The notes under the pieces: model-generated
Databases searched by the model: none
What the model was told of the DNA's origin: nothing
Seen by the model: only the letters and a program-made list of their open reading frames with translations
Translations under genes and position numbers: made by a program
Shown: positions 1 through 64,000 of the stretch, in pieces
Layout: each line of letters opens with the position of its first letter
How positions within the stretch are numbered: position 1 is the first letter of the stretch
NCBI GenBank assembly: GCA_977020255.1
Contig: CDROCS010002910.1
Span: 62,001-126,000, forward strand
Source: Obrimoposthia wandeli
Taxonomy: Eukaryota
Direction of reading: 5' to 3'
DNA: 64,000 nt

Positions 1-1
1 C

Positions 2-3000
2 GGAGTTTTCTCTGCAAACGAAGCAACAATAGGTATTACTGTAAATGCAGTAAATGATGTGCCATTTGCAATTGCAGACACAAATTCTATTGATGAAGGA
101 ACAACTTTAAATGTATCAGAAGCAAATGGACTTTTAAACAATGATTCTGATGTAGACGGAAATATACTAACAGTAACTCAAATTACAGTTGGAGGAAATA
201 CGTATAATTCGGGTGTTACTGCGAATTTAACAGAAGGATCATTAGTTGTAAATTCTGATGGTAGTTATACGTTTACTCCAGCAGGAGATTTTAACGGAAC
301 AGTTCCTCAAATAACATACACAGTTTCAGACGGAACAACAACAGTAACAAGCACTTTAGATTTAACAGTAAATGCTATTAATGATTTTCCTATTGCAAAT
401 CCAGATACAAATTCAACAAATGAAGATGTAACTTTAACAGTTTTAGCTGCAAATGGAGTTCTTAAAAATGACACAGATGTAGATACAGGAACTACGTTAA
501 TAGTAACTTCTTTTATTGTTGATGGAATTGCAGTTACAAATACAGCGGGAAGTACAGTTACAATTCCTTCTAAAGGAATTATTAAATTAGATGTTGATGG
601 AGGTTATGTATTTACACCAGAAGCAAACTTTAATGGTATAGTTCCACAGATAACATATACAGTTTCAGACGGAACATTAACAGACACAAGCACATTAAAT
701 ATTATTGTAAATCCAGTAAATGATCCACCAGTTTTAGTTGCAGATACAGGTTCAATAAATGAAGATACAGTATTAAATGTTTTAGCAGTAGATGGACTTT
801 TAAAGAACGATTCAGATACTGATGGAAATCCATTATCAGTAACACAAATTTCAGTTGGAGGAACTACTTATACTGCAGGTGTAACAGCAAACTTAACAGA
901 AGGAATACTAGTTGTAAATTCTGATGGTAGCTATACATTTACACCAGCATCAAACTATAAAGGTGCTGTGCCACAGATAACATACACAGTTTCAGATGGA
1001 ACAACAACAGTAACAAGTACATTAGATATTACAGTTAATTCTGTAAATGATAGACCAATTGCAGTTGCAGATACAGGTTCAACAAATGAAGATACTACAT
1101 TAAATATATCAGCAGCAAATGGAGTCTTAAAAAATGATTCAGATATAGATGGAGATGTATTAACAGTTACAGCAATATCTATTGCAGGTACGCCAAGAAC
1201 AGTAGGTACAGACATCGTTTTAACACAAGGTACACTTAAATTAAATGCTGATGGTAGCTATATATTTACACCATCAGCCAACTTTAATGGCGCAGTTCCT
1301 CAAGTAACATATACAGTTTCAGATGGAAACTTAAATGCACTAAGCACTTTAGATATTACTGTTAACCCATTAAATGATGCACCAACAGTTGTTGCAGACA
1401 CAAACACAGTTTCAGAAGATACAGTATTAAATGTAACAGCAGCAAATGGAGTTTTAAGTAACGATTCAGATATTGATGGCAATCCATTAACGGTTACTAC
1501 TTTTTCTATAAACGGAACAAATTATAATCCAGGAGATACAGCAAATTTAACAGAAGGTACTATTAAAATTAATGCTGATGGTAGTTATATCTTCACGCCA
1601 GCATCAAACTTTAATGGCGCTATTCCTCAAATAACATATACAACTTCAGACGGAACAAATACGTCTAATTCAACATTAGACCTTTCTGTAAGTCCAGTAA
1701 ATGATACACCAACTTTAGTTGCAGATACAGGTTCAATAAATGAAGATACAGTTTTAAATGTAATAGCAGCAAATGGTGTTTTAAGTAACGATTCTGATAT
1801 TGAAAACAATACTTTAACGGTAACTCAATTTACTGTTAGTGGAATAAATTATCCAGCAGGAAACACAGCAACAATTACAGAAGGAACATTAAAATTAAAT
1901 GCAGATGGTAGCTATATATTTACACCAGCATTAAACTTTAATGGTGCAGTTCCTCAAATAACATATACAGTTTCAGATGCAACAAATACAGCAACATCAA
2001 CTTTAGATATTACTGTAAATCCTATTAATGATGCACCAGTTGCAAATCCTGATACAAATGCAGTAGATGAAGATACTACGTTAAATGTATCAGCAGCAAA
2101 TGGATTAATCAAAAATGATACAGACCCAGAAAATAATACATTAACTGTAACTCAATTTACAGTTAACGGAACAGTTTATACTGCAGGAACTACAGCAACA
2201 TTAACAGAAGGAACTATTAAAATTAATGCAGATGGTAGTTATGACTTTATTCCAGTATTAAATTATAAAGGAGTAGTTCCTGTTATTAGTTATACAATTT
2301 CAGATGGAACAAATACAACAAGTAGTTCATTAAGTTTATCTGTAAATACAATTAATGATGCACCAGTTGCAGTTGATGATACAAATTCGATAAATGAAGA
2401 TACAGTTCTAACAGTTGCAGCAGCAAATGGAGTTCTTAAAAATGATTCAGATGTAGATGGAGATGTAATTAATGTATCAGGTTTTGCTGTAGGAGGAACA
2501 TCCTATTTAGCAGGCGAAACAGCTACTTTAGCAGCAGGAACATTACAAATTAATGCTGATGGTGGCTACGTATTTACACCAGCAACAAACTTTAACGGAG
2601 CTGTACCACAAGCAACATATACAATTACAGATGGTATTTTAACAAAAACGGCTAATTTAGATATTAGTGTAAATCCAATTAACGATTCGCCAGTTGCAGT
2701 TGCAGATACAGGTACAATAAATGAAGATGTTGTATTAAATGTTACAGCAGCAAATGGATTGTTAAATAACGATTCTGACCCAGAAAATAGCGCATTATCA
2801 GTAACTCAATTTACAATTAACGGAACAGTTTATGTTGCAGGAACAACAGCAACATTAGCATCAGGAACTCTTAAAGTAAATGCAGATGGAAGTTACGATT
2901 TTACACCAGCAGCAAACTTTAATGGAGCAGTACCTCAAGTAAGTTATACAATTTCTGATGGAACAAATACAGCGAACAGTACATTAAATATTACTGTGAA

Positions 3001-6000
3001 TTCTGTAAATGATGCACCAATATTAGTTGCAGATACAAATACAACAAATGAAGACATCACTTTAACAGTTACAGCAGCAAATGGAGTTTTAAAGAATGAT
3101 TCTGACATAGAAAACGACGGATTAACAATAACTAAATTTACGATTGCAGGTACAGATTATCCAGTAAACACAACTGCAAATATTGCAGAAGGAACTTTAC
3201 AAATAAATACAAATGGAGATTATGTATTTACGCCAGCAACAAACTTTAATGGAGCGTATCCACAAGTTACTTATACTGCAACAGATGGTACAGATACATC
3301 AACAAGCACATTAGATATTACAGTAAATTCGGTAAATGATACACCAACATTAGTTGTAGATACAAATACAGTTGCAGAAGATGCAGTTTTAAATGTAACT
3401 GCTGTAAATGGAGTTTTAAATAACGATTCAGATTTAGATGGAGATACAATTATCGTTTCTCAATTTACAGTTGGTGGAACTACAGTAACAGTAGACCCAA
3501 CAAATGGTGGAGCAAGAATAATTCCAAATATTGGAACGATTAAAATGAATGCAGATGGAAGTTACGATTTTACACCAGTTGCTAATTTTAACGGAACAGT
3601 TCCAACAATTACATACACAGCAACAGATGGAACAAATACAGCAAATAGCACTTTAATTCTTTCAGTAACTGCAGTAAATGATAATCCTGTTGCAACAAAT
3701 GATACTTCAGCAACGGACCCTAATGTGGCAGTAAATATTCCTTTGTTAACAAATGATAATGATTTAGATGGAGACACTTTATCAATAAGTGCAATAACTG
3801 TTGCGCCAACAAAAGGTACAGCTGTAATTTTTGATAATGGTACACCAGGAGATACATCAGATGATGTTGTTACGTATACACCTCAAGCAGGTTTTAATAA
3901 CGGAACAGATACATTTACATATCAAATTTCTGATGGAAATGGAGGTTTTGATACAGCAGTTGTAACAATTGCTGTTCCTCAATCAGCATTTTCTCCAATA
4001 GCTAATCCAGATACAAACTCAACAAATGAAGAAGTAACTTTAACAGTTGCAGATGGAGATGCAAAAAGTTTAATTAAAAATGATACTGATGCAAATTTAG
4101 ATGCACTTACTGTTACAACTTTTGTAGTAGAAGGGACAACTTATAATGCAGGTCAAGAAGCAACTTTTGCAGACGGTTCTAAATTAACAATAAACGCAGG
4201 AGGTGGTTATGTATTTATTCCAGTAGAAAATTTTAATGGTTCTGTACCTCAAGTAAATTATACAATTACTGATGGACAAGGAACACCAAATGCAAGTAGT
4301 ACTTTAAACATAACTGTTAATCCAATAAATGATGCTCCAGTTGCAAACCCAGATACAAATACTATAGCAGAGGATACAACATTAACAGTAAATACAGCTA
4401 ATGGTTTATTAGACAATGATTCAGATATTGATGGAGATGCATTATCAGTAAAAGAATTTGAAATCGGAGGAACAACCTATCCAGCAGGAACAACAGCTAA
4501 TTTAACAGAAGGTTCTTTAACTATTAATGCAGATGGAAGTTACACTTTTACACCAGCAGCAGATTTTAACGGTTCTGTGCCACAAGTTACATATACTGCT
4601 AAGGATGGTACTGAAGATGTTACAAGTACATTAGATATTAGTGTTACTTCAGTAAATGATGCACCAGTTGCAGTAAATGATGCAGGAAATACAACTCTAG
4701 AAGATGCACCAATTACAATAAATGCAATTGGCGCAAATGATACAGATGATGGAAATGTAGTTACTTCATCAATTGTATTAATCGATCCAAATAATCCATC
4801 AAATAAAGCTATAGCAGGTAACACTTTAACGATACCAAATGTTGGTCAATATGTAGTTGATGGAACCACAGGAAATGTAACATTTACACCAGTAGCAAAT
4901 TATAATGGTTCTGCAGACATCAAGTATACAATTCAAGATAATGATGGTTTAGTTTCTGAAAATCAAGGAACAATAGAAATTACAGTTACTTCAGTAAATG
5001 ATGCACCAGTTGTTGCTTCAGAAACAAATAGTATAGATGAAGATACTCCATTAACAGTAACAGCAGCAAATGGATTATTAAATAATGATACTGATGCAGA
5101 TGGAGACCCTTTAACAATTTCAACATTTGTAATTAACGGAACAACTTATAACGCAGGAGATACAGCTAGTTTAACTGAAGGAACATTAGTTATTAATTCT
5201 GATGGAAGTTATGTATTTACTCCAACTTCAGACTTTAATGGTACTGTGCCACAAGTAACTTATAATGTTACAGACGGAACAGCAACAACTACAGGAACTT
5301 TAGACCTTACTGTAAATTCAATTAATGATGCACCAGTTGCTGTTAATGATTTAGGAAATAATACTCTAGAAGACACCCTAATTACAGTAAATGCAATTGG
5401 CGCAAATGATACAGATGATGGAAATGTAGTTCTTTCATCAATTATATTAATTGATCCAAATAATCCATCTAATACAGCAACAGTAGGTAACACTTTAACG
5501 ATACCAAATGTTGGACAATATGTAGTTGATGGAACTACAGGAAATGTAACATTTACACCAGATTCAAATTATAATGGACCAGCAAGTGTAAATTATACAA
5601 TAGAAGATAATAATGGATTAGTTTCTGCAAATCAAGGAACCATAGGTATTACAGTAACTGCAGTAAATGATGCGCCAGTAGCACAAGCAGATACCAACAC
5701 ATTATTAGAAGATACACCATTAGTTGTAAGTGCAGCCAATGGATTATTGAATAATGATACAGATACAGAGAACAATCCATTAACAGTAACACAGTTTACA
5801 GTTGGCGGAACAACATATCCAGCAGGAACAACAGTAACATTAACAGAAGGAACTTTAATAATAAATACAGATGGTAGTTATACATTTACACCAGCTACTG
5901 ATTATAATGGCCCAATTCCACAGATAACATATACTGTAAGTGATGGAACGAATACTGCAAATTCAAAATTAGATTTAAGTGTTACAGCAGTAAATGATGC

Positions 6001-9000
6001 ACCAGTTGCTGTTAATGATTTAGGGAATAATACTCTAGAAGACACACCAATTACGGTAAATGCAATTGGCGCAAATGATACAGATGATGGAAATGTAGTT
6101 CTTTCATCAATTATATTAATTGATCCAAATAATGCAGCAAATACAGCAACAGCAGGTAACACTTTAACGATACCAAATGTTGGTCAATATGTAGTTGATA
6201 CAACTACAGGAAATGTAACATTTACACCAGAAGCAAACTATAATGGATCAGCAAGTGTAAATTATACAATAGAAGATAATGATGGATTAGTTTCTGCAAA
6301 TCAAGGAACAATAGGCATTACAGTAACTGCAGTAAATGATGCACCAGTAGCCCAAGCAGATACAAACACATTATTAGAAGATACACCATTAGTTGTAAGT
6401 TCAGTAAATGGATTATTAAGTAATGATACAGATACAGAGAACAACCCATTAACAATAACACAGTTTACAGTAGGAGGCACAAGTTATCCTGCAGGAACAA
6501 CAGTAACGTTAACAGAAGGAACATTAAAAATCAATTCAGATGGTAGTTACACATTTACACCAGCTACTGATTATAATGGCCCAATTCCACAGATAACCTA
6601 TACAGTAAGTGATGGAACAAACACATCAAACTCAACATTAGATTTAAGTGTTACAGCAGTAAATGATGCACCAATAGTAGTTGCAGATACGAACACAATA
6701 GCAGAAGATACACCATTAACAGTATCATCAGCAAATGGTATTTTGAATAATGATTCAGATCCAGAGAATGATAGTTTAACATTAACAGGTTTACTGATAA
6801 ATGGAAATCCTGCAACGGTAGGCGCACCAATCTTATTAACAGAAGGAACACTTCAAATTAATAATGATGGAAGCTATACGTTTACACCAGCATCAAACTT
6901 TAATGGGAATGTTCCACAAGTTACGTATACAGTAAGTGATGGTACAGATACTGCAACAAGTACTCTAGATATTGCAGTAATTGCAGTAAATGATGCACCA
7001 GTAGCACAAGTAGATACGAATACATTATTAGAAGATACACCATTAGTTGTAAGTGCTGCCAATGGATTATTGAATAATGACACAGATACAGAGAACAATC
7101 CATTAACAGTAACACAGTTTACAGTAGGAGGAACAAGTTATCCTGCAGGAACAACAGTAACGTTAACAGAAGGGACATTAAAAATTAATTCAGATGGTAG
7201 TTATACATTTACACCAGCTACTGATTATAATGGTCCAATTCCACAGATAACGTATACAGTAAGTGATGGAACAAACACATCAAACTCAACATTAGATTTA
7301 AGTGTTACAGCAGTAAATGATGCACCAGTTGTAGTTAATGATTTAGGGAATAATACTCTAGAAGACACGCCAATTACAGTAAATGAAATTGGAGCAAATG
7401 ATACAGATGATGGAACCCTAAATATTTCAACAATTGTATTAATTGATTCAAATAATCCATCAAATACAGCAACAGCAGGTAATACTTTAACGATACCAAA
7501 TGTTGGACAATATGTAGTTGATGGAACTACAGGAAATGTAACATTTACACCAGATTCAAATTATAATGGCCCAGCAAGTGTAAATTATACAATAGAAGAT
7601 AATAATGGATTAGTTTCTGCAAATCAAGGAACCATAGGTATTACAGTAACTGCAGTAAATGATGCGCCAGTAGCACAAGCAGATACCAACACATTATTAG
7701 AAGATACACCATTAGTTGTAAGTGCTGCCAATGGATTATTGAATAATGATACAGATACAGAGAACAATCTATTAACAGTAACACAGTTTACAGTAGGAGG
7801 TACAAGTTATCCTGCAGGAACAACAGTAACGTTAACAGAAGGAACTTTACAAATTAATTCAGATGGTAGTTATACATTTACACCAACTACTGATTATAAT
7901 GGCCCAATTCCACAGATAACGTATACAGTAAGTGATGGAACAAACACATCAAACTCAACATTAGATTTAAGTGTTACAGCAGTAAATGATGCACCAGTTG
8001 TAGTTAATGATTTAGGGAATAATACTCTAGAAGACACCCCAATTACAGTAAATGCAATTGGAGCAAATGATACAGATGATGGAACCCTAAATATTTCAAC
8101 AATTGTATTAATTGATCCAAATAATCCATCAAATACAGCAACAGCAGGTAATACTTTAACGATACCAAATGTTGGACAATATGTAGTTGATGGAACTACA
8201 GGAAATGTAACATTTACACCAGATTCAAATTATAATGGCCCAGCAAGTGTAAATTATACAATAGAAGACAATGATGGATTAGTTTCTGCAAATCAAGGAA
8301 CCATAGGCATTACAGTAACTGCAGTAAATGATGCGCCAGTAGCACAAGCAGATACCAACACATTATTAGAAGATACACCATTAGTTGTAAGTGCAGCCAA
8401 TGGATTATTGAATAATGATACAGATACAGAGAACAATCCATTAACAGTAACACAGTTTACAGTAGGAGGTACAAGTTATCCTGCAGGAACAACAGTAACG
8501 TTAACAGAAGGAACTTTACAAATTAATTCAGATGGTAGTTATACATTTACACCAGCTACTGATTATAATGGCCCAATTCCACAGATAACCTATATAGTAA
8601 GTGATGGAACGAATACATCAAATTCAACATTAGATTTAAGTGTTACAGCAGTAAATGATGCACCAGTTGTAGTAGCAGATACAAATACTATTGCAGAAGA
8701 TACGCCATTAACAGTATCATCAGCAAATGGTATTTTGAATAACGATTCAGATCCAGAGAATGATAGCTTAACAGTAACTGGTTTACAGATAAATGGAAAT
8801 CCTGCAACAGTAGGAACACCAATCGTATTAACAGAAGGAACTCTTCAAATTAATAATGATGGAAGCTATACGTTTACACCTGCAGATAATTTTAATGGAA
8901 ATGTACCACAAGTTACTTATACTGTAAGCGATGGTACAGATACTGCAACAAGTACTTTAGATATTGCAGTAACACCAGTAAACGATTCACCAATTTCAAA

Positions 9001-12000
9001 TCCAGATATAGGTGTTGTAGATGAAGATGTTACTTTAACTGTAGATGCAGCAAACGGAATATTAGCAAACGATGTTGACCCAGATGGAGACCCAATAACA
9101 TTAAGTGAGTTTACTGTTGGAGGTGTAACATATCCTGCGGGAACAACAGTAACATTACCAGAAGGTAATATTACAATAAATGCTGATGGTAGTTATGTAT
9201 TTGTACCTGCACCTAATTTTTCAGGAACATTACCAACGGTTTATACTGCTACAGATAACTCAAATATTTCTAATAGCACATTAACAATTACTGTTAATCC
9301 AGTAAATGATGTGCCAGTAGCAAAAGATGATCTTTCATCAACAGATCCAGATGTTCCTGTAACAATAACTGTTCTGCCAAATGATTCAGATGTAGATGGA
9401 GATTCGCTTACAGTAAGTGCAATAAGTACACAACCTACAAATGGTACTGTGGCTATAAATTCAGATGGAACAATTACATATACTCCTAATCCAGGATTTA
9501 ATAATGGATCAGATACATTTGAATATCAAGTTTGTGATGGAAACGGATTATGTGATACTGCAAAAGTAACAGTAAGTGTACCTAAATCATTATTTCCACC
9601 TTCAGCAAATGAAGACACGGCAATTGCTTCAGAAGATTTAACTTTAACGGTTGATGCAACAAACGGATTATTAAGTAATGATACAGATCCTAATGCAGGA
9701 GATACTTTAACATTAATAAGCTTCCAAGTTAATGGAACAAGTTACAGCCCTGGAGATACAGTTAATCTTACTGAAGGAATGTTAACTATTAATGTGGATG
9801 GTAGTTATGTATTTATTCCAGCCGCTAATTATAACGGTTCTGTACCAGTTGTTAATTATACTGTTTCAGATGGATTAGCAACTGACTCAAGTACTTTAAC
9901 AATAGCAGTTACTTCTGTTAATGATGTACCTGTTGCAAATCCGGATACAAATGTAACTTTAGAAGATACTCCACTAAACGTTAATGCAACAACTGGTTTA
10001 TTGGTAAACGATTCAGATGCAGACGGAACAACTTTAGCACTAACACAATTTGAAATTAATGGAACGATTTATTCAGCTGGTCAAACAGCAGTATTAACAG
10101 AAGGAACATTAACTATTAATGGTGATGGTAGTTACGTATTCAATCCAGCACAAGATTATTTAGGAACTGTTCCACAAGCTACATATACTGTTTTTGATGG
10201 TATTGTAAGTGCTACAAGTACATTAGATATTTCTGTAACTGGCGTAAATGATACACCTGTGGTAGTAAGTGATTCAGGAAATACAACTCCAGAAGACACA
10301 CCAGTTACAATAGCAACAATTACTGCAAATGATACAGATGATGGTACTATAGATCCATCAACAATTACATTAATAGATCCAAACAACCCATCAAATACAG
10401 GTAATTCTACAACTCCATTAGTAATTCCTGGAGTTGGTACTTATACAGTTGATACAGCAGGAAATGTAATTTTTACACCAGAGCTAAACTTTAATGGACC
10501 TGCAAATGTAAATTATACAGTAAAAGATGATAGCGGATTAACCTCAAATGTTGGTACAATAGGTATTTCTGTTACACCAGTAAATGATACACCAACCGCA
10601 GTTTCAGATATAAGTACAATACAAGAAGACACACCATTAGCAGTAACAGCTGCAAACGGATTATTAGCAAACGATTCAGATGTAGAAGGAACACCATTAA
10701 CGGTAACACAGTTTACTATTAACGGAACAAACTATCCTGCAGGAACAACAGTTACATTAACAGAAGGTGTATTAGAGATAAATGCAGACGGTAGTTATAT
10801 ATTTAACCCAGCACCAAATTATAATGGAGCAGTTCCACAAGTAACTTATACGGTAAGTGATGGAGTAAATATTACAACAAGTACATTAGATATTTCTGTA
10901 ACAGTAGTAAATGATACACCTATAGTAGTAAATGATTTAGTAAGTGTTTTAGAAGATACACCAGTAACTATTCCTACTATAACAGCAAATGATACAGATG
11001 ATGGTTCTATAGATGTATCAACCATAACATTAATTGATCCAAATAATCCATCAAATATGGGTAATTCTACAACTCCATTAGTAATTCCTGGAGTTGGAAC
11101 CTATACAGTAGATACATCAGGAAATGTAATTTTTACACCAGAACAAAACTTTAATGGACCTGCAAATGTAAATTATACAGTAAAAGATAATGACGGAGTT
11201 ACCTCAAATGTTGGTACAGTTGGTATCTCAGTTACACCAGTAAATGATGTTCCAAATGCAGTTGCAGATACAAACACTTTACAAGAAGACACACCATTAG
11301 CAGTAACTGCTGCAGACGGATTATTAACAAACGATTCAGACGTAGAAGGAACTCCATTAACAGTAACACAATTTACCATTAACGGAACAAACTATCCTGC
11401 AGGAACGACAGTTACATTAACAGAAGGTGTATTAGAGATAAATGCAGACGGTAGTTATATATTTAACCCAGCACCAAATTATAATGGAGCAGTTCCACAA
11501 GTAACTTATACGGTAAGTGATGGAGTAAATATTACAACAAGTACATTAGATATTTCTGTAACTGGCATAAATGATACACCTGTGGTAGTAAGTGATTCAG
11601 GAAATACAACTCCAGAAGACACACCAGTTACAATAGCAACAATTACTGCAAATGATACGGATGATGGTTCTATAGACCCATTAACAATTACATTAATAGA
11701 TCCAAACAACCCATCAAATACAGGTAATTCAACAACACCATTAGTAATTCCTGGAGTTGGTACTTATACAGTTGATACATCAGGAAATGTAATTTTTACA
11801 CCAGAACCAAACTTTAATGGACCTGCAAATGTAAATTATACAGTAAAAGATAATGACGGAGTTACCTCAAATGTTGGTACAGTTGGTATCTCAGTTACAC
11901 CAGTAAATGATGTTCCAGATGCAGTTGCAGATACAAACACTTTACAAGAAGACACACCATTAGTAGTAAGTGCTGCAAACGGATTATTAGCAAACGATTC

Positions 12001-15000
12001 AGATGTAGAAGGAACTCCATTAACGGTAACACAGTTTACAATTAATGGAACAAATTACCCTGCAGGAACAACGGCTTCTTTACCAGAAGGAATCTTAACA
12101 ATAAATGCAGATGGTAGTTATACTTTTAATCCAGCACAGGATTATTTAGGAACAGTTCCACAAGTAACTTACACCGTTTCTGATGGAGTAAATACTTCTA
12201 CAAGTACATTAGATATTTCTGTAACAGGCGTAAATGATACACCAGTAGCAGTAAGTGATTTTGCAAGTACTTTAGAAGATACACCAGTAACTATTCCTAC
12301 AATTACTGCAAACGATACAGATGATGGTTCTATTGATGCATCAACAATTGTATTGGTAGATCCAAACAATCCATCAAATACCGGTAATTCAACAACACCA
12401 TTAGTAATTCCTGGAGTTGGAACGTATACAGTAGATACATTAGGAAATGTAATTTTTACACCAGAACCAAACTTTAATGGACCTGCAAATGTAAATTATA
12501 CAGTAAAAGATAATGACGGAGTAACCTCAAATGTTGGTACAGTTGGTATTTCAATTACTCCAGTAAATGACGCGCCAAATGCGGTTGCAGATTTAAGTAC
12601 AGTTCAAGAAGATACACCATTAACAGTAACTGCTGCAAATGGATTATTAGCAAATGATTCAGATGTAGAAGGAACTCCATTAACAGTATTAGAGTTTACA
12701 ATTAACGGAATAGATTATCCTGCAGGTACAACAGTAACGTTACCAGAAGGAACCTTGAAAATTAATGCAGATGGTAGTTATATATTTAATCCAGCACAAG
12801 ATTACGCAGGTGCAGTTCCTCAAGTTACTTATACAGTTTCTGATGGAAAAGATAATGCTACAGCAACATTAGATATTACGGTAACAGGTCAAAATGATGT
12901 GCCAGTTGCAGTAAATGATACAGCAACAACAGTTCAAAATACACCTACAACTGTAGCTACAATTACTGCAAATGATACAGATGCAGATGGAACAGTAGAT
13001 GCATCAACAATTACATTGTTTGATCCAAACAATGCATCAAACACAGGTAATTCTACAACACCGTTAGTAATTCCAAATGTTGGAACATATACTATAGATG
13101 CAGCAGGAAATGTAACTTTTACACCTGTCCCAGAATTTACAGGAGTAGCAAATGTAAATTATACAGTAAATGATAATACAGGAACAACTTCTAATCAAGG
13201 AACAATTTCTATAACAGTTCAGTCAGATAATGATGGAGATGGAATTATAGATACTCTAGATTTAGATGATGATAATGATGGAATTCCAGATACAGTAGAA
13301 AATGGAGGAACAGATCCATTAGCAGATTCAGATGGAGATGGAATTCCAGATTATAGAGACCCAGACAATATTTCTGTTGATGCAAATAATGATGGAATAG
13401 ACGATAAATTCGATCAAGATGGAGATGGAATCATAGACCAATTTGATGTAGATAGAGATGGAGATGGTATTCCAGATTTAGTAGAATCTGGTGTAACAGA
13501 TGCAAATGGAGATGGACAAATAGATGGTTTTACTGATGCAAATAATGATGGTTTAGATGATGCAACTGCAACAACTCCTTTAGTAACAATAGATACTGAT
13601 GGAGATGGAGTACCAAATTATCAAGATATAGATTCAGATAATGATGGAATTATAGATAATATAGAAGTGCAAAACCCAGCAAACTATATTGCTCCTTCAG
13701 GAACAGATACAGACCAAGATGGTATAGATGATGCGTATGATGCAGATTGTACACCTTGTGGTTCAGTAACAGGAACTCCTTTAAACAACCCAATGAATTC
13801 AGATTTAGATGCTATACCTAATTATTTAGATTTAGATTCAGATAATGACGGAATCGTAGATAATATAGAATGGCAATCAACTTCAGGTTATATAGCTCCT
13901 GGGCCAGATACAGATGGTAATGGTTTAGCAGATGTGTATGAAACAAATCCAGGTTCTGGAACACCAATTAGTTTACCATTAAACACCGATGGTACAGACG
14001 TTCCAGATTACGTAGATACAGATTCAGATGGAGATGGAGTTTTAGATACAGTTGAAGCGTATGATACTAATGGAGACAATGTTGCAGAAATAGTTGCTTC
14101 TGGAAACGATACAGATAATGATGGTATAGATGATAATTTCGATTTAAATTCGAATGGACCAACAGATACAAATGCAGCATCTAATAACAATCAAGATGTA
14201 ACAAACTTTCCTAACGACCAAGATCCAGGTACAGCAGAAGTAGATTTTAGAGATGATCATACTTTTGGAATATTAGTAGATACAGATGGAGATGGTATTA
14301 CAGATGATATAGATATTGATGATGACAATGACGGAATTATAGATGTTGTAGAATCTTTAGGATTCGAACCATCAGGAACTGTAAATGACCCAAGTTGTAT
14401 TTTACCAAATGTAAGTTTCAAGAATCCAGTTTATGTTACTGGAACTGGAGTTGCAGGTTCAGGTTCAATCGGAGCAAAATATCGTTTTGACAATGTAGTA
14501 GATGTTACAGGTTTTGGAGGAACAGGTGGAGTTTTAGATGCAATTATAGAAATCACAGACATACAAGGTGGTGCTTCTTTAATCTCTATTGATAATTCTA
14601 CAACTGGTAACCCAGATGCATGGCAGCCAGAATATACAGTACCAACGCCAACAGGTAATAAAGCAGAAATGGCGTTTAAAGTTATTTTAGTAAACGACGG
14701 TACAACTACACTATATAACATCAGTAGATTTAGTGGAGTTATTTATGACATAGATGGCGCAAATGCAAGAGAATCTGTTATCTTATCTAGACCAGGTTTA
14801 TATGCAGTAGATAGTCAAACATTATTAAATGTAACAGACAATCCTGCAACAGGTTTAGTAACCTTCCAAGGTCCAGATGACACATATTCAGGAGTAGATT
14901 TATCACCAAAATTAGCAACATTCTTTGGGTATTATAATTCAGCTTCCTTTAATATTCGTTTCTCTGCAGAATTATTATCTGCAAGTTCAAATACAAATTT

Positions 15001-18000
15001 AGGTTCTGTATTATTTTCAGGATGTGCAATTAACGGTTTATTCGATCCAAGTAATACAACATCGGCAAACGCATCACAAACAAATGGTACATCATTATCT
15101 TCAGGACCAGGAACATTCCCTGTGTTTACGGTTCACGATGGAATTGATAGTGATGGCGATGGAAAATCAGATGATAAAGACATCGATTCAGATAATGATG
15201 GTATTCCAGATAATGTAGAAACACAAACAACTGCAGGTTATATTAAACCAATAAGTGCAACAGCAGATGCAGATATGGATGGTTTAATAGATGCTTATGA
15301 TAATAATGCAGTAATTAGTGGTTTATCACCAGTAGATTCAGATGGAGATAAAATTCCAGATTATTTAGATACAGATTCAGATAATGATGGTATAAATGAT
15401 ACCAAAGAAGCAGGTTTTACAGCATCAATAGCAAATAATGATGCAGATAATGATGGTTTATTAGATGCTTATGATAATGTATCAACAACAGGGATTTTAT
15501 TCGATGTAAACGATGACCAAGATAATGGAGCGTCAGATTTACCAAATGTAGATAATCCAACAAATCCAGAAGTAGATTTTAGAGAAATCAAAGATAATGA
15601 TGGAGATGGAATTGCTGATAGTGTTGATTTAGATGATGATAATGATGGTATTCCAGATACAGTAGAACAAAATGGAAATCCTAATAGAGATACAGATGGC
15701 GATGGAATTCCTGATCATTTAGATTTAGATTCAGATGGAGATGGAGTTAATGATCTTACAGAATCTGGTTCAGGAGCAACAGATGCTAATAATGATGGAG
15801 TTATAGATGGATCAGATACAGGTTCTGGAACAAACGGTTTATTCGATGGTTTAGAAACAACTCCAGGAAGTGGTTCAATTAATTATACTCCACAAGATAC
15901 GGATATGGATGGTATTTCTGATTTCCAAGATACAGATGATGATGGAGATGGTATACCAACCATAGATGAAGACGTAGTAACTAATGATGGAGACCCAACA
16001 AATGATGACAGTGATGGCGATAGTATTCCAAATTATTTAGATACAGATGATGATGGGGATGGAGTTGATACAGCTGATGAAGACAATAATAATAATGGAG
16101 ATTTCACAGATGATGATGATGATAATGATACTATTCCAGATTATTTAGATAACACAGATACAGATAACGATGGTATTCCAGATAGTGAAGACCTAGACGA
16201 TGATAATGATGGTAATCCAGACACAACAGATCCAAATCCATTAACGCGAACAGTAGCGAACGATGTATTAACAGTTGTAGAAGGGCAAAGTGCTACAGTA
16301 GATGTATTAACAAATGACGATTATTTACCAGGCACAGACACTACTATTGTAGATGCTGGAACAGGAACAGCGACAGGAACCGTAGTTTTCGATCCATTAA
16401 CAGGAGAGATGAGGTATACACCAGCAGCAGGAGAAGAAGGAACCACAGTAACAGTAGATTATACAGTTTGTAACACGGCAGTAAATCCAGCAGTTTGTAT
16501 GACAGCTTCGGTAACAATAACAGTACAGGCAGATAATGATGGCGATGGCGATCCAGATGTAACAGATCCAGATGATGATAATGATGGAAACCCAGACACA
16601 ACAGATCCAAATCCATTTGATGTAGTAACCAATCCAGATACATTAACAGTAGTTGAAGGAGAAAGTGCAACAGTAAATGTTTTAGCAAATGATGATTTCT
16701 TACCAGGAACAGATACAACAATTGTAGATGCAGGAACAGGAACCGCAACAGGAACTGTAACATTCGATCCATTAACAGGAGAAATGACTTACACACCAGC
16801 GGCAGGAGAAGAAGGAATGACTGTAACAGTAGATTACACAGTATGTAATACAGCAGTAACCCCAGCAGTTTGTGCAACTAATACAGTAACCATTACTGTA
16901 CAAGCAGACAATGATGGCGATGGCGATCCAGATGTAACAGATCCAGATGATGATAATGATGGAAACCCAGACACAACAGATCCAAATCCATTTGATGTAG
17001 TAACCAATCCAGATACATTAACAGTAGTTGAAGGAGAAAGTGCAACAGTAAATGTTTTAACAAACGATGATTTCTTACCAGGAACAGATACAACAATTGT
17101 AGATGCAGGAACAGGAACCGCAACAGGAACAGTAACATTCGATCCATTAACAGGAGAAATGACGTATACACCAGCGGCAGGAGAAGAAGGAATGACTGTA
17201 ACAGTAGATTACACAGTATGTAATACAGCAGTAACCCCAGCAGTTTGTGCAACTAATACAGTAACCATTACTGTACAAGCAGACAATGATGGCGATGGCG
17301 ATCCAGATGTAACAGATCCAGATGATGATAATGATGGAAACCCAGACACAACAGATCCAAATCCATTTGATGTAGTAACCAATCCAGATACATTAACAGT
17401 AGTTGAAGGAGAAAGTGCAACAGTAAATGTTTTAACAAACGATGATTTCTTACCAGGAACAGATACAACAATTGTAGATGCAGGAACAGGAACCGCAACA
17501 GGAACTGTAACATTCGATCCATTAACAGGAGAAATGACTTACACACCAGCGGCAGGAGAAGAAGGAATGACTGTAACAGTAGATTACACAGTATGTAATA
17601 CAGCAGTAACCCCAGCAGTTTGTGCAACTAATACAGTAACCATTACTGTACAAGCAGACAATGATGGCGATGGCGATCCAGATGTAACCGATTTAGATGA
17701 TGATAATGATGGGAATCCAGATGTAACGGATACCAACCCATTAACACCAACAGTTGCAGTAGATGCATTGACAGTTGTTGAAGGACAAAGTGCTACAGTA
17801 AATGTATTATCAAACGATGACTATTTACCAGGAACAGATACAACAATTGTAGATGCAGGAACAGGAACTGGAACAGGAGTTGTAAGCTTTGATCCATTAA
17901 CTGGATTGATGACGTATATTCCAGCAGCAGGCGAGGAAGGAACGACAGTAACAGTAGATTATACAGTTTGTAATACAGCAGTTAATCCTGCAGTTTGTAT

Positions 18001-20377
18001 GACATCAACGGTAACTATCACGGTTCAGAAAGACAATGATGGCGATGGAATTCCAGATGTAACCGATTTAGATGATGATAATGATGGAAATCCAGATGTA
18101 ACAGATCCAAATCCATTAACACCAACAGTTGCAGCAGATGTATTAACGGTTATAGAAGGACAGAGTGCTACAGTAAATGTATTATCAAACGATGATTATT
18201 TACCAGGCGCAAATACAACAATTACAGATGCAGGAACAGGAACCGCAACAGGAGTTGTAAGTTTTGATCCATTAACAGGATTGATGACTTATACACCAGC
18301 TGCAGGCGAAGAAGGAACTACAGTAACAGTAGATTACACGGTTTGTAATACAGCAGTTAATCCAGCTGTTTGTATGACAGCTACTGTAACAATTACAGTT
18401 CAGAAAGACAATGATGGCGATGGAATTCCAGATGTAACAGATCCCGATGATGATAATGATGGCAATCCAGATACAACTGATCCAAATCCATTAACGGCAA
18501 CAGTTGCAGATGATGTATTAACAGTAGTTGAAGGACAAAGTGGAAGTGTAAATGTATTATCAAACGATGATTATTTACCAGGTGCAAACACAACAATTAC
18601 CAATGCAGGTACAGGAACTGCTCAAGGAACAGTAAGTTTCGATCCATTAACCGGATTGATGACGTATACTCCAGCAGCAGGAGAAGAAGGAACAACAGTT
18701 ACAGTAGATTACACAGTTTGTAACACAGCAGTTAATCCAGCCGTTTGTATGACAGCTACTGTAACAATTACAGTTCAGAAAGACAATGATGGTGATGGTG
18801 ACCCAGATGTAACGGATCCCGATGATGACAATGATGGCAATCCAGATACAACTGATCCAAATCCATTAACGGCAACAGTTGCAGATGATGTATTAACAGT
18901 AGTTGAAGGACAAAGTGGAAGTGTAAATGTATTATCAAACGATGATTATTTACCAGGAGCAAACACAACAATTACCAATGCAGGTACAGGAACCGCTCAA
19001 GGAACAGTAAGTTTCGATCCATTAACCGGATTGATGACGTATACTCCAGCAGCTGGAGAAGAAGGAACAACAGTTACAGTAGATTACACAGTTTGTAACA
19101 CAGCAGTTAATCCAGCCGTTTGTATGACAGCTACTGTAACAATTACAGTTCAGAAAGATAATGATGGCGATGGTGACCCAGATGTAACGGATCCCGATGA
19201 TGACAATGATGGCAATCCAGATACCACTGATCCAAATCCATTTACCGCAACAGTTGCAGATGATGTATTAACAGTAATTGAAGGACAAAGTGAAAGTGTA
19301 AATGTATTATCAAACGATGATTATTTACCAGGCGCAGATACAACAATCGTAGACGCGGGCACAGGAACTGCTACAGGAGTTGTAAGTTTCGATCCATTAA
19401 CCGGATTGATGACCTACACACCAGCAGTTGGAGAAGGAGGAACAACAGTCACAGTAGATTACACGGTTTGTAACACAGTTGTAAATCCAGCCGTTTGTAT
19501 GACTGCTACTGTAACAATTACAGTGTTGTCTGGAGTTGACAGTGATGGCGATGGAATTCCTGATGTTATAGATATCGATGATGATAATGACGGTATTCCA
19601 GATTTTGATGAAAATGGAGGAGATGATACTTTAGATACAGATGGAGATGGTATCCCAGACCATTTAGATACAGATTCAGATGGAGATGGAGTAACAGATT
19701 TAGAAGAATCAGGTTCGGGAGCACCAGACGCAGATGGCGATGGAGTTATAGATGGAGCAAGAACAAATTCAGGAGCAAATGGTTTATATGATCCTCTAGA
19801 AACTTTTAACGATAGTGGTGTCCTAAACTATACCATTAGAGATTCTGATAGAGATGGTAAAAGAGATTTCCAAGATATTGATGATGATAATGATGGTATT
19901 AATACCAAAGATGAAGATGTAAATGGCGATGGAGACCCAACTAATGATGACACAGATGGCGACGGAATTCCAAACTATTTAGATGATGATGATGATGGAG
20001 ATGGAATCTTAACAATAGACGAATTTATGTTAGATTGTGATGTTGATGGTGTGCCAGATCATATAGACCTTACTAATTGTAATTTAATTCCAGAAGGATT
20101 CTCACCAAATGGAGATGGAACAAATGATAGGTTAGTTATTCCAGCATTATCTAAATATCCTAATTTTAGAATAGAAATATTTAATAGATGGGGTAATAAA
20201 GTATATGATTATAGTAATAAAGGAAAAACAAATCCAGAATGGTGGGATGGATATTCTACAGGAAGATTAACTTTCAATAATAGTGAACCAGTACCAACAG
20301 GAACATATTATTATATCATTTATTTTAATGATGGAAATAGAAAACCAATTACAGGATGGATTTATTTAAACAGATAA
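2..20377 (+). CDS. Giant repetitive surface adhesin (Ig/cadherin-like tandem repeats, Asp-rich TSP3-like Ca-binding repeats, T9SS type B C-terminal domain); 5' end outside window
   Basis: Frame is open from position 2 ([21 protein letters not shown]...), so the listed GTG at 59 is not the real start. Dozens of ~100-aa NDAPVA..D..EDT..L.NDSD.DG..L...GSY.FTP..NFNG...TYTVSDG repeats, plus DxDxDGIPD repeats. C-terminus [14 protein letters not shown]...[10 protein letters not shown]...WDG...GTYYYII...GWIYLNR is the gliding-motility-associated (type B, CHU_C-like) CTD. Confidence 0.93.
5671..8960 (+). repeat. Intragenic 669-bp (223-aa, two-domain) near-identical repeat units
   Basis: The unit start tgc(g/a)ccagtagc recurs at 5671, 6340, 6994, 7663 and 8332 (spacings 669, 654, 669, 669), with long identical DNA stretches. 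Confidence 0.85.
16154..19528 (+). repeat. Nine tandem 375-bp (125-aa) repeats, each an Asp-rich linker plus an Ig-like domain with a C-x8-C pair
   Basis: Unit boundaries at 16529, 16904, 17279, 17654, 18029, 18404, 18779, 19154 (exact 375-bp period). Units 2-4 are nearly identical in DNA. Motif YTVCNT(A/V)V(N/T)PAVC is in every unit. Confidence 0.9.
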
Positions 20378-20382
20378 TTAAG

Positions 20383-21315
20383 ATGAAAGCAATAAATATT
20401 AAAAGAATTACAGTAATCGTTGCATTTGTATTATTTACTGTTTCAGTAAAAGCGCAACAAGATCCACAGTATACACAGTATATGTATAATATGAACATCA
20501 TAAACCCAGCATATGCTGGGTCTTATGATGCTTTAAGTCTTAATTTTTTAGCAAGAACTCAATGGGTTGGTATAGATGGTGCGCCACAAACACTAACTTT
20601 AGGCGCAAATTCTCCGGTTGGAAAAAATGTAGGATTAGGTTTGTCTCTCGTAGCAGATAAATTAGGCCCAGTAGAAGAAAAAAATGTTTACGGAGATTTT
20701 TCTTATACATTAAACCTAAATGGTAATGCTAAACTAGCACTTGGTTTAAAAGCAGGTTTTACTTTTTTTGATGCAAATTTAGCACAGTTACAAACCACAA
20801 ATCAAAATGATCTTGCTTTTATAAATAACAACATAAATACGGTTTTACCAAATTTTGGAGTTGGAGCATATTATCATACAGATAAATTTTACGCAGGTTT
20901 TGCAATCCCTAATTTATTAGAAACTTTTTATTTTGAGAAAAAAGGAGGTCAAGTAACAAGAGCGTCAGATAGGAAGCATTATTTTTTAACAAGTGGTTAT
21001 GTTTTTGATTTAAATGCTGATGTAAAATTAAAACCATCAATAATGGTTAAAGCTGCAGATGGTGCACCATTATCTGTAGATTTTTCAGGTAACATTTTAG
21101 TGTATGATAAATTAGAATTCGGACTTTCATACAGATTAGATGAATCCGTTTCAGTATTAATAAATGTAAGGGCAAGGAAGAATTTAAGAATAGGTTATGC
21201 CTACGATTACACACTTACAAACCTTGGGAATTTTAATTCAGGATCACACGAAATATTTTTACTATTTAATTTCGATTTTGAAAGAAACAAAATTAAATCA
21301 CCAAGATTCTTCTAG
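20383..21315 (+). CDS. PorP/SprF family T9SS outer-membrane beta-barrel
   Basis: Signal peptide then QQDPQYTQYMYNMNIINPAYAG...R.QWVGIDGAPQT and C-terminal GYAYD...GSHEI, the family signature. Starts 5 bp after the adhesin stop; ATG at 20383 preferred to 20356. Confidence 0.9.
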   Translation: MKAINIKRITVIVAFVLFTVSVKAQQDPQYTQYMYNMNIINPAYAGSYDALSLNFLARTQWVGIDGAPQTLTLGANSPVGKNVGLGLSLVADKLGPVEEKNVYGDFSYTLNLNGNAKLALGLKAGFTFFDANLAQLQTTNQNDLAFINNNINTVLPNFGVGAYYHTDKFYAGFAIPNLLETFYFEKKGGQVTRASDRKHYFLTSGYVFDLNADVKLKPSIMVKAADGAPLSVDFSGNILVYDKLEFGLSYRLDESVSVLINVRARKNLRIGYAYDYTLTNLGNFNSGSHEIFLLFNFDFERNKIKSPRFF

Positions 21316-21331
21316 TTTTAACAATACAATT

Positions 21332-23299
21332 ATGAAAAAAACAATACAAATTACAATAATGTTTTTCCTTTGTTCAATGACTTTAATTGGTCAAACAAAA
21401 GAAACAAAAGCGGCAGATTTACTTTTTGAAAATCTATCTTTTTCAGATGCAGCAATAGCATATAAAAGACTTGCTACAAAAAAACCTACGGAACATGTTT
21501 TAAAAAGATTAGGAGACAGCTATTACAAAAATGTCAAAATGCAAGAAGCATCAGAAGCATATACAGAATTATTTGAAATATTTACTCCAAAAGAATCTGA
21601 ATACATGTTTAAATATGCCCAAACTCTAAGAGCTATTGGTAATTTTGAAGCATCAGATAATTGGATGAAAAAGTTTCATTTAGTAAATAAAAATGATTCT
21701 AGAGGAATTAATTTTACAAGTTCAGCAGAAGATTTAGCTAAAATTAAGGATAATAAACAATATTATGACGTAACAAATTTACGAAGTATAAATACAGTAA
21801 ATTCAGATTTTGGTGTTACAGATTATGGAAATACTATTCTTTTTTCATCACCAAAAAACAGAAGCGTTTTTGTGAAAATTAGTCATACTAGAAATGAAAA
21901 ACAATTTTTAGATATCTTTAAAGTTGTAAAAGAAAAAATATCTACTAAAGAAGGAATAAATTCTGATGTTAGACCCATGTTTTCAGATGCAATTAACTCA
22001 AAGTTCCATGAATCTTCAGTAACTTTTTCTAAAGATAACAAAACAATATACTTAACCAGAAATAACTATGTAGATGGTAAATATAGAATAGACAAAAAAG
22101 GATATAATAACTTAAAAATATTAAGAGCTACATGGAATTTAGATGAATGGGACAATTTAGAAGAACTGCCTTTTAATAGTAATGAATATTCAGTAGGACA
22201 CCCTTCTATTAGTAAAGATGGTAAACGACTTTATTTTGTTTCAGATATGCCAGGAGGTATTGGTGAAACAGATATTTATTACGTAACAATAAATGATGAT
22301 GGATCATTTGGTTCTCCTCAAAATTTAGGACCAAAAATTAATACAGAAGGGAGAGAAATGTTTCCTTTCATTTCAAATGATGATATTTTATACTTTTCAT
22401 CAGATGGTCATTTTGGTATTGGAGCACTAGATATATTTGAAAGTAAATTAGAAAACGGAGATTTTCAAAAACCAGAAAACCTAAAAGCACCTGTAAATTC
22501 TAATTTAGATGATTTTGCTTTTAGTATTAACCCTGTTACTAAAGAAGGATATTTATCTTCAAATAGAGAAGGTGGTGTTGGAGATGATGATATTTATGCA
22601 GTACTTCAATTAGAAAAACCTTGTTTTAATGATATTGCAATTACAGTAATAGATAAAAACACTAAATTACCACTCGCAGAATCTAGAATTATTTTAAAAG
22701 ATAATGATGATAATCTTGTAAAAGACACCTATACAGATACTCAAGGTAATTATAAATTTAATTTACCTTGTGATCAAAATTATGTAATAATTGCTACAAA
22801 AGATACGTTTATACCAGATCAAAAATTATTTTCATCTAATGGCAAAGAACCAGTTGTTTTAGAATTAGTGAAAGTAGTTGTAGTTAAAGAAGAAGAAAAA
22901 GAAGTATTTGTATTAAATGAAAACAAAGACTTAATTATAAATATTAATCCTATTTATTTCAATTTTGATAAATCTAATATAAGACCAGATGCAAAAGTAG
23001 AATTAGATTATATTGTTAGTGTAATGAATCAATATCCTAATTTAATAATTTCTTCAAATTCTCATACAGATGCAAGAGGGAATGATTTATACAATGAAAA
23101 ATTATCAGATAAGAGAGCAAAATCTACTGTAAAGTATATTGTATCTAAAGGGATTAGAGCTAACAGAATTACAGGAAAAGGTTATGGAGAAACAAGATTA
23201 ACCAATGGATGTATAGATAATAATGGTGTAAAAATTAAATGCGCAAAAGCGCAACACCAAGCAAATAGAAGAACAGAGTTTGTAATTATAAAAAAATAA
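21332..23299 (+). CDS. PorE-like OmpA-family protein (TPR + PD40/WD40-like propeller + carboxypeptidase-regulatory-like + OmpA peptidoglycan-binding domain)
   Basis: YSVGHPSISKDGKRLYFVSDMPGG.G.TDIY and N.EGREMFPF repeats. C-terminal IYFNFDKSNIR...SHTDARG...YN..LS.KRA..T..Y...GYGETRL...QANRRTEF OmpA motif. Likely start ATG 21332. Confidence 0.88.
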   Translation: MKKTIQITIMFFLCSMTLIGQTKETKAADLLFENLSFSDAAIAYKRLATKKPTEHVLKRLGDSYYKNVKMQEASEAYTELFEIFTPKESEYMFKYAQTLRAIGNFEASDNWMKKFHLVNKNDSRGINFTSSAEDLAKIKDNKQYYDVTNLRSINTVNSDFGVTDYGNTILFSSPKNRSVFVKISHTRNEKQFLDIFKVVKEKISTKEGINSDVRPMFSDAINSKFHESSVTFSKDNKTIYLTRNNYVDGKYRIDKKGYNNLKILRATWNLDEWDNLEELPFNSNEYSVGHPSISKDGKRLYFVSDMPGGIGETDIYYVTINDDGSFGSPQNLGPKINTEGREMFPFISNDDILYFSSDGHFGIGALDIFESKLENGDFQKPENLKAPVNSNLDDFAFSINPVTKEGYLSSNREGGVGDDDIYAVLQLEKPCFNDIAITVIDKNTKLPLAESRIILKDNDDNLVKDTYTDTQGNYKFNLPCDQNYVIIATKDTFIPDQKLFSSNGKEPVVLELVKVVVVKEEEKEVFVLNENKDLIININPIYFNFDKSNIRPDAKVELDYIVSVMNQYPNLIISSNSHTDARGNDLYNEKLSDKRAKSTVKYIVSKGIRANRITGKGYGETRLTNGCIDNNGVKIKCAKAQHQANRRTEFVIIKK

Positions 23300-23318
23300 T
23301 TAAATAAATCAAAATAAG

Positions 23319-23346
23319 AAGAGCCTTTTTATAGGCTCTTTTTTTT
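23319..23346 (+). terminator. Intrinsic terminator after adhesin-porP-porE operon
   Basis: AAGAGCCT-TTTTAT-AGGCTCTT followed by a T-run. Confidence 0.75.
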
Positions 23347-23409
23347 GTCTAAAAGTTTCTTATTCCAAGAAAAACCTTATTTTCGCATTCTTATTAGAAA
23401 TGATAGAAA

Positions 23410-26400
23410 ATGAAAGCGAAATTTCCTGAATATAAAGGACTTGACTTACCAAAAGTAGCAGAAGAAATTCTTGATTATTGGCAAGAAAACAACATTTTTG
23501 AAAAAAGTGTAACTTCAAGAGAAAATGCAAAACCTTTTGTGTTTTTTGAAGGACCTCCTTCTGCAAACGGTTTACCAGGTGTACACCATGTTTTAGCAAG
23601 AGCAATTAAAGATATTTTTCCACGATATAAAACCATGAAAGGTTACCAAGTTAAGCGTAAAGCTGGTTGGGATACACATGGTTTACCTATAGAATTAGGT
23701 GTAGAAAAAGAATTAGGAATTACCAAAGAAGATATTGGTAAGAAAATTTCTGTAGAAGATTATAACGCAGCTTGTAGAAAAGCAGTAATGCGTTACACAG
23801 GTATTTGGAACGATTTAACTCAGAAAATGGGTTATTGGGTAGATATGGAAGATCCATATATTACCTATGAACCAAAATATATGGAATCTGTTTGGTGGTT
23901 GTTAAAAGAGATTTACAACAAACAATTAATTTACAAAGGCTATACTATTCAGCCATATTCACCAAAAGCAGGTACTGGTTTAAGTTCTCACGAATTAAAT
24001 CAACCAGGTACGTACCAAGATGTAACAGATACAACTGTTGTTGCACAATTTAAAGCGATAGAAAACACATTACCAGACTTTTTACAAAACGAAGGAACTG
24101 TTTATTTTATAGCTTGGACAACAACTCCTTGGACTTTGCCATCTAACACAGCATTAACTGTTGGACCTAAAATTGAATATGTTTTAGTAGAAACTTTTAA
24201 TCAATATACATTTGAACCAATAAAAGTAATTTTAGCTAAAAAATTAGTTGGAAAACAATTTGCGGGTAAAAATAATGTAGAAGTTGAAACTACTTCAGCA
24301 TTAAGTTCATACAATTCTGGTGATAAGAAAATTCCTTATCACGTTATAAAAGAATTTGTAGGTAAAGATTTAGTTGATATTAAATACGAACAAATATTAG
24401 ATTACTGTTTACCAAACGACAATCCACAAGATGCTTTTAGAGTAATTGCTGGAGATTTTGTAACTACAGAAGATGGAACAGGAATTGTACATACAGCACC
24501 AACATTTGGTCAAGATGATGCATTGGTTGCAAAACAAGCAGTACCTCCAATTCCGCCAATGTTGGTAAAAGATAGTGATGATAATTTAGTTCCTTTAGTA
24601 GATTTACAAGGAAAATTTAGACCAGAAATGGGAGAATTTGCAGGTAAATATGTTAAGAACGAATATTATAATGATGGTGAAGCTCCAGAAAGATCTATGG
24701 ATGTTGAGCTAGCTATTAAATTAAAAACAGAAAATAAAGCCTTTAAGGTTGAAAAATACAAGCACAGTTATCCAAATTGTTGGAGAACCGATAAACCAAT
24801 TTTATATTATCCATTAGATTCTTGGTTTATTAAAGTAACTGATGTAAAAGATAGAATGCACAGTTTAAACAAAACGATTAACTGGAAACCTGAATCTACA
24901 GGAACTGGGCGTTTTGGAAACTGGTTGGCAAATGCAAATGATTGGAATTTATCTCGTTCTCGTTATTGGGGAATTCCGTTACCAATCTGGAGAACAGAAG
25001 ATGGTAAAGAAGAAATTTGTATTGGTTCTGTTAAAGAATTAAAGCAAGAAATGGCAAAAGCTGTTGAAGCAGGTGTTTTAGCAAAAGATATTTTCGCAGA
25101 TTTTGAAGTTGATAATAATTCAGAAGAAAATTATGCAAAAATAGATTTGCATAAAAATATTGTTGATGAAATTACTTTAGTCTCTGCATCTGGACAACCA
25201 ATGAAACGTGAAAGCGATTTAATTGATGTTTGGTTCGATTCTGGTTCTATGCCTTATGCACAATGGCATTATCCGTTCGAAAATAAACAGAAAATCGATG
25301 AAAACGAATCTTTTCCAGCAGATTTTATTGCAGAAGGAGTAGACCAAACACGTGGTTGGTTTTATACTTTACACGCAATATCTACAATGGTTTTTGATTC
25401 TGTAGCATATAAAAATGTTGTTTCTAACGGTTTAGTTTTAGATAAAAACGGACATAAAATGTCTAAACGTTTAGGAAACGCAACAGATCCTTTTACAACA
25501 TTATCAACTTATGGTGCAGATGCAACACGTTGGTATATGATTGCAAATGCAAATCCTTGGGACAATTTAAAATTTGATTTAGAAGGAATTGAAGAAGTAA
25601 AACGTAAGTTTTTCGGAACTTTATATAACACGTATTCGTTCTTTACTTTATATACAAATACTGATGGTTTTTCTTATGAAGAAGCAGATATTCCTTTAGA
25701 AAAAAGACCAGAAATAGATCGTTGGGTTTTATCAGAATTACATACTTTAATTAATAAGGTTGATAAATTCTATGCAGAATATGAACCAACAAGAGCTGCA
25801 AGAGCAATATCAGATTTTACACAAGATTATTTGAGTAACTGGTATGTTCGTTTAAGTAGAAGACGTTTTTGGAAAGGAGATTATCAAACAGATAAAATTT
25901 CTGCTTATCAAACGTTGTACACTTGTATGAATACAATTGCAAAATTAGCGTCGCCAATTGCGCCGTTCTTTATGGATAGATTGTATCAAGATTTAAATTC
26001 TGTAACGGGTAAAGAAACATCAGAAAGTATTCATTTATCTGATTTTCCTGTATACGATGCAAGTTTTGTTGATAAAAGCTTAGAACGTAAAATGGAAAAT
26101 GCGCAAATTATATCTTCATTAGTTTTATCATTAAGAGCAAAAGAAAAGATAAAAGTGCGTCAGCCATTACAAAAAATTATGATTCCTGTTGATAGTGAAC
26201 AACAAAAGGAAGAAATTTTAGCAGTAGCAAACTTAATTAAGAATGAAGTAAATATTAAGGAAATTCAAATTTTAGATGATGCTTCAGATATTTTAATCAA
26301 ACAGATAAAACCTAATTTTAAAACATTAGGACCAAAGTTTGGAAAAGATATGCGTTTTATCGCTTCTGAAGTTCAGAAATTTGACCAAGAAGATATTAAC

Positions 26401-26817
26401 AAAATAGAGAAAGATAAAAACATTCTTCTTGACATTAATGGAAAAAATATTACTTTAGATATATCAGATGTAGAAATTTCATCGAAAGATATTGAAGGTT
26501 GGTTAGTTGCAAATGAAGGTTCGTTAACAGTTGCTTTAGATGTTACCATAACTGAAGAATTACGTAAAGAAGGAGTTGCCAGAGAATTGGTAAACAGAAT
26601 TCAGAATGCACGTAAAGACAAAGGTTTAGAGTTAGCAGATAGAATAAAATTAACGGTTTTAAATTTCGAAAACCTACAAAAATCTATCACCGATAATAAA
26701 GACTATATCATGAGTGAAACATTAACCCAAGAATTGGTTTTTGTTGATGAGTTGAAAGATGGTACAGAAATTGAGTTTGATACCATAAAAAGTAAAATAT
26801 TAATCGAAAAAATGTAA
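23410..26817 (+). CDS. ileS: Isoleucine--tRNA ligase (type 2)
   Basis: FFEGPPSANGLPGVHH (HIGH), GWDTHGLPIE, WTTTPWTLPSN, DWNLSRSRYWG, EGVDQTRGWFY and KMSKR motifs. Confidence 0.98.
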   Translation: MKAKFPEYKGLDLPKVAEEILDYWQENNIFEKSVTSRENAKPFVFFEGPPSANGLPGVHHVLARAIKDIFPRYKTMKGYQVKRKAGWDTHGLPIELGVEKELGITKEDIGKKISVEDYNAACRKAVMRYTGIWNDLTQKMGYWVDMEDPYITYEPKYMESVWWLLKEIYNKQLIYKGYTIQPYSPKAGTGLSSHELNQPGTYQDVTDTTVVAQFKAIENTLPDFLQNEGTVYFIAWTTTPWTLPSNTALTVGPKIEYVLVETFNQYTFEPIKVILAKKLVGKQFAGKNNVEVETTSALSSYNSGDKKIPYHVIKEFVGKDLVDIKYEQILDYCLPNDNPQDAFRVIAGDFVTTEDGTGIVHTAPTFGQDDALVAKQAVPPIPPMLVKDSDDNLVPLVDLQGKFRPEMGEFAGKYVKNEYYNDGEAPERSMDVELAIKLKTENKAFKVEKYKHSYPNCWRTDKPILYYPLDSWFIKVTDVKDRMHSLNKTINWKPESTGTGRFGNWLANANDWNLSRSRYWGIPLPIWRTEDGKEEICIGSVKELKQEMAKAVEAGVLAKDIFADFEVDNNSEENYAKIDLHKNIVDEITLVSASGQPMKRESDLIDVWFDSGSMPYAQWHYPFENKQKIDENESFPADFIAEGVDQTRGWFYTLHAISTMVFDSVAYKNVVSNGLVLDKNGHKMSKRLGNATDPFTTLSTYGADATRWYMIANANPWDNLKFDLEGIEEVKRKFFGTLYNTYSFFTLYTNTDGFSYEEADIPLEKRPEIDRWVLSELHTLINKVDKFYAEYEPTRAARAISDFTQDYLSNWYVRLSRRRFWKGDYQTDKISAYQTLYTCMNTIAKLASPIAPFFMDRLYQDLNSVTGKETSESIHLSDFPVYDASFVDKSLERKMENAQIISSLVLSLRAKEKIKVRQPLQKIMIPVDSEQQKEEILAVANLIKNEVNIKEIQILDDASDILIKQIKPNFKTLGPKFGKDMRFIASEVQKFDQEDINKIEKDKNILLDINGKNITLDISDVEISSKDIEGWLVANEGSLTVALDVTITEELRKEGVARELVNRIQNARKDKGLELADRIKLTVLNFENLQKSITDNKDYIMSETLTQELVFVDELKDGTEIEFDTIKSKILIEKM

Positions 26818-26822
26818 GATTT

Positions 26823-27200
26823 ATGTCAGACGTAAAAGTAAAATATAACCAAGAGGACTTACAAGAGTTTAAAGCAGTTATTAACAAGAAGATATCAAGA
26901 GCAGAAGAGGATTTAGCTTTGTTAAAAGCTGCATATAAAAATGATGCTAATAATGGTACTGATGATACTTCTCATTCTTTTAAATCTTTTGATGAAGGTT
27001 CTGAAGTGATGAATAAAGAAGCAAATGTGCAATTAGCTATAAGACAAGAAAAGTTTCTTAGAGACCTTAATAATGCTTTATTAAGAATAGAAAATGGTAC
27101 TTATGGAGTTTGTAGAGTTACTCGTAAACTAATACAAAAAGAACGTTTAATGTTAGTTCCTCATGCAACTTTAAGTATAGAAGCTAAACGTAAACAATAA
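26823..27200 (+). CDS. TraR/DksA family transcription factor
   Basis: Coiled coil then AL.RIENGTYGVCRVT...I.KERL..VPHATLSIEAK. Position after ileS is typical of Bacteroidota. Confidence 0.9.
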   Translation: MSDVKVKYNQEDLQEFKAVINKKISRAEEDLALLKAAYKNDANNGTDDTSHSFKSFDEGSEVMNKEANVQLAIRQEKFLRDLNNALLRIENGTYGVCRVTRKLIQKERLMLVPHATLSIEAKRKQ

Positions 27201-27228
27201 TAGTTTTAATTATAAAATTATTGCAATT

Positions 27229-27268
27229 TGGGCCATTATGTAATTTACATAATGGCCCATTTTCTTTT
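27229..27268 (+). terminator. Intrinsic terminator after dksA
   Basis: 14-bp stem TGGGCCATTATGTA-ATT-TACATAATGGCCCA followed by TTTTCTTTT. Confidence 0.75.
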
Positions 27269-27308
27269 GTGCCGGGGTAACTAATAAAAATGTATTATTT
27301 TTGAAAGT

Positions 27309-30300
27309 ATGAAAAAGAATGTGGGTATTTTATTTCTATTTGTTTTCGGTCTTATTATTTATATAGTTCCGTTAAAAATAGAAAAGAAGCAGGGTTTGCA
27401 AGAAAATTCTTCAAATTATTATAAACAGGATGCTATAAATAAGACTTTAAAACTTTCTAAAAAAGAAAGAGCAGCTGCCGAAATTCCACCAAATAAATAT
27501 CTAGAACAAAAGTATTCATTAGAAATAAACCCTCATACAGGTAGAACTCATCCAGAAAATATTTATAAAATTCAGCAAGAATTAAAAAATCAAAGATTAA
27601 ATAACCAAAGAACTCCCGGAGATGGAATAGACAATCAATGGGTAGAAAGAGGTCCTAATAATGTTGGTGGAAGAACTAGAGTTGTACTTTTTGATCCGAA
27701 TGACAATACAAATAAACGTGTTTTTGCTGGTGGAGTTTCTGGAGGTTTGTGGGTGAATAATGATATTACAGATGCAAATTCTTCTTGGTCAAGCATTGGA
27801 ATTGACGAAAACCTTTCTGTTACATGTATGGCTGTAGATCCTAACAATTCACAAATAATGTATTTGGGAACTGGTGAATTTTATTCTCCTCAGAGTGCAT
27901 TAGGAAATGGAATTTGGAAAACTATTGATGGAGGTGTAACTTGGGTAAATGTATATAAATTACGAGGAACAACTACTATTTCTAGTACTATAGAAGTACC
28001 AGGAACTTATTTTATGACAGATATAATTGTTAGAGATAAAGATGGTAGTTCTTCAACCACAGATGATTCAGAGGTTTTTGCTTCAATTGGAGGGAATTTC
28101 TATAGCTCAAATCCTATAAACACATACGTCGGAAGAGATAACTATGGAATTTTTAAATCAACTGATGATGGTGCAAACTGGTCAAAAGTTACTCTGAATA
28201 TGAATTCTGATGGAAGTGGAACCAGCGTAATGCCTAATGATTTTGAAATAGGGTCAGATAATACACTTTGGTTGGGAACCACAAGAGATATAGACGGAGA
28301 TGGTGGTGGACGTATATATAGTAGTGCTGATGGAACCACGTTTTCATTAAAGCACACAATTCCGGATGGAAAAAGAACAGAAATTGCGGTTTCTAAAATA
28401 AATGCGAATACAATATATGTTTTGGGAGATGTAAAAACTTACGATGGTTCTAATCAATTAATAGCACCTTTTGTAACACTTTTAAAAACTACAGATGGTT
28501 TTGTTTCTACACCAACAGTTTTGGCGTTACCAAATGATTTATCTAGCGATATTCCTGCAAATGATTTCACCAATGGGCAGGCATTTTATAATTTGGTTAT
28601 AGAAGTAGACCCAAATAATGATGCAATTGCTTATGCAGGAGGAATAAGTTTATTTAGAACTACAAATAGTGGAACTTCTTGGGATATACTAATGAAAAGA
28701 GGTCCAACTGTAGTCTTGCCTGGAACTACAGTTTCTTATGTACATGCAGATCAACATAGTTGGGCTTTTCACCCAACAGATTCTAATATATCTTTAATTG
28801 GTAATGATGGAGGTGTTTTTTATGCCACTTCTTTATCTTCTGCGTCTTCTAGTTCAACAGCTATTGTAGAAAGGAATAAAGATTATAATACCACTCAATT
28901 TTACCACGCTGATATTAGCCAAACAACAGATCCAGAGTATATTATTGGAGGTGCTCAAGATAATGGAATTCTTCTTTTTAATGAAGCCTCTAATGGTGCT
29001 AATTCAGCCATAAAAGTCTCAAGAGGAGATGGAACGCATTGTTTTATTCATAAAGATGGTGGGTATATGATTGTATCTAAAATATATAATAATATTTATC
29101 GCTATAACTTACCGTATACAGGATCAGTCGTTACTATCTCATCAGACAGTAATACAGGAAGATTTTTTAATGCGAAGGCATTAGATGAAAACTTAGATAT
29201 TCTTTACACCAATGGTGATGATCATTTAGCTCGATTTACGAATATTTCTTCTGGTTCTCCTTTGAGAACTAATATAATTGATCCTCTTTTAACGAATATT
29301 TCAGCGATTAAAGTATCGCCTTTTACATTAACTTCTTCTAAAGTTTATTTAGGTACAAGATCAGGGAAATTAATAAAAGTAGAAAATGCAAATACAGAAA
29401 CTCAAACAATAACAGATATTTCTTCAAGCTCATTTTTAGGTAATATTTCTTCTGTAGAATTCGGCGCTTCAGAAAATGAAATTATGGTTACTTTTTACAA
29501 TTTTGGTGTTGAAAGTATTTGGTTTACAACTGATGGAGGTACAAATTGGGATCATAAAGAAGGAGATTTTCCAGATATAAATGTGAGATGTATTTTAATG
29601 AATCCGCTAAACACTAACGAAGTTATTGTGGGATCAGAATTAGGGGTTTGGAATACTACTAATTTCAGAGATTCTTCACCTAATTGGCATCAATCTTATA
29701 ATGGAATGTCTGATGCTACTGTAACTTCTTTTAATCTAAGAACAATAGATAATACAGTATTGGCTACTACTTATGGTAGAGGTATGTTTACAAGTAAGTT
29801 TACTGGAAATGTTTTAACAACTTGGACAGGTGCTATTGATTCCGATTGGGTAAAAGCAGGAAATTGGTCTAATGGATTACCAACAAGTAGTATGGACGTT
29901 AAGATTCCAGATACAAACAACGAGCCTGTAATAAATTCATCTGTAACGATACAAAATGTTTCTATAGAGTCAGGTTCATCTTTAACGATCAATACTCAGA
30001 GTTCTTTAAGTGTTAAAGGAAACTTAACTAACTCTGGTGATTTATTTATAAACTCTAGTTCATCGAATTCAGGAAGTTTAATTGTGGAAGGCAATTCAAT
30101 AGGAGATATAACTTATAATAGGTCTGTTACTGGAAGTTGGCATTTAACAAGTTCTCCCGTAAATGGTCAGAATTATAATAATGATTGGGTTTCAGAAAAT
30201 TCAATTGAGTCTGGAACCATAGATACAAGCCTAAGAGGAATTGCTTCTTATAATAATGATTCTGGAAATTGGAATTATATGTTAGCTGGAGATGATTCCC

Positions 30301-31373
30301 CTTTTGTACAAGGCGCTGGATATTCTACAAAAAGAACAGAAGCAGGAAATTTATCTTATACAGGAACAATTTTAACAACAGGTACAACGAAAGCCATATC
30401 AAAAGGAACAAATAATGCTTTTAATCTTATAGGGAACGTATATACATCTCATATTCCTTTAAATAATGATGCAGACAATGCAAATAATTTTTTAGTTACA
30501 AATACAAGTTTATTAGAAGAGGCAACCATTTGGCTTTGGGATGGGACTTCTTACATTACCGTAAATCATGCAACATCTTCACAGTTTCTTGCTCCAGGAC
30601 AAGGGTTTTTTGTAAAATCATCAGACGCAGGAGGATTGGTATCTTTTACAACATTAATGCAAAATCATAAAACAGTAACTTTCTTAAAAAAGCAACAATC
30701 AAGATCAGGAATAAAATTGACTCTTAATAAAGGAGAAGATAAAAAATCTACGGATATATATTATATAGAAGGTACAACAGAAGGTTTTGATAATGGTTAT
30801 GATAGTTCTATTTATTCTGGAGTATCTAGTAATTTAGAAATCTATACAAAATTAGTTCATCAAGAAATAGATATAAATTTATCAATTCAATCAATTCCTG
30901 AAGATTATTCAATTGTTGTTCCTATTGGTATAATTGCTGAAGCTAATATAGAAATGAGTATTCGTGTTGAAGCAAAAAATATTGAACAAGGTAAAAAGGT
31001 CTATTTAGAAGATAGAATAAGAGGTGTTTTTACATTGATAGATGATACTGAAACTTCGTATAGTTTTACTAGTGAAGAAGCTGTGAAAGGTTCAGGAAGG
31101 TTTTATCTACATACTTCTTCGGAAGTACTAAATATTCAAAACACTCAATTATCTGATGAAACCATTTTCTATGCTAAAGATAAAATTCATTTTTCAGGAT
31201 TGCCTTCGGGAAAAAAATCTATTAAAATTTACAATACAATTGGTCAATTATTGTTGAAAGAAAATATTTATTCAAATCATTCGATTTCTGTAGTTAAGTT
31301 ACCAAAAGCAATTTATATTGTTCAGATTGAAACAGAAAAAGGAACTATTAAGAAGAAAATAATGCTAAAATAG
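27309..31373 (+). CDS. Secreted BNR/VPS10-like beta-propeller protein with T9SS type A CTD
   Basis: WVERGPNNVGGRTR...DPND...FAGGVSGGLW, repeated S/T-x-D-G-G-x-T/N-W Asp-box motifs, HADQH. C-terminus ..IYNTIGQLL...KLPKAIYIVQIETEKGTIKKKIMLK. Confidence 0.8.
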   Translation: MKKNVGILFLFVFGLIIYIVPLKIEKKQGLQENSSNYYKQDAINKTLKLSKKERAAAEIPPNKYLEQKYSLEINPHTGRTHPENIYKIQQELKNQRLNNQRTPGDGIDNQWVERGPNNVGGRTRVVLFDPNDNTNKRVFAGGVSGGLWVNNDITDANSSWSSIGIDENLSVTCMAVDPNNSQIMYLGTGEFYSPQSALGNGIWKTIDGGVTWVNVYKLRGTTTISSTIEVPGTYFMTDIIVRDKDGSSSTTDDSEVFASIGGNFYSSNPINTYVGRDNYGIFKSTDDGANWSKVTLNMNSDGSGTSVMPNDFEIGSDNTLWLGTTRDIDGDGGGRIYSSADGTTFSLKHTIPDGKRTEIAVSKINANTIYVLGDVKTYDGSNQLIAPFVTLLKTTDGFVSTPTVLALPNDLSSDIPANDFTNGQAFYNLVIEVDPNNDAIAYAGGISLFRTTNSGTSWDILMKRGPTVVLPGTTVSYVHADQHSWAFHPTDSNISLIGNDGGVFYATSLSSASSSSTAIVERNKDYNTTQFYHADISQTTDPEYIIGGAQDNGILLFNEASNGANSAIKVSRGDGTHCFIHKDGGYMIVSKIYNNIYRYNLPYTGSVVTISSDSNTGRFFNAKALDENLDILYTNGDDHLARFTNISSGSPLRTNIIDPLLTNISAIKVSPFTLTSSKVYLGTRSGKLIKVENANTETQTITDISSSSFLGNISSVEFGASENEIMVTFYNFGVESIWFTTDGGTNWDHKEGDFPDINVRCILMNPLNTNEVIVGSELGVWNTTNFRDSSPNWHQSYNGMSDATVTSFNLRTIDNTVLATTYGRGMFTSKFTGNVLTTWTGAIDSDWVKAGNWSNGLPTSSMDVKIPDTNNEPVINSSVTIQNVSIESGSSLTINTQSSLSVKGNLTNSGDLFINSSSSNSGSLIVEGNSIGDITYNRSVTGSWHLTSSPVNGQNYNNDWVSENSIESGTIDTSLRGIASYNNDSGNWNYMLAGDDSPFVQGAGYSTKRTEAGNLSYTGTILTTGTTKAISKGTNNAFNLIGNVYTSHIPLNNDADNANNFLVTNTSLLEEATIWLWDGTSYITVNHATSSQFLAPGQGFFVKSSDAGGLVSFTTLMQNHKTVTFLKKQQSRSGIKLTLNKGEDKKSTDIYYIEGTTEGFDNGYDSSIYSGVSSNLEIYTKLVHQEIDINLSIQSIPEDYSIVVPIGIIAEANIEMSIRVEAKNIEQGKKVYLEDRIRGVFTLIDDTETSYSFTSEEAVKGSGRFYLHTSSEVLNIQNTQLSDETIFYAKDKIHFSGLPSGKKSIKIYNTIGQLLLKENIYSNHSISVVKLPKAIYIVQIETEKGTIKKKIMLK

Positions 31374-31396
31374 TGCTGTTTTTAATTCGCTAATTT

Positions 31397-32041
31397 ATGA
31401 AAAGGAGTTTTTTAATGGTTTTTTTATTTATTTCAATACTTTCTTTTTCGCAAAAGAAAGTCGTTAAAAAATTTGAATCCCAATCAAAACAAATAGAAAT
31501 TTCTACACTTGGGTTAGATGATTTTGTCATAGAAAACTCAGCATCAAATTTTATTGAAATTTATTTGTTTGCAGAAAATATAGAAGAACAGCATATTCTT
31601 TATAAAGAGGAGTTTAATTTGGTGAAGATTCAATTTGAAATACCAGATAATAAACTTGAAGACGGAGTTTTTAGAAAGTTTATTACGAAAAGATTACATA
31701 GAGCGAGTGCAATTATTAAAGTGCCAAAAAATAAAGTAATTACTGTTTTTGGTGATGAAATAAATGTAGAATCAAAAAGCTATAAAGGAGATTTAAAAAT
31801 TTTTATTGAAAACGGAATTTTAAAATTGCATACAATTTATGCTAATTTAGAGGTTAAAATGTATACCGGAAACTTGTATGCAGAATTAAATAAAGGAAAG
31901 ATTGATGTAGTTTCTAAAACTGGTGAAATTAAAATTAACGGTATTTTAGTTGAAAAAATAGATCAAAAAAAGGAAGAAAAATTAGATAAAGAAATAAGTA
32001 TACAGTCTTTAAATGCTAATATTTTCTTAACTACTAAATAA
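31397..32041 (+). CDS. Secreted hypothetical protein (DUF4097/adhesin-like beta-rich)
   Basis: Signal peptide then beta-rich x-x-x-x-G-x-I repeats; family assignment by resemblance only. Confidence 0.5.
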   Translation: MKRSFLMVFLFISILSFSQKKVVKKFESQSKQIEISTLGLDDFVIENSASNFIEIYLFAENIEEQHILYKEEFNLVKIQFEIPDNKLEDGVFRKFITKRLHRASAIIKVPKNKVITVFGDEINVESKSYKGDLKIFIENGILKLHTIYANLEVKMYTGNLYAELNKGKIDVVSKTGEIKINGILVEKIDQKKEEKLDKEISIQSLNANIFLTTK

Positions 32042-32084
32042 ACACAATAATATTGTTATTTTTGTGAGTACAAATACTAGAAAA

Positions 32085-32702
32085 ATGTCAAAAAAGAACC
32101 TTGCAATTGCTACTATTCTAATTGCAATTATTTTAGATCAAGTAATAAAAATTTACGTAAAAACTCATTTTTATTTAGGTGAAGAAGTGGTGGTTTTCGA
32201 TTGGTTTAAAATTCATTTCGTAGAAAATAATGGAATGGCAATGGGTTTTGAGTTTGGAGGTAGAGCAGGTAAACTTTTTCTAACACTGTTTAGATTGGTT
32301 GCTGTAACAGGTATTATCTATTGGTTGGCACAAAACATAAAAAGAAAAGTACACAATGCAGTAATTATTGCTATTGCATTCATCTTTTCTGGTGCAGTTG
32401 GTAATATAATTGACTCTGTTATTTATGGAGTTATTTTTGATAATTCAAACCATAAAGTGGCAACACTTTTTTCAGACAAACCTTATGGAGAGTTATTTCA
32501 TGGTAAAGTGGTAGATATGTTATATTTTCCTATATGGGAAGGAGCTTTGCCAGAATGGATTCCTTTTATGGGTGGTGAACAATTTACTTTTTTTCAATAC
32601 ATTTTTAATCCTGCAGATGCTTTTATAAGTATTGGTGTTGCTTTATTATTTATTTTTAGCAAACAAGCTTTTCCAAAGGAAGAAGAAGTGGTTAAAGCTT
32701 AG
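32085..32702 (+). CDS. lspA: Lipoprotein signal peptidase II
   Basis: DQ.IKIYVK, VENNGMAMG, GAVGNIIDS, G.VVDML and IFNPADAFI motifs. ATG 32085 preferred to GTG 32064. Confidence 0.95.
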   Translation: MSKKNLAIATILIAIILDQVIKIYVKTHFYLGEEVVVFDWFKIHFVENNGMAMGFEFGGRAGKLFLTLFRLVAVTGIIYWLAQNIKRKVHNAVIIAIAFIFSGAVGNIIDSVIYGVIFDNSNHKVATLFSDKPYGELFHGKVVDMLYFPIWEGALPEWIPFMGGEQFTFFQYIFNPADAFISIGVALLFIFSKQAFPKEEEVVKA

Positions 32703-32798
32703 TTTTTTAGTTTCAACTTTTAAAGTTGATTTCTATTTTATCTTTTTTTGAGAAATTGTAACTATAAGTTTTTTGTCTAAAAATTTTAAATCTTAAAA

Positions 32799-33407
32799 AT
32801 GAAGCGCTTTCTAAAATACCTTGTTGTTTTCTTAGTGGGATTTCTTTTTGCTAAATTTTGGTACGTTAAAAAAGAGAAAGATCATAAAAAGGAAGAAATT
32901 CAAGTAGTTGTAAACTCTATAAAAAACTTGAGCAAGTTGGTTGTTTCTAAGGGGGCTTTTTCTGAAGTTTACAATTATACAGATTCTAAAAAATACTTTT
33001 ACGATTATTTATCGTTTGACAAAAAAGCGATAATTACTGTTAATGCAACTGTTGAGGTTGGTTATGATTTATCTAAATTAGAAATTCAGGTAGATTCTGT
33101 AGCTAAGAAAATCATTATCAATAAAATACCAACTCAAGAAATTGTCATTTCTCCGGATGTTAAATATTTCGATTTACAACAAAGTCAGTTTAATGTTTTT
33201 TCTAAAGAAGATCTGAATAAAATCAACCAAAAAAGTATAGAGAAAATTAAACAAACAATCGAAGTAACCGATTTAAAGGAGAAAGCAAAAACAAGATTAT
33301 TTGAAGAGTTATCTAAAATTTATCAACTCTCTGTAATTTATGATTGGCAAGTTGTAGATAATACAAGCTCTGGTTTTATAAATAGTTTTCAGGGTTTTAA
33401 AAAGTAG
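32799..33407 (+). CDS. DUF4230-like protein
   Basis: N-terminal TM then KAIITVNATVEVGYDLSKL...IP..EIV..PDVKYFD, matching my recollection of DUF4230. Confidence 0.7.
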   Translation: MKRFLKYLVVFLVGFLFAKFWYVKKEKDHKKEEIQVVVNSIKNLSKLVVSKGAFSEVYNYTDSKKYFYDYLSFDKKAIITVNATVEVGYDLSKLEIQVDSVAKKIIINKIPTQEIVISPDVKYFDLQQSQFNVFSKEDLNKINQKSIEKIKQTIEVTDLKEKAKTRLFEELSKIYQLSVIYDWQVVDNTSSGFINSFQGFKK

Positions 33408-33416
33408 TTTAAAATA

Positions 33417-33484
33417 AAAAAGGTTGCCAAATTTGACAACCTTTTTATAATTAGCATTACAATCTCCCAACTGTAATGCTTTTT
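33417..33484. terminator. Two tandem hairpins between convergent genes
   Basis: AAAAAGGTTG..CAACCTTTTT (33417-33446) and AGCATTACA..TGTAATGCT-TTTT (33453-33484). Confidence 0.7.
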
Positions 33485-33485
33485 A

Positions 33486-33662
33486 TTAGAACCCAGTACC
33501 TGGTGCTTCTGGACTTGAAGCTTGCGCTTTCTGTGGGTTTAGAATTAAGTAAGTTCCTAAAGCTGTTAACGCAGCATATTTACCATAATTTCCTATTTTT
33601 TTAATTGCTTCTTTACGAGTAATTTCTTGAGCAATATCTTGACTTTTTTTTATGTTTTTCAT
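33486..33662 (-). CDS. 58-aa small protein absent from the ORF track; signal-peptide-like leader plus short tail
   Basis: Hand translation: MKNIKKSQDIAQEITRKEAIKKIGNYGKYAALTALGTYLILNPQKAQASSPEAPGTGF*. Starts 27 bp after the T9SS gene stop and is followed by hairpins. Confidence 0.75.
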   Translation of the reverse strand: MKNIKKSQDIAQEITRKEAIKKIGNYGKYAALTALGTYLILNPQKAQASSPEAPGTGF

Positions 33663-33689
33663 GATGTTCTGTCTTTAAAATTATCGTTA

Positions 33690-36600
33690 TTATTCTAAGA
33701 TTATTTTTTTGTTCAATTTCCCGTTTTTAGTTTCTAACTTAACAAGATAAACTCCTTTAGCTAATTTTGGTAAGGAAATATCTTTAACTCCATTAGATGT
33801 AAAAGAAGAATTTAGAACTTCTTTTCCTAAGAGTGAGAATAGCTTAAAAGAAACATCATTTTTAGATAAACCAGCAATTCTTAATGTAGCGTTATCAAGT
33901 TTATAGATGCTTATGTTTTTTAAAACTAAGTTTTTATCAACACTAAGTGCACTATTGGTTGTATGCATATAAAAACGACCAATTCCGTTTAAAGCTTCTT
34001 TTAAAGTTATCTTATAAGTACTATTTACTTCATCTAAACGTGTAAAAGTATTAGTTACTCTATCTTCTAAAAATAGTTTCAAATCAGAATCAAAATTAGA
34101 AACATTTAATGAAAAAGTAATTTCTTTACCACTTTCTGTATTTACACCAACAGGAACTATCATATTTTCAAAACCTGTATTTGGTAAAGCTTGTATAGCA
34201 AAATCTACTCCATCACTATTACTAACTAAATGCGTAAACACTCTAAAGTTATTACTTACTCCAGTAAAAACACCAACATCAGACCCCACATCTAAACCAG
34301 TTGTTCTATTTTGTATATATCTAATTTTTGTTGATGAGGTATTAGTTCCTTCATCAATTTTTAATATCATTTCAGGATAACTTGTATTATTCTTTAAAAA
34401 GATATTTCCTGTTTGATGCGTTTGCATTGCTTCAGTAAAACTTGCAGAAGTTCCTCCACCATCAGGTGCATGTACAAAGAATGCTTGCCCAGGAGCAATA
34501 AAGAAATCGTCATCTACAGATTTAACATCATAAGGAGTACTTCCGTTCCATAGGTAAACACCAGATTTCGCTGGGTCTAACGTACTTGCATCAATATTTA
34601 CTCTTAAAAAAGAATTAGTTTCATCTGTACTACTTCCTCCTTTTAGAGCAGCAGTATAAGGGCTACTAATTAAATTCCATCTATTTCCAGTAGGGTCATC
34701 TCCACCATCTGTAATAGCAATTGTTTCTCCTGCATTATTTACGTTTAAAGTACCTGTAAAATCTAAAGTACCAGCAGTTGTTTTTTTAACTGAATATCCC
34801 TTTGCTTTGGTGAAATTACCAGCTGCACCAATATTTCCAGTTGTGTAGTAACTCCAACGAGAAGCAGATACTTCCGTATTATCATAGAGTGCAATAGATT
34901 TATTAGTAGTTGTTCCACTAGTTAAAAGAGAACCAGAAAAGCCATTTATATCTTGTCCATTTACTGGAGCTCCAACTAAATGCCATCCTTCTGTTCCAAC
35001 ACCAGAGGTTGTTAAATATCTTTTATACGTTACATTCCCTGTAGCAGTTCCTTTTACAATTAAAGAACCATTTGTGGTGGCATCAGAATCTATATTTAAT
35101 GTTCCACCTTGGGTAAGGTTTCCATTTACAGTTAATGAGTTACCAGTTTGAATATTTAGCGTTCCTGTTATATTTAAATTGTTAATAGTAACAGAACTAA
35201 TATTTAGCTCAGGACTATTAGGAATAACAACATTATCTGAACTTATTGGTATTCTAGCTAAAGACCAATTACCTCCAACAGACCAATTACCACCTGCAGA
35301 TAAATAAGTATTGGTTTGATTTGCTTCTGATGTAAAACTTAAGTCTGTTGTAGCTGAAATACCTGCATAGTTATTGTTTGCAGCATCTTTAAAAGCAGTA
35401 TTATCTACTTGAACATAGTACTCAGTATTTAAATCTAAGTCAGATGTAGGATTAATTGTAGCTTTAGTTGTTGTTATTGAAACAGAACCAGAAGTAACTG
35501 CAATAGTTTCTACAGTACTGTTATCAGATGTTTTTTTGATAATAATATTTCCACTAGTTCCTTTGCTGATATTTTCAGAAAAAGTTAATTCTATGTTATT
35601 ACTAATAACAACATTAGTAGCATTATCTAAAGGAGAAGTTAGAGTTAAAGTTGGTAAAACACCATCAATTAATAAGGCCTTATTATCTCCTAAAGAGTTT
35701 GCTGCTCCTGGAGTTGGTAAAGTCAATGTTGCATCTTTATTACCAGAATCTCTTATACTTGTTCCTGCTGTTAATGAGTTTGTTGCAACATAATCTAAAT
35801 CTGCACTAGTATCTCCTGCTTGTACATTATAATTAAATTGTATAGTATTTGTTCCACTACCTGTACCATTATAGTTTATGGTTCTATTTGTTGTACCAGT
35901 TTCTAATGTAATTTGTGGTGTACCAGTTACAGTAACATTTTCATTAAAAGTTACGGTTACAATAACATTGTCGCCTGCTTTATAAGTTCCGTTTGCAGTT
36001 GTTGCACTTACGCTAGTTACTGTTGGTGCTACTGCACTTGAAATAACAGTAGTTCCATTGTTTGTATCTGTGTCTGTGCCATCATTAATAACAACTGTAA
36101 AAGTTGTAGTTTCTGATGTTGAACTTCTATTATCTGTAGGGTTAAAACTTAACGCTCTTAATTTTGCTTGTAAGTCTGCAGTTGTAGTACTTGCAAGAGC
36201 ATAAGGTCCTGTACCTGTTAAACCTGTACCAGATAAAACACCTTTAGCATTGTTGTCTAAAGTAATAGTTGCAGAAACATTATCTCCATCTGCATCTGAT
36301 GTTGTTATTGAAGAAAAAGGATTTAATGTAGCAGTATCATTTACATTTTGTCCTGCAGATGTGCCTCCAATTGTTGGTGCAGTGTTTGCAACATTTCCTG
36401 TTAGTTTAAGTTCGTCTATAGCAAATTCTTCACTCCCGGAATTAGCTCTTATTGTAATTCTGATATTTAATGTAGTTCCAGTACTTGCTAAAGTTTTTGT
36501 AATTTTTTGAAATGTTAGCCCGAGTGTAACAGTTCCGTTAGATAAACTATGGCCAGAAGCTGGACCATCACGTAGAAACTCTGTAACCTTATCAAATCCT

Positions 36601-37031
36601 CCTCCATTTATTTGAGTCTCGATTAATATTCTATCTGCTGCATCCCAAGCGAAAACATCAGCCGCTAAATCTATTGATAATTCCAGACCAGTATAACCTG
36701 TAATATCTATGCTAGACCATGTTAAAGATACTTCATCTGGAAATGATGACGCTCCTGCGTCTAAATCTTCTCCCATCAAATAACTCCCTGTATTCCCCGT
36801 ATACACAGGAAATCCCATAGCTGTTGGGGCCCCGTCAAAATCGGTATTAGTTCCAGCAGGATCATAGATTCCAAAATAATCACTAGAAGCACCTGTGAAA
36901 AATGGACTACTTTTGGTAAAACCAGAATCATTATTAAAGGATTCTAATAAGAGTGTTGTTTGAGAAAAAACTTCATTTTTAAATAATAAAGAAAATAATA
37001 AAGAAAATAAGATGAGTGTAATTTTTTTCAT
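33690..37031 (-). CDS. Secreted Ig-like-domain protein with T9SS type A CTD
   Basis: Signal peptide, N-terminal jelly-roll-like domain, Ig-like segments (APTVTSVS...YKAGD..VTVTFNE; LTFSENI..G...I.IKK..D...E.I). CTD ..FSLLGKEVL...LAKGVYLVKLET.NG..NKKIILE. Confidence 0.85.
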   Translation of the reverse strand: MKKITLILFSLLFSLLFKNEVFSQTTLLLESFNNDSGFTKSSPFFTGASSDYFGIYDPAGTNTDFDGAPTAMGFPVYTGNTGSYLMGEDLDAGASSFPDEVSLTWSSIDITGYTGLELSIDLAADVFAWDAADRILIETQINGGGFDKVTEFLRDGPASGHSLSNGTVTLGLTFQKITKTLASTGTTLNIRITIRANSGSEEFAIDELKLTGNVANTAPTIGGTSAGQNVNDTATLNPFSSITTSDADGDNVSATITLDNNAKGVLSGTGLTGTGPYALASTTTADLQAKLRALSFNPTDNRSSTSETTTFTVVINDGTDTDTNNGTTVISSAVAPTVTSVSATTANGTYKAGDNVIVTVTFNENVTVTGTPQITLETGTTNRTINYNGTGSGTNTIQFNYNVQAGDTSADLDYVATNSLTAGTSIRDSGNKDATLTLPTPGAANSLGDNKALLIDGVLPTLTLTSPLDNATNVVISNNIELTFSENISKGTSGNIIIKKTSDNSTVETIAVTSGSVSITTTKATINPTSDLDLNTEYYVQVDNTAFKDAANNNYAGISATTDLSFTSEANQTNTYLSAGGNWSVGGNWSLARIPISSDNVVIPNSPELNISSVTINNLNITGTLNIQTGNSLTVNGNLTQGGTLNIDSDATTNGSLIVKGTATGNVTYKRYLTTSGVGTEGWHLVGAPVNGQDINGFSGSLLTSGTTTNKSIALYDNTEVSASRWSYYTTGNIGAAGNFTKAKGYSVKKTTAGTLDFTGTLNVNNAGETIAITDGGDDPTGNRWNLISSPYTAALKGGSSTDETNSFLRVNIDASTLDPAKSGVYLWNGSTPYDVKSVDDDFFIAPGQAFFVHAPDGGGTSASFTEAMQTHQTGNIFLKNNTSYPEMILKIDEGTNTSSTKIRYIQNRTTGLDVGSDVGVFTGVSNNFRVFTHLVSNSDGVDFAIQALPNTGFENMIVPVGVNTESGKEITFSLNVSNFDSDLKLFLEDRVTNTFTRLDEVNSTYKITLKEALNGIGRFYMHTTNSALSVDKNLVLKNISIYKLDNATLRIAGLSKNDVSFKLFSLLGKEVLNSSFTSNGVKDISLPKLAKGVYLVKLETKNGKLNKKIILE

Positions 37032-37075
37032 AATATATTGGTTTAGTTTAAGTTTTAAAAGTGATATTATAAAAG

Positions 37076-37107
37076 AAAAAAAACAGGTATAACTACCTGT
37101 TTTTTTT
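37076..37107. terminator. A/T-flanked hairpin CAGGTA-TAAC-TACCTG (terminator and/or operator)
   Basis: Perfect inverted repeat with A8/T8 flanks between the tail-collar gene and the T9SS gene. Confidence 0.6.
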
Positions 37108-37122
37108 CAAAAAAGTAAATTC

Positions 37123-37752
37123 TTAACTTCTTGGTGGATAAAGACCTTCCATACATATTATATAATTAAGACCTAAACTTGGTTGTATATTGCTAAAAGC
37201 AACATTATTTCCTGTCATACCAACTGTTACGTCACCGCCTGTTGCAGTAATAGCTACTGGTGCAGTAAAAGGTTTTAAAGTTGTATCTGCAGCCTCAGAG
37301 CTATAAGCATTTACTACGTTTCCATTTTTTATTACTTCTTGAGTCGCAAAAACAGAACCAACACCTGGTACAGAAGTATCAGCAGAATCAGCTACCGCAG
37401 GTACAGAAACAGTCGCTTCTGCTGTTGCTGTAATACCTGTAACTAGAGCAGTATGGTTATGAGCTGGTAAATTTTTTGTAATTAGAGTTGTCGTTTCATT
37501 ACCCTCTTTCTCTCCTAATCTATAAGCTGATAATCCTGGTCCTGCTGAATTTCCTCCAGAGTTTACAGGTACTCTACCTCTTAAATCGGGTAAAGCAAAT
37601 GTAGTTCTTCCATCTCCACCATAAGTGGTTCCTAAAATTGAAAATAAAGATTGGTTTTGTGCGATTGGTAATAATTGCCCATTGCAGTAAGCCCAGTTTC
37701 TTGGAGCAAAATTTCCTGCAAACATTTTAATAATTCCGATGTACTCATCCAT
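37123..37752 (-). CDS. Phage tail-collar domain protein (MdpB/'microcystin-dependent protein' family)
   Basis: YIG.IKMFAGNFAP.NWAYCNGQLLPI.QNQ.LFSILGTTYGGDGRTTFALPDLRGR, LPAHNH, and C-terminal NIQPSLGLNYIIC.EGLYP.RS. Confidence 0.92.
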   Translation of the reverse strand: MDEYIGIIKMFAGNFAPRNWAYCNGQLLPIAQNQSLFSILGTTYGGDGRTTFALPDLRGRVPVNSGGNSAGPGLSAYRLGEKEGNETTTLITKNLPAHNHTALVTGITATAEATVSVPAVADSADTSVPGVGSVFATQEVIKNGNVVNAYSSEAADTTLKPFTAPVAITATGGDVTVGMTGNNVAFSNIQPSLGLNYIICMEGLYPPRS

Positions 37753-37784
37753 GTTATAAAGTTTTTAGTTGGTTAAACATGTTT

Positions 37785-37881
37785 CAAATGTAGTTGTAAC
37801 AAATGATGAGGTTTAGAGTGTTAAATACTGAAAGTAAAAAAGGGTATAAATACTTATTTTATAAGTATTTATACCCTTTTT
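37785..37881 (-). promoter_or_regulatory. Tail-collar promoter (-7 TACATTTG) with upstream 21-bp perfect inverted repeat holding two 6-4-6 sites
   Basis: Minus-strand TACATTTG at 37785-37792. AAAAAGGGTATAAATACTTAT-TTT-ATAAGTATTTATACCCTTTTT at 37837-37881, which can also act as the response-regulator terminator. Confidence 0.6.
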
Positions 37882-37899
37882 ATTTATTAGTGAATGAAA

Positions 37900-38580
37900 C
37901 TACAGGTTAAAATCTGGCGTAATTTCTATTAATTTTTTTTGAATTCCATAAATAACTAAACCAGCTACATTTTTAGATTGCGTTTTTAAAAGAAGGTTAT
38001 TTCTATGCCCCTCTACCGTTCTTGGGCTTATAAAAAGTTTGTCGGCAATTTCTGCAGTTGTTTTTTGAGCACAAATTAATTCTAAAACATCTATTTCTCT
38101 TTTAGACAGTAGTTTTTTATCTAAATCGCTTTTTATACGTTTTCCACTAGATGATATAATATTCTCATGTATAATTGTTAATACTTTTTCATCATAATAA
38201 AAACCCTTATCATACACTTCATTAATTGTATGAACTACCGTTTTTGGGCTTGTGTTTTTAAGAAGATAAGAAGAAGCGCCAACATCTATCATGTTAGTAA
38301 TAAAAGATTTACCACCATAACTAGTAAGTGCAATTATTTTTATTTCTGGATATTTTTTATGAATAATTTTAGTAGCTTCTACACCATTAACTTCTGGCAT
38401 ATTTAAATCCATTAAAATTACATCTGGGAGCTCTTCTGTTTTATTAATAAAGGTTATTAATTCTTTGCCATTTTCTGCTTCATAAATGATGTTAAAATTG
38501 TCTTCTCTTTCTAATAAAAAACGAATTCCACTTCTAAAAAGCTGCTCGTCATCGGCAATTATTATATTAATTTGTTTCAT
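37900..38580 (-). CDS. NarL/FixJ (LuxR-HTH) family response regulator
   Basis: IIIADDE, DVILMDLNMP, ALTSY, YLLKN receiver motifs. LSKREIDVLELIC...T.EIADKLFISPRTVEGHRNNL HTH. Confidence 0.95.
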   Translation of the reverse strand: MKQINIIIADDEQLFRSGIRFLLEREDNFNIIYEAENGKELITFINKTEELPDVILMDLNMPEVNGVEATKIIHKKYPEIKIIALTSYGGKSFITNMIDVGASSYLLKNTSPKTVVHTINEVYDKGFYYDEKVLTIIHENIISSSGKRIKSDLDKKLLSKREIDVLELICAQKTTAEIADKLFISPRTVEGHRNNLLLKTQSKNVAGLVIYGIQKKLIEITPDFNL

Positions 38581-38593
38581 AATTTGGGGGCTA

Positions 38594-39385
38594 TTATATT
38601 ACAATGAAAATTTTAAAACCTTTACCTATTTCACTTCCAATACTATATTTTCCATTTAATAGGGAAACTCTACTTTCTATATTTTTCATTCCAAGTCCTT
38701 TCTTATTATCAATATTATTAGAATTAAAACCAATACCATTATCAGTATAATTAAAAATTAATTGATTGTTTTTTAAAGAAATGTTTATAGTACTATTATT
38801 TGCTTTTCCGTGTCTTACAGAGTTGTTAATTAACTCTTGCGTAATTCTAAAAAGGTGTAATTCGTTTTGTGGTATTAAATGTTTTTTTGGATAGTTAATA
38901 GTATATTCAATATTAATTTTTCTGCTATTATTAAATTCATCTGCCAATTCTTCTACTGCATCTTTAAACCCAAATTCTTCAAGAATTGGGGGCAATAAAT
39001 TATGGGCAATTTTTCTTGCACTTTCTAGGGTTTTCTCGGTTGCTTTTAAAATACCGTTATTAACTATTTTAAATTCTTCTGGTGTTAATTCTCCATCTTT
39101 TAAAAGATTTGCATTCAGGTTAATCACATTTAACTTAGAGCTAATGTCGTCATGTAAATCTTGTGCAATACGTTTGCGCTCTTTTTCTTGAGTTATAATA
39201 ATAGATTGTATAATTTCTTTTTGATGCGTTATTTCGAGATTTTTTTTCTCAAGTTCTTTTTCCACTATTTTTTTTCTTGAGAAAAAGAAAAATAATAGTA
39301 AAGAAATTCCCATAATTAGGAGTAACAGAACACTTATTATAACTACAGCAATCACTTGGTCTTGTTTAGCAACTAATTCTTCCAT
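38594..39385 (-). CDS. HisKA_3 sensor histidine kinase with one TM and no evident sensory domain
   Basis: TM at about aa 12-36. QEKERKRIAQDLHDD H-box, FRITQELINNSVRHG N-box, DNGIGF and GLGMKNI G-boxes. Confidence 0.93.
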   Translation of the reverse strand: MEELVAKQDQVIAVVIISVLLLLIMGISLLLFFFFSRKKIVEKELEKKNLEITHQKEIIQSIIITQEKERKRIAQDLHDDISSKLNVINLNANLLKDGELTPEEFKIVNNGILKATEKTLESARKIAHNLLPPILEEFGFKDAVEELADEFNNSRKINIEYTINYPKKHLIPQNELHLFRITQELINNSVRHGKANNSTINISLKNNQLIFNYTDNGIGFNSNNIDNKKGLGMKNIESRVSLLNGKYSIGSEIGKGFKIFIVI

Positions 39386-39407
39386 TTGGGGCTTTGATGT
39401 GTAAAAT

Positions 39408-39523
39408 CAAAATTACGGAAAAATATTTTTACACAAGATAATGCTAACAAAGTGAAATAAAAAGCCTGAAGTGAAAATCAGGGGTTTATACTTGTTTTTG
39501 TATTCTTAGTATAAACCCCTGAT
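39408..39523 (-). promoter_or_regulatory. HK/RR promoter (TTG-18-TAATTTTG) and upstream inverted repeat with two 6-4-6-like sites
   Basis: Minus-strand TAATTTTG at 39408-39415 and TTG at 39434-39436. ATCAGGGGTTTATACT...AGTATAAACCCCTGAT at 39477-39523. Confidence 0.55.
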
Positions 39524-39525
39524 TA

Positions 39526-40167
39526 TTATCTCTTTTTTAAATGTATGTGTTTTCTAAAATTTTTATACCATTCTATAAAAACCATAATTTGAAAAATTAA
39601 ATATAGGAATGCATTTATATCCCAAACATATAATTTAAGTTCTCTAGAATCTATGTTTCCTAAAGTGAAAATTAATGTACTACAAAGTGTATAAACAAAG
39701 AAACCAGAGTTAAAGTAAATGTATTTTTTGTCTTTATAGTCATCTATCTTTTTTACAAAAAAGTAAAAACTATAAATTAACAATGGTATGGATGTTAAAA
39801 CAATTTCTAACTGATTCCATCTTTTAAATGCTTCAGGATAATTATATAGATATATAATAAAATACAAAGCAATTACAAGAGTTAAAATCCAATTTAAGAT
39901 CTTAAATTTTTTGAAACTCTGTAATGTTGAAAAGAACAGACTTAAAAAAATAAACTGACCTATAAAAAAATAATGACTTAAAAATAAGTTGTTTATTCCT
40001 TTTGTACTAAAATTATTAGAAACTAATTGAATAACAGAACAAAGCACTAAATACATAATAAAGTATTTTATAGCTTTGTCTTTTTTAGTATAACTTAGAG
40101 TAAATACTACTGTATTTAGAATTAAAAAAAAGTACCCTGCATTTATTATGAAATCATCGAAGATCAT
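39526..40167 (-). CDS. Multi-pass (about 6-7 TM) membrane protein, paralog 2
   Basis: Hydrophobic segments throughout. Shares NL(F/H)L.H..FIGQF.FLS.FF, E.V.TSIPL..YS, FNSG.F.Y..CSTLIF and W..NA.LYLI.QI.V...WYKNFRK with 40295-40927. Confidence 0.8.
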   Translation of the reverse strand: MIFDDFIINAGYFFLILNTVVFTLSYTKKDKAIKYFIMYLVLCSVIQLVSNNFSTKGINNLFLSHYFFIGQFIFLSLFFSTLQSFKKFKILNWILTLVIALYFIIYLYNYPEAFKRWNQLEIVLTSIPLLIYSFYFFVKKIDDYKDKKYIYFNSGFFVYTLCSTLIFTLGNIDSRELKLYVWDINAFLYLIFQIMVFIEWYKNFRKHIHLKKR

Positions 40168-40176
40168 TTAATTAAA

Positions 40177-40290
40177 TCAGTTTAATGGGGTTTTTGTATC
40201 ACAGAATTCAGTATGTGGTCTTGAAAAATTATAAATAGGATCACTTTAAACTACTAAAGTAAATCCATCTTTAGAAGAAATCATATCTTT
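40177..40290 (-). pseudogene. Decayed 3' remnant of a second PCPxxC gene
   Basis: Translates KDMISSKDGFTLVV*SDPIYNFSRPHTEFCDTKTPLN*. Aligns ungapped with the intact C-terminus KDMISSNDGETLDADSGAIFDATKPCPDSCDFTSPLMQ* (17 of 37 positions identical), with an in-frame stop and no 5' part. Confidence 0.85.
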
Positions 40291-40294
40291 TATA

Positions 40295-40927
40295 CTATTC
40301 ATTAATCTTTCTAAAGTTTTTATACCAATCTATAGAAACTAAAATTTGATAAATCAGGTAAAGGATTGCATTAAAGAGCCAAATATAAATTTTTATGTCC
40401 GATTTTAAACTACCAGCAACAAAAATTAAAGTACTGCATGTAATGTAAAGGAACAAACCTGAGTTAAAAAAAAGAAATTTTTTGTTATCACTATCTATTC
40501 TCTTTACTAAGAAAATTAAACTATAAGCAATTAATGGAATAGAAGTAACTACAACTTCAAAAATATTATGTTCAGTTAAAAATTCTGGATAGATAAAATA
40601 GCAGACACCTAAAGAAAACAATGCCATAAATAAATAGATTCTTATAATATTAGAAAGTAACTTATTTTTAAACTCTAGTATAAAAAAGAAACTTAAAAAA
40701 AGAAACTGACCAATAAAGTAAAAGTGCGTCAAATGAAGGTTTGACTCTTTTAGACTATGAAGGTAATTCATTCTTAACTGAATGATTAAAACATACAATA
40801 AGTAAAATGCAATAATTTTAAAAGCTACCGTTTTTTTACGGTAGCTTTTAAAAAAAAGAAATGTATTTAAAATTAAAATAATATACCCTAAATCAGCTAT
40901 TATATTAAAAATTTCTTTAGAATCCAT
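40295..40927 (-). CDS. Multi-pass (about 6-7 TM) membrane protein, paralog 1
   Basis: Same conserved motifs as 39526-40167; starts 1 bp after the PCPxxC gene stop. Confidence 0.8.
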   Translation of the reverse strand: MDSKEIFNIIADLGYIILILNTFLFFKSYRKKTVAFKIIAFYLLYVLIIQLRMNYLHSLKESNLHLTHFYFIGQFLFLSFFFILEFKNKLLSNIIRIYLFMALFSLGVCYFIYPEFLTEHNIFEVVVTSIPLIAYSLIFLVKRIDSDNKKFLFFNSGLFLYITCSTLIFVAGSLKSDIKIYIWLFNAILYLIYQILVSIDWYKNFRKINE

Positions 40928-40928
40928 T

Positions 40929-41312
40929 TTATTGCATTAAAGGACTCGTGAAGTCACATGAATCTGGACATGGTTTAGTTGCATCAAAAATAGCACCACT
41001 ATCAGCATCTAGAGTTTCACCATCATTAGAAGAAATCATGTCTTTTCCATTTTTATCTACGCCTACAAACATTAATTTTTCTTCAAAAATAGTTTCTCCT
41101 GTTTTTTTATCTTCAGATTTTTTAACGCCTAAATATCCTCTAACACTTACAGCACCTTCTTCAATTACTTCTTTTAAGTCTATTAAAGGAATTGTAAAAG
41201 CTCTACAATCGAAGTATTTATTATAAGAAGCTTCATCATCTCTCCATTCTGTAGCCCATTTTTGAGCTTTTTGTAAGCTGATTTTGTTAATTTTTTTTGG
41301 TTGTTTTTCCAT
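40929..41312 (-). CDS. Small cytoplasmic hypothetical protein with C-terminal PCPxxC motif
   Basis: 127 aa, no signal peptide. ISL..AQKWA.EWR, RAF.IP..DL, VRGYLG, EKLMFVGVD..GKD and D.TKPCPDSCD.TSPL. From recollection this family recurs next to two-component genes in Bacteroidota; not verified here. Confidence 0.8.
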   Translation of the reverse strand: MEKQPKKINKISLQKAQKWATEWRDDEASYNKYFDCRAFTIPLIDLKEVIEEGAVSVRGYLGVKKSEDKKTGETIFEEKLMFVGVDKNGKDMISSNDGETLDADSGAIFDATKPCPDSCDFTSPLMQ

Positions 41313-41380
41313 GTTTAATAGTATTTAAGTTTATAAATAATTTGGGTTAGGCTATAAATCTAAATAAAAATAAAGAAAAA

Positions 41381-41461
41381 GGAGGGTTAATACTTCTATT
41401 TATATTGATAAACACGTGTTTTTACCTGTTTTTTTAATCTGTTTTTAGGTGTTTTCCTTTA
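41381..41461. promoter_or_regulatory. Phased array of 6-4-6 pseudo-palindromes upstream of the PCPxxC gene
   Basis: GGAGGG-TTAA-TACTTC (41381), CACGTG-TTTT-TACCTG (41413), TAGGTG-TTTT-CCTTTA (41446); spacings 32 and 33 bp. Confidence 0.5.
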
Positions 41462-41494
41462 TTAGGTGTTTAAAAAAAAGTGTATTTTCGTTAC

Positions 41495-43291
41495 ATGCCT
41501 ACATCTTTAGAACTACAAATAAAAACCTTACCAAATGAACCAGGAGTCTATCAATATTTTGATAAAGAAGATGTAATTATTTATGTAGGAAAAGCTAAAA
41601 ATTTAAAGAAAAGAGTTGCTTCTTACTTCAATAAAAACCATGAAAATGGTAAAACCAGAGTTTTAGTAAAAAAGATTGTTCGTATTAAACATATTGTTGT
41701 TAATACAGAAACAGATGCTTTATTATTAGAGAACAATCTTATTAAAAAATACAAACCACGTTACAATGTTTTATTAAAGGATGATAAAAGCTATCCCTGG
41801 ATTTGTATAAAAAAAGAACGTTTTCCTAGAGTATTTATGACACGTAGAGTTATAAAAGATGGATCAGAATATTTTGGGCCTTATACTTCTGTAAAAACAG
41901 TTAGAATTTTATTAGATTTAATAAAGGAGTTGTATCCGCTAAGAACATGTAAGTTCGATTTAAGTCATCAGAATGTAAATGAAGGTAAATATAAAGTCTG
42001 TTTAGAATATCATTTAAAAAACTGTAAAGGTGCTTGTGAAGGTTTAGAAACAGAAACTCATTATAACAACGCCATTGTAGAAATTAGAAATATCATAAAA
42101 GGAAACTTTAAAGAAAGTTTAGAGAAGTTTCAAGCAATGATGTTGGTTTTTGCTGAAAACATGGAGTTTGAAGAAGCGCAGAAGATTAAAGAGAAATTGT
42201 ATTTATTAGGCAATTATCAATCAAAAAGTACCATTATAAATCCGTCTATAAATAATGTAGATGTGTTTTCTATTATTTCGGATGAAACACATGGATATGC
42301 AAACTTTTTAAAGATTTCTAACGGATCAATTATTCAATCTCATACTACAGAAATCAAGAAAAAGTTAGATGAAACCGATAAAGAATTATTAGAACTATTT
42401 ATTGTTGAAATTAGACAACGCTTCGATTCTCAATCTCCGGAAATTTATGCGCCTTTTAAAGTTAATTTGGGTGAAAACGTAAAAGTTACTGTACCTAAGT
42501 TAGGTGATAAAAAACGCATTGTAGAACTCTCTGAAAGAAATGCAAAGTATTACAGAATGGAGCAATTTAAGCAAGTACAAATTGTTGATCCAGATAGACA
42601 TGTAAAACGAATTATGGCGCAAATGAAAAAAGATTTGCGTTTACATGTAGAACCACGTCATATAGAATGTTTCGATAATTCTAACATTCAAGGAACGCAT
42701 CCTGTTGCAGCTTGTGTTGTTTTTAAAGACGGGAAACCGAGTAAAAAAGAGTATAGGCATTATAATATTAAAACAGTTGAAGGACCAGATGATTTTGCTT
42801 CTATGGAAGAGGTTGTTTTTAGAAGGTATAAGCGATTGTTAGAAGAAGAGCAACCTTTGCCACAATTAATAATTGTCGATGGAGGAAAAGGACAATTGTC
42901 TTCTGGTCTAAAAGCCTTAGATGATTTAGGTTTAAGAGGTAAAATTGCGATTATAGGAATAGCAAAACGTTTAGAAGAAATTTATTATCCTGGAGATCCA
43001 ATTCCGTTGTATTTAGATAAAAAATCTGAAACATTAAAGATTACACAGTACTTAAGAAACGAAGCGCATAGGTTTGGAATTACGTTTCATAGAAATAAAC
43101 GTAGTAAAACTGCAATTCAATCTGAATTAGAGCAAATTCCTGATGTTGGAACACAAACTATTACAACTTTATTGCGTAAATTTAAGTCGGCAAAACGAGT
43201 TAAAGAAGCTTCTTTTGATGAGTTAAAAGAAGTCATTGGAAACTCAAGAGCTACAAAGGTTTATGAATATTTTCATCCTCAGAAAAAATGA
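41495..43291 (+). CDS. uvrC: Excinuclease ABC subunit C
   Basis: GIY-YIG LPNEPGVYQY...IYVGKAKNLKKRVASYF, IECFDNSNIQG, PQLIIVDGGKGQL, RNEAHRFGITFHR and HhH tail. ATG 41495 preferred to GTG 41480. Confidence 0.98.
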   Translation: MPTSLELQIKTLPNEPGVYQYFDKEDVIIYVGKAKNLKKRVASYFNKNHENGKTRVLVKKIVRIKHIVVNTETDALLLENNLIKKYKPRYNVLLKDDKSYPWICIKKERFPRVFMTRRVIKDGSEYFGPYTSVKTVRILLDLIKELYPLRTCKFDLSHQNVNEGKYKVCLEYHLKNCKGACEGLETETHYNNAIVEIRNIIKGNFKESLEKFQAMMLVFAENMEFEEAQKIKEKLYLLGNYQSKSTIINPSINNVDVFSIISDETHGYANFLKISNGSIIQSHTTEIKKKLDETDKELLELFIVEIRQRFDSQSPEIYAPFKVNLGENVKVTVPKLGDKKRIVELSERNAKYYRMEQFKQVQIVDPDRHVKRIMAQMKKDLRLHVEPRHIECFDNSNIQGTHPVAACVVFKDGKPSKKEYRHYNIKTVEGPDDFASMEEVVFRRYKRLLEEEQPLPQLIIVDGGKGQLSSGLKALDDLGLRGKIAIIGIAKRLEEIYYPGDPIPLYLDKKSETLKITQYLRNEAHRFGITFHRNKRSKTAIQSELEQIPDVGTQTITTLLRKFKSAKRVKEASFDELKEVIGNSRATKVYEYFHPQKK

Positions 43292-45489
43292 AAAATTTTT
43301 TAGCAATTATTATTTTAATGTTCTCTGTTGTTTTTTACAGTCAAGTAAAACAACCAAAAGTTGGTTTGGTTTTAAGTGGAGGTGGGGCAAAAGGTTTTGC
43401 TCATATTGGTGTCTTAAAAGAAATTGACAAAGCTGGTTTACAGATAGATTATATTGGCGGTACAAGTATGGGCGCAATTGTTGGTGGCTTATATGCAATT
43501 GGGTATTCTGGAGAACAAATAGAACAAATAGTTTTAGAAACAGATTTCATTTCTCTTTTACAAGATAAATTACCAAGAAATTCTGAACCTTTTTTTGAAA
43601 AAGAATTTGGAGAGAAAACGGTAATAACATTGCCCGTTAAAGATGGTTCTTTAGGTTTGCCAAAAGCAGTTTCTAAAGGTCAGAGTGTGTTAAATTTTCT
43701 ATTAGAATTGTTAGCTTCAGTAGAAGGAGTAACAGATTTTAATAAATTACCAATTCCTTTTTTTTGTATTGCTACAGATATTGAAAACGGAGGTGCTGTT
43801 TTGTTAGAAAAAGGTTCTTTGCCTTTGGCTTTAAGAGCAAGTAGTTCTTTTCCTACTTTATTAAATCCTGTTGTTTTAGATGATAAGTTATTGGTTGATG
43901 GAGGAGTCGCAAATAATTTCCCTGTATCTATTATGAAGTCTAAAGGAATGGATATTGTTATCGGTGTAGATGTTGAAGGGCAATTGTATCAAAAAGAAAA
44001 ATTGAACTCTGTTTTAGATATTATGAATCAGATAGTGAGTTATCAGATGTATAGTAAGAGTGGAGCAGAAAAGAAAAAGTTAGATGTTTATATTAATCCG
44101 GAAATTAAAGGTTACAATGTTGTAAGTTTTGATAAAAAAGAAAAAATTTTACAAAAAGGAATTGATGAAGCAAAGAAGTTTACAGAAGTTTTTAAAGAAT
44201 TAGCCTTAAAACAAACCATAAAAAAAGAACGCAAAAAATTAAATTTTGATAAAAAGAAATACGCTATTTCTGATATTGATATAACAGGGTTAAATAATTT
44301 TACAAGAGCTTTTGTTTTAGGTAAAGTGAAAATTAGAGTGGGAGATAGCCTTTCAAGAAACGATATTACTAAAAGGATTCACTTACTATCAGCAACAAAA
44401 AATTACGAAAAAATAGTATACAGTTTAATTAAAAAGAAAGATGATACTTATTCATTAAATTTTTCTTTAAAAGAATCTACTGATAATGCAAATCTAAAAT
44501 TAGGCGTTCATTACGATCAGTTATATCAATCTGGAGTATTAGTAAATTATAATCAAAAAAATTTATTATTAGAAAACGATATGTTTTCGATAGATATGAT
44601 TCTAGGAGATAACTTAAGGTATAACTTAGATTATTTTGTAGATAATGGATTCTATATTAGTTATGGATTTAGATCTCGATATGATCACTTTAACATAAAC
44701 TCTAAGTTTAACCCAATTGTTTCTCAGTTTCCTACAATAAGCAGTATTAATTTAAGATATGCTGATTTTACGAATCAATTTTTTCTTCAAACAACTTTTA
44801 ATAGAATATTTGCTTTAGGTATTGGTTTAGAACATAAAAATGTAAGTGCAACAACAGAAACAATTTCATCTGCAAGTAGTCATGATACTACTTTTGATGA
44901 TAGTAATTATTTGAATAGTTTTGGGTATTTAAAGTTAGATACTTATGATAAAAAAAAATTTCCTACAAAAGGATATTTTGCTGATTTAAACTTTAAATGG
45001 TATATGCTTTCGTCCGATTATAATGAAGATTTTACACCTTTTGCACAAACAAAAGGAACCTTAGGTTTTGCAACTACTTTTTGGGATAAACTTACATTTC
45101 AAATGACTAATGAAGCAGGTTTTACTTTAAATAAAAGAGATTCTGATGTTTTTGATTTTTATCTAGGAGGATATAATAAAAACTACATTAATACTTTTGT
45201 TTCTTTCTATGGATATGATTTTGCAGAACTTTCTGACGATACCTTTGTAAAATCAGAATTTAATTTAAGTTATGCTTTTGCAGAGAATCATTATGCCTCG
45301 TTTATAGCCAATTTTGGAAGGATAGATGGCAATGTATTTAGAGATATAGATTTGTTTAAAGATATAAAGTCTGGTTATGCATTAGGTTATAGTTATAATG
45401 CTTTTATAGGTCCAATAGAACTAAAATACAGTTGGTCTCCAGATACAGGTGAAAATTATTGGTTGTTTAACTTAGGTTTTTGGTTTTAG
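43288..45489 (+). CDS. Patatin-like phospholipase with POTRA-like and Omp85-like barrel (PlpD-like)
   Basis: LVLSGGGAKGFAHIG, GTSMGA nucleophile motif, DGG, barrel ending FNLGFWF. ATGA overlap with uvrC. Confidence 0.88.
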   Translation: MKNFLAIIILMFSVVFYSQVKQPKVGLVLSGGGAKGFAHIGVLKEIDKAGLQIDYIGGTSMGAIVGGLYAIGYSGEQIEQIVLETDFISLLQDKLPRNSEPFFEKEFGEKTVITLPVKDGSLGLPKAVSKGQSVLNFLLELLASVEGVTDFNKLPIPFFCIATDIENGGAVLLEKGSLPLALRASSSFPTLLNPVVLDDKLLVDGGVANNFPVSIMKSKGMDIVIGVDVEGQLYQKEKLNSVLDIMNQIVSYQMYSKSGAEKKKLDVYINPEIKGYNVVSFDKKEKILQKGIDEAKKFTEVFKELALKQTIKKERKKLNFDKKKYAISDIDITGLNNFTRAFVLGKVKIRVGDSLSRNDITKRIHLLSATKNYEKIVYSLIKKKDDTYSLNFSLKESTDNANLKLGVHYDQLYQSGVLVNYNQKNLLLENDMFSIDMILGDNLRYNLDYFVDNGFYISYGFRSRYDHFNINSKFNPIVSQFPTISSINLRYADFTNQFFLQTTFNRIFALGIGLEHKNVSATTETISSASSHDTTFDDSNYLNSFGYLKLDTYDKKKFPTKGYFADLNFKWYMLSSDYNEDFTPFAQTKGTLGFATTFWDKLTFQMTNEAGFTLNKRDSDVFDFYLGGYNKNYINTFVSFYGYDFAELSDDTFVKSEFNLSYAFAENHYASFIANFGRIDGNVFRDIDLFKDIKSGYALGYSYNAFIGPIELKYSWSPDTGENYWLFNLGFWF

Positions 45490-45665
45490 GTAAATGATAC
45501 TTAATAAAACTTAAGGTAATTATTAGATGCGTTATTATTACTTGTATATCAACCTAAAAAGGAATTTAATTAATTGTTTTGATTCAATTTTATAGGCATT
45601 TATAGAAAAGGATACTTCAAACTTGTACTCAATTATTTTGTAGTAATTGGTTACTATTAGAGCAA

Positions 45666-45699
45666 AAAAAAACCATGAAATTAATTTCATGGTTTTTTT
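45666..45699. terminator. Bidirectional terminator
   Basis: Perfect palindrome AAAAAAACCATGAAATT-AATTTCATGGTTTTTTT between convergent genes. Confidence 0.8.
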
Positions 45700-45716
45700 G
45701 TTAAGTAAAACAGAAT

Positions 45717-47969
45717 TTATTTTACTTGTTTTGTACTTAAGTAAAACTCTTCATAAGTTTCTAATAAACTCATTAGCGCTTTTATTAAATCTTTAGTTTC
45801 TAATAAGACACTAAAGTATAACGAAGTGTTTTTAGGACTTGTTTCATCTGTTCTAATTCTTGCAACTTGTTTTTCTATAGATGATCTTACATCTTGTAAT
45901 AATTCGTTTTTCTCTACTAATAGAGCATTCAAATTATCTAAGTCTCTATTTTCAAAAATAGCAGCTTCTTTAGTTAATAAATCAGATAATTTATTGTCTA
46001 TTGTTTTTAAATCTTTAATCTGACCTTTCTTTAAGTTCTTATGATTGTTATTTACGTGCTTGTAACTTGCTCTAGAAATATAACTAATAGATTGTGCTAC
46101 ATCTTGTAAATAACCTAAAACCATAATGTAAAATCTACTTCCTTGTACAGAAGTTTCATCTAAAGATTTAATGAAATAGAAAACGCCATCTTTTAAACTA
46201 TCTATTTCTTCATTCAGTTTAGCAACGTGTTTATCCGTTTTACGTAATTTATTTAAATCATGATTCGCTAAATCATTTACAACATTTGTGTATAATTTGT
46301 TTACACGATTTATTACTTCAGAAATATGATCTGCACTTTCTTCAATAACTCCATTAATAGTTATTAATTCTGCTCTTTCAATATGTACTTGTTTTTTAAC
46401 TTCTTTCGATTTCTTTCTGTGGATTAATGTATTTCTTCCAATTAAGAAAGCAACAACTACTAACAGAATAGGAATCATAACCATATGCCAGCTAATTAAA
46501 TATGCAACGATTGCTGCAGCTAAAAATGCTGTAATTGCTGTTAAAAACCAACCACCAACAACATTTATTACACCAGCAACTCTATAAACTGCACTTTCAC
46601 GTCCCCAAGCTCTATCTGCTAAAGATGTTCCCATCGCAACCATGAAAGTTACATATGTTGTAGATAAAGGTAGTTTCATCGATGTTGCAATAGATATTAA
46701 AATACCTGCAACAATTAAGTTTACAGACGCTCTTACCATATCAAAAGCAGGTAATTCGTATGTTTTATCTTTAGGTAATTCTATAACTGGTTTTTGAAAT
46801 TTAGAATCTACAAAAGCCAACATTTTTTTAGGGAAAATTTTACTAATTCCGAAATTAATTCCCATTGCAGCTCTTACAACAACTCTAGATAAAGGGTTTG
46901 GTTGAAATTTTTCATGACCTTCTCCTTGTCTAGATAAATCGATACCTGTTTTTATTACATTCTGAGCTTTACTAGAAGTCCAAAGAGTAACTACCATAAT
47001 ACCACCTGCAAATAATAATAACCAAATGTTAGACGGTACTTTTTTAGCTAAAACACCCATAGAGAACGCATCAGCAGCAACACCAGAAACTTCCCATGCT
47101 TGGTAAGAGTTCCATGCAGCAATTGGTACACCAACAAAGTTTACTAAATCATTTCCAGAAAAAGCCATTGCTAAAGAGAATGTACCGATTCCGATAATTA
47201 ATTTTAAAACATTAATTTTAAAAGTTGAAATTAAAATTTGAGAAATAAGAGACCAAGCAACAAAACTTCCTAATATAATTAAAAGTGTATTTCCTTCAAT
47301 TAAGTATTTTATGTCTTTATAAAAAGGAGTTCCTTTCATTCCTTTTATAATGATAAAGTAAGTGATTGCTGTAATTGCAAAACCACCAAATAAAGCACTA
47401 ATATAAGTTGCTCTCTTTTCAAAATTGAAAGAATAAATCATTCTAGAAGCAAATTGTACAATTGCACCTACAGAAAAAGCAACTACTACAGAGAGTAGAA
47501 TTCCAAAAATAATTTTAGTTGCTGTTTCGTGGTTAATGTAGTTCCATATTTCATCAATAGATTGCGCATCGTTTGCAGATATTTTTAGTAAAGAAATACA
47601 AACTGCAGCACCTAATAATTCAAATACAATAGAAACTGTTGTAGATGTTGGCATTCCTAACGAGTTAAAGATATCTAGTAATAGAATATCTGTAATCATT
47701 ACTGCCATAAAAATGATCATAATGTCTTGGAACATAAACATATTAGGATTAAAAATCCCTTTACGTGCAACTTCCATCATTCCACTAGAGGTAACTGCTC
47801 CGAAGAACACACCTAAACTAGCAATAATCATAATATTTCTTACTGATATTGCTTTTGAGCCAATGGCCGAATTTAAGAAGTTAACAGCATCGTTACTAAC
47901 TCCCACAACTAAGTCAACAATAGCTAAAACAGCTAAAGCGACTAACATTAAAATATATGGATCTCCCAT
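45717..47969 (-). CDS. PiT/PHO4-family inorganic phosphate transporter with C-terminal PhoU-like helical domain
   Basis: GVSNDAVNFLNSAIGS, GMPTSTT, FSGNDLVNFVG and LPLSTTY PiT signatures; soluble helical tail with D..NEEID and LQDVAQS. Confidence 0.88.
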   Translation of the reverse strand: MGDPYILMLVALAVLAIVDLVVGVSNDAVNFLNSAIGSKAISVRNIMIIASLGVFFGAVTSSGMMEVARKGIFNPNMFMFQDIMIIFMAVMITDILLLDIFNSLGMPTSTTVSIVFELLGAAVCISLLKISANDAQSIDEIWNYINHETATKIIFGILLSVVVAFSVGAIVQFASRMIYSFNFEKRATYISALFGGFAITAITYFIIIKGMKGTPFYKDIKYLIEGNTLLIILGSFVAWSLISQILISTFKINVLKLIIGIGTFSLAMAFSGNDLVNFVGVPIAAWNSYQAWEVSGVAADAFSMGVLAKKVPSNIWLLLFAGGIMVVTLWTSSKAQNVIKTGIDLSRQGEGHEKFQPNPLSRVVVRAAMGINFGISKIFPKKMLAFVDSKFQKPVIELPKDKTYELPAFDMVRASVNLIVAGILISIATSMKLPLSTTYVTFMVAMGTSLADRAWGRESAVYRVAGVINVVGGWFLTAITAFLAAAIVAYLISWHMVMIPILLVVVAFLIGRNTLIHRKKSKEVKKQVHIERAELITINGVIEESADHISEVINRVNKLYTNVVNDLANHDLNKLRKTDKHVAKLNEEIDSLKDGVFYFIKSLDETSVQGSRFYIMVLGYLQDVAQSISYISRASYKHVNNNHKNLKKGQIKDLKTIDNKLSDLLTKEAAIFENRDLDNLNALLVEKNELLQDVRSSIEKQVARIRTDETSPKNTSLYFSVLLETKDLIKALMSLLETYEEFYLSTKQVK

Positions 47970-48020
47970 TTTGTTTGTTTAAATTAAGTTTTGCTAATTT
48001 ATAGACATAAAAAATTGTCT

Positions 48021-48048
48021 ATGTTAGGTTTGTGTTATCTTTTAGTAA
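48021..48048 (-). promoter_or_regulatory. 11-bp-periodic direct-repeat box upstream of PiT
   Basis: Minus strand TTACTA-n5-TAACAC-n5-TAACAT. Confidence 0.5.
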
Positions 48049-48052
48049 ATAA

Positions 48053-49282
48053 TTAAAAATGAATATCTACTTGTAATCTAAATAATAATTGATCTGTTTT
48101 AAAGCCGATATCGGTATAACTTAAATCTGTTTGAACTTTTAATTGATGTCCTGAAATAAATTTAGACAACCCTAAAGTGTATTGATTTTCTGCTCCTTTA
48201 CCAGTGATAATTTTATCATAAGAAATGTTTGTATAACGACCAGAAACTTCTACTGTTTTAGAAAGCATATATCCAGTTTGTAAATTTAAACCATTACCAA
48301 CTTGTACTTCATCACCTGTTAAGGTTCCATCAGAGTTTTTTGCGAAAGGATCATCTGCATCTCTATTTGCATATTCTGCCATAAAAGAAAAACCTTTATG
48401 TTTATACATTGCATCTAAATAAAGTGTAGTAATATTAGTTTGGTGAAAATTAGCACTTGAGCCTTCTGAAGTACCATTTATATACATATAAGAACCCTGA
48501 TTACTTCTAGTTTTAGAAGCGTTGTTATTAAAATCATATGCAATACCTAAAGATAACTTTGGTTTTTGCTCAAATTTTAAATCACTCCCTTTATAATCTC
48601 CTTTGCTTGCAAATTCTCCAAAAGGAAATAATTCAACTCTAGTTGTATATTGATGACCACCAAGATTACCTCTTGTAATATTTCTTCCTTCACCTTGGGC
48701 AATTGAAAATATTTCTTTAACAACAAACTTGTCAGAGAGGTTAAACTTATGTCTTAATTGCATTCCTATATCTCTATCAATAGTAAATCTACTATTTAAT
48801 AAAGAACGATCTACTTGTTGCAAGTTTGCAGAAGAAATTACACGTTCTCTGTTTCCTGGTAGTTTTGTTTGACCAAACCATAAAACAAAATTTCCAGAGA
48901 AATTCCATTTTAATACTGCATCTAAAATATATCTAGGAGATTCGTGTGTATAATAAGATGCACCAGATTGATCTCTATTAGATAAACCTAATTCTACTTT
49001 GTATTTTAATTTTGGAGAAAAAGCAAAACCATCAAATTTTAAACGAGATCGTCTAATTAACATTGAAGATTCTGGATTTGTAAGACCATTACTTACATCC
49101 CACTGTGAAGTGGCAAGCGTTTGAAACCTTAAACCTACTTTCATAGTCCAAGTACTATCTTGTCCTACTAAATTAAAAAGACCTTTACCAAACTTAGGCG
49201 CATTAGTCTCTTGTGCATTAATACTTAAGAAAGCAGAAATACAAATTACTGTTACTACATTTTGTAGCATTGATAATTTCAT
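48053..49282 (-). CDS. Phosphate-selective porin O/P (OprO/OprP)-like outer-membrane protein
   Basis: IRRSRLKFDG, GQTKLPGNRERVISS..LQ.VDRS, RDIG, GEGRN, C-terminal F, and adjacency to PiT. ATG 49282 preferred. Confidence 0.8.
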   Translation of the reverse strand: MKLSMLQNVVTVICISAFLSINAQETNAPKFGKGLFNLVGQDSTWTMKVGLRFQTLATSQWDVSNGLTNPESSMLIRRSRLKFDGFAFSPKLKYKVELGLSNRDQSGASYYTHESPRYILDAVLKWNFSGNFVLWFGQTKLPGNRERVISSANLQQVDRSLLNSRFTIDRDIGMQLRHKFNLSDKFVVKEIFSIAQGEGRNITRGNLGGHQYTTRVELFPFGEFASKGDYKGSDLKFEQKPKLSLGIAYDFNNNASKTRSNQGSYMYINGTSEGSSANFHQTNITTLYLDAMYKHKGFSFMAEYANRDADDPFAKNSDGTLTGDEVQVGNGLNLQTGYMLSKTVEVSGRYTNISYDKIITGKGAENQYTLGLSKFISGHQLKVQTDLSYTDIGFKTDQLLFRLQVDIHF

Positions 49283-49319
49283 AATTATTAGTTTTTGTCG
49301 CTGCAAATAACTAATAGTT

Positions 49320-49347
49320 ATGTTAAGTTAATGTTAATGTAGTATTA
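49320..49347 (-). promoter_or_regulatory. 11-bp-periodic direct-repeat box upstream of porin
   Basis: Minus strand TAATAC-n5-TAACAT-n5-TAACAT. Confidence 0.55.
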
Positions 49348-49354
49348 CTAAAAT

Positions 49355-49445
49355 AAAAAAAAACTGCCTTGGCCAAAGGCAGTTAGTCATATAAAATAGT
49401 TGACAAAAACTAATTGATTTATGATGACGTTTAATCTCATTCGAT
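49355..49445 (-). ncRNA. Candidate ~90-nt small RNA (or 17-aa micro-ORF transcript)
   Basis: Orphan minus-strand terminator AACTGCCTT-TGGCC-AAGGCAGTT-T run (49355-49384). Upstream -7-like CACATTTG (49451-49458). Contains ORF MRLNVIINQLVFVNYFI* (49387-49440). Confidence 0.35.
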
Positions 49446-49520
49446 TATTACAAATGTGCAACTCATATTTAAAATTAATGTTTACTCTAAATGAATAAAC
49501 TGTTAACTAATTTTTCGATT

Positions 49521-49581
49521 TAACATTGAATTAATGTTTCTGTAATACAAGCATAATCTACAACTAACATAAGGTTTACAG
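49521..49581 (+). promoter_or_regulatory. Six 11-bp-periodic TAA(C/T)AT-like boxes upstream of the TonB receptor
   Basis: TAACAT 49521, TAATGT 49532, TAATAC 49543, TAATCT 49554, TAACAT 49565, TTACAG 49576, then -7-like GACTTTTG. Confidence 0.6.
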
Positions 49582-49619
49582 TACTAGTAGACTTTTGCAG
49601 ATGTAAATTATACACTAAA

Positions 49620-52421
49620 ATGAAGAAAATTTTATTTATTACTTTTTTAGCTTTAAGTCAGTTTGTTGTTGCTCAAGATAAAGGAACATTAAAAGGACTA
49701 CTAACAGATAAAGAAACCAACAATGAACCATTGCCTTTTGCAAATGTTCAAATTAAAGGAACTAGCATTGGTACAACTACAGATTTTGATGGTAACTATA
49801 TTTTAAATGTAAAAACAGGGAATCATATAGTAGTTTTTAGTTTTTTAGGATATAAATCAGTTGAGAAACCAATTCTTATAAAAGAGAATGAAACAGTAAC
49901 TATTAATGGAGTGCTTTCTGCAGAAGAAGGAGTTTCTTTAGATGAAATTATTGTGAAGGCTTCTAATACTAAAGAATCTGTTTCTGCACTTTTAATAGAT
50001 CAAAAGAAAGCAGTTGTAATTAAAGAAAGTATCGGAGCTCAAACATTGGCAAAAACAGGAGTTTCAAATGCAGCAAATGCAACCACTAAAATTTCTGGAG
50101 TCACTAAAAGTGAAGGTTCAGGAAACATTTATATAAGAGGTTTAGGAGATCGTTATTTATCTACAACAATGAATGGTTTGCCTATTCCTTCGGATGATGT
50201 TGATAATAAAAACGTGAATCTAGATTTATTTTCTACAAACATTATTAAAAATGTAGGTATTAGCAAAACATACACAACGGCTAGTTATGCAGATCAAGGT
50301 TCTGGTAATGTAGATGTAAATTCTAAAGAATATTCTAAAAAAGGATATTCAATATCACTTTCTGGAGGTACAAATACAAATGTCTTGGATGTTTCAAACT
50401 CATTTAGAAATACTGTTATTAATAATGATGTTAATTTTGGATTTCATACAAAAAAATACGCTTTACAAAACTTAATAACGCTTCAAGGTTGGGATACAGA
50501 AAAAGTAGCGAATCCTATAAATTATAGCGGTTCATTGTCTGCAGGAAGAAAATTCGAGATTTTTGGAAAAGATGTTTCTATCTTTCTTACAGGTTCTCAT
50601 TCTAAATCTTTTGAATATCAAGAAGGAATTTTTAGAGCTTTTAGATCTAATATTTTAGACAAAGCTTTTCCTGATGTTTCTAATGGAAATGTTACAGATA
50701 CAAATGATGTAGAAAGTTTTATTTCTAAAACCAATACAACAGGATATGTAAATGTTGGATTAAAATTAAATGACAATAACAAAATTAGATATAATACTTT
50801 GTTTGTAAATAAATCTACAGATAATTTATACGAACAAGGAAGAAAAGGTTTTGGATATGTATTTGATCAAGATCCGCAAGAAGAAGGCGCTTTTGTGAGA
50901 GATCAAAACTTTAGACAAACAACCATGTTTGTAAATCAACTTTTAGGAGAACATAAATGGAACGAGAATAATACTTTAAACTGGGCTGGAGGTTACAATT
51001 TTGTTTTAGCAGAAGAACCAAATAGAATTAGAAACGAAGTTAATATTCTAGATATTACTTCTTCACCTACCATTCAATATGCACACGTTGGAGATTTTCA
51101 ACAAAGAAAATCGAGTCAGAAAATTCAAGATACAGAATACAATGGTTTTGTTGAAAACAAATGGGCATTAGGAATAAATGATGAAGACGATAATAAACCA
51201 TATTCTTTAAACTATGGATTAAATTATAGATATAAAGAAAGAACGTTTAAATCTTTATTTGTTGGTGTAAAAGCAAAAGGATCTACAGCTCCTTCTATAG
51301 ATGAATTATCTTCTACATTTACTTCAACAGGTTTTAATAACGGTTTAACTTTAAGAACATCACCAGCAGATAGATTTGAAGCAGATTTATCTATTATGGC
51401 AGGTTTTGTAAACTTCGATTTTGCTTTGGATAATAAATTATCCGGTAATTTAGGTTTTCGTTTTGAAAGAGATGAAATGAATGCAATTTGGGATGTTGCT
51501 AACTATTATGACTTAGTTAATAGTAGAGAAAGAGTTGGAACTTTAAATAGAGTTTACCAAAGTTTATACCCAAGTGTAAATTTAAAATTAGAAGTATCAG
51601 AAAACAACTATTTACGTTTTGCATCGAGTGTAACTCAAACTTTACCAGAATTTAAAGAATTGTCTCCATTTGAATATGTTTCTCCAACAGGTCGTGTTAC
51701 TAAAGGGAATCCTGGTTTAGAAAAATCAGAAATTTATAATTTCGATTTAAAATATGAAATGTTTCCACAAAAAGGACAACTTTTTTCTGCAACTGCATTT
51801 TACAAACAAATTAACGATCCAATAAATTTAGCACAAACAAGAGGTTCTTCAGGATATTTCTTCTACGCCAATACAGGAGAAAAAGCAACTGTTTATGGTT
51901 TTGAATTAGAAGCAAAAACAGATTTAATAAAAAATGCTGATGATGAAGGTATTTTAAACTTAACAGGAAACATTACAAAAATGTGGTTAGAGCAAGATTT
52001 ACTAAAAGACTTTCAATATAAAGACGTTACCAATTCTAGTTTACAAGGAGCATCAGATTTTATAGCAAATGGTTCTTTAAGTTATAGTGATAAAAAGGAA
52101 AAAGAATTTGTAGCAACTTTAACAGGTAACTATTCTTCAGATAAAATTTACGCTTTAGGTTCTCCAGAAGATTTTTCTAATAGTGCATCGTTATATAATG
52201 ATGAAATTATAGAAAAAGGATTTGTAAGTCTAGATTTAGTAATAAGCAAAGCAATTAATAAAAACTTAATGGTAAAGCTTGTTGGTAGAAACTTATTAAA
52301 TCCAGAAATAAAACAAACACAGTTAGTTAAGAGTCTTATTACAGATATAGAAACGAATGAAACGGTTTTGTCTTACAAAAAAGGAAGTCAGTTAACATTA
52401 AGTGTAAAATATACTTTTTAA
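49620..52421 (+). CDS. TonB-dependent receptor with N-terminal carboxypeptidase-regulatory-like domain
   Basis: EPLPFANV.IKGT..GTTTDFDGNY, plug IYIRGLGDRYLSTTMNGLPIPS, GNPGL, barrel ending KYTF. Confidence 0.92.
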   Translation: MKKILFITFLALSQFVVAQDKGTLKGLLTDKETNNEPLPFANVQIKGTSIGTTTDFDGNYILNVKTGNHIVVFSFLGYKSVEKPILIKENETVTINGVLSAEEGVSLDEIIVKASNTKESVSALLIDQKKAVVIKESIGAQTLAKTGVSNAANATTKISGVTKSEGSGNIYIRGLGDRYLSTTMNGLPIPSDDVDNKNVNLDLFSTNIIKNVGISKTYTTASYADQGSGNVDVNSKEYSKKGYSISLSGGTNTNVLDVSNSFRNTVINNDVNFGFHTKKYALQNLITLQGWDTEKVANPINYSGSLSAGRKFEIFGKDVSIFLTGSHSKSFEYQEGIFRAFRSNILDKAFPDVSNGNVTDTNDVESFISKTNTTGYVNVGLKLNDNNKIRYNTLFVNKSTDNLYEQGRKGFGYVFDQDPQEEGAFVRDQNFRQTTMFVNQLLGEHKWNENNTLNWAGGYNFVLAEEPNRIRNEVNILDITSSPTIQYAHVGDFQQRKSSQKIQDTEYNGFVENKWALGINDEDDNKPYSLNYGLNYRYKERTFKSLFVGVKAKGSTAPSIDELSSTFTSTGFNNGLTLRTSPADRFEADLSIMAGFVNFDFALDNKLSGNLGFRFERDEMNAIWDVANYYDLVNSRERVGTLNRVYQSLYPSVNLKLEVSENNYLRFASSVTQTLPEFKELSPFEYVSPTGRVTKGNPGLEKSEIYNFDLKYEMFPQKGQLFSATAFYKQINDPINLAQTRGSSGYFFYANTGEKATVYGFELEAKTDLIKNADDEGILNLTGNITKMWLEQDLLKDFQYKDVTNSSLQGASDFIANGSLSYSDKKEKEFVATLTGNYSSDKIYALGSPEDFSNSASLYNDEIIEKGFVSLDLVISKAINKNLMVKLVGRNLLNPEIKQTQLVKSLITDIETNETVLSYKKGSQLTLSVKYTF

Positions 52422-52551
52422 GCAATTAACGATTACTTAACAAAACGGTTAAAATTATAGAAACCCTAACATACTATTAATATTTAGGTAAAGAAAAGAA
52501 AAGAATAAGATGATTTCTTTGTATAAAATTAATAACCATATCAAACTAAAA

Positions 52552-54516
52552 ATGAAAAAATCAGTTTTTAAAATTTTAAACATCGTAGCATTTTCTATTG
52601 TTACTTTAACACTAACAAATTGTGGAAGTGAAGAGCCTTCTATAATTATTGAAGAGCCAACATCAGAAGTTATAGGGAACTTAAACTCTGGAATACTAAA
52701 TGGTGGTTTAGATGAAGATTACACGTTAAACGCAAGTACAGTTTATAATTTAAATGCATCTTTTATTGTTCAATCAGGAGCTACTTTAACAATTCCTGCA
52801 GGAACAAGAGTTCAAGCTTTAAATGGAGGAACAAGTGTTTATATTGCTGTTTTAAAAGGAGGTAAAATTAATATTCAAGGTACAGCGTCTAATCCTGTGT
52901 TTATGTCTTCTGCTTCTGGAAATCCTGGTGATTGGGGAGGTTTAACTATCTGTGGAGATGCAACAACTTCTGCTGGTGTTGATGCTGAAGCTGAAGTAGG
53001 TGGTTTTATCTATGGAGGAACAAATGATACAGATAATTCTGGTTCTATAAATTATTTAGTAATTAAGGGAACAGGAGCTCAAATTAATTCAGATTCTCAA
53101 TACAATGGAGTTTCTTTATATGGAGTTGGTTCTGGTACAAGTATTAGTAATGTAGCAGTAATCAATGGTTCTGATGATGGTTTTGAGTTTTTTGGAGGAA
53201 CAGTTTCTGCAAGTAACTTATACTTAGAAAATAACGAAGATGATTCTATAGACTGGACAGAAGGTTGGAATGGTACTGTAGATAATGCTTATATTTCTCA
53301 TACAATTGCAGGTTTTTCTACCGTTTTTGAAGGAGATAAAGTAAATGGAAATCCTAAGTTTAATAATATTACAGCAATTTCTACAGTTGGTGGGACAGCT
53401 TTACAATTCAAAAAAGAATCTGGAGGAACAATTACAGGTTTATCTTTATCTGGTTATGATGTTTCTATTGATATGAAAGATGATGGAGCTTTAGCAAATG
53501 TTTTGATTGATGGTGTTGCGGCAAATCCATTATTATCTTATACAAATGCGCCAGTTGTTACAGCTTCTGATTTTACTTGGGTGAATTCAAGTGTTTCTAT
53601 TCCGACTTCAGTTTTACAAGGAACTGTAACAAGTAAAGTAACTTTAGATGCTTCTATCGTTTATAGTTTAAACTCTTCTTACATTGTTCAAGATGGTGGA
53701 GAATTAGTAATTCCTGCAGGAACAAAAATTGAAGCTAGAGATGGTGGAACAGGTGTTTACATTGCTGTTTTAAAAGGAGGTAAAATAGATATTCAAGGTA
53801 CAGCTACAAACCCTGTAGTTATTTCTTCTCCATCAGCAACTGCTGGAGATTGGGGTGGTTTAACAATTTGTGGTGATGCAACAACTTCTGCTGGTGTTGA
53901 TGCAGAAGCTGAGGTAGGTGGTTTTATCTACGGAGGTACAAATGATACAGATAATTCAGGTTCTATTAAATTCTTAGTAATTAAAGGAACAGGAGCTCAG
54001 ATTAATGCAGATTCTCAATATAACGGAATCTCTTTTTATGGAGTTGGTTCTGGAACTACAATTGAAAATGTTTCTGTAATTAATGGAGCAGATGATGGTT
54101 TAGAATTTTTTGGAGGAACTGTTTCTGCAACAAATGTATATTTAGAAAACAACGAAGATGATTCAGTAGATTGGACAGAAGGGTGGAATGGTACAATAAC
54201 AAATACATATATTTCTCATACAATTACAGGTTTCTCTACAGCTTTTGAAGGAGATAAAGTAAATGGAAATCCTAAGTTTGTTAATTTAACAGCGATTTCT
54301 ACAGTAGATGGTACAGGTTTACAGTTTAAAAAGACTTCTGGAGCTACAATTACAAATATTTGGTTAGAAGGGTATGCTAAAAATATCGATATGAAAGATG
54401 ATGGTCCTTTAGCAAATGTAATTATAGATGGAGTTGCTGCTTCTACAACAGCAGATTACAAAACAGGTACTAAAGTTGATGTTAGTTCTTGGTCATGGAA
54501 AACTGCAGGTCTATAA
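52552..54516 (+). CDS. Surface lipoprotein with two tandem ~306-aa beta-helix-like domains
   Basis: Lipobox LTNC. GDWGGLTICG, DNSGSI.(Y/F)L.IKG.G, DDG.EFFGG and DD..DW.EGW each occur twice at a 918-bp offset. ATG 52552 preferred. Confidence 0.8.
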   Translation: MKKSVFKILNIVAFSIVTLTLTNCGSEEPSIIIEEPTSEVIGNLNSGILNGGLDEDYTLNASTVYNLNASFIVQSGATLTIPAGTRVQALNGGTSVYIAVLKGGKINIQGTASNPVFMSSASGNPGDWGGLTICGDATTSAGVDAEAEVGGFIYGGTNDTDNSGSINYLVIKGTGAQINSDSQYNGVSLYGVGSGTSISNVAVINGSDDGFEFFGGTVSASNLYLENNEDDSIDWTEGWNGTVDNAYISHTIAGFSTVFEGDKVNGNPKFNNITAISTVGGTALQFKKESGGTITGLSLSGYDVSIDMKDDGALANVLIDGVAANPLLSYTNAPVVTASDFTWVNSSVSIPTSVLQGTVTSKVTLDASIVYSLNSSYIVQDGGELVIPAGTKIEARDGGTGVYIAVLKGGKIDIQGTATNPVVISSPSATAGDWGGLTICGDATTSAGVDAEAEVGGFIYGGTNDTDNSGSIKFLVIKGTGAQINADSQYNGISFYGVGSGTTIENVSVINGADDGLEFFGGTVSATNVYLENNEDDSVDWTEGWNGTITNTYISHTITGFSTAFEGDKVNGNPKFVNLTAISTVDGTGLQFKKTSGATITNIWLEGYAKNIDMKDDGPLANVIIDGVAASTTADYKTGTKVDVSSWSWKTAGL

Positions 54517-54539
54517 GACTTTAATTATATTTTTAAATA

Positions 54540-54567
54540 AAAAAGCAGGCTATTAAGCCTGCTTTTT
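54540..54567. terminator. Bidirectional terminator
   Basis: AAAAAGCAGGC-TATTAA-GCCTGCTTTTT. Confidence 0.8.
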
Positions 54568-54593
54568 CTTATTGTAAATTATTTGAATTATTA

Positions 54594-54944
54594 TTAGTTA
54601 TTAAAAGCAAGTCTAGATTCAGATTTCCAATCGTTTACACTAACAATAACATTGTTATCGTAATTAATTTCTTTTAAAGATTCTTCATTCCAAACAAACC
54701 ATTTTCCAACTTTCTTACCTTCTTTATATTGAGCAATTTGGGTTTTGTTTCCTTTTTTGTCAAAACGAGTCCAAGTACCAGTTAATTTTTTGTCCTTAAA
54801 AAAACCTTGAACCTTAACATCTCCGTTATCAAAATAGTAAGTGGCTTTTACTAAATCACCTGCTTTTTCAAAAGTTGTTTCTTTTTCTTGTGAAAAACTT
54901 ATAGTTGATATAAATAATATTGCGAGTAAAATTGCTTTTTTCAT
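54594..54944 (-). CDS. Small secreted MORN-variant/YwqK-like repeat protein
   Basis: Signal peptide then YYFDNG..K..G.F...K..G.W..FD..G.K...A.Y..GKK.GKW. Canonical -7 TATATTTG at 54981-54988. Confidence 0.7.
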   Translation of the reverse strand: MKKAILLAILFISTISFSQEKETTFEKAGDLVKATYYFDNGDVKVQGFFKDKKLTGTWTRFDKKGNKTQIAQYKEGKKVGKWFVWNEESLKEINYDNNVIVSVNDWKSESRLAFNN

Positions 54945-55140
54945 GTTCTTTCGTTTTTAGTAATTAACATTCTATTTACACAAATATATCAATAAATTAC
55001 ATTAAATAAACTATTACGTAACGTTAAATTAACATTGATAGAAATTGATGAGTATTTAATTATCTAATTTTTAGTTGATTGAGTCATTTTTGTAAGTAAA
55101 AGCTTAACATTGGAAATGAATATTTTAGTTGTAAAACAAA

Positions 55141-55179
55141 AAAAAACCTCTTGAAATAATCTATTTCAAGAAGTTTTTT
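55141..55179. terminator. Terminator of the small barrel genes
   Basis: AAAAAACCTCTTGAAATA-ATC-TATTTCAAGAAGTTTTTT. Confidence 0.7.
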
Positions 55180-55196
55180 ATATAAAATGTTGATAA

Positions 55197-55694
55197 TTAG
55201 AATCTCCAACCAACATTTAGTCCTAATCTTGGAACTAAAATAGGAGAATCTGAACCAAATAAATTTCTTCCAACTCCTGCATATAAATCAATAATTAAAC
55301 CACTAGTAGAAACATACTTTGTACCAACAGCAACACCTAAGGCACCATCTGTATATTTTAAATCGTAATTATCAGAATCTTTATCAGATTTAGATTTTCC
55401 AGCGTTTATACCTATAAATCCTTCACCAAAAAAGTTCCATTTTTCATTTGTAGAAAAATATTGACGGTAATATGGTGTAATCATTGTGTTTTCATTATAT
55501 CTAAAACCAACGTCTTGTTTTTCTAAATTAAAAAGCGCAGAGATACCAAAAGAAGTGTTTTCTGTTAAATAACTTTCATAAGAAAACTCTAAACTTTTTA
55601 TAACTAATGCATCTGCAATGTCTAGTTTAATTTCTTGTTGTGAGTATGCTAGAGAACTAATTAAAAGTCCGAAAACTAAAAGTAATTTTTTCAT
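55197..55694 (-). CDS. Small outer-membrane beta-barrel protein (DUF3575-like)
   Basis: Signal peptide, ITPYYRQYF, F.EGF, G.GRNL, G..VG.RF end. -7 TATGTTTG at 55734-55741. Confidence 0.7.
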   Translation of the reverse strand: MKKLLLVFGLLISSLAYSQQEIKLDIADALVIKSLEFSYESYLTENTSFGISALFNLEKQDVGFRYNENTMITPYYRQYFSTNEKWNFFGEGFIGINAGKSKSDKDSDNYDLKYTDGALGVAVGTKYVSTSGLIIDLYAGVGRNLFGSDSPILVPRLGLNVGWRF

Positions 55695-55756
55695 TTTTGT
55701 GTATAATGTTTTGTTAACGATAATTGTATGTTACAAACATACAAAATTAAGTTTTT

Positions 55757-56341
55757 TTAGAATCTGTATCCTAATGAGATACCTCCTCTAGTTACAATAT
55801 TTGTATCAATTAAGTCTGTATTTGAATTAAAAAGATTTCTACCAATTCCTAAATATACTTCAGCTACAAAGTTTTTTCTAGTTATAAATTTACCTCCAAC
55901 TGAAATCCCTAAAGCAAAATCTGTAACTTTTATATCTTCAGAATTGTCTATCCAATTTCCGTTATTATCGGAATAATAATCATAAGTCTCATCTTCTTGT
56001 GTATTTAACATTCCAAAAGCTTCTACAAAAAAGCCTCTAGCAGCAAGTTTCTCTGAAAAAAACCATCTGTAATAAGGTGTTATAGAAAACTTTCGAGGAA
56101 AACCGATATCTGCATCATCATTAAAGTTTAAAAATAAGTCTATACCAAATGAAGAGTCTCTGTTAATTAGAGATTCGTAACTTACATCTAGAGAAGAGAG
56201 TGCAATTAAACTAAAAGCATTCATTTTTAGTTCATGTTTTTTATTGATGTCTTGTGGGTATTTTTCTTCTTTTCCTTCTTTTTCTTGAGCAAAAATAATA
56301 GTACTAATAAATAATAAAAGTAATAATGTGGTCTTTTTCAT
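55757..56341 (-). CDS. Small outer-membrane beta-barrel protein (DUF3575-like), paralog
   Basis: ITPYYRWFF, FFVEAF, GIGRNL, GISLGYRF end. ATG 56341 (MKKTTLLL) with -7 TACGTTTG at 56366-56373. Confidence 0.7.
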   Translation of the reverse strand: MKKTTLLLLLFISTIIFAQEKEGKEEKYPQDINKKHELKMNAFSLIALSSLDVSYESLINRDSSFGIDLFLNFNDDADIGFPRKFSITPYYRWFFSEKLAARGFFVEAFGMLNTQEDETYDYYSDNNGNWIDNSEDIKVTDFALGISVGGKFITRKNFVAEVYLGIGRNLFNSNTDLIDTNIVTRGGISLGYRF

Positions 56342-56393
56342 TTTTATAATTTTAGGTTGTTGTTGCAAACGTATCAAAAAACAAGCCAAGAAT

Positions 56394-56497
56394 CTAAAAA
56401 ATTGCTCTCAATTGTATACTTCCTGTGTGAATGGTTTTTGAATTTTCGCTCTTTCTACCTAAATAATTTAAATTCAGATTTAAGAAAGGGTTTAATT
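56394..56497 (-). repeat. Orphan copy of the last 34 codons of the 62481-64000 gene (left direct repeat)
   Basis: Encodes LNPFLNLNLNYLGRKSENSKTIHTGSIQLRAIF*. 90/102 nt identical to 62481-62582. Confidence 0.92.
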
Positions 56498-57628
56498 ATC
56501 AACAAAATCATTAGATAACATAAAACCTCCTTTAATGAGTGTCTTTCTGTCTTTTAATAAATTAGGATTTAATATTTGTGTATAGTTTTCATCTTGCATT
56601 CCAATGTTTAATTTTACTTTTTCAAATACATAGAAATCCTTCTTTTGCTCTTTTAAAACCAAAGCAAAATAAATAGCTTCGCTTTTTTTAATTGCACTTC
56701 TTGGTAATGATATTTCTTTGCGTGAATCACTTATAATATCAGCTTCGATATACATTCCCGAAATAAAATTGTTGCTTTCTTCATCATTAATATGACCATG
56801 AACTTTAATAGTTCTATCAGTATTTATAGAGGTTCCAACTAAATGTACCGTTGCATCAAAAATTTTGTCTGATGATTCTGGTATTTTAAATCTTATTTTT
56901 TGATCTTTTTTAATTTTTAAAATATCTTTCTCAAAAACAGATAACTCTAAATGAATATGATCTGTATTTACAATTTCCAACAATTCACTTGATGAGGACA
57001 CAAAAGAGCCATTACTTACATTTACCTTAGTGACATAACCATTTATAGGAGCGTATAAATTTATAGTTGCCGTTATTTGTCCTCGATCAACAGCATTTGG
57101 ATTGATATTCATCATTTGTAACTTTTTACGCAATCCGTTATAACTTGCCAAACTAACCTTGTACGTGCTTTCAGCTTTTAAGTAGTTTTTTTGAGATGTA
57201 ATTTTCTCTTCAAACAAGGTTTTTTGTCTTTGATACTCGTTTTTTAGAAAATTTAATTGTGCAGAAATTTCTAAATATTCTTGTTGAATCTCAATAAATT
57301 CTGTGTTTTCTAAACTAGCTACTAATTGCCCTTTTTTAACTTTATCACCAATTAAAAGCGGAATTTTAGTTACATATCCACCAACAAATGTATTGATGCT
57401 AGATTTGTTTTCTGGCGGAACATCTATCATTCCACTAACTTTTATAACCGTATTAAAGGTTTGTTCTGAAAGCTCACCTAATTGCATCTTTTCGCTTTTA
57501 AATTGTTCCTTGCTAATTGTAATTAGATTGCTGTTTACTGCAGTTTCTTTAGCAGTTTCTGTTTTCTCTTCTTTACTTCCACAGGCAAAAATAAGTAGTG
57601 AAAATAAGAGTGTATATATGTTTTTCAT
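56492..57628 (-). CDS. RND efflux periplasmic adaptor (CzcB/CusB-like lipoprotein)
   Basis: Lipobox FAC, G.V.KGQL, APINGYV..V.V.NG.FV, HLELSVFEKD, GM..EA.I. Confidence 0.9.
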   Translation of the reverse strand: MKNIYTLLFSLLIFACGSKEEKTETAKETAVNSNLITISKEQFKSEKMQLGELSEQTFNTVIKVSGMIDVPPENKSSINTFVGGYVTKIPLLIGDKVKKGQLVASLENTEFIEIQQEYLEISAQLNFLKNEYQRQKTLFEEKITSQKNYLKAESTYKVSLASYNGLRKKLQMMNINPNAVDRGQITATINLYAPINGYVTKVNVSNGSFVSSSSELLEIVNTDHIHLELSVFEKDILKIKKDQKIRFKIPESSDKIFDATVHLVGTSINTDRTIKVHGHINDEESNNFISGMYIEADIISDSRKEISLPRSAIKKSEAIYFALVLKEQKKDFYVFEKVKLNIGMQDENYTQILNPNLLKDRKTLIKGGFMLSNDFVDN

Positions 57629-57630
57629 CT

Positions 57631-60600
57631 TTAAAAAATATTTAAATTAAGGTAATTTATGTTGATAACAGTTTGGTTGTATGCGTTTAAGTTATCTAGA
57701 TATGATAGTTCAATATCTTTAGCGGTTTCTAAACTTTGGATGTATTGAAAAAAATCAATTTCGCCTTCTTTAAAAGTACGATTAGCTGTTTTTATAATTT
57801 CGTTTTTAAGATTTTCCCCTTGAGTTTCGTAGTAATTTATAGCTTCTTCATATTGATGTAAAGTTGCTAAAAGAGAATTGTATTCGGCTTCTAACTTTAC
57901 TTTATAATCTTGTTGTTGTTCTAAAACAATAGCTTCAGCAATTTTTGAAGCTTTTATTTTTGAAGTATTTCCAGAGAAAAATAATGGTATTTTTAATCCT
58001 ATTTGATATCCTTTAACAGTATTTTTTATGAGATCATTTGTACCTTGAAAATATTCTAAACTAATATCTGGTAATAAACTTTGTTTCTCTTTTTTATACA
58101 AAGCATTTTGATAGTTTTTAGCATCTTCAAAATATTGATTTCCTAAATTATCTTTAGTTGAAATACTTTGTACTACTAATTTTTGAAGAGGTTCATCTAA
58201 AATATGTAAGGTATCAACTTGTACGATACTTTTTAATTGCGCTGACGAAAATAAAATCTCCTGTATAGATTGTTTATAAATTGTCTCTAACTGTTTCTGT
58301 TTAGATTTTGCGGTAATCATTTCTAAATAATTAGTCTCACCCAATTCAAATTTACGTGCTGATTTTTTTGCAAAATCTTGATACAAACTATCTAAAAAAC
58401 GATACGTTTCAGCTTTATTCTTAACATAGCTTAGTTGATAATAATTAGCATAAACTGCTTTTTTAATTTGTAGAATTTGAATGTTATAATTTGTTTCTTC
58501 GATGCTAACTTTTATTTTATTTACCTTTTTGTCAGCAAAATAAACTGTCGGAAATTTAAAATCTTGGGCAATACCAAATATTTTTAAAGGCAGATTGTTT
58601 GTCGCTAAATTATTTTCGTCATAATTATAGTAAATAGAAGTTTTATCAAAACTAAAAGCATTTCCAACCAAAGCATTACTTTCATCTATTTTTAAATTAG
58701 ACGCTTTTAAACTTGCATTATTTTTAATAGCCAAAGTCAACGTTTCCTCAACTGTTAATTTCGATTGTGCATTGATATTCACTACAGATAAGAAACCAAT
58801 AATAGTTATGATAGCCGTTTTATTTATTTTAATCTTTTTTTTCTCTTCAAACCAAGCGTATAATACAGGTAAAACAATTAACGTTAAAACTGTTGCTGTA
58901 ATTAAACCTCCAATAACTACAGTTGCTAACGGACGCTGAACTTCTGCACCAGCATTCGTAGAAATTGCCATTGGTAAAAAACCTAAAGCTGCTGCTGCTG
59001 CAGTTAATAAAACAGGTCTTAATCGTTCTGCTGTTCCTCGTTTTATACGTTCTTCAATATCTTCCATTCCTTCTTCCTTAAGTTCTTTAAAATGTTCAAT
59101 TAGAACAATTCCGTTTAAAACAGCAATACCAAATAATGCAATAAAACCGACACCTGCAGAAATACTAAAAGGCAAATCGCGTAACCATAGCAATAAAACG
59201 CCTCCAACTGCAGAAAGCGGAATAGCAGAATAGACTAATAAAGCTTCTTTTATAGAACCAAATGCAAAATAGAGTAGTAGAAAAATTAAAGTTAAAGCAA
59301 TTGGTACCGCAACTTTTAAACGAGCCTTGGCACTTTGTAAGTTTTCAAATTGACCACCATAAGTAATGGTATAACCAACAGGTAATTTAAGTTTACTATC
59401 AATAATAGATTTCACATCGTCTACTACAGATTGTAAATCTCGATTTCTTACGTTAACACCAACTACAATGCGTCGTTTTGTGTCGTCTCTAGATATTTTT
59501 GCCGGCCCTGTTGTATATTTAATATCTGCTAATTCGCTTAAAGGAATTTTAGTTCCATTGGGTGTATCTACATATAAATGCTGAAGACTAGATAAGTTTT
59601 TTCTGTTATTTTCATCTAAACGAATTACTAAATCAAAACGTTTTTCACCTTCAAAAACATTACCAACTACACCGCCTGCAAACCCCATAGAGATTAATTG
59701 ATTGACTTCTGATATATTTAAACCATAACGCGCAATTTTATTTCGATTGAATGTCACACTCATTTGTGGCAAACCTTCTACTTTTTCAATAATAATATCA
59801 GATGCACCTTGCACATCTTTAATGAGTGTTTTTACTTCATCAGCTTTTGTAGCTAAAACTGATAAATCTTCACCAAATATTTTGATGGCAACGTCAGCTC
59901 TAACACCCGTAATTAATTCATTAAAACGCATTTCTATAGGTTGCGTAAATTCGACTTCCATATCTGGGATTATCGCTAAGGCTTCTTTAAATTTATCGGC
60001 TAATTCGTCTTTGCTATTTGCAGAAACCCATTCGCTTTTTGGCTTTAATTTGATAATTACATCACTTTCTTCCATAGACATTGGGTCTGTTGGTACTTCT
60101 GCTGCACCAATTCTACTAACCACTTGATCTACTTCTGGGAAGTTGTCTAATAGTATTTGTTCTATTTTAGTTGTAATTTCAATTGTTTTTCCAAGTGAGG
60201 TTCCTGTTTTTAATACTGGCTGAATTACAAAGTCTCCTTCATCTAGAGTAGGCACAAATTCGCCTCCCATTCTAGTAAACAAGAAAATACTTGATATTAA
60301 TAAGATTCCTGCTAAACTAATTACCGTTTTTTTATGTTGTAATGCCCAATGTATAGAAGGTTTATACCAATAATTTAAAACCTTCATCAATCGTACAGAA
60401 ATGTTTTTATCACTTGGTTTACTCGGTTTTAAAAACAGTGAAGAAACTACAGGAACATAGGTTAAACAGAGTAACATAGCGCCAACCAAAGCAAAACTAA
60501 ATGTTAAAGCCATTGGTTTAAACATTTTGCCTTCTACACCACTTAAAGACAAAATAGGAATGAAAACGATTAGAATGATTAATTGCCCAAAAATGGCAGA

Positions 60601-61950
60601 ATTCATCATTTTTGAAGCGCTTTTTAGTGTAATTGCATCAATTTCTTCTTGTTTTACTTCTTTATTGAGTGTTTTTAATTTATCACTTTCAGATATAATC
60701 CGAAAGGCAATAAACTCTACAATAATAACTGCACCATCAATAATAATTCCAAAATCGATTGCTCCAAGACTCATTAAATTCGCATCTACTCCAAAAAGAT
60801 TCATCAAAGAAATGGTAAATAATAAACTTAATGGAATAACGGATGCAACCACTAAACCAGAACGTAAATTTCCTAATAATAAAACCACAACAAAAATGAC
60901 AATTAACGATCCTAGAATTAAGTTTTCGGAAACAGTAAATGTTGTTTTGTCAATTAATTCGCTACGTTCTAAAAATCCGTTAATATAAACGCCTTCTGGC
61001 AAGCTACTTTGTATGGATGCTACACGTTCTTTTACGGCGTCAATAATTGCTTTAGAATTACCATCTTTAAGCATCATTATTTGTCCAAGAACTTTTTCTC
61101 CTTGACCATTTCCTGTAATCGCTCCAAAACGAGTTGCGCTTCCAAAACCGACCTTAGCAATGTCTTTTATATATATAGGCGTGCCTTCATTTTTAACCAC
61201 AATATTACCAACATCTTCCAAAGATTTTATCAAACCTTCGCCACGAATAAAAAAAGCTTGATTTGTTTTTTCTATATAACCACCACCAGCAACACTATTA
61301 TTTTTTTCTAATGCGTCATAAATTTCGGAGACAGAAATATGCATAGCATTCAATTTATTCGGATTGATGGCAACTTCATACTGTTTTAAAAATCCTCCCC
61401 AAGTATTCACTTCAACAACACCAGGAATTCCTGATAATTGACGCTTAACAATCCAATCTTGAACAGTTCTTAATTCTGTAGCCGAATAACGATCTTCATA
61501 ACCAGGTTTTACATCTAAAATATATTGATAAATTTCACCTAAACCCGTTGTAATTGGCCCCATTTCTGGCATTCCAAAACCTTCAGGGATTTTCTCTGAA
61601 GCAGATTTAATTTTTTCAGCAATTAATTGTCTAGGTAAATAAGTGCCCATATTGTCTTCAAAAACAATAGTTACAACAGATAACCCAAATTTTGAAACAG
61701 ATCTAATTTCTTCTACACCGGGTAAATTAGCCATTTCTAATTCTACAGGATAGGTAATAAATTGTTCTACATCTTGTGTAGATAAATTACGAGAAGTGGT
61801 AATTACTTGTACTTGATTATTGGTAATATCTGGTACAGCACCAATAGGAATTTGGGTTAACGAGAAAATTCCGAAACCAATAATAAAGACAGTGAAAATG
61901 AAAATAAGCAGCTTGTTTTTTAAGCTGAATTTGATAATTTTTTCTAACAT
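57631..61950 (-). CDS. CusA/CzcA heavy-metal RND pump fused to a C-terminal TolC-like outer-membrane efflux domain
   Basis: IGAVPDIT.NQVQV, NLMSLGAIDFG.I.DG, GEFVPTLDEG, RLRPVL.TA, GAEVQRPLATVV.GG, then about 400 aa of TolC-like helical sequence (F..GE..YLE). Confidence 0.93.
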   Translation of the reverse strand: MLEKIIKFSLKNKLLIFIFTVFIIGFGIFSLTQIPIGAVPDITNNQVQVITTSRNLSTQDVEQFITYPVELEMANLPGVEEIRSVSKFGLSVVTIVFEDNMGTYLPRQLIAEKIKSASEKIPEGFGMPEMGPITTGLGEIYQYILDVKPGYEDRYSATELRTVQDWIVKRQLSGIPGVVEVNTWGGFLKQYEVAINPNKLNAMHISVSEIYDALEKNNSVAGGGYIEKTNQAFFIRGEGLIKSLEDVGNIVVKNEGTPIYIKDIAKVGFGSATRFGAITGNGQGEKVLGQIMMLKDGNSKAIIDAVKERVASIQSSLPEGVYINGFLERSELIDKTTFTVSENLILGSLIVIFVVVLLLGNLRSGLVVASVIPLSLLFTISLMNLFGVDANLMSLGAIDFGIIIDGAVIIVEFIAFRIISESDKLKTLNKEVKQEEIDAITLKSASKMMNSAIFGQLIILIVFIPILSLSGVEGKMFKPMALTFSFALVGAMLLCLTYVPVVSSLFLKPSKPSDKNISVRLMKVLNYWYKPSIHWALQHKKTVISLAGILLISSIFLFTRMGGEFVPTLDEGDFVIQPVLKTGTSLGKTIEITTKIEQILLDNFPEVDQVVSRIGAAEVPTDPMSMEESDVIIKLKPKSEWVSANSKDELADKFKEALAIIPDMEVEFTQPIEMRFNELITGVRADVAIKIFGEDLSVLATKADEVKTLIKDVQGASDIIIEKVEGLPQMSVTFNRNKIARYGLNISEVNQLISMGFAGGVVGNVFEGEKRFDLVIRLDENNRKNLSSLQHLYVDTPNGTKIPLSELADIKYTTGPAKISRDDTKRRIVVGVNVRNRDLQSVVDDVKSIIDSKLKLPVGYTITYGGQFENLQSAKARLKVAVPIALTLIFLLLYFAFGSIKEALLVYSAIPLSAVGGVLLLWLRDLPFSISAGVGFIALFGIAVLNGIVLIEHFKELKEEGMEDIEERIKRGTAERLRPVLLTAAAAALGFLPMAISTNAGAEVQRPLATVVIGGLITATVLTLIVLPVLYAWFEEKKKIKINKTAIITIIGFLSVVNINAQSKLTVEETLTLAIKNNASLKASNLKIDESNALVGNAFSFDKTSIYYNYDENNLATNNLPLKIFGIAQDFKFPTVYFADKKVNKIKVSIEETNYNIQILQIKKAVYANYYQLSYVKNKAETYRFLDSLYQDFAKKSARKFELGETNYLEMITAKSKQKQLETIYKQSIQEILFSSAQLKSIVQVDTLHILDEPLQKLVVQSISTKDNLGNQYFEDAKNYQNALYKKEKQSLLPDISLEYFQGTNDLIKNTVKGYQIGLKIPLFFSGNTSKIKASKIAEAIVLEQQQDYKVKLEAEYNSLLATLHQYEEAINYYETQGENLKNEIIKTANRTFKEGEIDFFQYIQSLETAKDIELSYLDNLNAYNQTVININYLNLNIF

Positions 61951-61979
61951 GATTCATGATAATTAAGAAAGAATAAATG

Positions 61980-62000
61980 CCTGTTTATTATATAAACAGG
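61980..62000. terminator. Hairpin between the His-rich leader gene and czcA
   Basis: CCTGTTTAT-TAT-ATAAACAGG; weak U-tract, so possibly an attenuator or stabiliser. Confidence 0.4.
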
Positions 62001-62020
62001 ATTAAAAATCTAAAAATGAA

Positions 62021-62410
62021 TTATGCGTGCTTAGGTGGTTGAAAAATAGAAGGTTTTTCGTGAAGTGAGAAAGAATCTTCGTAAAAATAATTTGGTTTTG
62101 TGTTCATAACCATTTTCCTTTTTAATTCGAAATAAGTATTAATTAAATTAAAATCAGAAATGAGATGATTATACGTTTGTGAGTTTTTTTTAAAAGGTAG
62201 CTCTTTATGTTCCTTATGGTCGTTGTTAGATAATAGCTCTTTTTCACCATAATGTTCTGATATAAACTCTAAAAAAGTATCACCATATGTATCTTGATGA
62301 TATTGTGCATGTTCTAACAATACTTTTATCTTCGGAAAAGACTCCAAACCAATATTAAGACTCTGTAAGAGAATTAAATTTGATAATAATATTGCAGTGA
62401 ATTTCATCAT
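62021..62410 (-). CDS. Small His-containing protein upstream of czcA (CzcI-like by position)
   Basis: Hydrophobic N-terminus, 8 His in 129 aa (EHAQYH, EHY, DHKEHK), C-terminal SIFQPPK. Confidence 0.6.
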   Translation of the reverse strand: MMKFTAILLSNLILLQSLNIGLESFPKIKVLLEHAQYHQDTYGDTFLEFISEHYGEKELLSNNDHKEHKELPFKKNSQTYNHLISDFNLINTYFELKRKMVMNTKPNYFYEDSFSLHEKPSIFQPPKHA

Positions 62411-62480
62411 TAGACTACAAATAAAAGGATTTTTTTCAACTATTTATGAAATAATTGTTACACAAGAAGAATTTAACATA

Positions 62481-62584
62481 TTAAAAAACAGCTCTTAACT
62501 GTACACTTCCTGTATGTATGGTTTTTGAATTTTCACTTTTTCTACCTAAATAATTTAAATTTAGATTTAAGAAAGGATTTAATT
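62481..62584 (-). repeat. Right direct repeat (functional 3' end of the OM protein gene)
   Basis: Offset 6087 bp from the 56394 copy; 12 differences in 102 nt. Confidence 0.92.
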
Positions 62585-64000
62585 TTTGATTGAATAAAAC
62601 AGACCACGTATAATTTTTCCCAGATTGCAAACCTTCTAACATTTGGTAAGCAACAGGTGTATTTGTATCACCAGTAAAATCATTTAAAAAAACATTTATA
62701 TTGGCTGAAATTTGATTCTTTTTACTGCTGATGTAAAAATATTCAACCCCAAATTTTTGTTGATTTAATTGTTCGAAATCTTGCAACAGATTCTCTTTGT
62801 TCTTAAAATGATAAAAAGCTGTAAGTCGATTGTTCTCATTGTATAGAAAACTGATTTTTGGCTGAATCTCATTTGTATGAATCGTATAATTTCTATTGTT
62901 GAAATTCTCTGTTTCTAAATCATTCTCAGAATTTTTCCCCATTAACTCAAATAACCAAAAGGATGCAAATTTATGTGCAAAATCTACTTGATGTAGTTTG
63001 ATGTTGTTTTCTTGACTTCCGATAAAATATTGTTGCTTATTTCTGTTTTTTCCAAAGGTGTAAGTAACACTGTATTTCTGAAGGTTTTTGTTGAAATAAA
63101 TACTATTTCTGATATTAAAACTAAGACCTAATAGTTTGCTTTCATCAAAATCAAAAGGATTAAAATTAAAAGAATTTCCTATTCTTTGTTGTTCATTTTC
63201 TACGCTTAAAAAACTCTGATTGTAAAAATGAGAAAGCATTTTTTTAAATCCTTTTTTAGAAGACCAAACTCTTGGGTTTAAACTTAAAGATTGGGTAAAT
63301 TTTGCTCTTTGAGTAGCAATAAATTGCAGATTAGGTTTTGGTAAACGTAAATATGTTGCTTGATCTTGAAATTCTGCAATTTCAAATTCATCAAAATCTT
63401 GAATTCCATCACTGTTGTAATCGATCCAAGTATAATAACCTAAACCAGGTTCTGTTTTTATATAAATGTATTCTTGTCTTGCAATATTTCCAGATGAAGT
63501 TTCATAAACAGTTCCTAAATTGATGAAATTATTAAATAATTTCTGATTAAAAACTACTTTAGAATTTAGTGACTTCTCATCATCCGTAAACTTGTTTTCT
63601 GTAAGTCTATAATTAGCAAAAATACTTAAACTAGTCTTTTTGTTTTGTATCAGTTTACTGTTTAAATAAATCGTTTTTCTATTGTTGATTTCAGTAAAAG
63701 TATTCGATTTTATACTGTCATTATTTCTGTAATTAAAACCGAATTTAGCAAAGACATTTGTGCTGTCTCCAATACCAACATACGTTTCAATTTCTTTAAA
63801 ACGATGACTTGTATTTATATATTCTTGTGTGGTGCCATTTTTTCTGCTGTTTGTTTCAAAATTGATAAAAGCACCCAACCATTTTTTATTAAAGTTTTGT
63901 TCTGCTTTCGCTTTTGCTCTAAAAAAGGAGTTGTCTTCTGTAGTTGAGGTGTTTGTTAAAAAGCTTCCGTCAATAAAAAAAGAAGTTTTATTCAGCTTCA
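62481..64000 (-). CDS. Conserved large outer-membrane protein, 5' end outside window
   Basis: Frame is open from 63878 to the window edge. Amphipathic beta-strands, AYQMLEGLQSGKNYTW motif, ends in F. Confidence 0.75.
   Translation of the reverse strand, partial: KLNKTSFFIDGSFLTNTSTTEDNSFFRAKAKAEQNFNKKWLGAFINFETNSRKNGTTQEYINTSHRFKEIETYVGIGDSTNVFAKFGFNYRNNDSIKSNTFTEINNRKTIYLNSKLIQNKKTSLSIFANYRLTENKFTDDEKSLNSKVVFNQKLFNNFINLGTVYETSSGNIARQEYIYIKTEPGLGYYTWIDYNSDGIQDFDEFEIAEFQDQATYLRLPKPNLQFIATQRAKFTQSLSLNPRVWSSKKGFKKMLSHFYNQSFLSVENEQQRIGNSFNFNPFDFDESKLLGLSFNIRNSIYFNKNLQKYSVTYTFGKNRNKQQYFIGSQENNIKLHQVDFAHKFASFWLFELMGKNSENDLETENFNNRNYTIHTNEIQPKISFLYNENNRLTAFYHFKNKENLLQDFEQLNQQKFGVEYFYISSKKNQISANINVFLNDFTGDTNTPVAYQMLEGLQSGKNYTWSVLFNQKLNPFLNLNLNYLGRKSENSKTIHTGSVQLRAVF

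Follow-up and report, generated by a model that had tools for sequence, protein, structure and literature searches.

An undescribed four-gene signalling cassette with a stand-alone seven-transmembrane protein in marine Polaribacter

A window of 64 kb, the whole stretch of DNA that was analysed, contains an undescribed signalling cassette of four genes carried by marine Polaribacter. These genes encode a small protein with a CPxxC tail (PCPxxC protein, PCP below), a seven-transmembrane (7TM) protein, a histidine kinase and a response regulator. A palindrome, the probable binding site of the regulator, is also present upstream of adjacent genes whose products are surface or secreted proteins. 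In our best reading, the regulator would control its own cassette and drive those genes. Taken as a whole, a four-gene sensory cassette with a 7TM sensor, autoregulation and accessory outputs is the explanation that we favour, with moderate confidence. The first-pass annotation, which had proposed a self-contained signalling locus, is supported in part. Its observation of intact genes, a relic and a palindrome is confirmed, and its statement that it knew of no characterised system composed in this way is in line with our searches.

Gene content and conservation

The block (33486-41480, minus strand) is flanked by uvrC on one side and by lspA/DUF4230 on the other. All eight of its ORFs are intact and co-oriented, as first described, and one relic accompanies them (Table 1). 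Domains were assigned using Pfam and NCBIfam profiles.

Table 1. Features of the block and of its intergenic regions.
Feature	Position	Strand	Evidence
Palindromic 6-4-6 site, uvrC/PCP divergent promoter region	41413-41428	.	best PWM match
PCPxxC protein, 127 aa	40929-41312	-	ORF
Membrane protein 1, stand-alone 7TM, 210 aa	40295-40927	-	ORF, predicted structure
Relic of second PCPxxC gene	~40183-40290	-	tblastn
Membrane protein 2, stand-alone 7TM, 213 aa	39526-40167	-	ORF
Two-copy motif hairpin, kinase side	39470-39524	-	PWM, RNA fold
Presumed -7 promoter box TAATTTTG	39408-39415	-	conserved block in 14 aligned loci
HisKA_3 histidine kinase, 263 aa	38594-39385	-	Pfam
NarL/LuxR-type response regulator, 226 aa	37900-38580	-	Pfam
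Perfect 21+21 nt hairpin, two motif copies	37837-37881	.	PWM, RNA fold
Phage tail-collar domain protein, 209 aa	37123-37752	-	Pfam Collar
Hairpin with exact motif	37075-37108	.	pattern, PWM, RNA fold
T9SS cargo, 1113 aa	33690-37031	-	Pfam, TIGR04183
58-aa small protein	33486-33662	-	ORF
Terminator of cargo-peptide unit	33417-33446	-	RNA fold

The kinase has one N-terminal TM helix and neither an extracytoplasmic nor a PAS domain. It matches HisKA_3 (3.9e-9) and HATPase_c (5.9e-11) as well as the NCBIfam LiaS model (5.4e-26), the latter below the model cut-off. The regulator is composed of a REC domain (Response_reg, 2.4e-25) and a GerE HTH domain (4.2e-14). Its matches to NCBIfam NarL-family models all lie under the equivalog cut-offs.

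Genes for PCP, 7TM protein (1 to 4 copies), kinase and regulator are found in the same order, between uvrC and lspA, in 16 of 16 Polaribacter-type loci. Three further contigs of the same assembly carry this cassette between the same two genes. Within a sample of 251 Bacteroidota genomes, PCP was detected in 14 (15 matches); kinase and regulator genes follow every match and a 7TM gene was detected for 13 of them. The same four genes in the same order were also retrieved on metagenomic contigs reached via distant 7TM relatives. At locus L044, the cassette adjoins genes resembling a class V lanthipeptide cluster.

The collar protein matches Pfam Collar (1.8e-29), PHROG tail proteins and, weakly, the T4 short tail fibre (1OCY). 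Neither a signal peptide nor a T9SS CTD was found in its sequence. It is a candidate regulated output. The T9SS cargo (Big_5, 1.2e-15; Por_Secre_tail, 6.3e-7; TIGR04183, 2.2e-9) is predicted to be adhesin-like, with a Big_5 Ig-like domain and a C-terminal sorting domain. The 58-aa protein starts 27 nt past the cargo stop. Its leader is Tat-like (R-K), and the 10 residues that follow A-Q-A form a conserved tail. It is 86-93% identical in syntenic loci and has no match in Pfam or NCBIfam. Its family counts at least 3030 proteins and is represented more than once per genome.

In about half of all loci, the cassette has a collar gene as a neighbour. Two independent layouts occur: in Polaribacter this gene lies downstream of the regulator, elsewhere it is divergent from PCP. 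Cargo and 58-aa peptide, both lineage-specific additions, are missing from more loci than the collar, the peptide from most. A collar...T9SS...peptide module also occurs in Lutibacter and in Polaribacter SA4-10. In the latter it is kept without the kinase system, and the three genes are therefore not strictly dependent on that system. Co-occurrence of the components holds for PCP, 7TM protein, kinase and regulator; the collar, T9SS and peptide genes are not a constant part of the system.

The 7TM proteins and the PCPxxC protein

Membrane protein 1 is predicted to fold into seven helices (AF2 pLDDT 95.5, pTM 0.91). All top structural matches of the model are GPCRs or rhodopsins, with Foldseek TM values of 0.5-0.6 and, across about 200 of 210 residues, Z scores of 11-13, within the range that helical bundles also reach through arrangement alone. 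Membrane protein 2 is its paralog (44% identity). It weakly matches 7TMR-DISM_7TM (E 2.3e-3, below the Pfam gathering score). Such 7TMR-DISM matches were obtained for 6 of 76 family members, the best at E 6.6e-4, again below the Pfam threshold, and AFDB cluster neighbours of the 7TM protein are named 7TM-DISM receptor. Among the best 150 of 1111 relatives, all 150 are free-standing proteins of about 210 aa. Distant members adjoin single-TM kinases of other classes, either HisKA with PAS or HisKA_2 with a LytTR regulator, and the member at L079 is a 7TM-HAMP-HisKA-HATPase-REC-AraC fusion. The loops of the 7TM protein are very short. Conserved polar residues are located within helices 3 and 6; such residues inside 7TM helices are typical of a ligand pocket. 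The retinal-binding lysine was not found in the sequence of helix 7. The best reading is that the 7TM protein would serve as sensor for the sensor-less kinase.

The PCPxxC protein carries an invariant C-terminal P-C-P-x-x-C-D-x-x-S-P-L. Its conservation spans the full length, and the AF2 model is folded (pLDDT 72). The family comprises at least 230 proteins, all annotated 'hypothetical'. Searches gave no family match in Pfam or NCBIfam and no fold match among PDB structures, and neither a named family nor a paper was found. The PCP stop codon and the start codon of membrane protein 1 are one base apart. The relic preserves the final 36-37 codons of a gene of the PCP family; it contains an in-frame stop and no longer has the first Cys (tblastn 46 bits and up to 62% identity, versus at most 18.9 bits in 50 shuffles). 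The PCP-7TM pair duplicates as a unit, visible as an intact PCP-7TM-PCP-7TM arrangement in L034 and L035 and as the relic here.

The predicted PCP-7TM complex scored 0.34, versus 0.01 for the best control. Of 78 solved complexes, 51 attained this mark, as did 2 of 108 mismatched pairs; it was graded as weak support. At least 87% of the contacts agree between runs, with a partner pLDDT of at least 69. We propose that the PCPxxC protein may be the partner of the 7TM protein.

The same prediction could also suit a different, unlikely division of roles. PCP would then be the real sensor, a cytoplasmic thiol/metal switch (Cys36 and the C-terminal CPxxC) docking on the basic cytoplasmic loops of a 7TM protein that is only a membrane scaffold coupling PCP to the kinase. 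In the close family, C115 and C119 do not vary and the conservation of C36 is 90% or more. PCP is acidic and the cytoplasmic loops predicted for the 7TM protein are basic, and 119 of 120 close PCP homologs have no export signal. However, the second Cys of the tail is not universal, some cassettes reading CPPAGD or PCPPASD, and Sec or lipoprotein signal peptides are present on some distant PCP-like proteins. Some 7TM-kinase pairs do without any PCP-like gene (L077), and the polar residues inside the 7TM helices are those expected of a ligand pocket. A 7TM protein that itself receives the signal remains our preferred reading.

A palindrome upstream of PCP, kinase and collar genes

With at most 3 mismatches allowed, the plain pattern CAGGTA-N4-TACCTG shows no enrichment across the window (24 occurrences versus 17.5 +/- 4.4 expected). 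Its excess over a control differed between genomes, at 14 versus 2, 6 versus 0 and 4 versus 1, but 3 versus 6 in one. A PWM was then trained only on sites upstream of PCP in other genomes (orthologous loci). Its top three matches in the 64-kb window (41413, 37084 and 39479) are all in intergenic regions of the block, and 6 of the 9 best lie in the four intergenic regions, the one upstream of PCP included, for which a recurrent palindrome had been reported. Matches of 14 bits or more number 5 in the window, versus 0.37 expected in the shuffled window, and 18 in ~196 kb of sampled Bacteroidota cassette loci, mostly at cassette/collar borders.

The best match of the window (41413-41428, 18.6 bits) reads CACGTG-TTTT-TACCTG on the plus strand, 101-116 nt upstream of the PCP start. 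Orthologous sites in other loci are located 110-140 nt upstream of PCP. Because it folds weakly as RNA (-5.1 kcal/mol, no stable hairpin), we regard this site as a DNA motif and not a terminator. It is a probable operator of the regulator.

On the kinase side, the 39470-39524 hairpin (-24.1 kcal/mol) contains two inverted copies of the motif (39479-39494, 15.8 bits; 39506-39521, 10.1 bits). It is the terminator-like end of the PCP-7TM unit and probably also the operator of the kinase-regulator promoter. In 14 loci, the kinase-upstream site always lies ~94 nt from the kinase start, whereas anything between 8 and about 1200 nt separates it from the upstream gene. The TATTTTTCCGTAATTTTGT block is kept in the 14 aligned loci. 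The TAATTTTG box, 23 nt upstream of the kinase ATG, is one that we take to be a Bacteroidota-type -7 promoter box, according to the TAnnTTTG consensus of Bacteroidetes promoters. The spacer between site and box is conserved in length, not in sequence.

The 37837-37881 hairpin (-24.1 kcal/mol; copies at 37841-37856 and 37862-37877, 12.1 and 11.4 bits) is both the terminator of the kinase-regulator unit and a site upstream of the collar gene; orthologous sites are 93-145 nt upstream of collar genes. An exact CAGGTA-TAAC-TACCTG (37084-37099, 0 mismatches, 16.5 bits) lies within the 37075-37108 hairpin (-18.7 kcal/mol). This hairpin is the terminator after the collar gene, and its site precedes the start of the T9SS cargo gene by 53-68 nt. 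In L023, L025 and L027, the orthologous site is about 30 nt past the collar stop. All three hairpins form strong A-run/hairpin/T-run terminator-like structures. The block therefore consists of at least four transcription units rather than a single operon.

The palindrome is conserved across genomes upstream of PCP, kinase and collar genes. Sites are found in the divergent collar/PCP regions of six sampled Bacteroidota loci (L046, L048, L050, L051, L054 and L056) and of the distant modules L021, L022, L039 and L040. This pattern fits an autoregulated regulon, with the restriction that three of the four positions in the block double as terminators. The hairpin copies may have a purely terminator or other DNA-element role.

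It is improbable, in our view, that an ordinary two-component system simply sits beside unrelated genes, with palindromes that are bidirectional intrinsic terminators sharing a favoured stem, and with collar, T9SS cargo and peptide genes that are synteny neighbours and no regulon. Three copies do form hairpins of -18.7 to -24.1 kcal/mol with T runs behind them, and similar palindromes are found at the 3' ends of unrelated genes, including between convergent genes, in two Polaribacter genomes. The absence of collar, cargo and peptide from about half of the cassette loci and their retention in SA4-10 point the same way. However, the best-scoring and weakly folding copy is located between two divergent starts, where no terminator is needed, and the kinase-upstream copy is placed at a fixed distance from the downstream start, not from the upstream stop. 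The other terminator of the block (33417-33446, -15.2 kcal/mol) has a stem unrelated to the motif and no PWM match. The excess of strong PWM matches in cassette loci over the shuffled window and the two independent collar-cassette arrangements also argue against terminators alone.

Proposed mechanism and related systems

In the sensory cassette that we favour, the 7TM protein, with its GPCR/rhodopsin-like fold, would be the signal-receiving module. Its state would be passed sideways in the membrane to the lone TM helix of the kinase. PCP, made together with the 7TM protein, may act as its partner or modulator; this is the weakest step. The kinase, given its domains, would phosphorylate the NarL-type regulator, a dimer of which is expected to bind the conserved CAGGTA-N4-TACCTG; A and T runs usually border this palindrome. 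Autoregulation would result from the sites in front of the PCP-7TM unit and of the internal kinase-regulator promoter. The tail-collar gene and the cargo/peptide unit, which in this lineage are also preceded by sites, would be accessory outputs specific to the lineage. Three of the sites form part of strong terminator hairpins, and each of these therefore also ends the preceding unit.

A quorum-sensing-like loop, which the first-pass annotation had mentioned as a possibility, is very unlikely. In such a loop, an exported product, either the last 10 residues of the Tat-like 58-aa peptide or the CPxxC end of PCP, would be sensed by the 7TM protein with positive feedback via the regulator. The signal-like leader ending in A-Q-A before a conserved tail, the sites upstream of PCP and kinase, the export of some distant PCP-like proteins and the lanthipeptide-like genes at L044 would suit it, but Pfam and NCBIfam searches found no synthase, protease, other processing enzyme or exporter at the locus. 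Most cassette loci do not have the peptide, which is also present where the kinase system is absent and belongs to a large multicopy family, and PCP is a folded 127-aa protein, conserved over its full length and, like nearly all its close homologs, signal-less.

Among known systems, the 7TMR-DISM receptors (RetS, LadS, RgsP, NicD; PF07695) are also seven-helix membrane modules feeding signal-transduction outputs. The weak sequence matches, the AFDB neighbour names and the relative fused to HAMP-HisKA-HATPase-REC recall them. In contrast, the cassette 7TM protein scores below the gathering score, has no extracellular DISMED domain and is free-standing; its partners in trans are a one-TM kinase and a small protein with a CPxxC tail.

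In LiaFSR, BceRS-BceAB, WalK-YycHI and SaePQRS, input-less kinases depend on separately encoded membrane proteins. The cassette kinase likewise has no input domain of its own, and LiaS is of the same HisKA_3/NarL class. However, the accessory protein of the cassette is no relative of LiaF, BceAB or YycHI and has a GPCR-like fold of seven TM helices, the kinase carries a single TM helix instead of two, a soluble CPxxC-tailed component is added, and the cassette belongs to Bacteroidota, not Firmicutes.

In archaeal phototaxis, sensory rhodopsin II, a free-standing 7TM protein, acts sideways on the TM helices of HtrII, a transducer encoded separately that controls a histidine kinase. The mechanism proposed for the cassette is of this kind, and the fold matches of its 7TM protein include microbial rhodopsins; the likeness is one of analogy only. 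The cassette protein differs by the missing retinal lysine in helix 7, by a partner that is the kinase itself and by an output that would be transcription and not chemotaxis.

In Rhizobium leguminosarum, the tail-collar protein RhiB is encoded in the rhiABC(D) operon, which is flanked by the gene of the LuxR-family regulator RhiR (PMC13133039). RhiR belongs to the AHL-binding LuxR proteins and has RhiI as its synthase, whereas the cassette regulator is of NarL type, would be phosphorylated by its kinase and has no synthase. The proximity of a tail-collar gene and a LuxR-type regulator gene is nevertheless a precedent for the collar link (PMC13133039).

A bacterial contig with a conserved sensory cassette

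The contig is bacterial and its best relatives are Polaribacter. The assembly that holds it amounts to 1.35 Gb in 6912 contigs and contains several further flavobacterial contigs. Contigs C5902, C3493, C361, C4888 and C5715 of this assembly reveal at least four distinct Polaribacter-like genomes that share the uvrC...lspA locus (identity of the PCPxxC protein, 58-77%), together with two diverged copies of the cassette described below. The deposited "genome" is therefore that of a host plus a flavobacterial community.

The first-pass annotation described eight intact minus-strand genes in the block between the uvrC and lspA sides, and all eight ORFs are indeed intact (see table). It also placed a relic gene between the two membrane protein genes. 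This relic corresponds to the final 37 codons of another PCPxxC gene, with at most 62% identity and a score of 46 bits, to be compared with at most 18.9 bits for shuffled sequences. It carries an in-frame stop and has lost the first cysteine.

Positions of the features discussed, in window coordinates
Feature	Position	Strand	Remarks
Giant ORF, 6772 aa	59-20377	+	internal repeats
1354-aa protein	27309-31373	+	C-terminal region related to the T9SS cargo
Terminator-like hairpin	33417-33446		predicted
58-aa peptide	33486-33662	-	intact ORF
T9SS cargo, 1113 aa	33690-37031	-	Big_5 and C-terminal sorting domain
Terminator-like hairpin	37075-37108		predicted
Matrix match, collar|cargo	37084		among the three best
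Collar-domain protein, 209 aa	37123-37752	-	assigned with Pfam
Terminator-like hairpin	37837-37881		predicted
NarL-type regulator	37900-38580	-	assigned with Pfam and NCBIfam
HisKA_3 kinase, 263 aa	38594-39385	-	one N-terminal TM helix, no input domain
Terminator-like hairpin	39470-39524		predicted
Matrix match, 7TM|kinase	39479		among the three best
Membrane protein 2 (7TM), ~210 aa	39526-40167	-	paralogue of membrane protein 1
Relic of a second PCPxxC gene	about 40183-40290	-	between the two 7TM genes
Membrane protein 1 (7TM), ~210 aa	40295-40927	-	paralogue of membrane protein 2
PCPxxC protein, 127 aa	40929-41312	-	C-terminus PCPDSCDFTSPL
Matrix match, upstream of the PCPxxC gene	41413		among the three best

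Four of the components, the PCPxxC protein, the 7TM protein, the kinase and the regulator, form a cassette that recurs in other genomes, as the first-pass proposal of a signalling locus would have it. Within the same assembly, three Polaribacter loci are syntenic (uvrC ... lspA) and two modules are diverged and lie outside this synteny; species genomes added 18 loci. The gene order is the same in 16/16 Polaribacter-type loci: PCPxxC, 7TM (1 to 4 copies), kinase, regulator. Two of these 16 display the arrangement PCPxxC-7TM-PCPxxC-7TM, the intact counterpart of the relic arrangement seen here. Of 251 evenly sampled Bacteroidota genomes, 14 have the PCPxxC protein; all 15 matches have the kinase and the regulator downstream, and a 7TM gene was detected in 13 of the 15. 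Metagenomic loci reached from distant 7TM relatives again bring together a small CPxxC-tailed protein, a 7TM protein, a HisKA_3 kinase and a NarL regulator. The component families thus do occur together, and the first-pass proposal withstands the check in which their separate occurrence would have told against it. Searches of the literature on 7TMR-DISM with Bacteroidetes kinases, on tail collar in Flavobacteria or Polaribacter and on intramembrane-sensing kinases with 7TM accessories returned nothing on this cassette. The first-pass observation stands, and its interpretation is borne out in part. The block contains a conserved sensory cassette without a name, which has a probable operator for autoregulation and, depending on the lineage, surface or secreted outputs. 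We rate the cassette as a two-component system whose membrane sensor is split from the kinase and accessory to it.

Two neighbourhoods deserve mention. In one metagenomic locus (L044:528-4286), the cassette adjoins LanC-like, HopA1-like and APH-kinase genes and a 58-aa ORF, a composition that recalls a class V lanthipeptide cluster of three components. In Polaribacter sp. SA4-10 (CP019331.1), the same chromosomal place is devoid of the PCPxxC-7TM-kinase-regulator cassette and a 93-aa Peptidase_A8 (lspA) fragment adjoins uvrC; the collar gene, the T9SS cargo gene and two peptide genes are retained. This looks like a deletion or a rearrangement.

The palindromic motif

One palindrome had been reported in four intergenic regions of the block, including that upstream of the PCPxxC gene. 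In an alignment of the uvrC|PCPxxC regions of other genomes, CAGGTA-N4-TACCTG is conserved as a single or double copy. A search for this plain pattern with 3 mismatches allowed showed no enrichment in the 64-kb window; only a weighted matrix separates signal from noise. The matrix was trained on the aligned uvrC|PCPxxC sites, the window being left out. Its three best matches in the 64 kb all lie in the block (see table), and the intergenic DNA of the block holds six of the nine best; the remaining strong matches are within the 6772-aa ORF.

Similar sites occupy corresponding positions in other loci. Upstream of the kinase gene, the site is ~94 nt from the start with a constant gap, the distance to the upstream gene being highly variable. 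The alignment of this region shows in order the palindrome, a spacer conserved in length and not in sequence, and a conserved TAnnTTTG-type -7 box. Collar genes also have upstream sites, and six sampled Bacteroidota loci carry sites in the divergent collar|PCPxxC region (L046, L048, L050, L051, L054 and L056). Sites were also found upstream of the gene of a 419-aa secreted protein in six of the sampled Bacteroidota loci (L049, L050, L052, L054, L055 and L056).

Some of these palindromes also have the features of intrinsic terminators. Four hairpins of the block contain G+C, are stable (fold energy -15 to -24 kcal/mol; z -6.6 to -8.2) and run into a stretch of T, and they are predicted to be terminator-like. 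Three of the motif copies of the window are located in strong hairpins of this kind (-18.7 to -24.1 kcal/mol), whereas the copy upstream of the PCPxxC gene reaches only -5.1. Elsewhere in Polaribacter genomes, similar palindromes mark the 3' ends of genes, in some cases in between two convergent ones. An initial reading, in which the palindromes were merely terminators of unrelated sequence, was revised after the alignment of orthologous uvrC|PCPxxC regions and the matrix test. We take the motif for a genuine DNA element that goes with the cassette and is most likely the operator of the regulator. Because several copies double as predicted terminators, the block would be split into at least four transcription units and would not be a single operon. 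The motif, as an A-run/palindrome/T-run element, is also conserved in two Polaribacter species (L059:3091 and L069:2991), between a gene for a secreted protein of 289-316 aa and a convergent gene for a ~415-aa lipoprotein. It may be a terminator only, or a further target.

The 7TM proteins, the kinase and the PCPxxC protein

The kinase contains HisKA_3 (PF07730, 3.9e-9) and HATPase_c (PF02518, 5.9e-11) domains, both above gathering scores. At its N-terminus, one hydrophobic helix (about residues 11-35) leads straight into the HisKA_3 region. The kinase is therefore distinct from intramembrane-sensing kinases of the LiaS/BceS type, which have two TM helices joined by a very short linker. The regulator is composed of a receiver (PF00072, 2.4e-25) and a GerE/LuxR HTH domain (PF00196, 4.2e-14). 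It reaches no equivalog cut-off in NCBIfam and thus is not a named orthologue.

The AlphaFold2 model of the 7TM protein has seven helices (pLDDT 95.5, pTM 0.91) and corresponds to a seven-helix receptor fold. All the top PDB matches are GPCRs or microbial rhodopsins, with Z scores of 11-13 that are within the range helical bundles reach by arrangement alone. Neighbours in AFDB are named 7TM-DISM receptors (TM 0.63-0.84). A microbial rhodopsin is unlikely since, in both paralogues, helix 7 has lysines at its ends only and the retinal-binding lysine is missing. Membership of PF07695 (7TMR-DISM_7TM) does not hold at the sequence level: membrane protein 1 gives no match, and membrane protein 2, with 18.3 bits, stays below the cut-off of 29. 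Weak matches to this family were obtained with 6/76 members of the 7TM family (best E 6.6e-4). With 210 aa and loops of at most 17 residues, the protein has neither an extracellular DISMED domain nor a fused cytoplasmic output domain.

The 7TM family comprises 1111 clusters in public data and is present in 41/251 sampled Bacteroidota genomes, that is, in more than the PCPxxC protein. The best 150 of the 1111 are all free-standing, none being fused to a kinase. The sole fusion found, in a distant member among weak genome matches (L079), joins the 7TM protein to HAMP-HisKA-HATPase-REC-AraC. Distant members adjoin single-TM kinases of other classes, either HisKA with PAS or HisKA_2 with a LytTR regulator. 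Mainly because of this modular pairing with one-helix kinases, we consider the 7TM protein a candidate input module of the kinase. Sensor-less kinases are common among two-component systems, and few have a known input. The cassette offers a concrete, testable candidate: a receptor-fold 7TM family recorded always beside single-helix kinases, and once fused to a kinase.

The PCPxxC protein belongs to no Pfam or NCBIfam family, and no literature on it was found. Its model folds moderately well (pLDDT 72). A fold search gave no match in the PDB (best E 0.035, TM about 0.2), and AFDB and the Atlas returned only uncharacterised Bacteroidota proteins. Conserved residues are W23, R58, a GVD-type core and the P-C-P-x-x-C-D-x-x-S-P-L tail. 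Among 120 close homologues, 119 have no hydrophobic N-terminus and keep the CPxxC motif. Some distant homologues have Sec or lipoprotein signals, and the second cysteine is missing in some.

We propose that the PCPxxC protein is a partner of the 7TM protein, mainly because their genes are coupled and the pair is duplicated as a unit. Modelling lends weak support to such an association: the predicted complex scored 0.34, to be compared with 0.01 for the best control, a mark reached by 51/78 solved complexes and 2/108 mismatched pairs. Runs agreed on at least 87% of contacts, with a partner pLDDT of at least 69. More broadly, a free-standing GPCR-fold 7TM protein might act in trans with one-TM-helix kinases of any class, usually with a small CPxxC protein as co-receptor or tethered ligand, the output in Flavobacteriaceae being tail-collar and T9SS surface proteins. 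We put forward this widespread, undescribed mode of Bacteroidota sensing tentatively, as somewhat less probable than its negation. If true, it would provide a first handle on the role of the abundant non-phage tail-collar proteins.

Collar, T9SS and peptide genes

The collar protein matches PF07484 above the gathering score (E 1.8e-29, residues 6-62) as well as PHROG tail families. About half of the loci have collar genes (1 to 3) next to the cassette. They are located either downstream of the regulator gene (Polaribacter) or divergent from the PCPxxC gene (Olleya, other Flavobacteriaceae and six of the sampled Bacteroidota loci). The T9SS cargo has a type A sorting domain at residues 1050-1112 (PF18962, 6.3e-7; TIGR04183, 2.2e-9). 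In the window, as in the two diverged modules, collar genes are followed by genes for proteins with a T9SS C-terminal domain.

The 58-aa peptide belongs to a family of at least 3030 members with more than one copy per genome. No match was found in NCBIfam or Pfam at E up to 0.1. One relative is named "Tat pathway signal protein" in one source; the peptide itself has T-R-K in place of R-R, and no curated model recognises a twin-arginine signal in it. In both contexts looked up, one of them SA4-10 without the kinase cassette, the peptide gene again closes a collar...T9SS module, located at the same site of the chromosome. A conserved 56-aa ORF (MS.NSKQAVLDALKKEGV...) is located downstream of the peptide gene in two sister contigs (L015:53-223 and L018:762-932, both minus strand) and is not present in the window.

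The likeness to a quorum-sensing cassette suggested at first does not hold. Such a cassette has, beside the receptor, either the gene of a signal synthase or a precursor gene accompanied by processing and export genes, and none of the eight products matches families of this kind in Pfam or NCBIfam. Most cassette loci, moreover, have no gene for the 58-aa peptide. The view of the collar, T9SS and peptide genes as outputs survives in part. Sites upstream of collar genes argue for it, but these genes are accessory: many cassette loci have no collar, T9SS cargo or peptide gene, and SA4-10 keeps all three kinds without the cassette. The locus would also provide a probable operator that is defined and a probable regulon of a few members, namely tail-collar proteins, an adhesin-like T9SS cargo and a short peptide that is exported. 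A regulatory input would thereby be linked to the tail-collar proteins that cells encode outside phages. Polaribacter species count among the main degraders of polysaccharides in the sea, and they associate with algae or animals. A surface-remodelling switch in these bacteria would be of ecological interest.

In other genera, a conserved secreted protein of ~419 aa without a Pfam family is encoded downstream of the regulator, with a motif site in front (L049:9685-10947; orthologues in L050, L052, L054, L055, L056 and L078). It is likely a further member of the regulon. In L078, its gene directly adjoins a 7TM gene. The protein is absent from the Polaribacter contig of the window and present on other contigs of the assembly.

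Two other large proteins are encoded on the plus strand of the window. The 6772-aa ORF, with identical 16-mers at 6021/7344/8013, 10398/13044 and 11265/11928, probably encodes a very large surface protein built of repeats. The ~540-aa C-terminal region of the 1354-aa protein shows 34-36% identity with orthologues of the 1113-aa cargo. This protein is a second member of the adhesin-like family of the cargo, on the other side of lspA.

Follow-up and report, generated by a model that had tools for sequence, protein, structure and literature searches.

The locus described here raises the question of what the short spacer between two paralogous membrane-protein genes once was, and how it came to lie there. 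In the window, the 64-kb stretch of DNA that was analysed, uvrC (41480-43291, plus strand) is divergent from a series of minus-strand genes. The first of these are PCP1 (40929-41312), an intact gene of the PCPxxC family that encodes 127 aa ending in PCPDSCDFTSPLMQ, and MEM1 (40295-40927), which encodes a 210-aa seven-transmembrane (7TM) protein of the MEM1 clade. They are followed by the 127-nt spacer (40168-40294, minus strand) and by MEM2 (39526-40167), an intact gene for a 213-aa 7TM protein of the MEM2 clade, with a terminator-like hairpin (39465-39482, minus strand) 3' of MEM2 that closes the PCP-MEM operon. The same strand then encodes a histidine kinase (38594-39385; 263 aa, a single transmembrane segment, no input domain, HisKA_3 and HATPase_c) and a NarL/LuxR-type response regulator (37900-38580; REC and GerE), with all four Pfam domains exceeding their cut-offs. 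For all genes of the PCP-MEM locus the nearest relatives are those of Polaribacter.

Read on the minus strand, positions 40177-40290 of the spacer translate to KDMISSKDGFTLVV, an in-frame stop, SDPIYNFSRPHTEFCDTKTPLN and a terminal stop, and this translation aligns without gaps to residues 90-126 of PCP1 (17 of 37 identical), corresponding to the 3' third of a PCPxxC gene (codons ~90-127). The in-frame stop is a TAA at 40248-40246, the PCP of the family motif has become PHT (40218-40210), which leaves P-H-T-E-F-C-D with Cys115 and Pro116 gone, and codons 1-89 are missing. Between the terminal TGA (40179-40177) and the MEM2 ATG (40167) the distance is 9 nt, much as 1 nt separates the TAA of PCP1 (40931-40929) from the MEM1 ATG (40927); a second TAA (40170-40168), directly abutting the MEM2 ATG, is a possible alternative original stop. 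The spacer, the ungapped alignment, the defects and both spacings had been described in the initial annotation, and every one of them was reproduced. Upstream of the KDMISS box the similarity cannot be extended (approximately 8 of 15 matches, no better than chance), and the deletion or recombination junction falls at about 40291-40297, where it adjoins the TAG of MEM1 and an unusually short MEM1 tail that ends in KINE.

A length of 37 codons and an AT-rich genome both invite the explanation that the resemblance of the relic arose by chance in intergenic DNA, or that it is an assembly artefact. The probability of either is negligible. Compared with PCP1 in all six frames, the spacer attains a best ungapped BLOSUM62 score of 77, whereas 1000 dinucleotide-preserving shuffles of the spacer have a mean of 22.7 (sd 3.0, maximum 38) and none of them reached 77 (z=18), so that the alignment withstands the shuffled-sequence control proposed in the initial annotation; at the DNA level the score is 80 versus 22.2±2.5 in shuffles. 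The tblastn search suggested there, with PCP1 as query against the whole window, returned the relic as the sole secondary match (47% over 36 residues, E=7e-5). The relic is also detected, over profile positions 85-121, by an HMM that represents 40-odd sequences of the family (i-E 2e-5 to 2e-6). The contigs of the source run agree fully across the relic, and an independent metagenome, from an invertebrate gut, yielded a contig whose sequence is the same throughout 40214-40374, covering the junction between the MEM1 stop and the relic. Together with colinearity into MEM2 in several genomes and an orthologous relic in a second lineage (both described below), these shuffle, HMM and independent-contig controls refute the chance and artefact readings.

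The family to which the relic belonged is an uncharacterised one of the Bacteroidota, with open reading frames of ~105-140 codons and a C-terminal consensus consisting of the KDMISS box followed by I[YF]D[FA][ST]xPCPxxCDxxSPLN. Within it, C115-P116-x-x-C119-D120 is invariant and C36 nearly so. The relic retains the C-terminal profile match (17-23 of 37 identities to members) and the position typical of the family, being 9 nt upstream of the 7TM gene MEM2, with the HisKA_3 kinase and NarL regulator genes next in order; it lacks a complete ORF and the CPxxCD motif. Given the PHTEFCD motif, the in-frame TAA and the absence of codons 1-89, the spacer is therefore the dead 3' third of a PCPxxC gene, a pseudogene fragment rather than a functional member of the family.

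The obvious candidate for the parent of such a fragment is the neighbouring PCP1, and the initial annotation had accordingly treated the relic as its duplicate, a view that comparison with relatives does not bear out. In the family alignment the relic keeps consensus states (IY.FSRP...CD...PLN) at positions where PCP1 is altered (IFDATKP..., ...SPLMQ), and it has neither the derived D-A-T motif nor the SPLM tail found in the PCP1 clade. It shares 21-23 of 37 residues with the PCP proteins of four related loci (L011, L003, L002 and L007) versus 17 of 37 with PCP1, and in a protein tree it is placed beside L011, L002 and L003, away from PCP1, with AU tests rejecting no alternative placement (p 0.2-0.57), 37 residues being too few. 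More telling is the arrangement of the DNA. L052, a TARA contig whose uvrC is 92% identical to that of the window at the nucleotide level and 96% at the protein level, has the order uvrC, PCP, MEM2-type gene, and the 3' end of its PCP gene plus the start of its MEM gene match the relic plus the start of MEM2 at 132 of 190 positions without a gap. In BLAST comparisons with L052, L002 and L003, the second block of similarity begins at the first base of the relic and continues through MEM2, the kinase and the regulator, as far as the contigs permit. Because the DNA is colinear with these three loci, an observation regarded as decisive, the relic is orthologous to the PCP gene located immediately before MEM2-type genes and is not a recent copy of PCP1. 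An intact PCP gene is found 0-10 nt upstream of the MEM2-type genes of L002, L003, L052, L055 and L057, and in L055-L058 and one JGI contig the pairs are intact, with 8-10 nt from the PCP stop (after SPLN) to the MEM ATG. The claim that MEM2 has lost its own partner is upheld, and in the window MEM2 is now without a partner gene.

The loss appears to be recent in comparison with the age of the paralogs. MEM1 and MEM2 are 45% identical with a dS of ~1.5, from which it follows that the paralogy is old, and the two genes fall into separate clades (SH-aLRT 99 and 100) that each have members in several species. The smallest synonymous distance of the relic, by comparison, is that to the PCP gene of L052 (dS 0.33, dN 0.31, omega ~0.95), and is of the same order as the uvrC dS between these genomes (0.37-0.40). 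Over the same 37 codons, functional genes of the PCP2 type, i.e. those preceding MEM2-type genes, show omega values of 0.15-0.6 (median ~0.26). A dS close to that of uvrC and an omega of ~0.95 therefore show the relic to be an old pseudogene that has drifted approximately neutrally for roughly as long as the relatives have been separated, the paralogs being far older still. MEM2 itself is intact and under purifying selection (dN/dS about 0.2-0.27) though its adjacent PCP gene died.

A second copy of the relic is found in L054, a metagenomic contig from ENA whose MEM2 is 76% identical to that of the window at the protein level. The 5' part of this array consists of a MEM1-type gene, a copy of the uvrC-PCP promoter region, an intact PCP gene and a 7TM gene of the type of the first MEM gene of L011 (L011_M1), here called Mx; the Mx gene, which ends in RKINE, is followed in the 3' part by the relic, MEM2, the kinase and the regulator. 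The promoter-region copy (L054:607-736) is a second one inside the L054 array, and is 90% identical to window positions 41313-41441; the unit inserted in L054 is promoter plus PCP plus MEM. The L054 relic reads KDMISSKDELILDGKNDFIYYFSRRYTEVCYPTHN followed by a stop, and has the 5' breakpoint, the KINE tail of the upstream gene and the Pro116 to Thr replacement in common with the relic of the window, from which it differs in the damage at Cys115 and in a 6-nt deletion. Identity between the two copies is 75-76%, in a setting in which neighbouring genes have pS values of 0.30-0.40 and noncoding spacers are 59-67% identical. The divergence of the relics is thus about that of silent sites and their breakpoint is shared, which indicates that the truncation predates the split of the two lineages and that the stub is approximately neutral. 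The gene upstream of the common junction is of the MEM1 type in the window and of the Mx type in L054, and so the gene bodies have been exchanged while the junction was retained.

Retention of the stub in two lineages could also be taken to mean that it still serves MEM2, either as a short peptide gene or as an expression element (for ribosome loading, translational coupling or promotion of transcription). The annotation of L054 calls a 33-codon ATG-initiated ORF at this position, the 24-25% divergence between the relics is slightly below the pS of the neighbouring genes, and the final nucleotides before the MEM2 ATG are conserved. Such a function is nevertheless very improbable, because the ORF that starts from the Met of the KDMISS box in the window has 12 codons, the Cys/Pro motif is broken differently in the two copies, which are also separated by the 6-nt indel, and the dN/dS of the relic relative to a functional ortholog is ~1. 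Furthermore, the stub is absent upstream of many MEM2-type genes, and a promoter scan gave no enrichment.

The relic could have arisen in two ways, which agree that the stub is the remainder of the PCP gene adjacent to MEM2. On the account that is favoured here, by a modest balance of probability, a complete second pair stood at this site and a later deletion left the stub of PCP2. In the ancestor, PCP-7TM units would have formed an array that preceded one kinase (single-TM, HisKA_3) and one regulator (NarL-type), and PCP2 would have stood directly before the MEM2-type 7TM gene as its partner, in the tight layout that is seen across Polaribacter and Flavobacterium. A deletion that began in the tail of the 7TM gene upstream and ended at codon ~85-89 of PCP2 would have removed the start and the first two-thirds of the gene. 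Since then the stub has drifted and MEM2 has stayed under purifying selection; either the one remaining PCP protein (PCP1) would suffice, or MEM2 would work without one. Complete arrays of this kind are extant (L022, and the second unit of L054 with its own promoter copy), and in L023 a full-length PCP gene with four stops has been caught decaying in place beside an open MEM gene. Against this account, in none of the genomes was a MEM1-type gene seen to be followed, at this very position, by an intact PCP2, the nearest MEM2 relative (81% identical at the protein level, seen as a gene table only) has a MEM gene that abuts MEM2 with no relic, MEM-MEM tandems without a detected PCP remnant occur in L011, L014, L017, L046 and L044, and an origin in one step takes fewer events.

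Such a one-step origin is a serious possibility, credited with rather less than an even chance, and would mean that the stub was born truncated. A single recombination would have joined a 7TM tail to approximately codon 85-89 of the resident PCP2, either by unequal or illegitimate exchange that produced a tandem duplication of the PCP 3' third plus the 7TM gene, or by homology-facilitated illegitimate insertion of foreign PCP plus 7TM DNA anchored in uvrC or in the 5' part of PCP. The 5' two-thirds of PCP2 would then be continued or replaced by the upstream PCP gene, two complete PCP genes would never have coexisted at the site, and the upstream pair, now PCP1-MEM1 in the window and PCP2-Mx in L054, would have been swapped later by allelic exchange. 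In its arrangement, the window corresponds to the L052 locus with ~755 bp (PCP 3' third plus MEM) added at the KDMISS box, and the 40-nt KDMISS box of L052 aligns with both copies in the window. There is a single novel junction, at which the tail of the upstream MEM gene is clipped (KINE), and MEM2 has its full tail and terminator, as expected for the junction of a tandem duplication. The intact PCP gene of L054 and the MEM2-preceding PCP of L052 share 94% identity at the protein level (dS 0.39), as though they were one gene, parted from MEM2 in L054 by the inserted DNA. Swapping of upstream gene bodies is evident from the different MEM types behind one junction in the window and L054, and a chimeric MEM gene in L051, with a MEM1 body and a MEM2-type tail, shows that crossovers do occur at the WYKNFRK box. 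However, MEM1 and Mx are only 45-50% identical to MEM2, and the one-step origin consequently requires extra replacements or a foreign donor; the extant arrays of complete units and the decay in place in L023 also weigh against it. Of the claim that a complete second PCPxxC gene once stood here, what remains firm is that the remnant is a genuine PCPxxC sequence, one recombination explaining the structure equally simply. The deletion of a once-complete PCP2 nevertheless remains the favoured account.

In either case the stub lies in a locus whose content turns over rapidly. Among 43 related genome loci, drawn from Polaribacter, Flavobacterium and Aquimarina, 42 have PCP followed by MEM, kinase and regulator, and close relatives (uvrC 92-94% identical at the nucleotide level) carry the first pair alone, the second pair alone, or both: L048 and L051 have PCP1, MEM1 and the kinase only, L052 has PCP2 and MEM2, and the window has PCP1, MEM1, the relic and MEM2. 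The locus of L044 (PCP 87% identical at the protein level) contains PCP1, a MEM1 with an N-terminal frameshift, a decayed MEM2-type copy and MEM2; the decayed copy (L044:6020-6412) occupies 393 bp of the MEM1-MEM2 spacer, with recognisable N- and C-terminal pieces and internal deletions. The sole MEM gene of L051 (L051:519-1163) has a MEM1-type body, 81-98% identical to MEM1 of the window in nucleotide sequence, and from the WYKNFRK box onwards (the last ~60 nt and the terminator) it is 95% identical to the MEM2 tail of the window, and is thereby a chimera with its crossover at that box. Two full-length PCP pseudogenes lie beside open MEM genes, namely the first PCP of L023 (L023:4847-5194; four in-frame stops) and that of L034 (L034:6007-6360; stops and a frameshift); both loci come from MAGs, in which stops and frameshifts may include sequencing errors. 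In PCP1 itself, the contigs of related strains (runs X1 and X5) join position 41083 to ~41296 and thus omit ~208-217 nt, and the gene tables of sibling contigs of L054 list a 45-aa ORF that ends 1 nt before a 209-aa MEM gene; the ORF and the gap probably represent an internally deleted allele of PCP1.

These loci also permit an assessment of the proposal that PCP and MEM form the duplicated unit. The prevalence of the PCP-MEM order, and the two intact tandem pairs in L022, an arrangement that the initial annotation had proposed to look for in relatives, support the existence of the pairs as units of two genes, but do not show that the pair is obligatory in duplication. The independent duplication of membrane genes, named at the outset as evidence to the contrary, does occur: L024 contains a recent tandem duplication of a ~230-bp spacer plus MEM (L024:6391-8159; 93% identical over 713 bp) that includes no PCP sequence, and the decayed copy in L044 is of the MEM2 type. 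Additional MEM genes with no detected PCP remnant are present in L009, L011, L013, L014, L017, L020 and L046. When other MEM-MEM and MEM-kinase spacers were scanned for relics against shuffles, only those of the window and L054 were significant; the L013 spacer was marginal (6 of 200 shuffles, uncorrected), and those of L011, L014, L009, L044, L024, L020, L001 and L007 gave no PCP relic by the shuffle test. Nor do the PCP and MEM families show the co-phylogeny expected of cognate partners. The distances of PCP and the adjacent MEM are correlated in a Mantel test (r=0.34, p=6e-4), to an extent similar to those of PCP and the kinase plus regulator (0.30), and the partial correlation given UvrC distance is not significant (r=0.07, p=0.24), which means that PCP-MEM co-divergence is no greater than that arising from shared history.

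The features of the encoded proteins give some indication of what such pairs might do. PCP1 has no signal peptide and no transmembrane segment, and PCP proteins have no match in Pfam or NCBIfam. The AF2 model (pLDDT 81) predicts a fold with moderate confidence, conservation extends over the full length, and the model finds no fold match in the PDB (best E 0.2, TM ≤0.24) and, in AFDB and the ESM Atlas, matches to uncharacterised Bacteroidota proteins only. Larger relatives containing PCP domains are encoded between the MEM genes and the kinase at L032:7346-8122, L020:3736-4509 and L024:8249-9172; two of them are predicted lipoproteins of 257-258 aa with two PCP-like domains that end in [EA]CPDLCD, and a 307-aa relative has VPCPDVCGGDGC and a sub-threshold match to CFI-box-CTERM. 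From the lipoprotein versions it follows that the PCP domain is predicted to occur outside the cytoplasm as well.

For the membrane proteins, a hydropathy scan found seven segments in MEM1 and six in MEM2, and the AF2 model of MEM2 (pLDDT 88.9) has seven long helices and one short helix, with fold matches to GPCR-type bundles (TM 0.45-0.58). By the positive-inside rule the topology is N-out/C-in, with loops of 5-14 residues and a highly conserved cytoplasmic EWYKNFRK tail. MEM2 matches 7TMR-DISM_7TM (PF07695) at 18.3 bits, below the gathering cut-off of 29 (E=0.0023; profile positions 13-201 of 205), MEM1 does not match PF07695, and 11 of 45 MEM relatives match this family at E≤0.01, the best at 5.3e-6, with scores that are near the threshold or below it. 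A sequence search of the PDB with a MEM profile returned nothing, and a literature search combining 7TMR-DISM, histidine kinase and the truncated term Flavobacter found no papers. Among RNA runs, none could be shown to contain the locus.

The most likely working model is that of a split 7TM-receptor/kinase sensor in which PCP is a putative Cys-based (redox or metal) cytoplasmic modulator. The PCP protein, as a Cys-containing modulator, would dock onto the 7TM proteins, either at their EWYKNFRK tail or at their cytoplasmic face, and these would gate the input-less kinase through membrane contacts. Outputs of the system may include a phage-tail-collar-domain protein (209 aa) and a 1113-aa protein, which are encoded downstream of the two-component system at 33690-37752; the tail-collar neighbour recurs 3' of the regulator in most Polaribacter loci, and the counterpart of the large gene (33690-37031) in a relative's contig carries a Por_Secre_tail (T9SS sorting) domain. 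Between the response regulator and the tail-collar gene lies a perfect hairpin with a 20-bp stem (37838-37880), resembling a bidirectional terminator. A bolder proposal, and an unlikely one at present, is that the PCP-7TM pairs are interchangeable specificity cassettes, i.e. matched modulator/receptor modules on one input-less kinase, which strains swap, stack and prune. Recombination in related Polaribacter strains would in that case take place at the conserved boxes, KDMISS in PCP and WYKNFRK in the 7TM tail.

In several respects the locus resembles systems that are already known. As in tandem paralog arrays that evolve by birth and death, a 5'-truncated, stop-containing and neutrally drifting fragment lies beside intact paralogs, copy number varies among close relatives, and a chimera (L051) and decayed neighbours (L044, L023) are found; unlike such arrays, the units here consist of two genes (a small soluble protein and a 7TM protein) that feed one two-component system, and different relatives retain different units. 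With the 7TMR-DISM receptors, which Anantharaman and Aravind are said to have classified, the MEM proteins share seven transmembrane helices, the N-out/C-in topology, an association with histidine kinases, a GPCR-like bundle in the AF2 model and weak, near full-length profile matches in 11 of 45 members. In contrast to those receptors, they are stand-alone proteins of 210-213 aa with no DISMED domain and no fused output, the kinase is the product of a separate gene, and the proteins of the window remain under the Pfam gathering threshold (18.3 versus 29 bits).

Intramembrane-sensing kinases with accessory membrane proteins are exemplified by LiaFSR and BceRS-AB. The one-TM input-less HisKA_3 kinase, the NarL-family regulator and the adjoining membrane-protein genes, which could supply the signal, are reminiscent of these, but the accessories here are a 7TM protein and a soluble protein with a Cys motif, without homology to LiaF or ABC transporters. 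The agrBDCA and comQXPA loci are polymorphic cassettes of signal, processing and receptor genes, and ComA is a NarL-type regulator. The present locus likewise has, ahead of a conserved kinase-regulator pair, adjacent genes with alternative alleles that diverged anciently and segregate in close relatives, and its regulator is of the NarL type, as is ComA. Unlike the short leader-peptide precursors of those loci, however, PCP is a conserved, folded domain of 110-130 aa (pLDDT 81), the MEM proteins have no Pfam or NCBIfam match to AgrB or ComQ, the kinase has no polytopic sensor, and Mantel tests give no specific PCP-MEM co-divergence.

The relic is therefore an ordinary pseudogene fragment in an uncharacterised and unusually plastic signalling locus. 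Its value is that of a dated footprint of turnover in a widespread cassette of the Flavobacteriia (PCPxxC, 7TM protein standing alone, HisKA_3 kinase lacking an input domain, NarL regulator), in which pairs of a small protein and a membrane protein come, go and are reshuffled at a fast pace, close relatives differ in which of the anciently diverged pairs they have, and the array appears to be reshaped by recombination at two conserved sequence boxes. It also illustrates that a 7TM paralog can stay under selection after the death of its adjacent small-protein gene, and it may guide experiments on how specific the partnership of small protein and 7TM protein is. If the cassette proposal were true, one such exchange would have left the relic as its footprint, and the signalling system, with its split 7TM receptor, would be one not described before.

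Follow-up and report, generated by a model that had tools for sequence, protein, structure and literature searches.

A family of Cys-tailed proteins encoded at the head of a conserved two-component cassette in Bacteroidota

What does a small soluble protein do at the head of a signaling operon? In the window analyzed here, i.e., the whole stretch of 64,000 nucleotides, a gene for a 127-aa protein (gene S, product S) precedes genes for polytopic membrane proteins, a histidine kinase, and a response regulator, and two of the Cys residues of S lie at its extreme C-terminus. The preliminary description of this locus had offered two proposals, namely, that the Cys-containing tail forms a disulfide or metal site that reports the cytoplasmic state to the membrane/kinase complex, or that it is processed and exported as a small cyclic peptide. 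Accordingly, gene S, its relatives, and its genomic surroundings were analyzed computationally.

Gene S and its operon

The features of the locus are listed below, in the direction of transcription of the operon.

start at 41480, (+): uvrC, divergent from gene S
41313-41479, (-): upstream intergenic (promoter) region of 167 nt seen in the sequence, common to gene S and the divergent uvrC
41410-41421: perfect 12-nt palindrome AAACACGTGTTT seen in the sequence, approximately 100 nt upstream of the S start
40929-41312, (-): gene S, first gene of the operon, 127-aa ORF with an ATG start and with homologs in sequence and profile searches
40932-40991, (-): codons 108-127 of gene S, the signature tail IFDATKPCPDSCDFTSPLMQ, with C115 at 40968-40970 and C119 at 40956-40958
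40295-40927, (-): 7-TM receptor-like membrane protein, paralog 1, 210 aa, starting 1 nt past the S stop; N-out/C-in topology by the positive-inside rule, with conserved polar residues inside the helices
40177-40290, (-): decayed 3' third of a second S gene, recognized by translation; internal stop, PCP changed to PHT
39526-40167, (-): second of the 7-TM receptor-like paralogs, a membrane protein of 213 aa that matches the whole PF07695 model (7TMR-DISM_7TM) below threshold (E 0.0023)
38594-39385, (-): histidine kinase, 263 aa; one N-terminal TM helix followed by HisKA_3 and HATPase_c, without an input domain and without Cys
37900-38580, (-): NarL/LuxR-type response regulator, 226 aa (Response_reg, E 2e-25; GerE, E 4e-14)
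37838-37880, (-): terminator-like hairpin closing the operon, a 20-bp stem followed by a T run
37123-37752, (-): phage-tail-collar-domain protein, 209 aa (PF07484, E 2e-29), a candidate output gene

The 127-aa ORF without a signal peptide given in the preliminary description was confirmed in its extent, its ATG start, and its hydrophilic N-terminus. The open frame continues for just 4 codons upstream of the ATG (stop-to-stop segment 40932-41324), and the N-terminal hydropathy reached a maximum of only -0.73 in a 12-residue window, which is strongly hydrophilic. Thus, a hidden signal peptide was excluded, and S is a cytoplasmic protein. Since homologs were found down to E 5e-71 and profile matches came from 709 clusters at 50% identity, S is not a chance ORF. 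It contains exactly three Cys residues, C36, C115, and C119, two of them at the C-terminal end as had been reported, and its last 16 residues read TKPCPDSCDFTSPLMQ. The tail motif is C-P-x-x-C, i.e., a CX3C spacing, to which the CXXC of the thioredoxin type does not apply.

The coupling of gene S to a membrane protein, which had also been described, was evident at the gene junction, where the S stop TAA (40929-40931) is followed after 1 nt by the ATG at 40927 of the 210-aa polytopic protein. Similarly, the position of S as the operon head agreed with the same-strand genes lying downstream of it and with the strong hairpin that marks the operon end after the regulator gene. The palindrome AAACACGTGTTT in the upstream region may be a putative autoregulatory site for the NarL-type regulator. 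A sigma-70 promoter scan, a type of scan that does not cover Bacteroidota promoters, was uninformative, with 25 sites against 28 expected. Within the operon, the second 7-TM gene and the kinase gene are separated by 140 nt, and this stretch contains a weak hairpin with a 5-bp stem (39465-39482) that could serve for attenuation within the operon or for processing. Downstream of the operon, next to the tail-collar gene, a 1113-aa Big_5 protein with a T9SS sorting domain is encoded at 33690-37031 (-).

The partner proteins of S were also characterized. The 7-TM protein has seven hydrophobic segments and a charge pattern that fits an N-out/C-in orientation; its helices contain conserved polar residues (N21, Q50, N63, S67, H68, Q74, N121, Y161, S165, N186, and Q194). 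Two distant 7-TM members, the second being a homolog from locus L084, matched PF07695 (7TMR-DISM_7TM) over the full model length with E-values of 0.0023 and 0.0055 and scores of 18.3 and 17.1 bits, below the 29-bit Pfam gathering threshold, and no peptidase family in Pfam or NCBIfam was matched. Accordingly, the 7-TM protein is read, from sequence features, as a receptor-type 7-TM module split from its kinase. An inverted topology was considered for the 7-TM partner of an exported S (L084) and was rejected, as its positive-inside pattern was the same as that of the window protein. Approximately 10 residues of the kinase are external, and the protein crosses the membrane once and is free of Cys. 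No conserved cytoplasmic Cys is present in either of the two partners, the kinase and the 7-TM protein. Hence, the thiols of S would act within S or its dimer, without mixed disulfides to the partners.

The S family and its gene order across genomes

For the window S, no family was found in Pfam-A or NCBIfam at E-values up to 1, and none in PADLOC. The same was true of 65 diverse S members searched against Pfam, while four further members gave nothing meaningful in NCBIfam, and the tandem and exported forms described below also had no curated-family match. A word search returned 46 close relatives, of which those named by organism were from Polaribacter and all those with a protein name were "hypothetical protein". 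When a profile of the close relatives was compared with 1.84 billion cluster representatives (clusters at 50% identity), 709 proteins were matched at E ≤0.001 and 222 at E ≤1e-10. PDB sequences searched with a profile yielded matches at chance level only, the best with an E-value of 0.065. Likewise, when the best 8000 word-sharing candidates within a window of approximately 125-399 aa were scored with an 80-sequence profile, solely single and tandem S proteins were found, with no fusions of S to other domains. In the literature on CPxxC motifs, on Flavobacterium tail collar and two-component systems, and on 7TMR-DISM with HisKA_3, no description of the S family or of its cassette was found. 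The S family itself is thus classed as new, and its cassette is classed as a two-component system with accessory subunits.

A genome scan confirmed 223 loci, and the 80 that were kept were all from Bacteroidota, including Flavobacterium, Polaribacter, Aquimarina, Salegentibacter, Mesonia, Echinicola, Crocinitomicaceae, and Chitinophagales. One contig with a full cassette (L054, CALRQL020000005.1, 42% G+C) was labelled as an Agrobacterium MAG and was probably misbinned from Bacteroidota. In the 80 genome loci, the genes followed a conserved order on one strand, namely, S, a membrane protein of approximately 211 aa, a kinase of approximately 263 aa, and a regulator of approximately 225 aa, with median intergenic gaps of 9, -4, and 3 nt along the cassette. 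In 86 of 87 sequence sources, the gene next after S was the 7-TM gene according to a stop-to-stop HMM scan, which removed apparent exceptions arising from start-codon artefacts. The kinase followed in 78 and the regulator in 75 of the approximately 80 genome loci, the remainder being cut contigs. The cassette occurred in at least three flanking contexts, beside dnaB, tail-collar genes, or uvrC, among Flavobacterium, Polaribacter, Aquimarina, Echinicola, Crocinitomicaceae, and Chitinophagales. Because the surroundings differ in this way, the linkage is not explained by simple inherited synteny.

The reverse search gave a comparable result. A metagenome scan seeded with the 7-TM protein returned 80 loci, 67 of them with enough upstream DNA, and S lay directly upstream in 62 of the 67 (59 by script; L155, L156, and L164 by inspection). 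The five exceptions consisted of two sets of membrane-kinase(-regulator) genes without a detectable S (L124 and L125) and three orphan 7-TM genes (L139, L144, and L158). These orphan paralogs (in L139 at 4001-4672) lie beside a gldC-like gene without S, kinase, or regulator, which points to a second, non-cassette branch of the 7-TM family. Across approximately 160 loci, no S gene was found away from the module. The obligate co-occurrence and co-orientation with a kinase-regulator pair that characterize an accessory subunit were therefore found with either S or the 7-TM protein as the seed of the search, and the association of S with the membrane/kinase complex that the preliminary description had suggested gained strong support from this phylum-wide gene order in both search directions.

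Other genes recurred near the cassette. Tail-collar genes, often in two or three tandem copies, were located within 6 kb of it in 31 of approximately 80 genome loci (including Flavobacterium, Polaribacter, and Echinicola). The frequent tail-collar-domain and T9SS cargo neighbors hint at the possible targets of the system. In 41 genome loci, mostly of Flavobacterium, the regulator gene was followed by a gene for a protein of approximately 420 aa with a signal peptide (L004 at 8700-9977 and homologs), for which no Pfam, NCBIfam, or PADLOC match was obtained.

Conserved tail, structural models, and variant forms of S

The tail is the best-conserved block of S, and the consensus of residues 108-125 is I-Y-D-F-T-x-P-C-P-x-x-C-D-x-x-S-P-L. 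In an alignment of 205 single-domain members, 13 of 18 positions in the tail (108-125) reached at least 2.9 bits, compared with 19 of 107 in the body (1-107), and C115, P116, and C119 were kept in 99%, 100%, and 98% of the members, respectively; the tail conservation in this alignment is somewhat inflated, as the genome loci had been retrieved by the pattern IYDFTxPCP. The profile-search representatives are not subject to that bias (their query profile did, however, contain the tail), and they agreed with this result, with CPxxC kept in 144 of 150 and three of the six exceptions being fragments. Thus, C115 and C119 proved to be conserved in homologs and to lie in the densest block of the protein, as the Cys-based proposals of the preliminary description require. 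C36 was not conserved, Leu being the commonest residue at its position in the 205 members, while W23, R58, Y60, V83, D91, and D110 were near-invariant in the same alignment. Rare full-length S proteins lack one or both Cys residues, namely, the first S of L101 (PSPPNKGD...), P0052, P0118, and P0128. As these full-length Cys-less members occur in otherwise normal operons, the Cys pair is dispensable for the persistence of S in its operon.

To place these residues in a fold, structure models were examined. The monomer, modelled from a shallow alignment, reached a mediocre pLDDT of 71, and fold searches with it returned nothing in Foldseek at E ≤0.001 and no VIA Z-score above 3.3. A naturally tandem protein (P0051) was modelled with AF2 from an 80-sequence alignment with a pLDDT of 91.7, a pTM of 0.87, and tail values of 85-95. 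In each half of this model, a helix-strand-helix segment leads into a long beta-hairpin, after which come short strands and finally the tail, where S-P-L forms a short helix. From the clamp-like matches described below, the two S domains are taken to form one pseudo-twofold sheet with the helices on one face, which offers a plausible picture of an S homodimer. From the tandem S-S proteins and this model, S is probably dimeric.

The tandem model had no Foldseek match. In VIA, sliding-clamp/PCNA domains made up its top 40 matches, with Z-scores of 4-6.3 and rmsd values of 3.2-4 Å over approximately 110 residues across both halves, the two halves jointly superposing on single clamp domains, which are themselves pseudo-twofold sheets. 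A sliding-clamp fold for S was rejected, as the best Z-score of 6.3 (rmsd 3.2 Å, 112 residues) is below 8, a range that the VIA guidance assigns to shared arrangement alone, and was obtained solely with the tandem taken as one unit, which reflects an arrangement and not homology. S also does not belong to the thioredoxin-like CXXC proteins, as the spacing is CX3C and neither Foldseek nor VIA matched a thioredoxin fold with either model.

Duplication of S was visible in the window itself. The 127-bp gap between the two 7-TM paralogs translates to the last third of a second S, reading KDMISSKDGFTLVV, a stop, SDPIYNFSRPHTEFCDTKTPLN, and a stop, with an internal stop and with the first Cys lost; approximately half of its residues match residues 90-126 of S. 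Comparable layouts were found in three other loci. In L096, the order is S, 7-TM, relic S (3791-3979, Cys lost), 7-TM, a lipoprotein form of S, kinase, and regulator; in L101, it is S, 7-TM, relic S (3768-3977, Cys lost), 7-TM, kinase, and regulator; and in L159, S is followed by two 7-TM genes, the kinase, and the regulator. Together with the window, these layouts show that S plus the 7-TM protein is the duplicating unit, with several units per kinase and with the extra S tending to decay. In the window, L096, and L101, the second S copy decayed while the second 7-TM gene stayed intact; thus, a 7-TM protein perhaps does not strictly need an S of its own.

Fused and exported forms were also detected. 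Cytoplasmic tandem S-S proteins of 221-228 aa take the place of S at the operon head, with both tails retained in full. A Sec or lipoprotein signal was present in 26 of 144 representatives (approximately one in six), on single or double domains. Approximately half of these exported forms end 1-5 residues past the second Cys, and 16 of the 26 carry CPPxC. Exported S was encoded beside cytoplasmic S in L001, L006, L041, L045, L068, and L096, and alone at the operon head for P0104 (L084/L085) and P0130. In the former six loci, the exported protein is a two-domain lipoprotein encoded within the operon (L006 at 6301-7047, L001 at 9349-10125, and L096 at 5049-5819, besides L041, L045, and L068). As lipoprotein and cytoplasmic S occur in the same operon, a single system is predicted to have the S domain on each side of the inner membrane. 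On a tree of S domains, parsimony gave 21 changes between cytoplasmic and exported states, a number not relied on since a domain of 110 residues gives a poorly resolved tree.

Role of S and comparison with known systems

On this evidence, it is highly probable that S belongs, as a dedicated component, to a conserved four-protein signaling module. Its most likely place there is that of a soluble partner of the 7-TM protein, and we infer that it contacts the 7-TM protein or the kinase physically. A more specific proposal, in which S is the dimeric soluble subunit of a split sensor formed with the 7-TM protein, kinase, and regulator and its CX3C pairs serve as a thiol or metal site, has in our judgment about an even chance of being correct. 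The kinase, which has no input domain of its own, would obtain its signal from the 7-TM protein within the membrane, and each 7-TM protein would work with a cognate S whose gene immediately precedes its own and is translated in tandem with it. In the S dimer, two beta-sheets would be joined edge to edge, and each monomer would contribute one rigid P-C-P-x-x-C-D-x-x-S-P-L tail, giving four thiols per dimer. These thiols could form inter-chain disulfides or bind a metal, and their state would alter how S engages the 7-TM/kinase complex and would thereby shift the balance between kinase and phosphatase activity toward the regulator. The direction of signaling in this scheme is likewise proposed.

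A redox or metal switch built from the Cys pair is plausible. The idea draws on the extreme conservation of the pair in a cytoplasmic protein, the dimer and tandem evidence, the preferential oxidation of synthetic CPXXC peptides to inter-motif dimers (PMC11379947), and the lack of a conserved Cys in the partners. Counting against it are the Cys-less survivors and the exported forms. As the Cys pair of an exported S would simply be oxidized in the periplasm, a structural staple or a ligand-binding input domain fits those forms as well as a redox switch does.

S could be a constitutive ligand-binding or scaffold subunit whose Cys pair is merely a structural zinc or disulfide staple fixing the tail, a possibility that we hold to be real and rather unlikely. 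The signal would then be a small molecule or a partner bound by W23, R58, Y60, D91, and D110, and the lineage would determine whether this takes place in the cytoplasm or the periplasm. Such a role would suit the occurrence of the S domain with and without export signals in the same type of operon, the survival of Cys-less members, the near-invariant polar residues that the body has of its own, and a tail that is modelled as packed and not floppy. However, a purely structural disulfide is not expected to be 98-99% conserved in the reducing cytoplasm, where most members reside, and neither Foldseek nor VIA found a ligand pocket or a known binding fold with either model. It is improbable that S stands outside the signal input altogether, as a co-transcribed effector or housekeeping protein (e.g., a thiol enzyme or stress protein) under autoregulation of the system. 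Its invariant Asp, Arg, Tyr, and Cys residues could, from their conservation, be catalytic, but S keeps a fixed place right in front of the 7-TM gene (at a distance of 0-9 nt in most loci), duplicates and decays together with that gene, is absent beside the orphan 7-TM paralogs that have no kinase, and did not occur outside the module in the approximately 160 loci.

The processed and exported cyclic peptide of the preliminary description was poorly supported, and we regard it as very improbable. S would be the precursor of an exported, possibly cyclic, agr-like peptide, its Cys tail being processed and exported by the 7-TM protein and the peptide being sensed by the kinase module. The operon order does resemble agrBDCA, in that a small ORF with Cys is grouped with genes for a polytopic membrane protein, a kinase, and a regulator, and the tail combines fixed scaffold residues with variable x positions. 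However, S is a folded domain of 100-135 aa that is conserved over its full length and is modelled confidently with its tail included (pLDDT 92), and tandem two-domain and Sec/lipoprotein forms would be senseless as precursors. The neighbors that recurred were the 7-TM protein, kinase, regulator, tail-collar proteins, and an uncharacterized 419-aa protein; processing or export enzymes as expected beside an AgrD or RiPP precursor were not recurrent, and the conserved module contains no peptidase, ABC exporter, radical-SAM enzyme, or other modifying enzyme. Moreover, the single-TM kinase, with its approximately 10 external residues, has no extracytoplasmic part, and the 7-TM protein weakly matches a receptor-type family and no peptidase family.

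Returning to the split sensor, it may have a wider form. A widespread four-component architecture of Bacteroidota, in which modular input units of an S dimer plus a 7-TM protein, sometimes several of them, serve one sensor-less HisKA_3 kinase and the twin-CX3C tail is an inter-subunit thiol or metal switch, can be put forward only tentatively. If it were true, the redox or metal state would be readable in the cytoplasm or in the periplasm, with the S domain deployed on either side by lineage. An unannotated family of approximately 700 clusters at 50% identity is, in any case, the obligate first gene of a four-gene cassette across Flavobacteriia, Cytophagia, and Chitinophagia, and two near-invariant Cys residues, natural Cys-less variants, tandem fusions, and exported variants provide experimental handles on it.

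Several known systems resemble the cassette in part. The likeness to agrBDCA is one of layout only, in which four genes encode a small Cys-containing product and a polytopic membrane protein of approximately 200 aa along with the kinase and the regulator. Whereas the agr precursor has approximately 46 aa, S is a folded domain; the kinase is a single-TM HisKA_3 protein and not a polytopic HPK10 receptor; the regulator is of the NarL type and not LytTR; and the 7-TM protein has no peptidase-family match in Pfam or NCBIfam. HbpS-SenS-SenR of Streptomyces is similar in concept, as a separate small protein reports the redox state to a sensor kinase. HbpS is secreted, haem-binding, and octameric, and to our knowledge it has no sequence or fold relation to S. 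Twin CX3C proteins and synthetic CPXXC motifs share the Cys spacing of S, and their relevance is by chemical analogy only, since they are intermembrane-space chaperones or designed peptides, whereas S is a cytoplasmic bacterial protein.

Closer parallels are found among receptor-type and LiaFSR systems. Two distant 7-TM proteins of the module give sub-threshold matches over the whole 7TMR-DISM_7TM model and have the same N-out/C-in topology; unlike in 7TMR-DISM receptors, whose 7-TM module is fused to kinases or cyclases, they are separate polypeptides without the DISMED extracellular domain, and they score 18 bits against the cut-off of 29. As in LiaFSR-type three-component systems, where an intramembrane-sensing HisKA_3 kinase acts together with an accessory membrane protein, a HisKA_3 kinase with nearly no sensing domain is combined with a NarL/LuxR regulator and with accessory protein(s) encoded directly upstream in the operon, and the window kinase matched the Strep_LiaS model at E 5e-26, which is sub-threshold. 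However, the accessory membrane protein here is 7-TM receptor-like and not LiaF, and the soluble Cys-tailed S has no counterpart in Lia systems. An S-like protein is absent from LiaFSR, 7TMR-DISM, and agrBDCA. The two-component systems of Bacteroidota are poorly understood, their kinases without a sensing domain being a standing puzzle, and the S cassette is a concrete, testable candidate for the input to such kinases.
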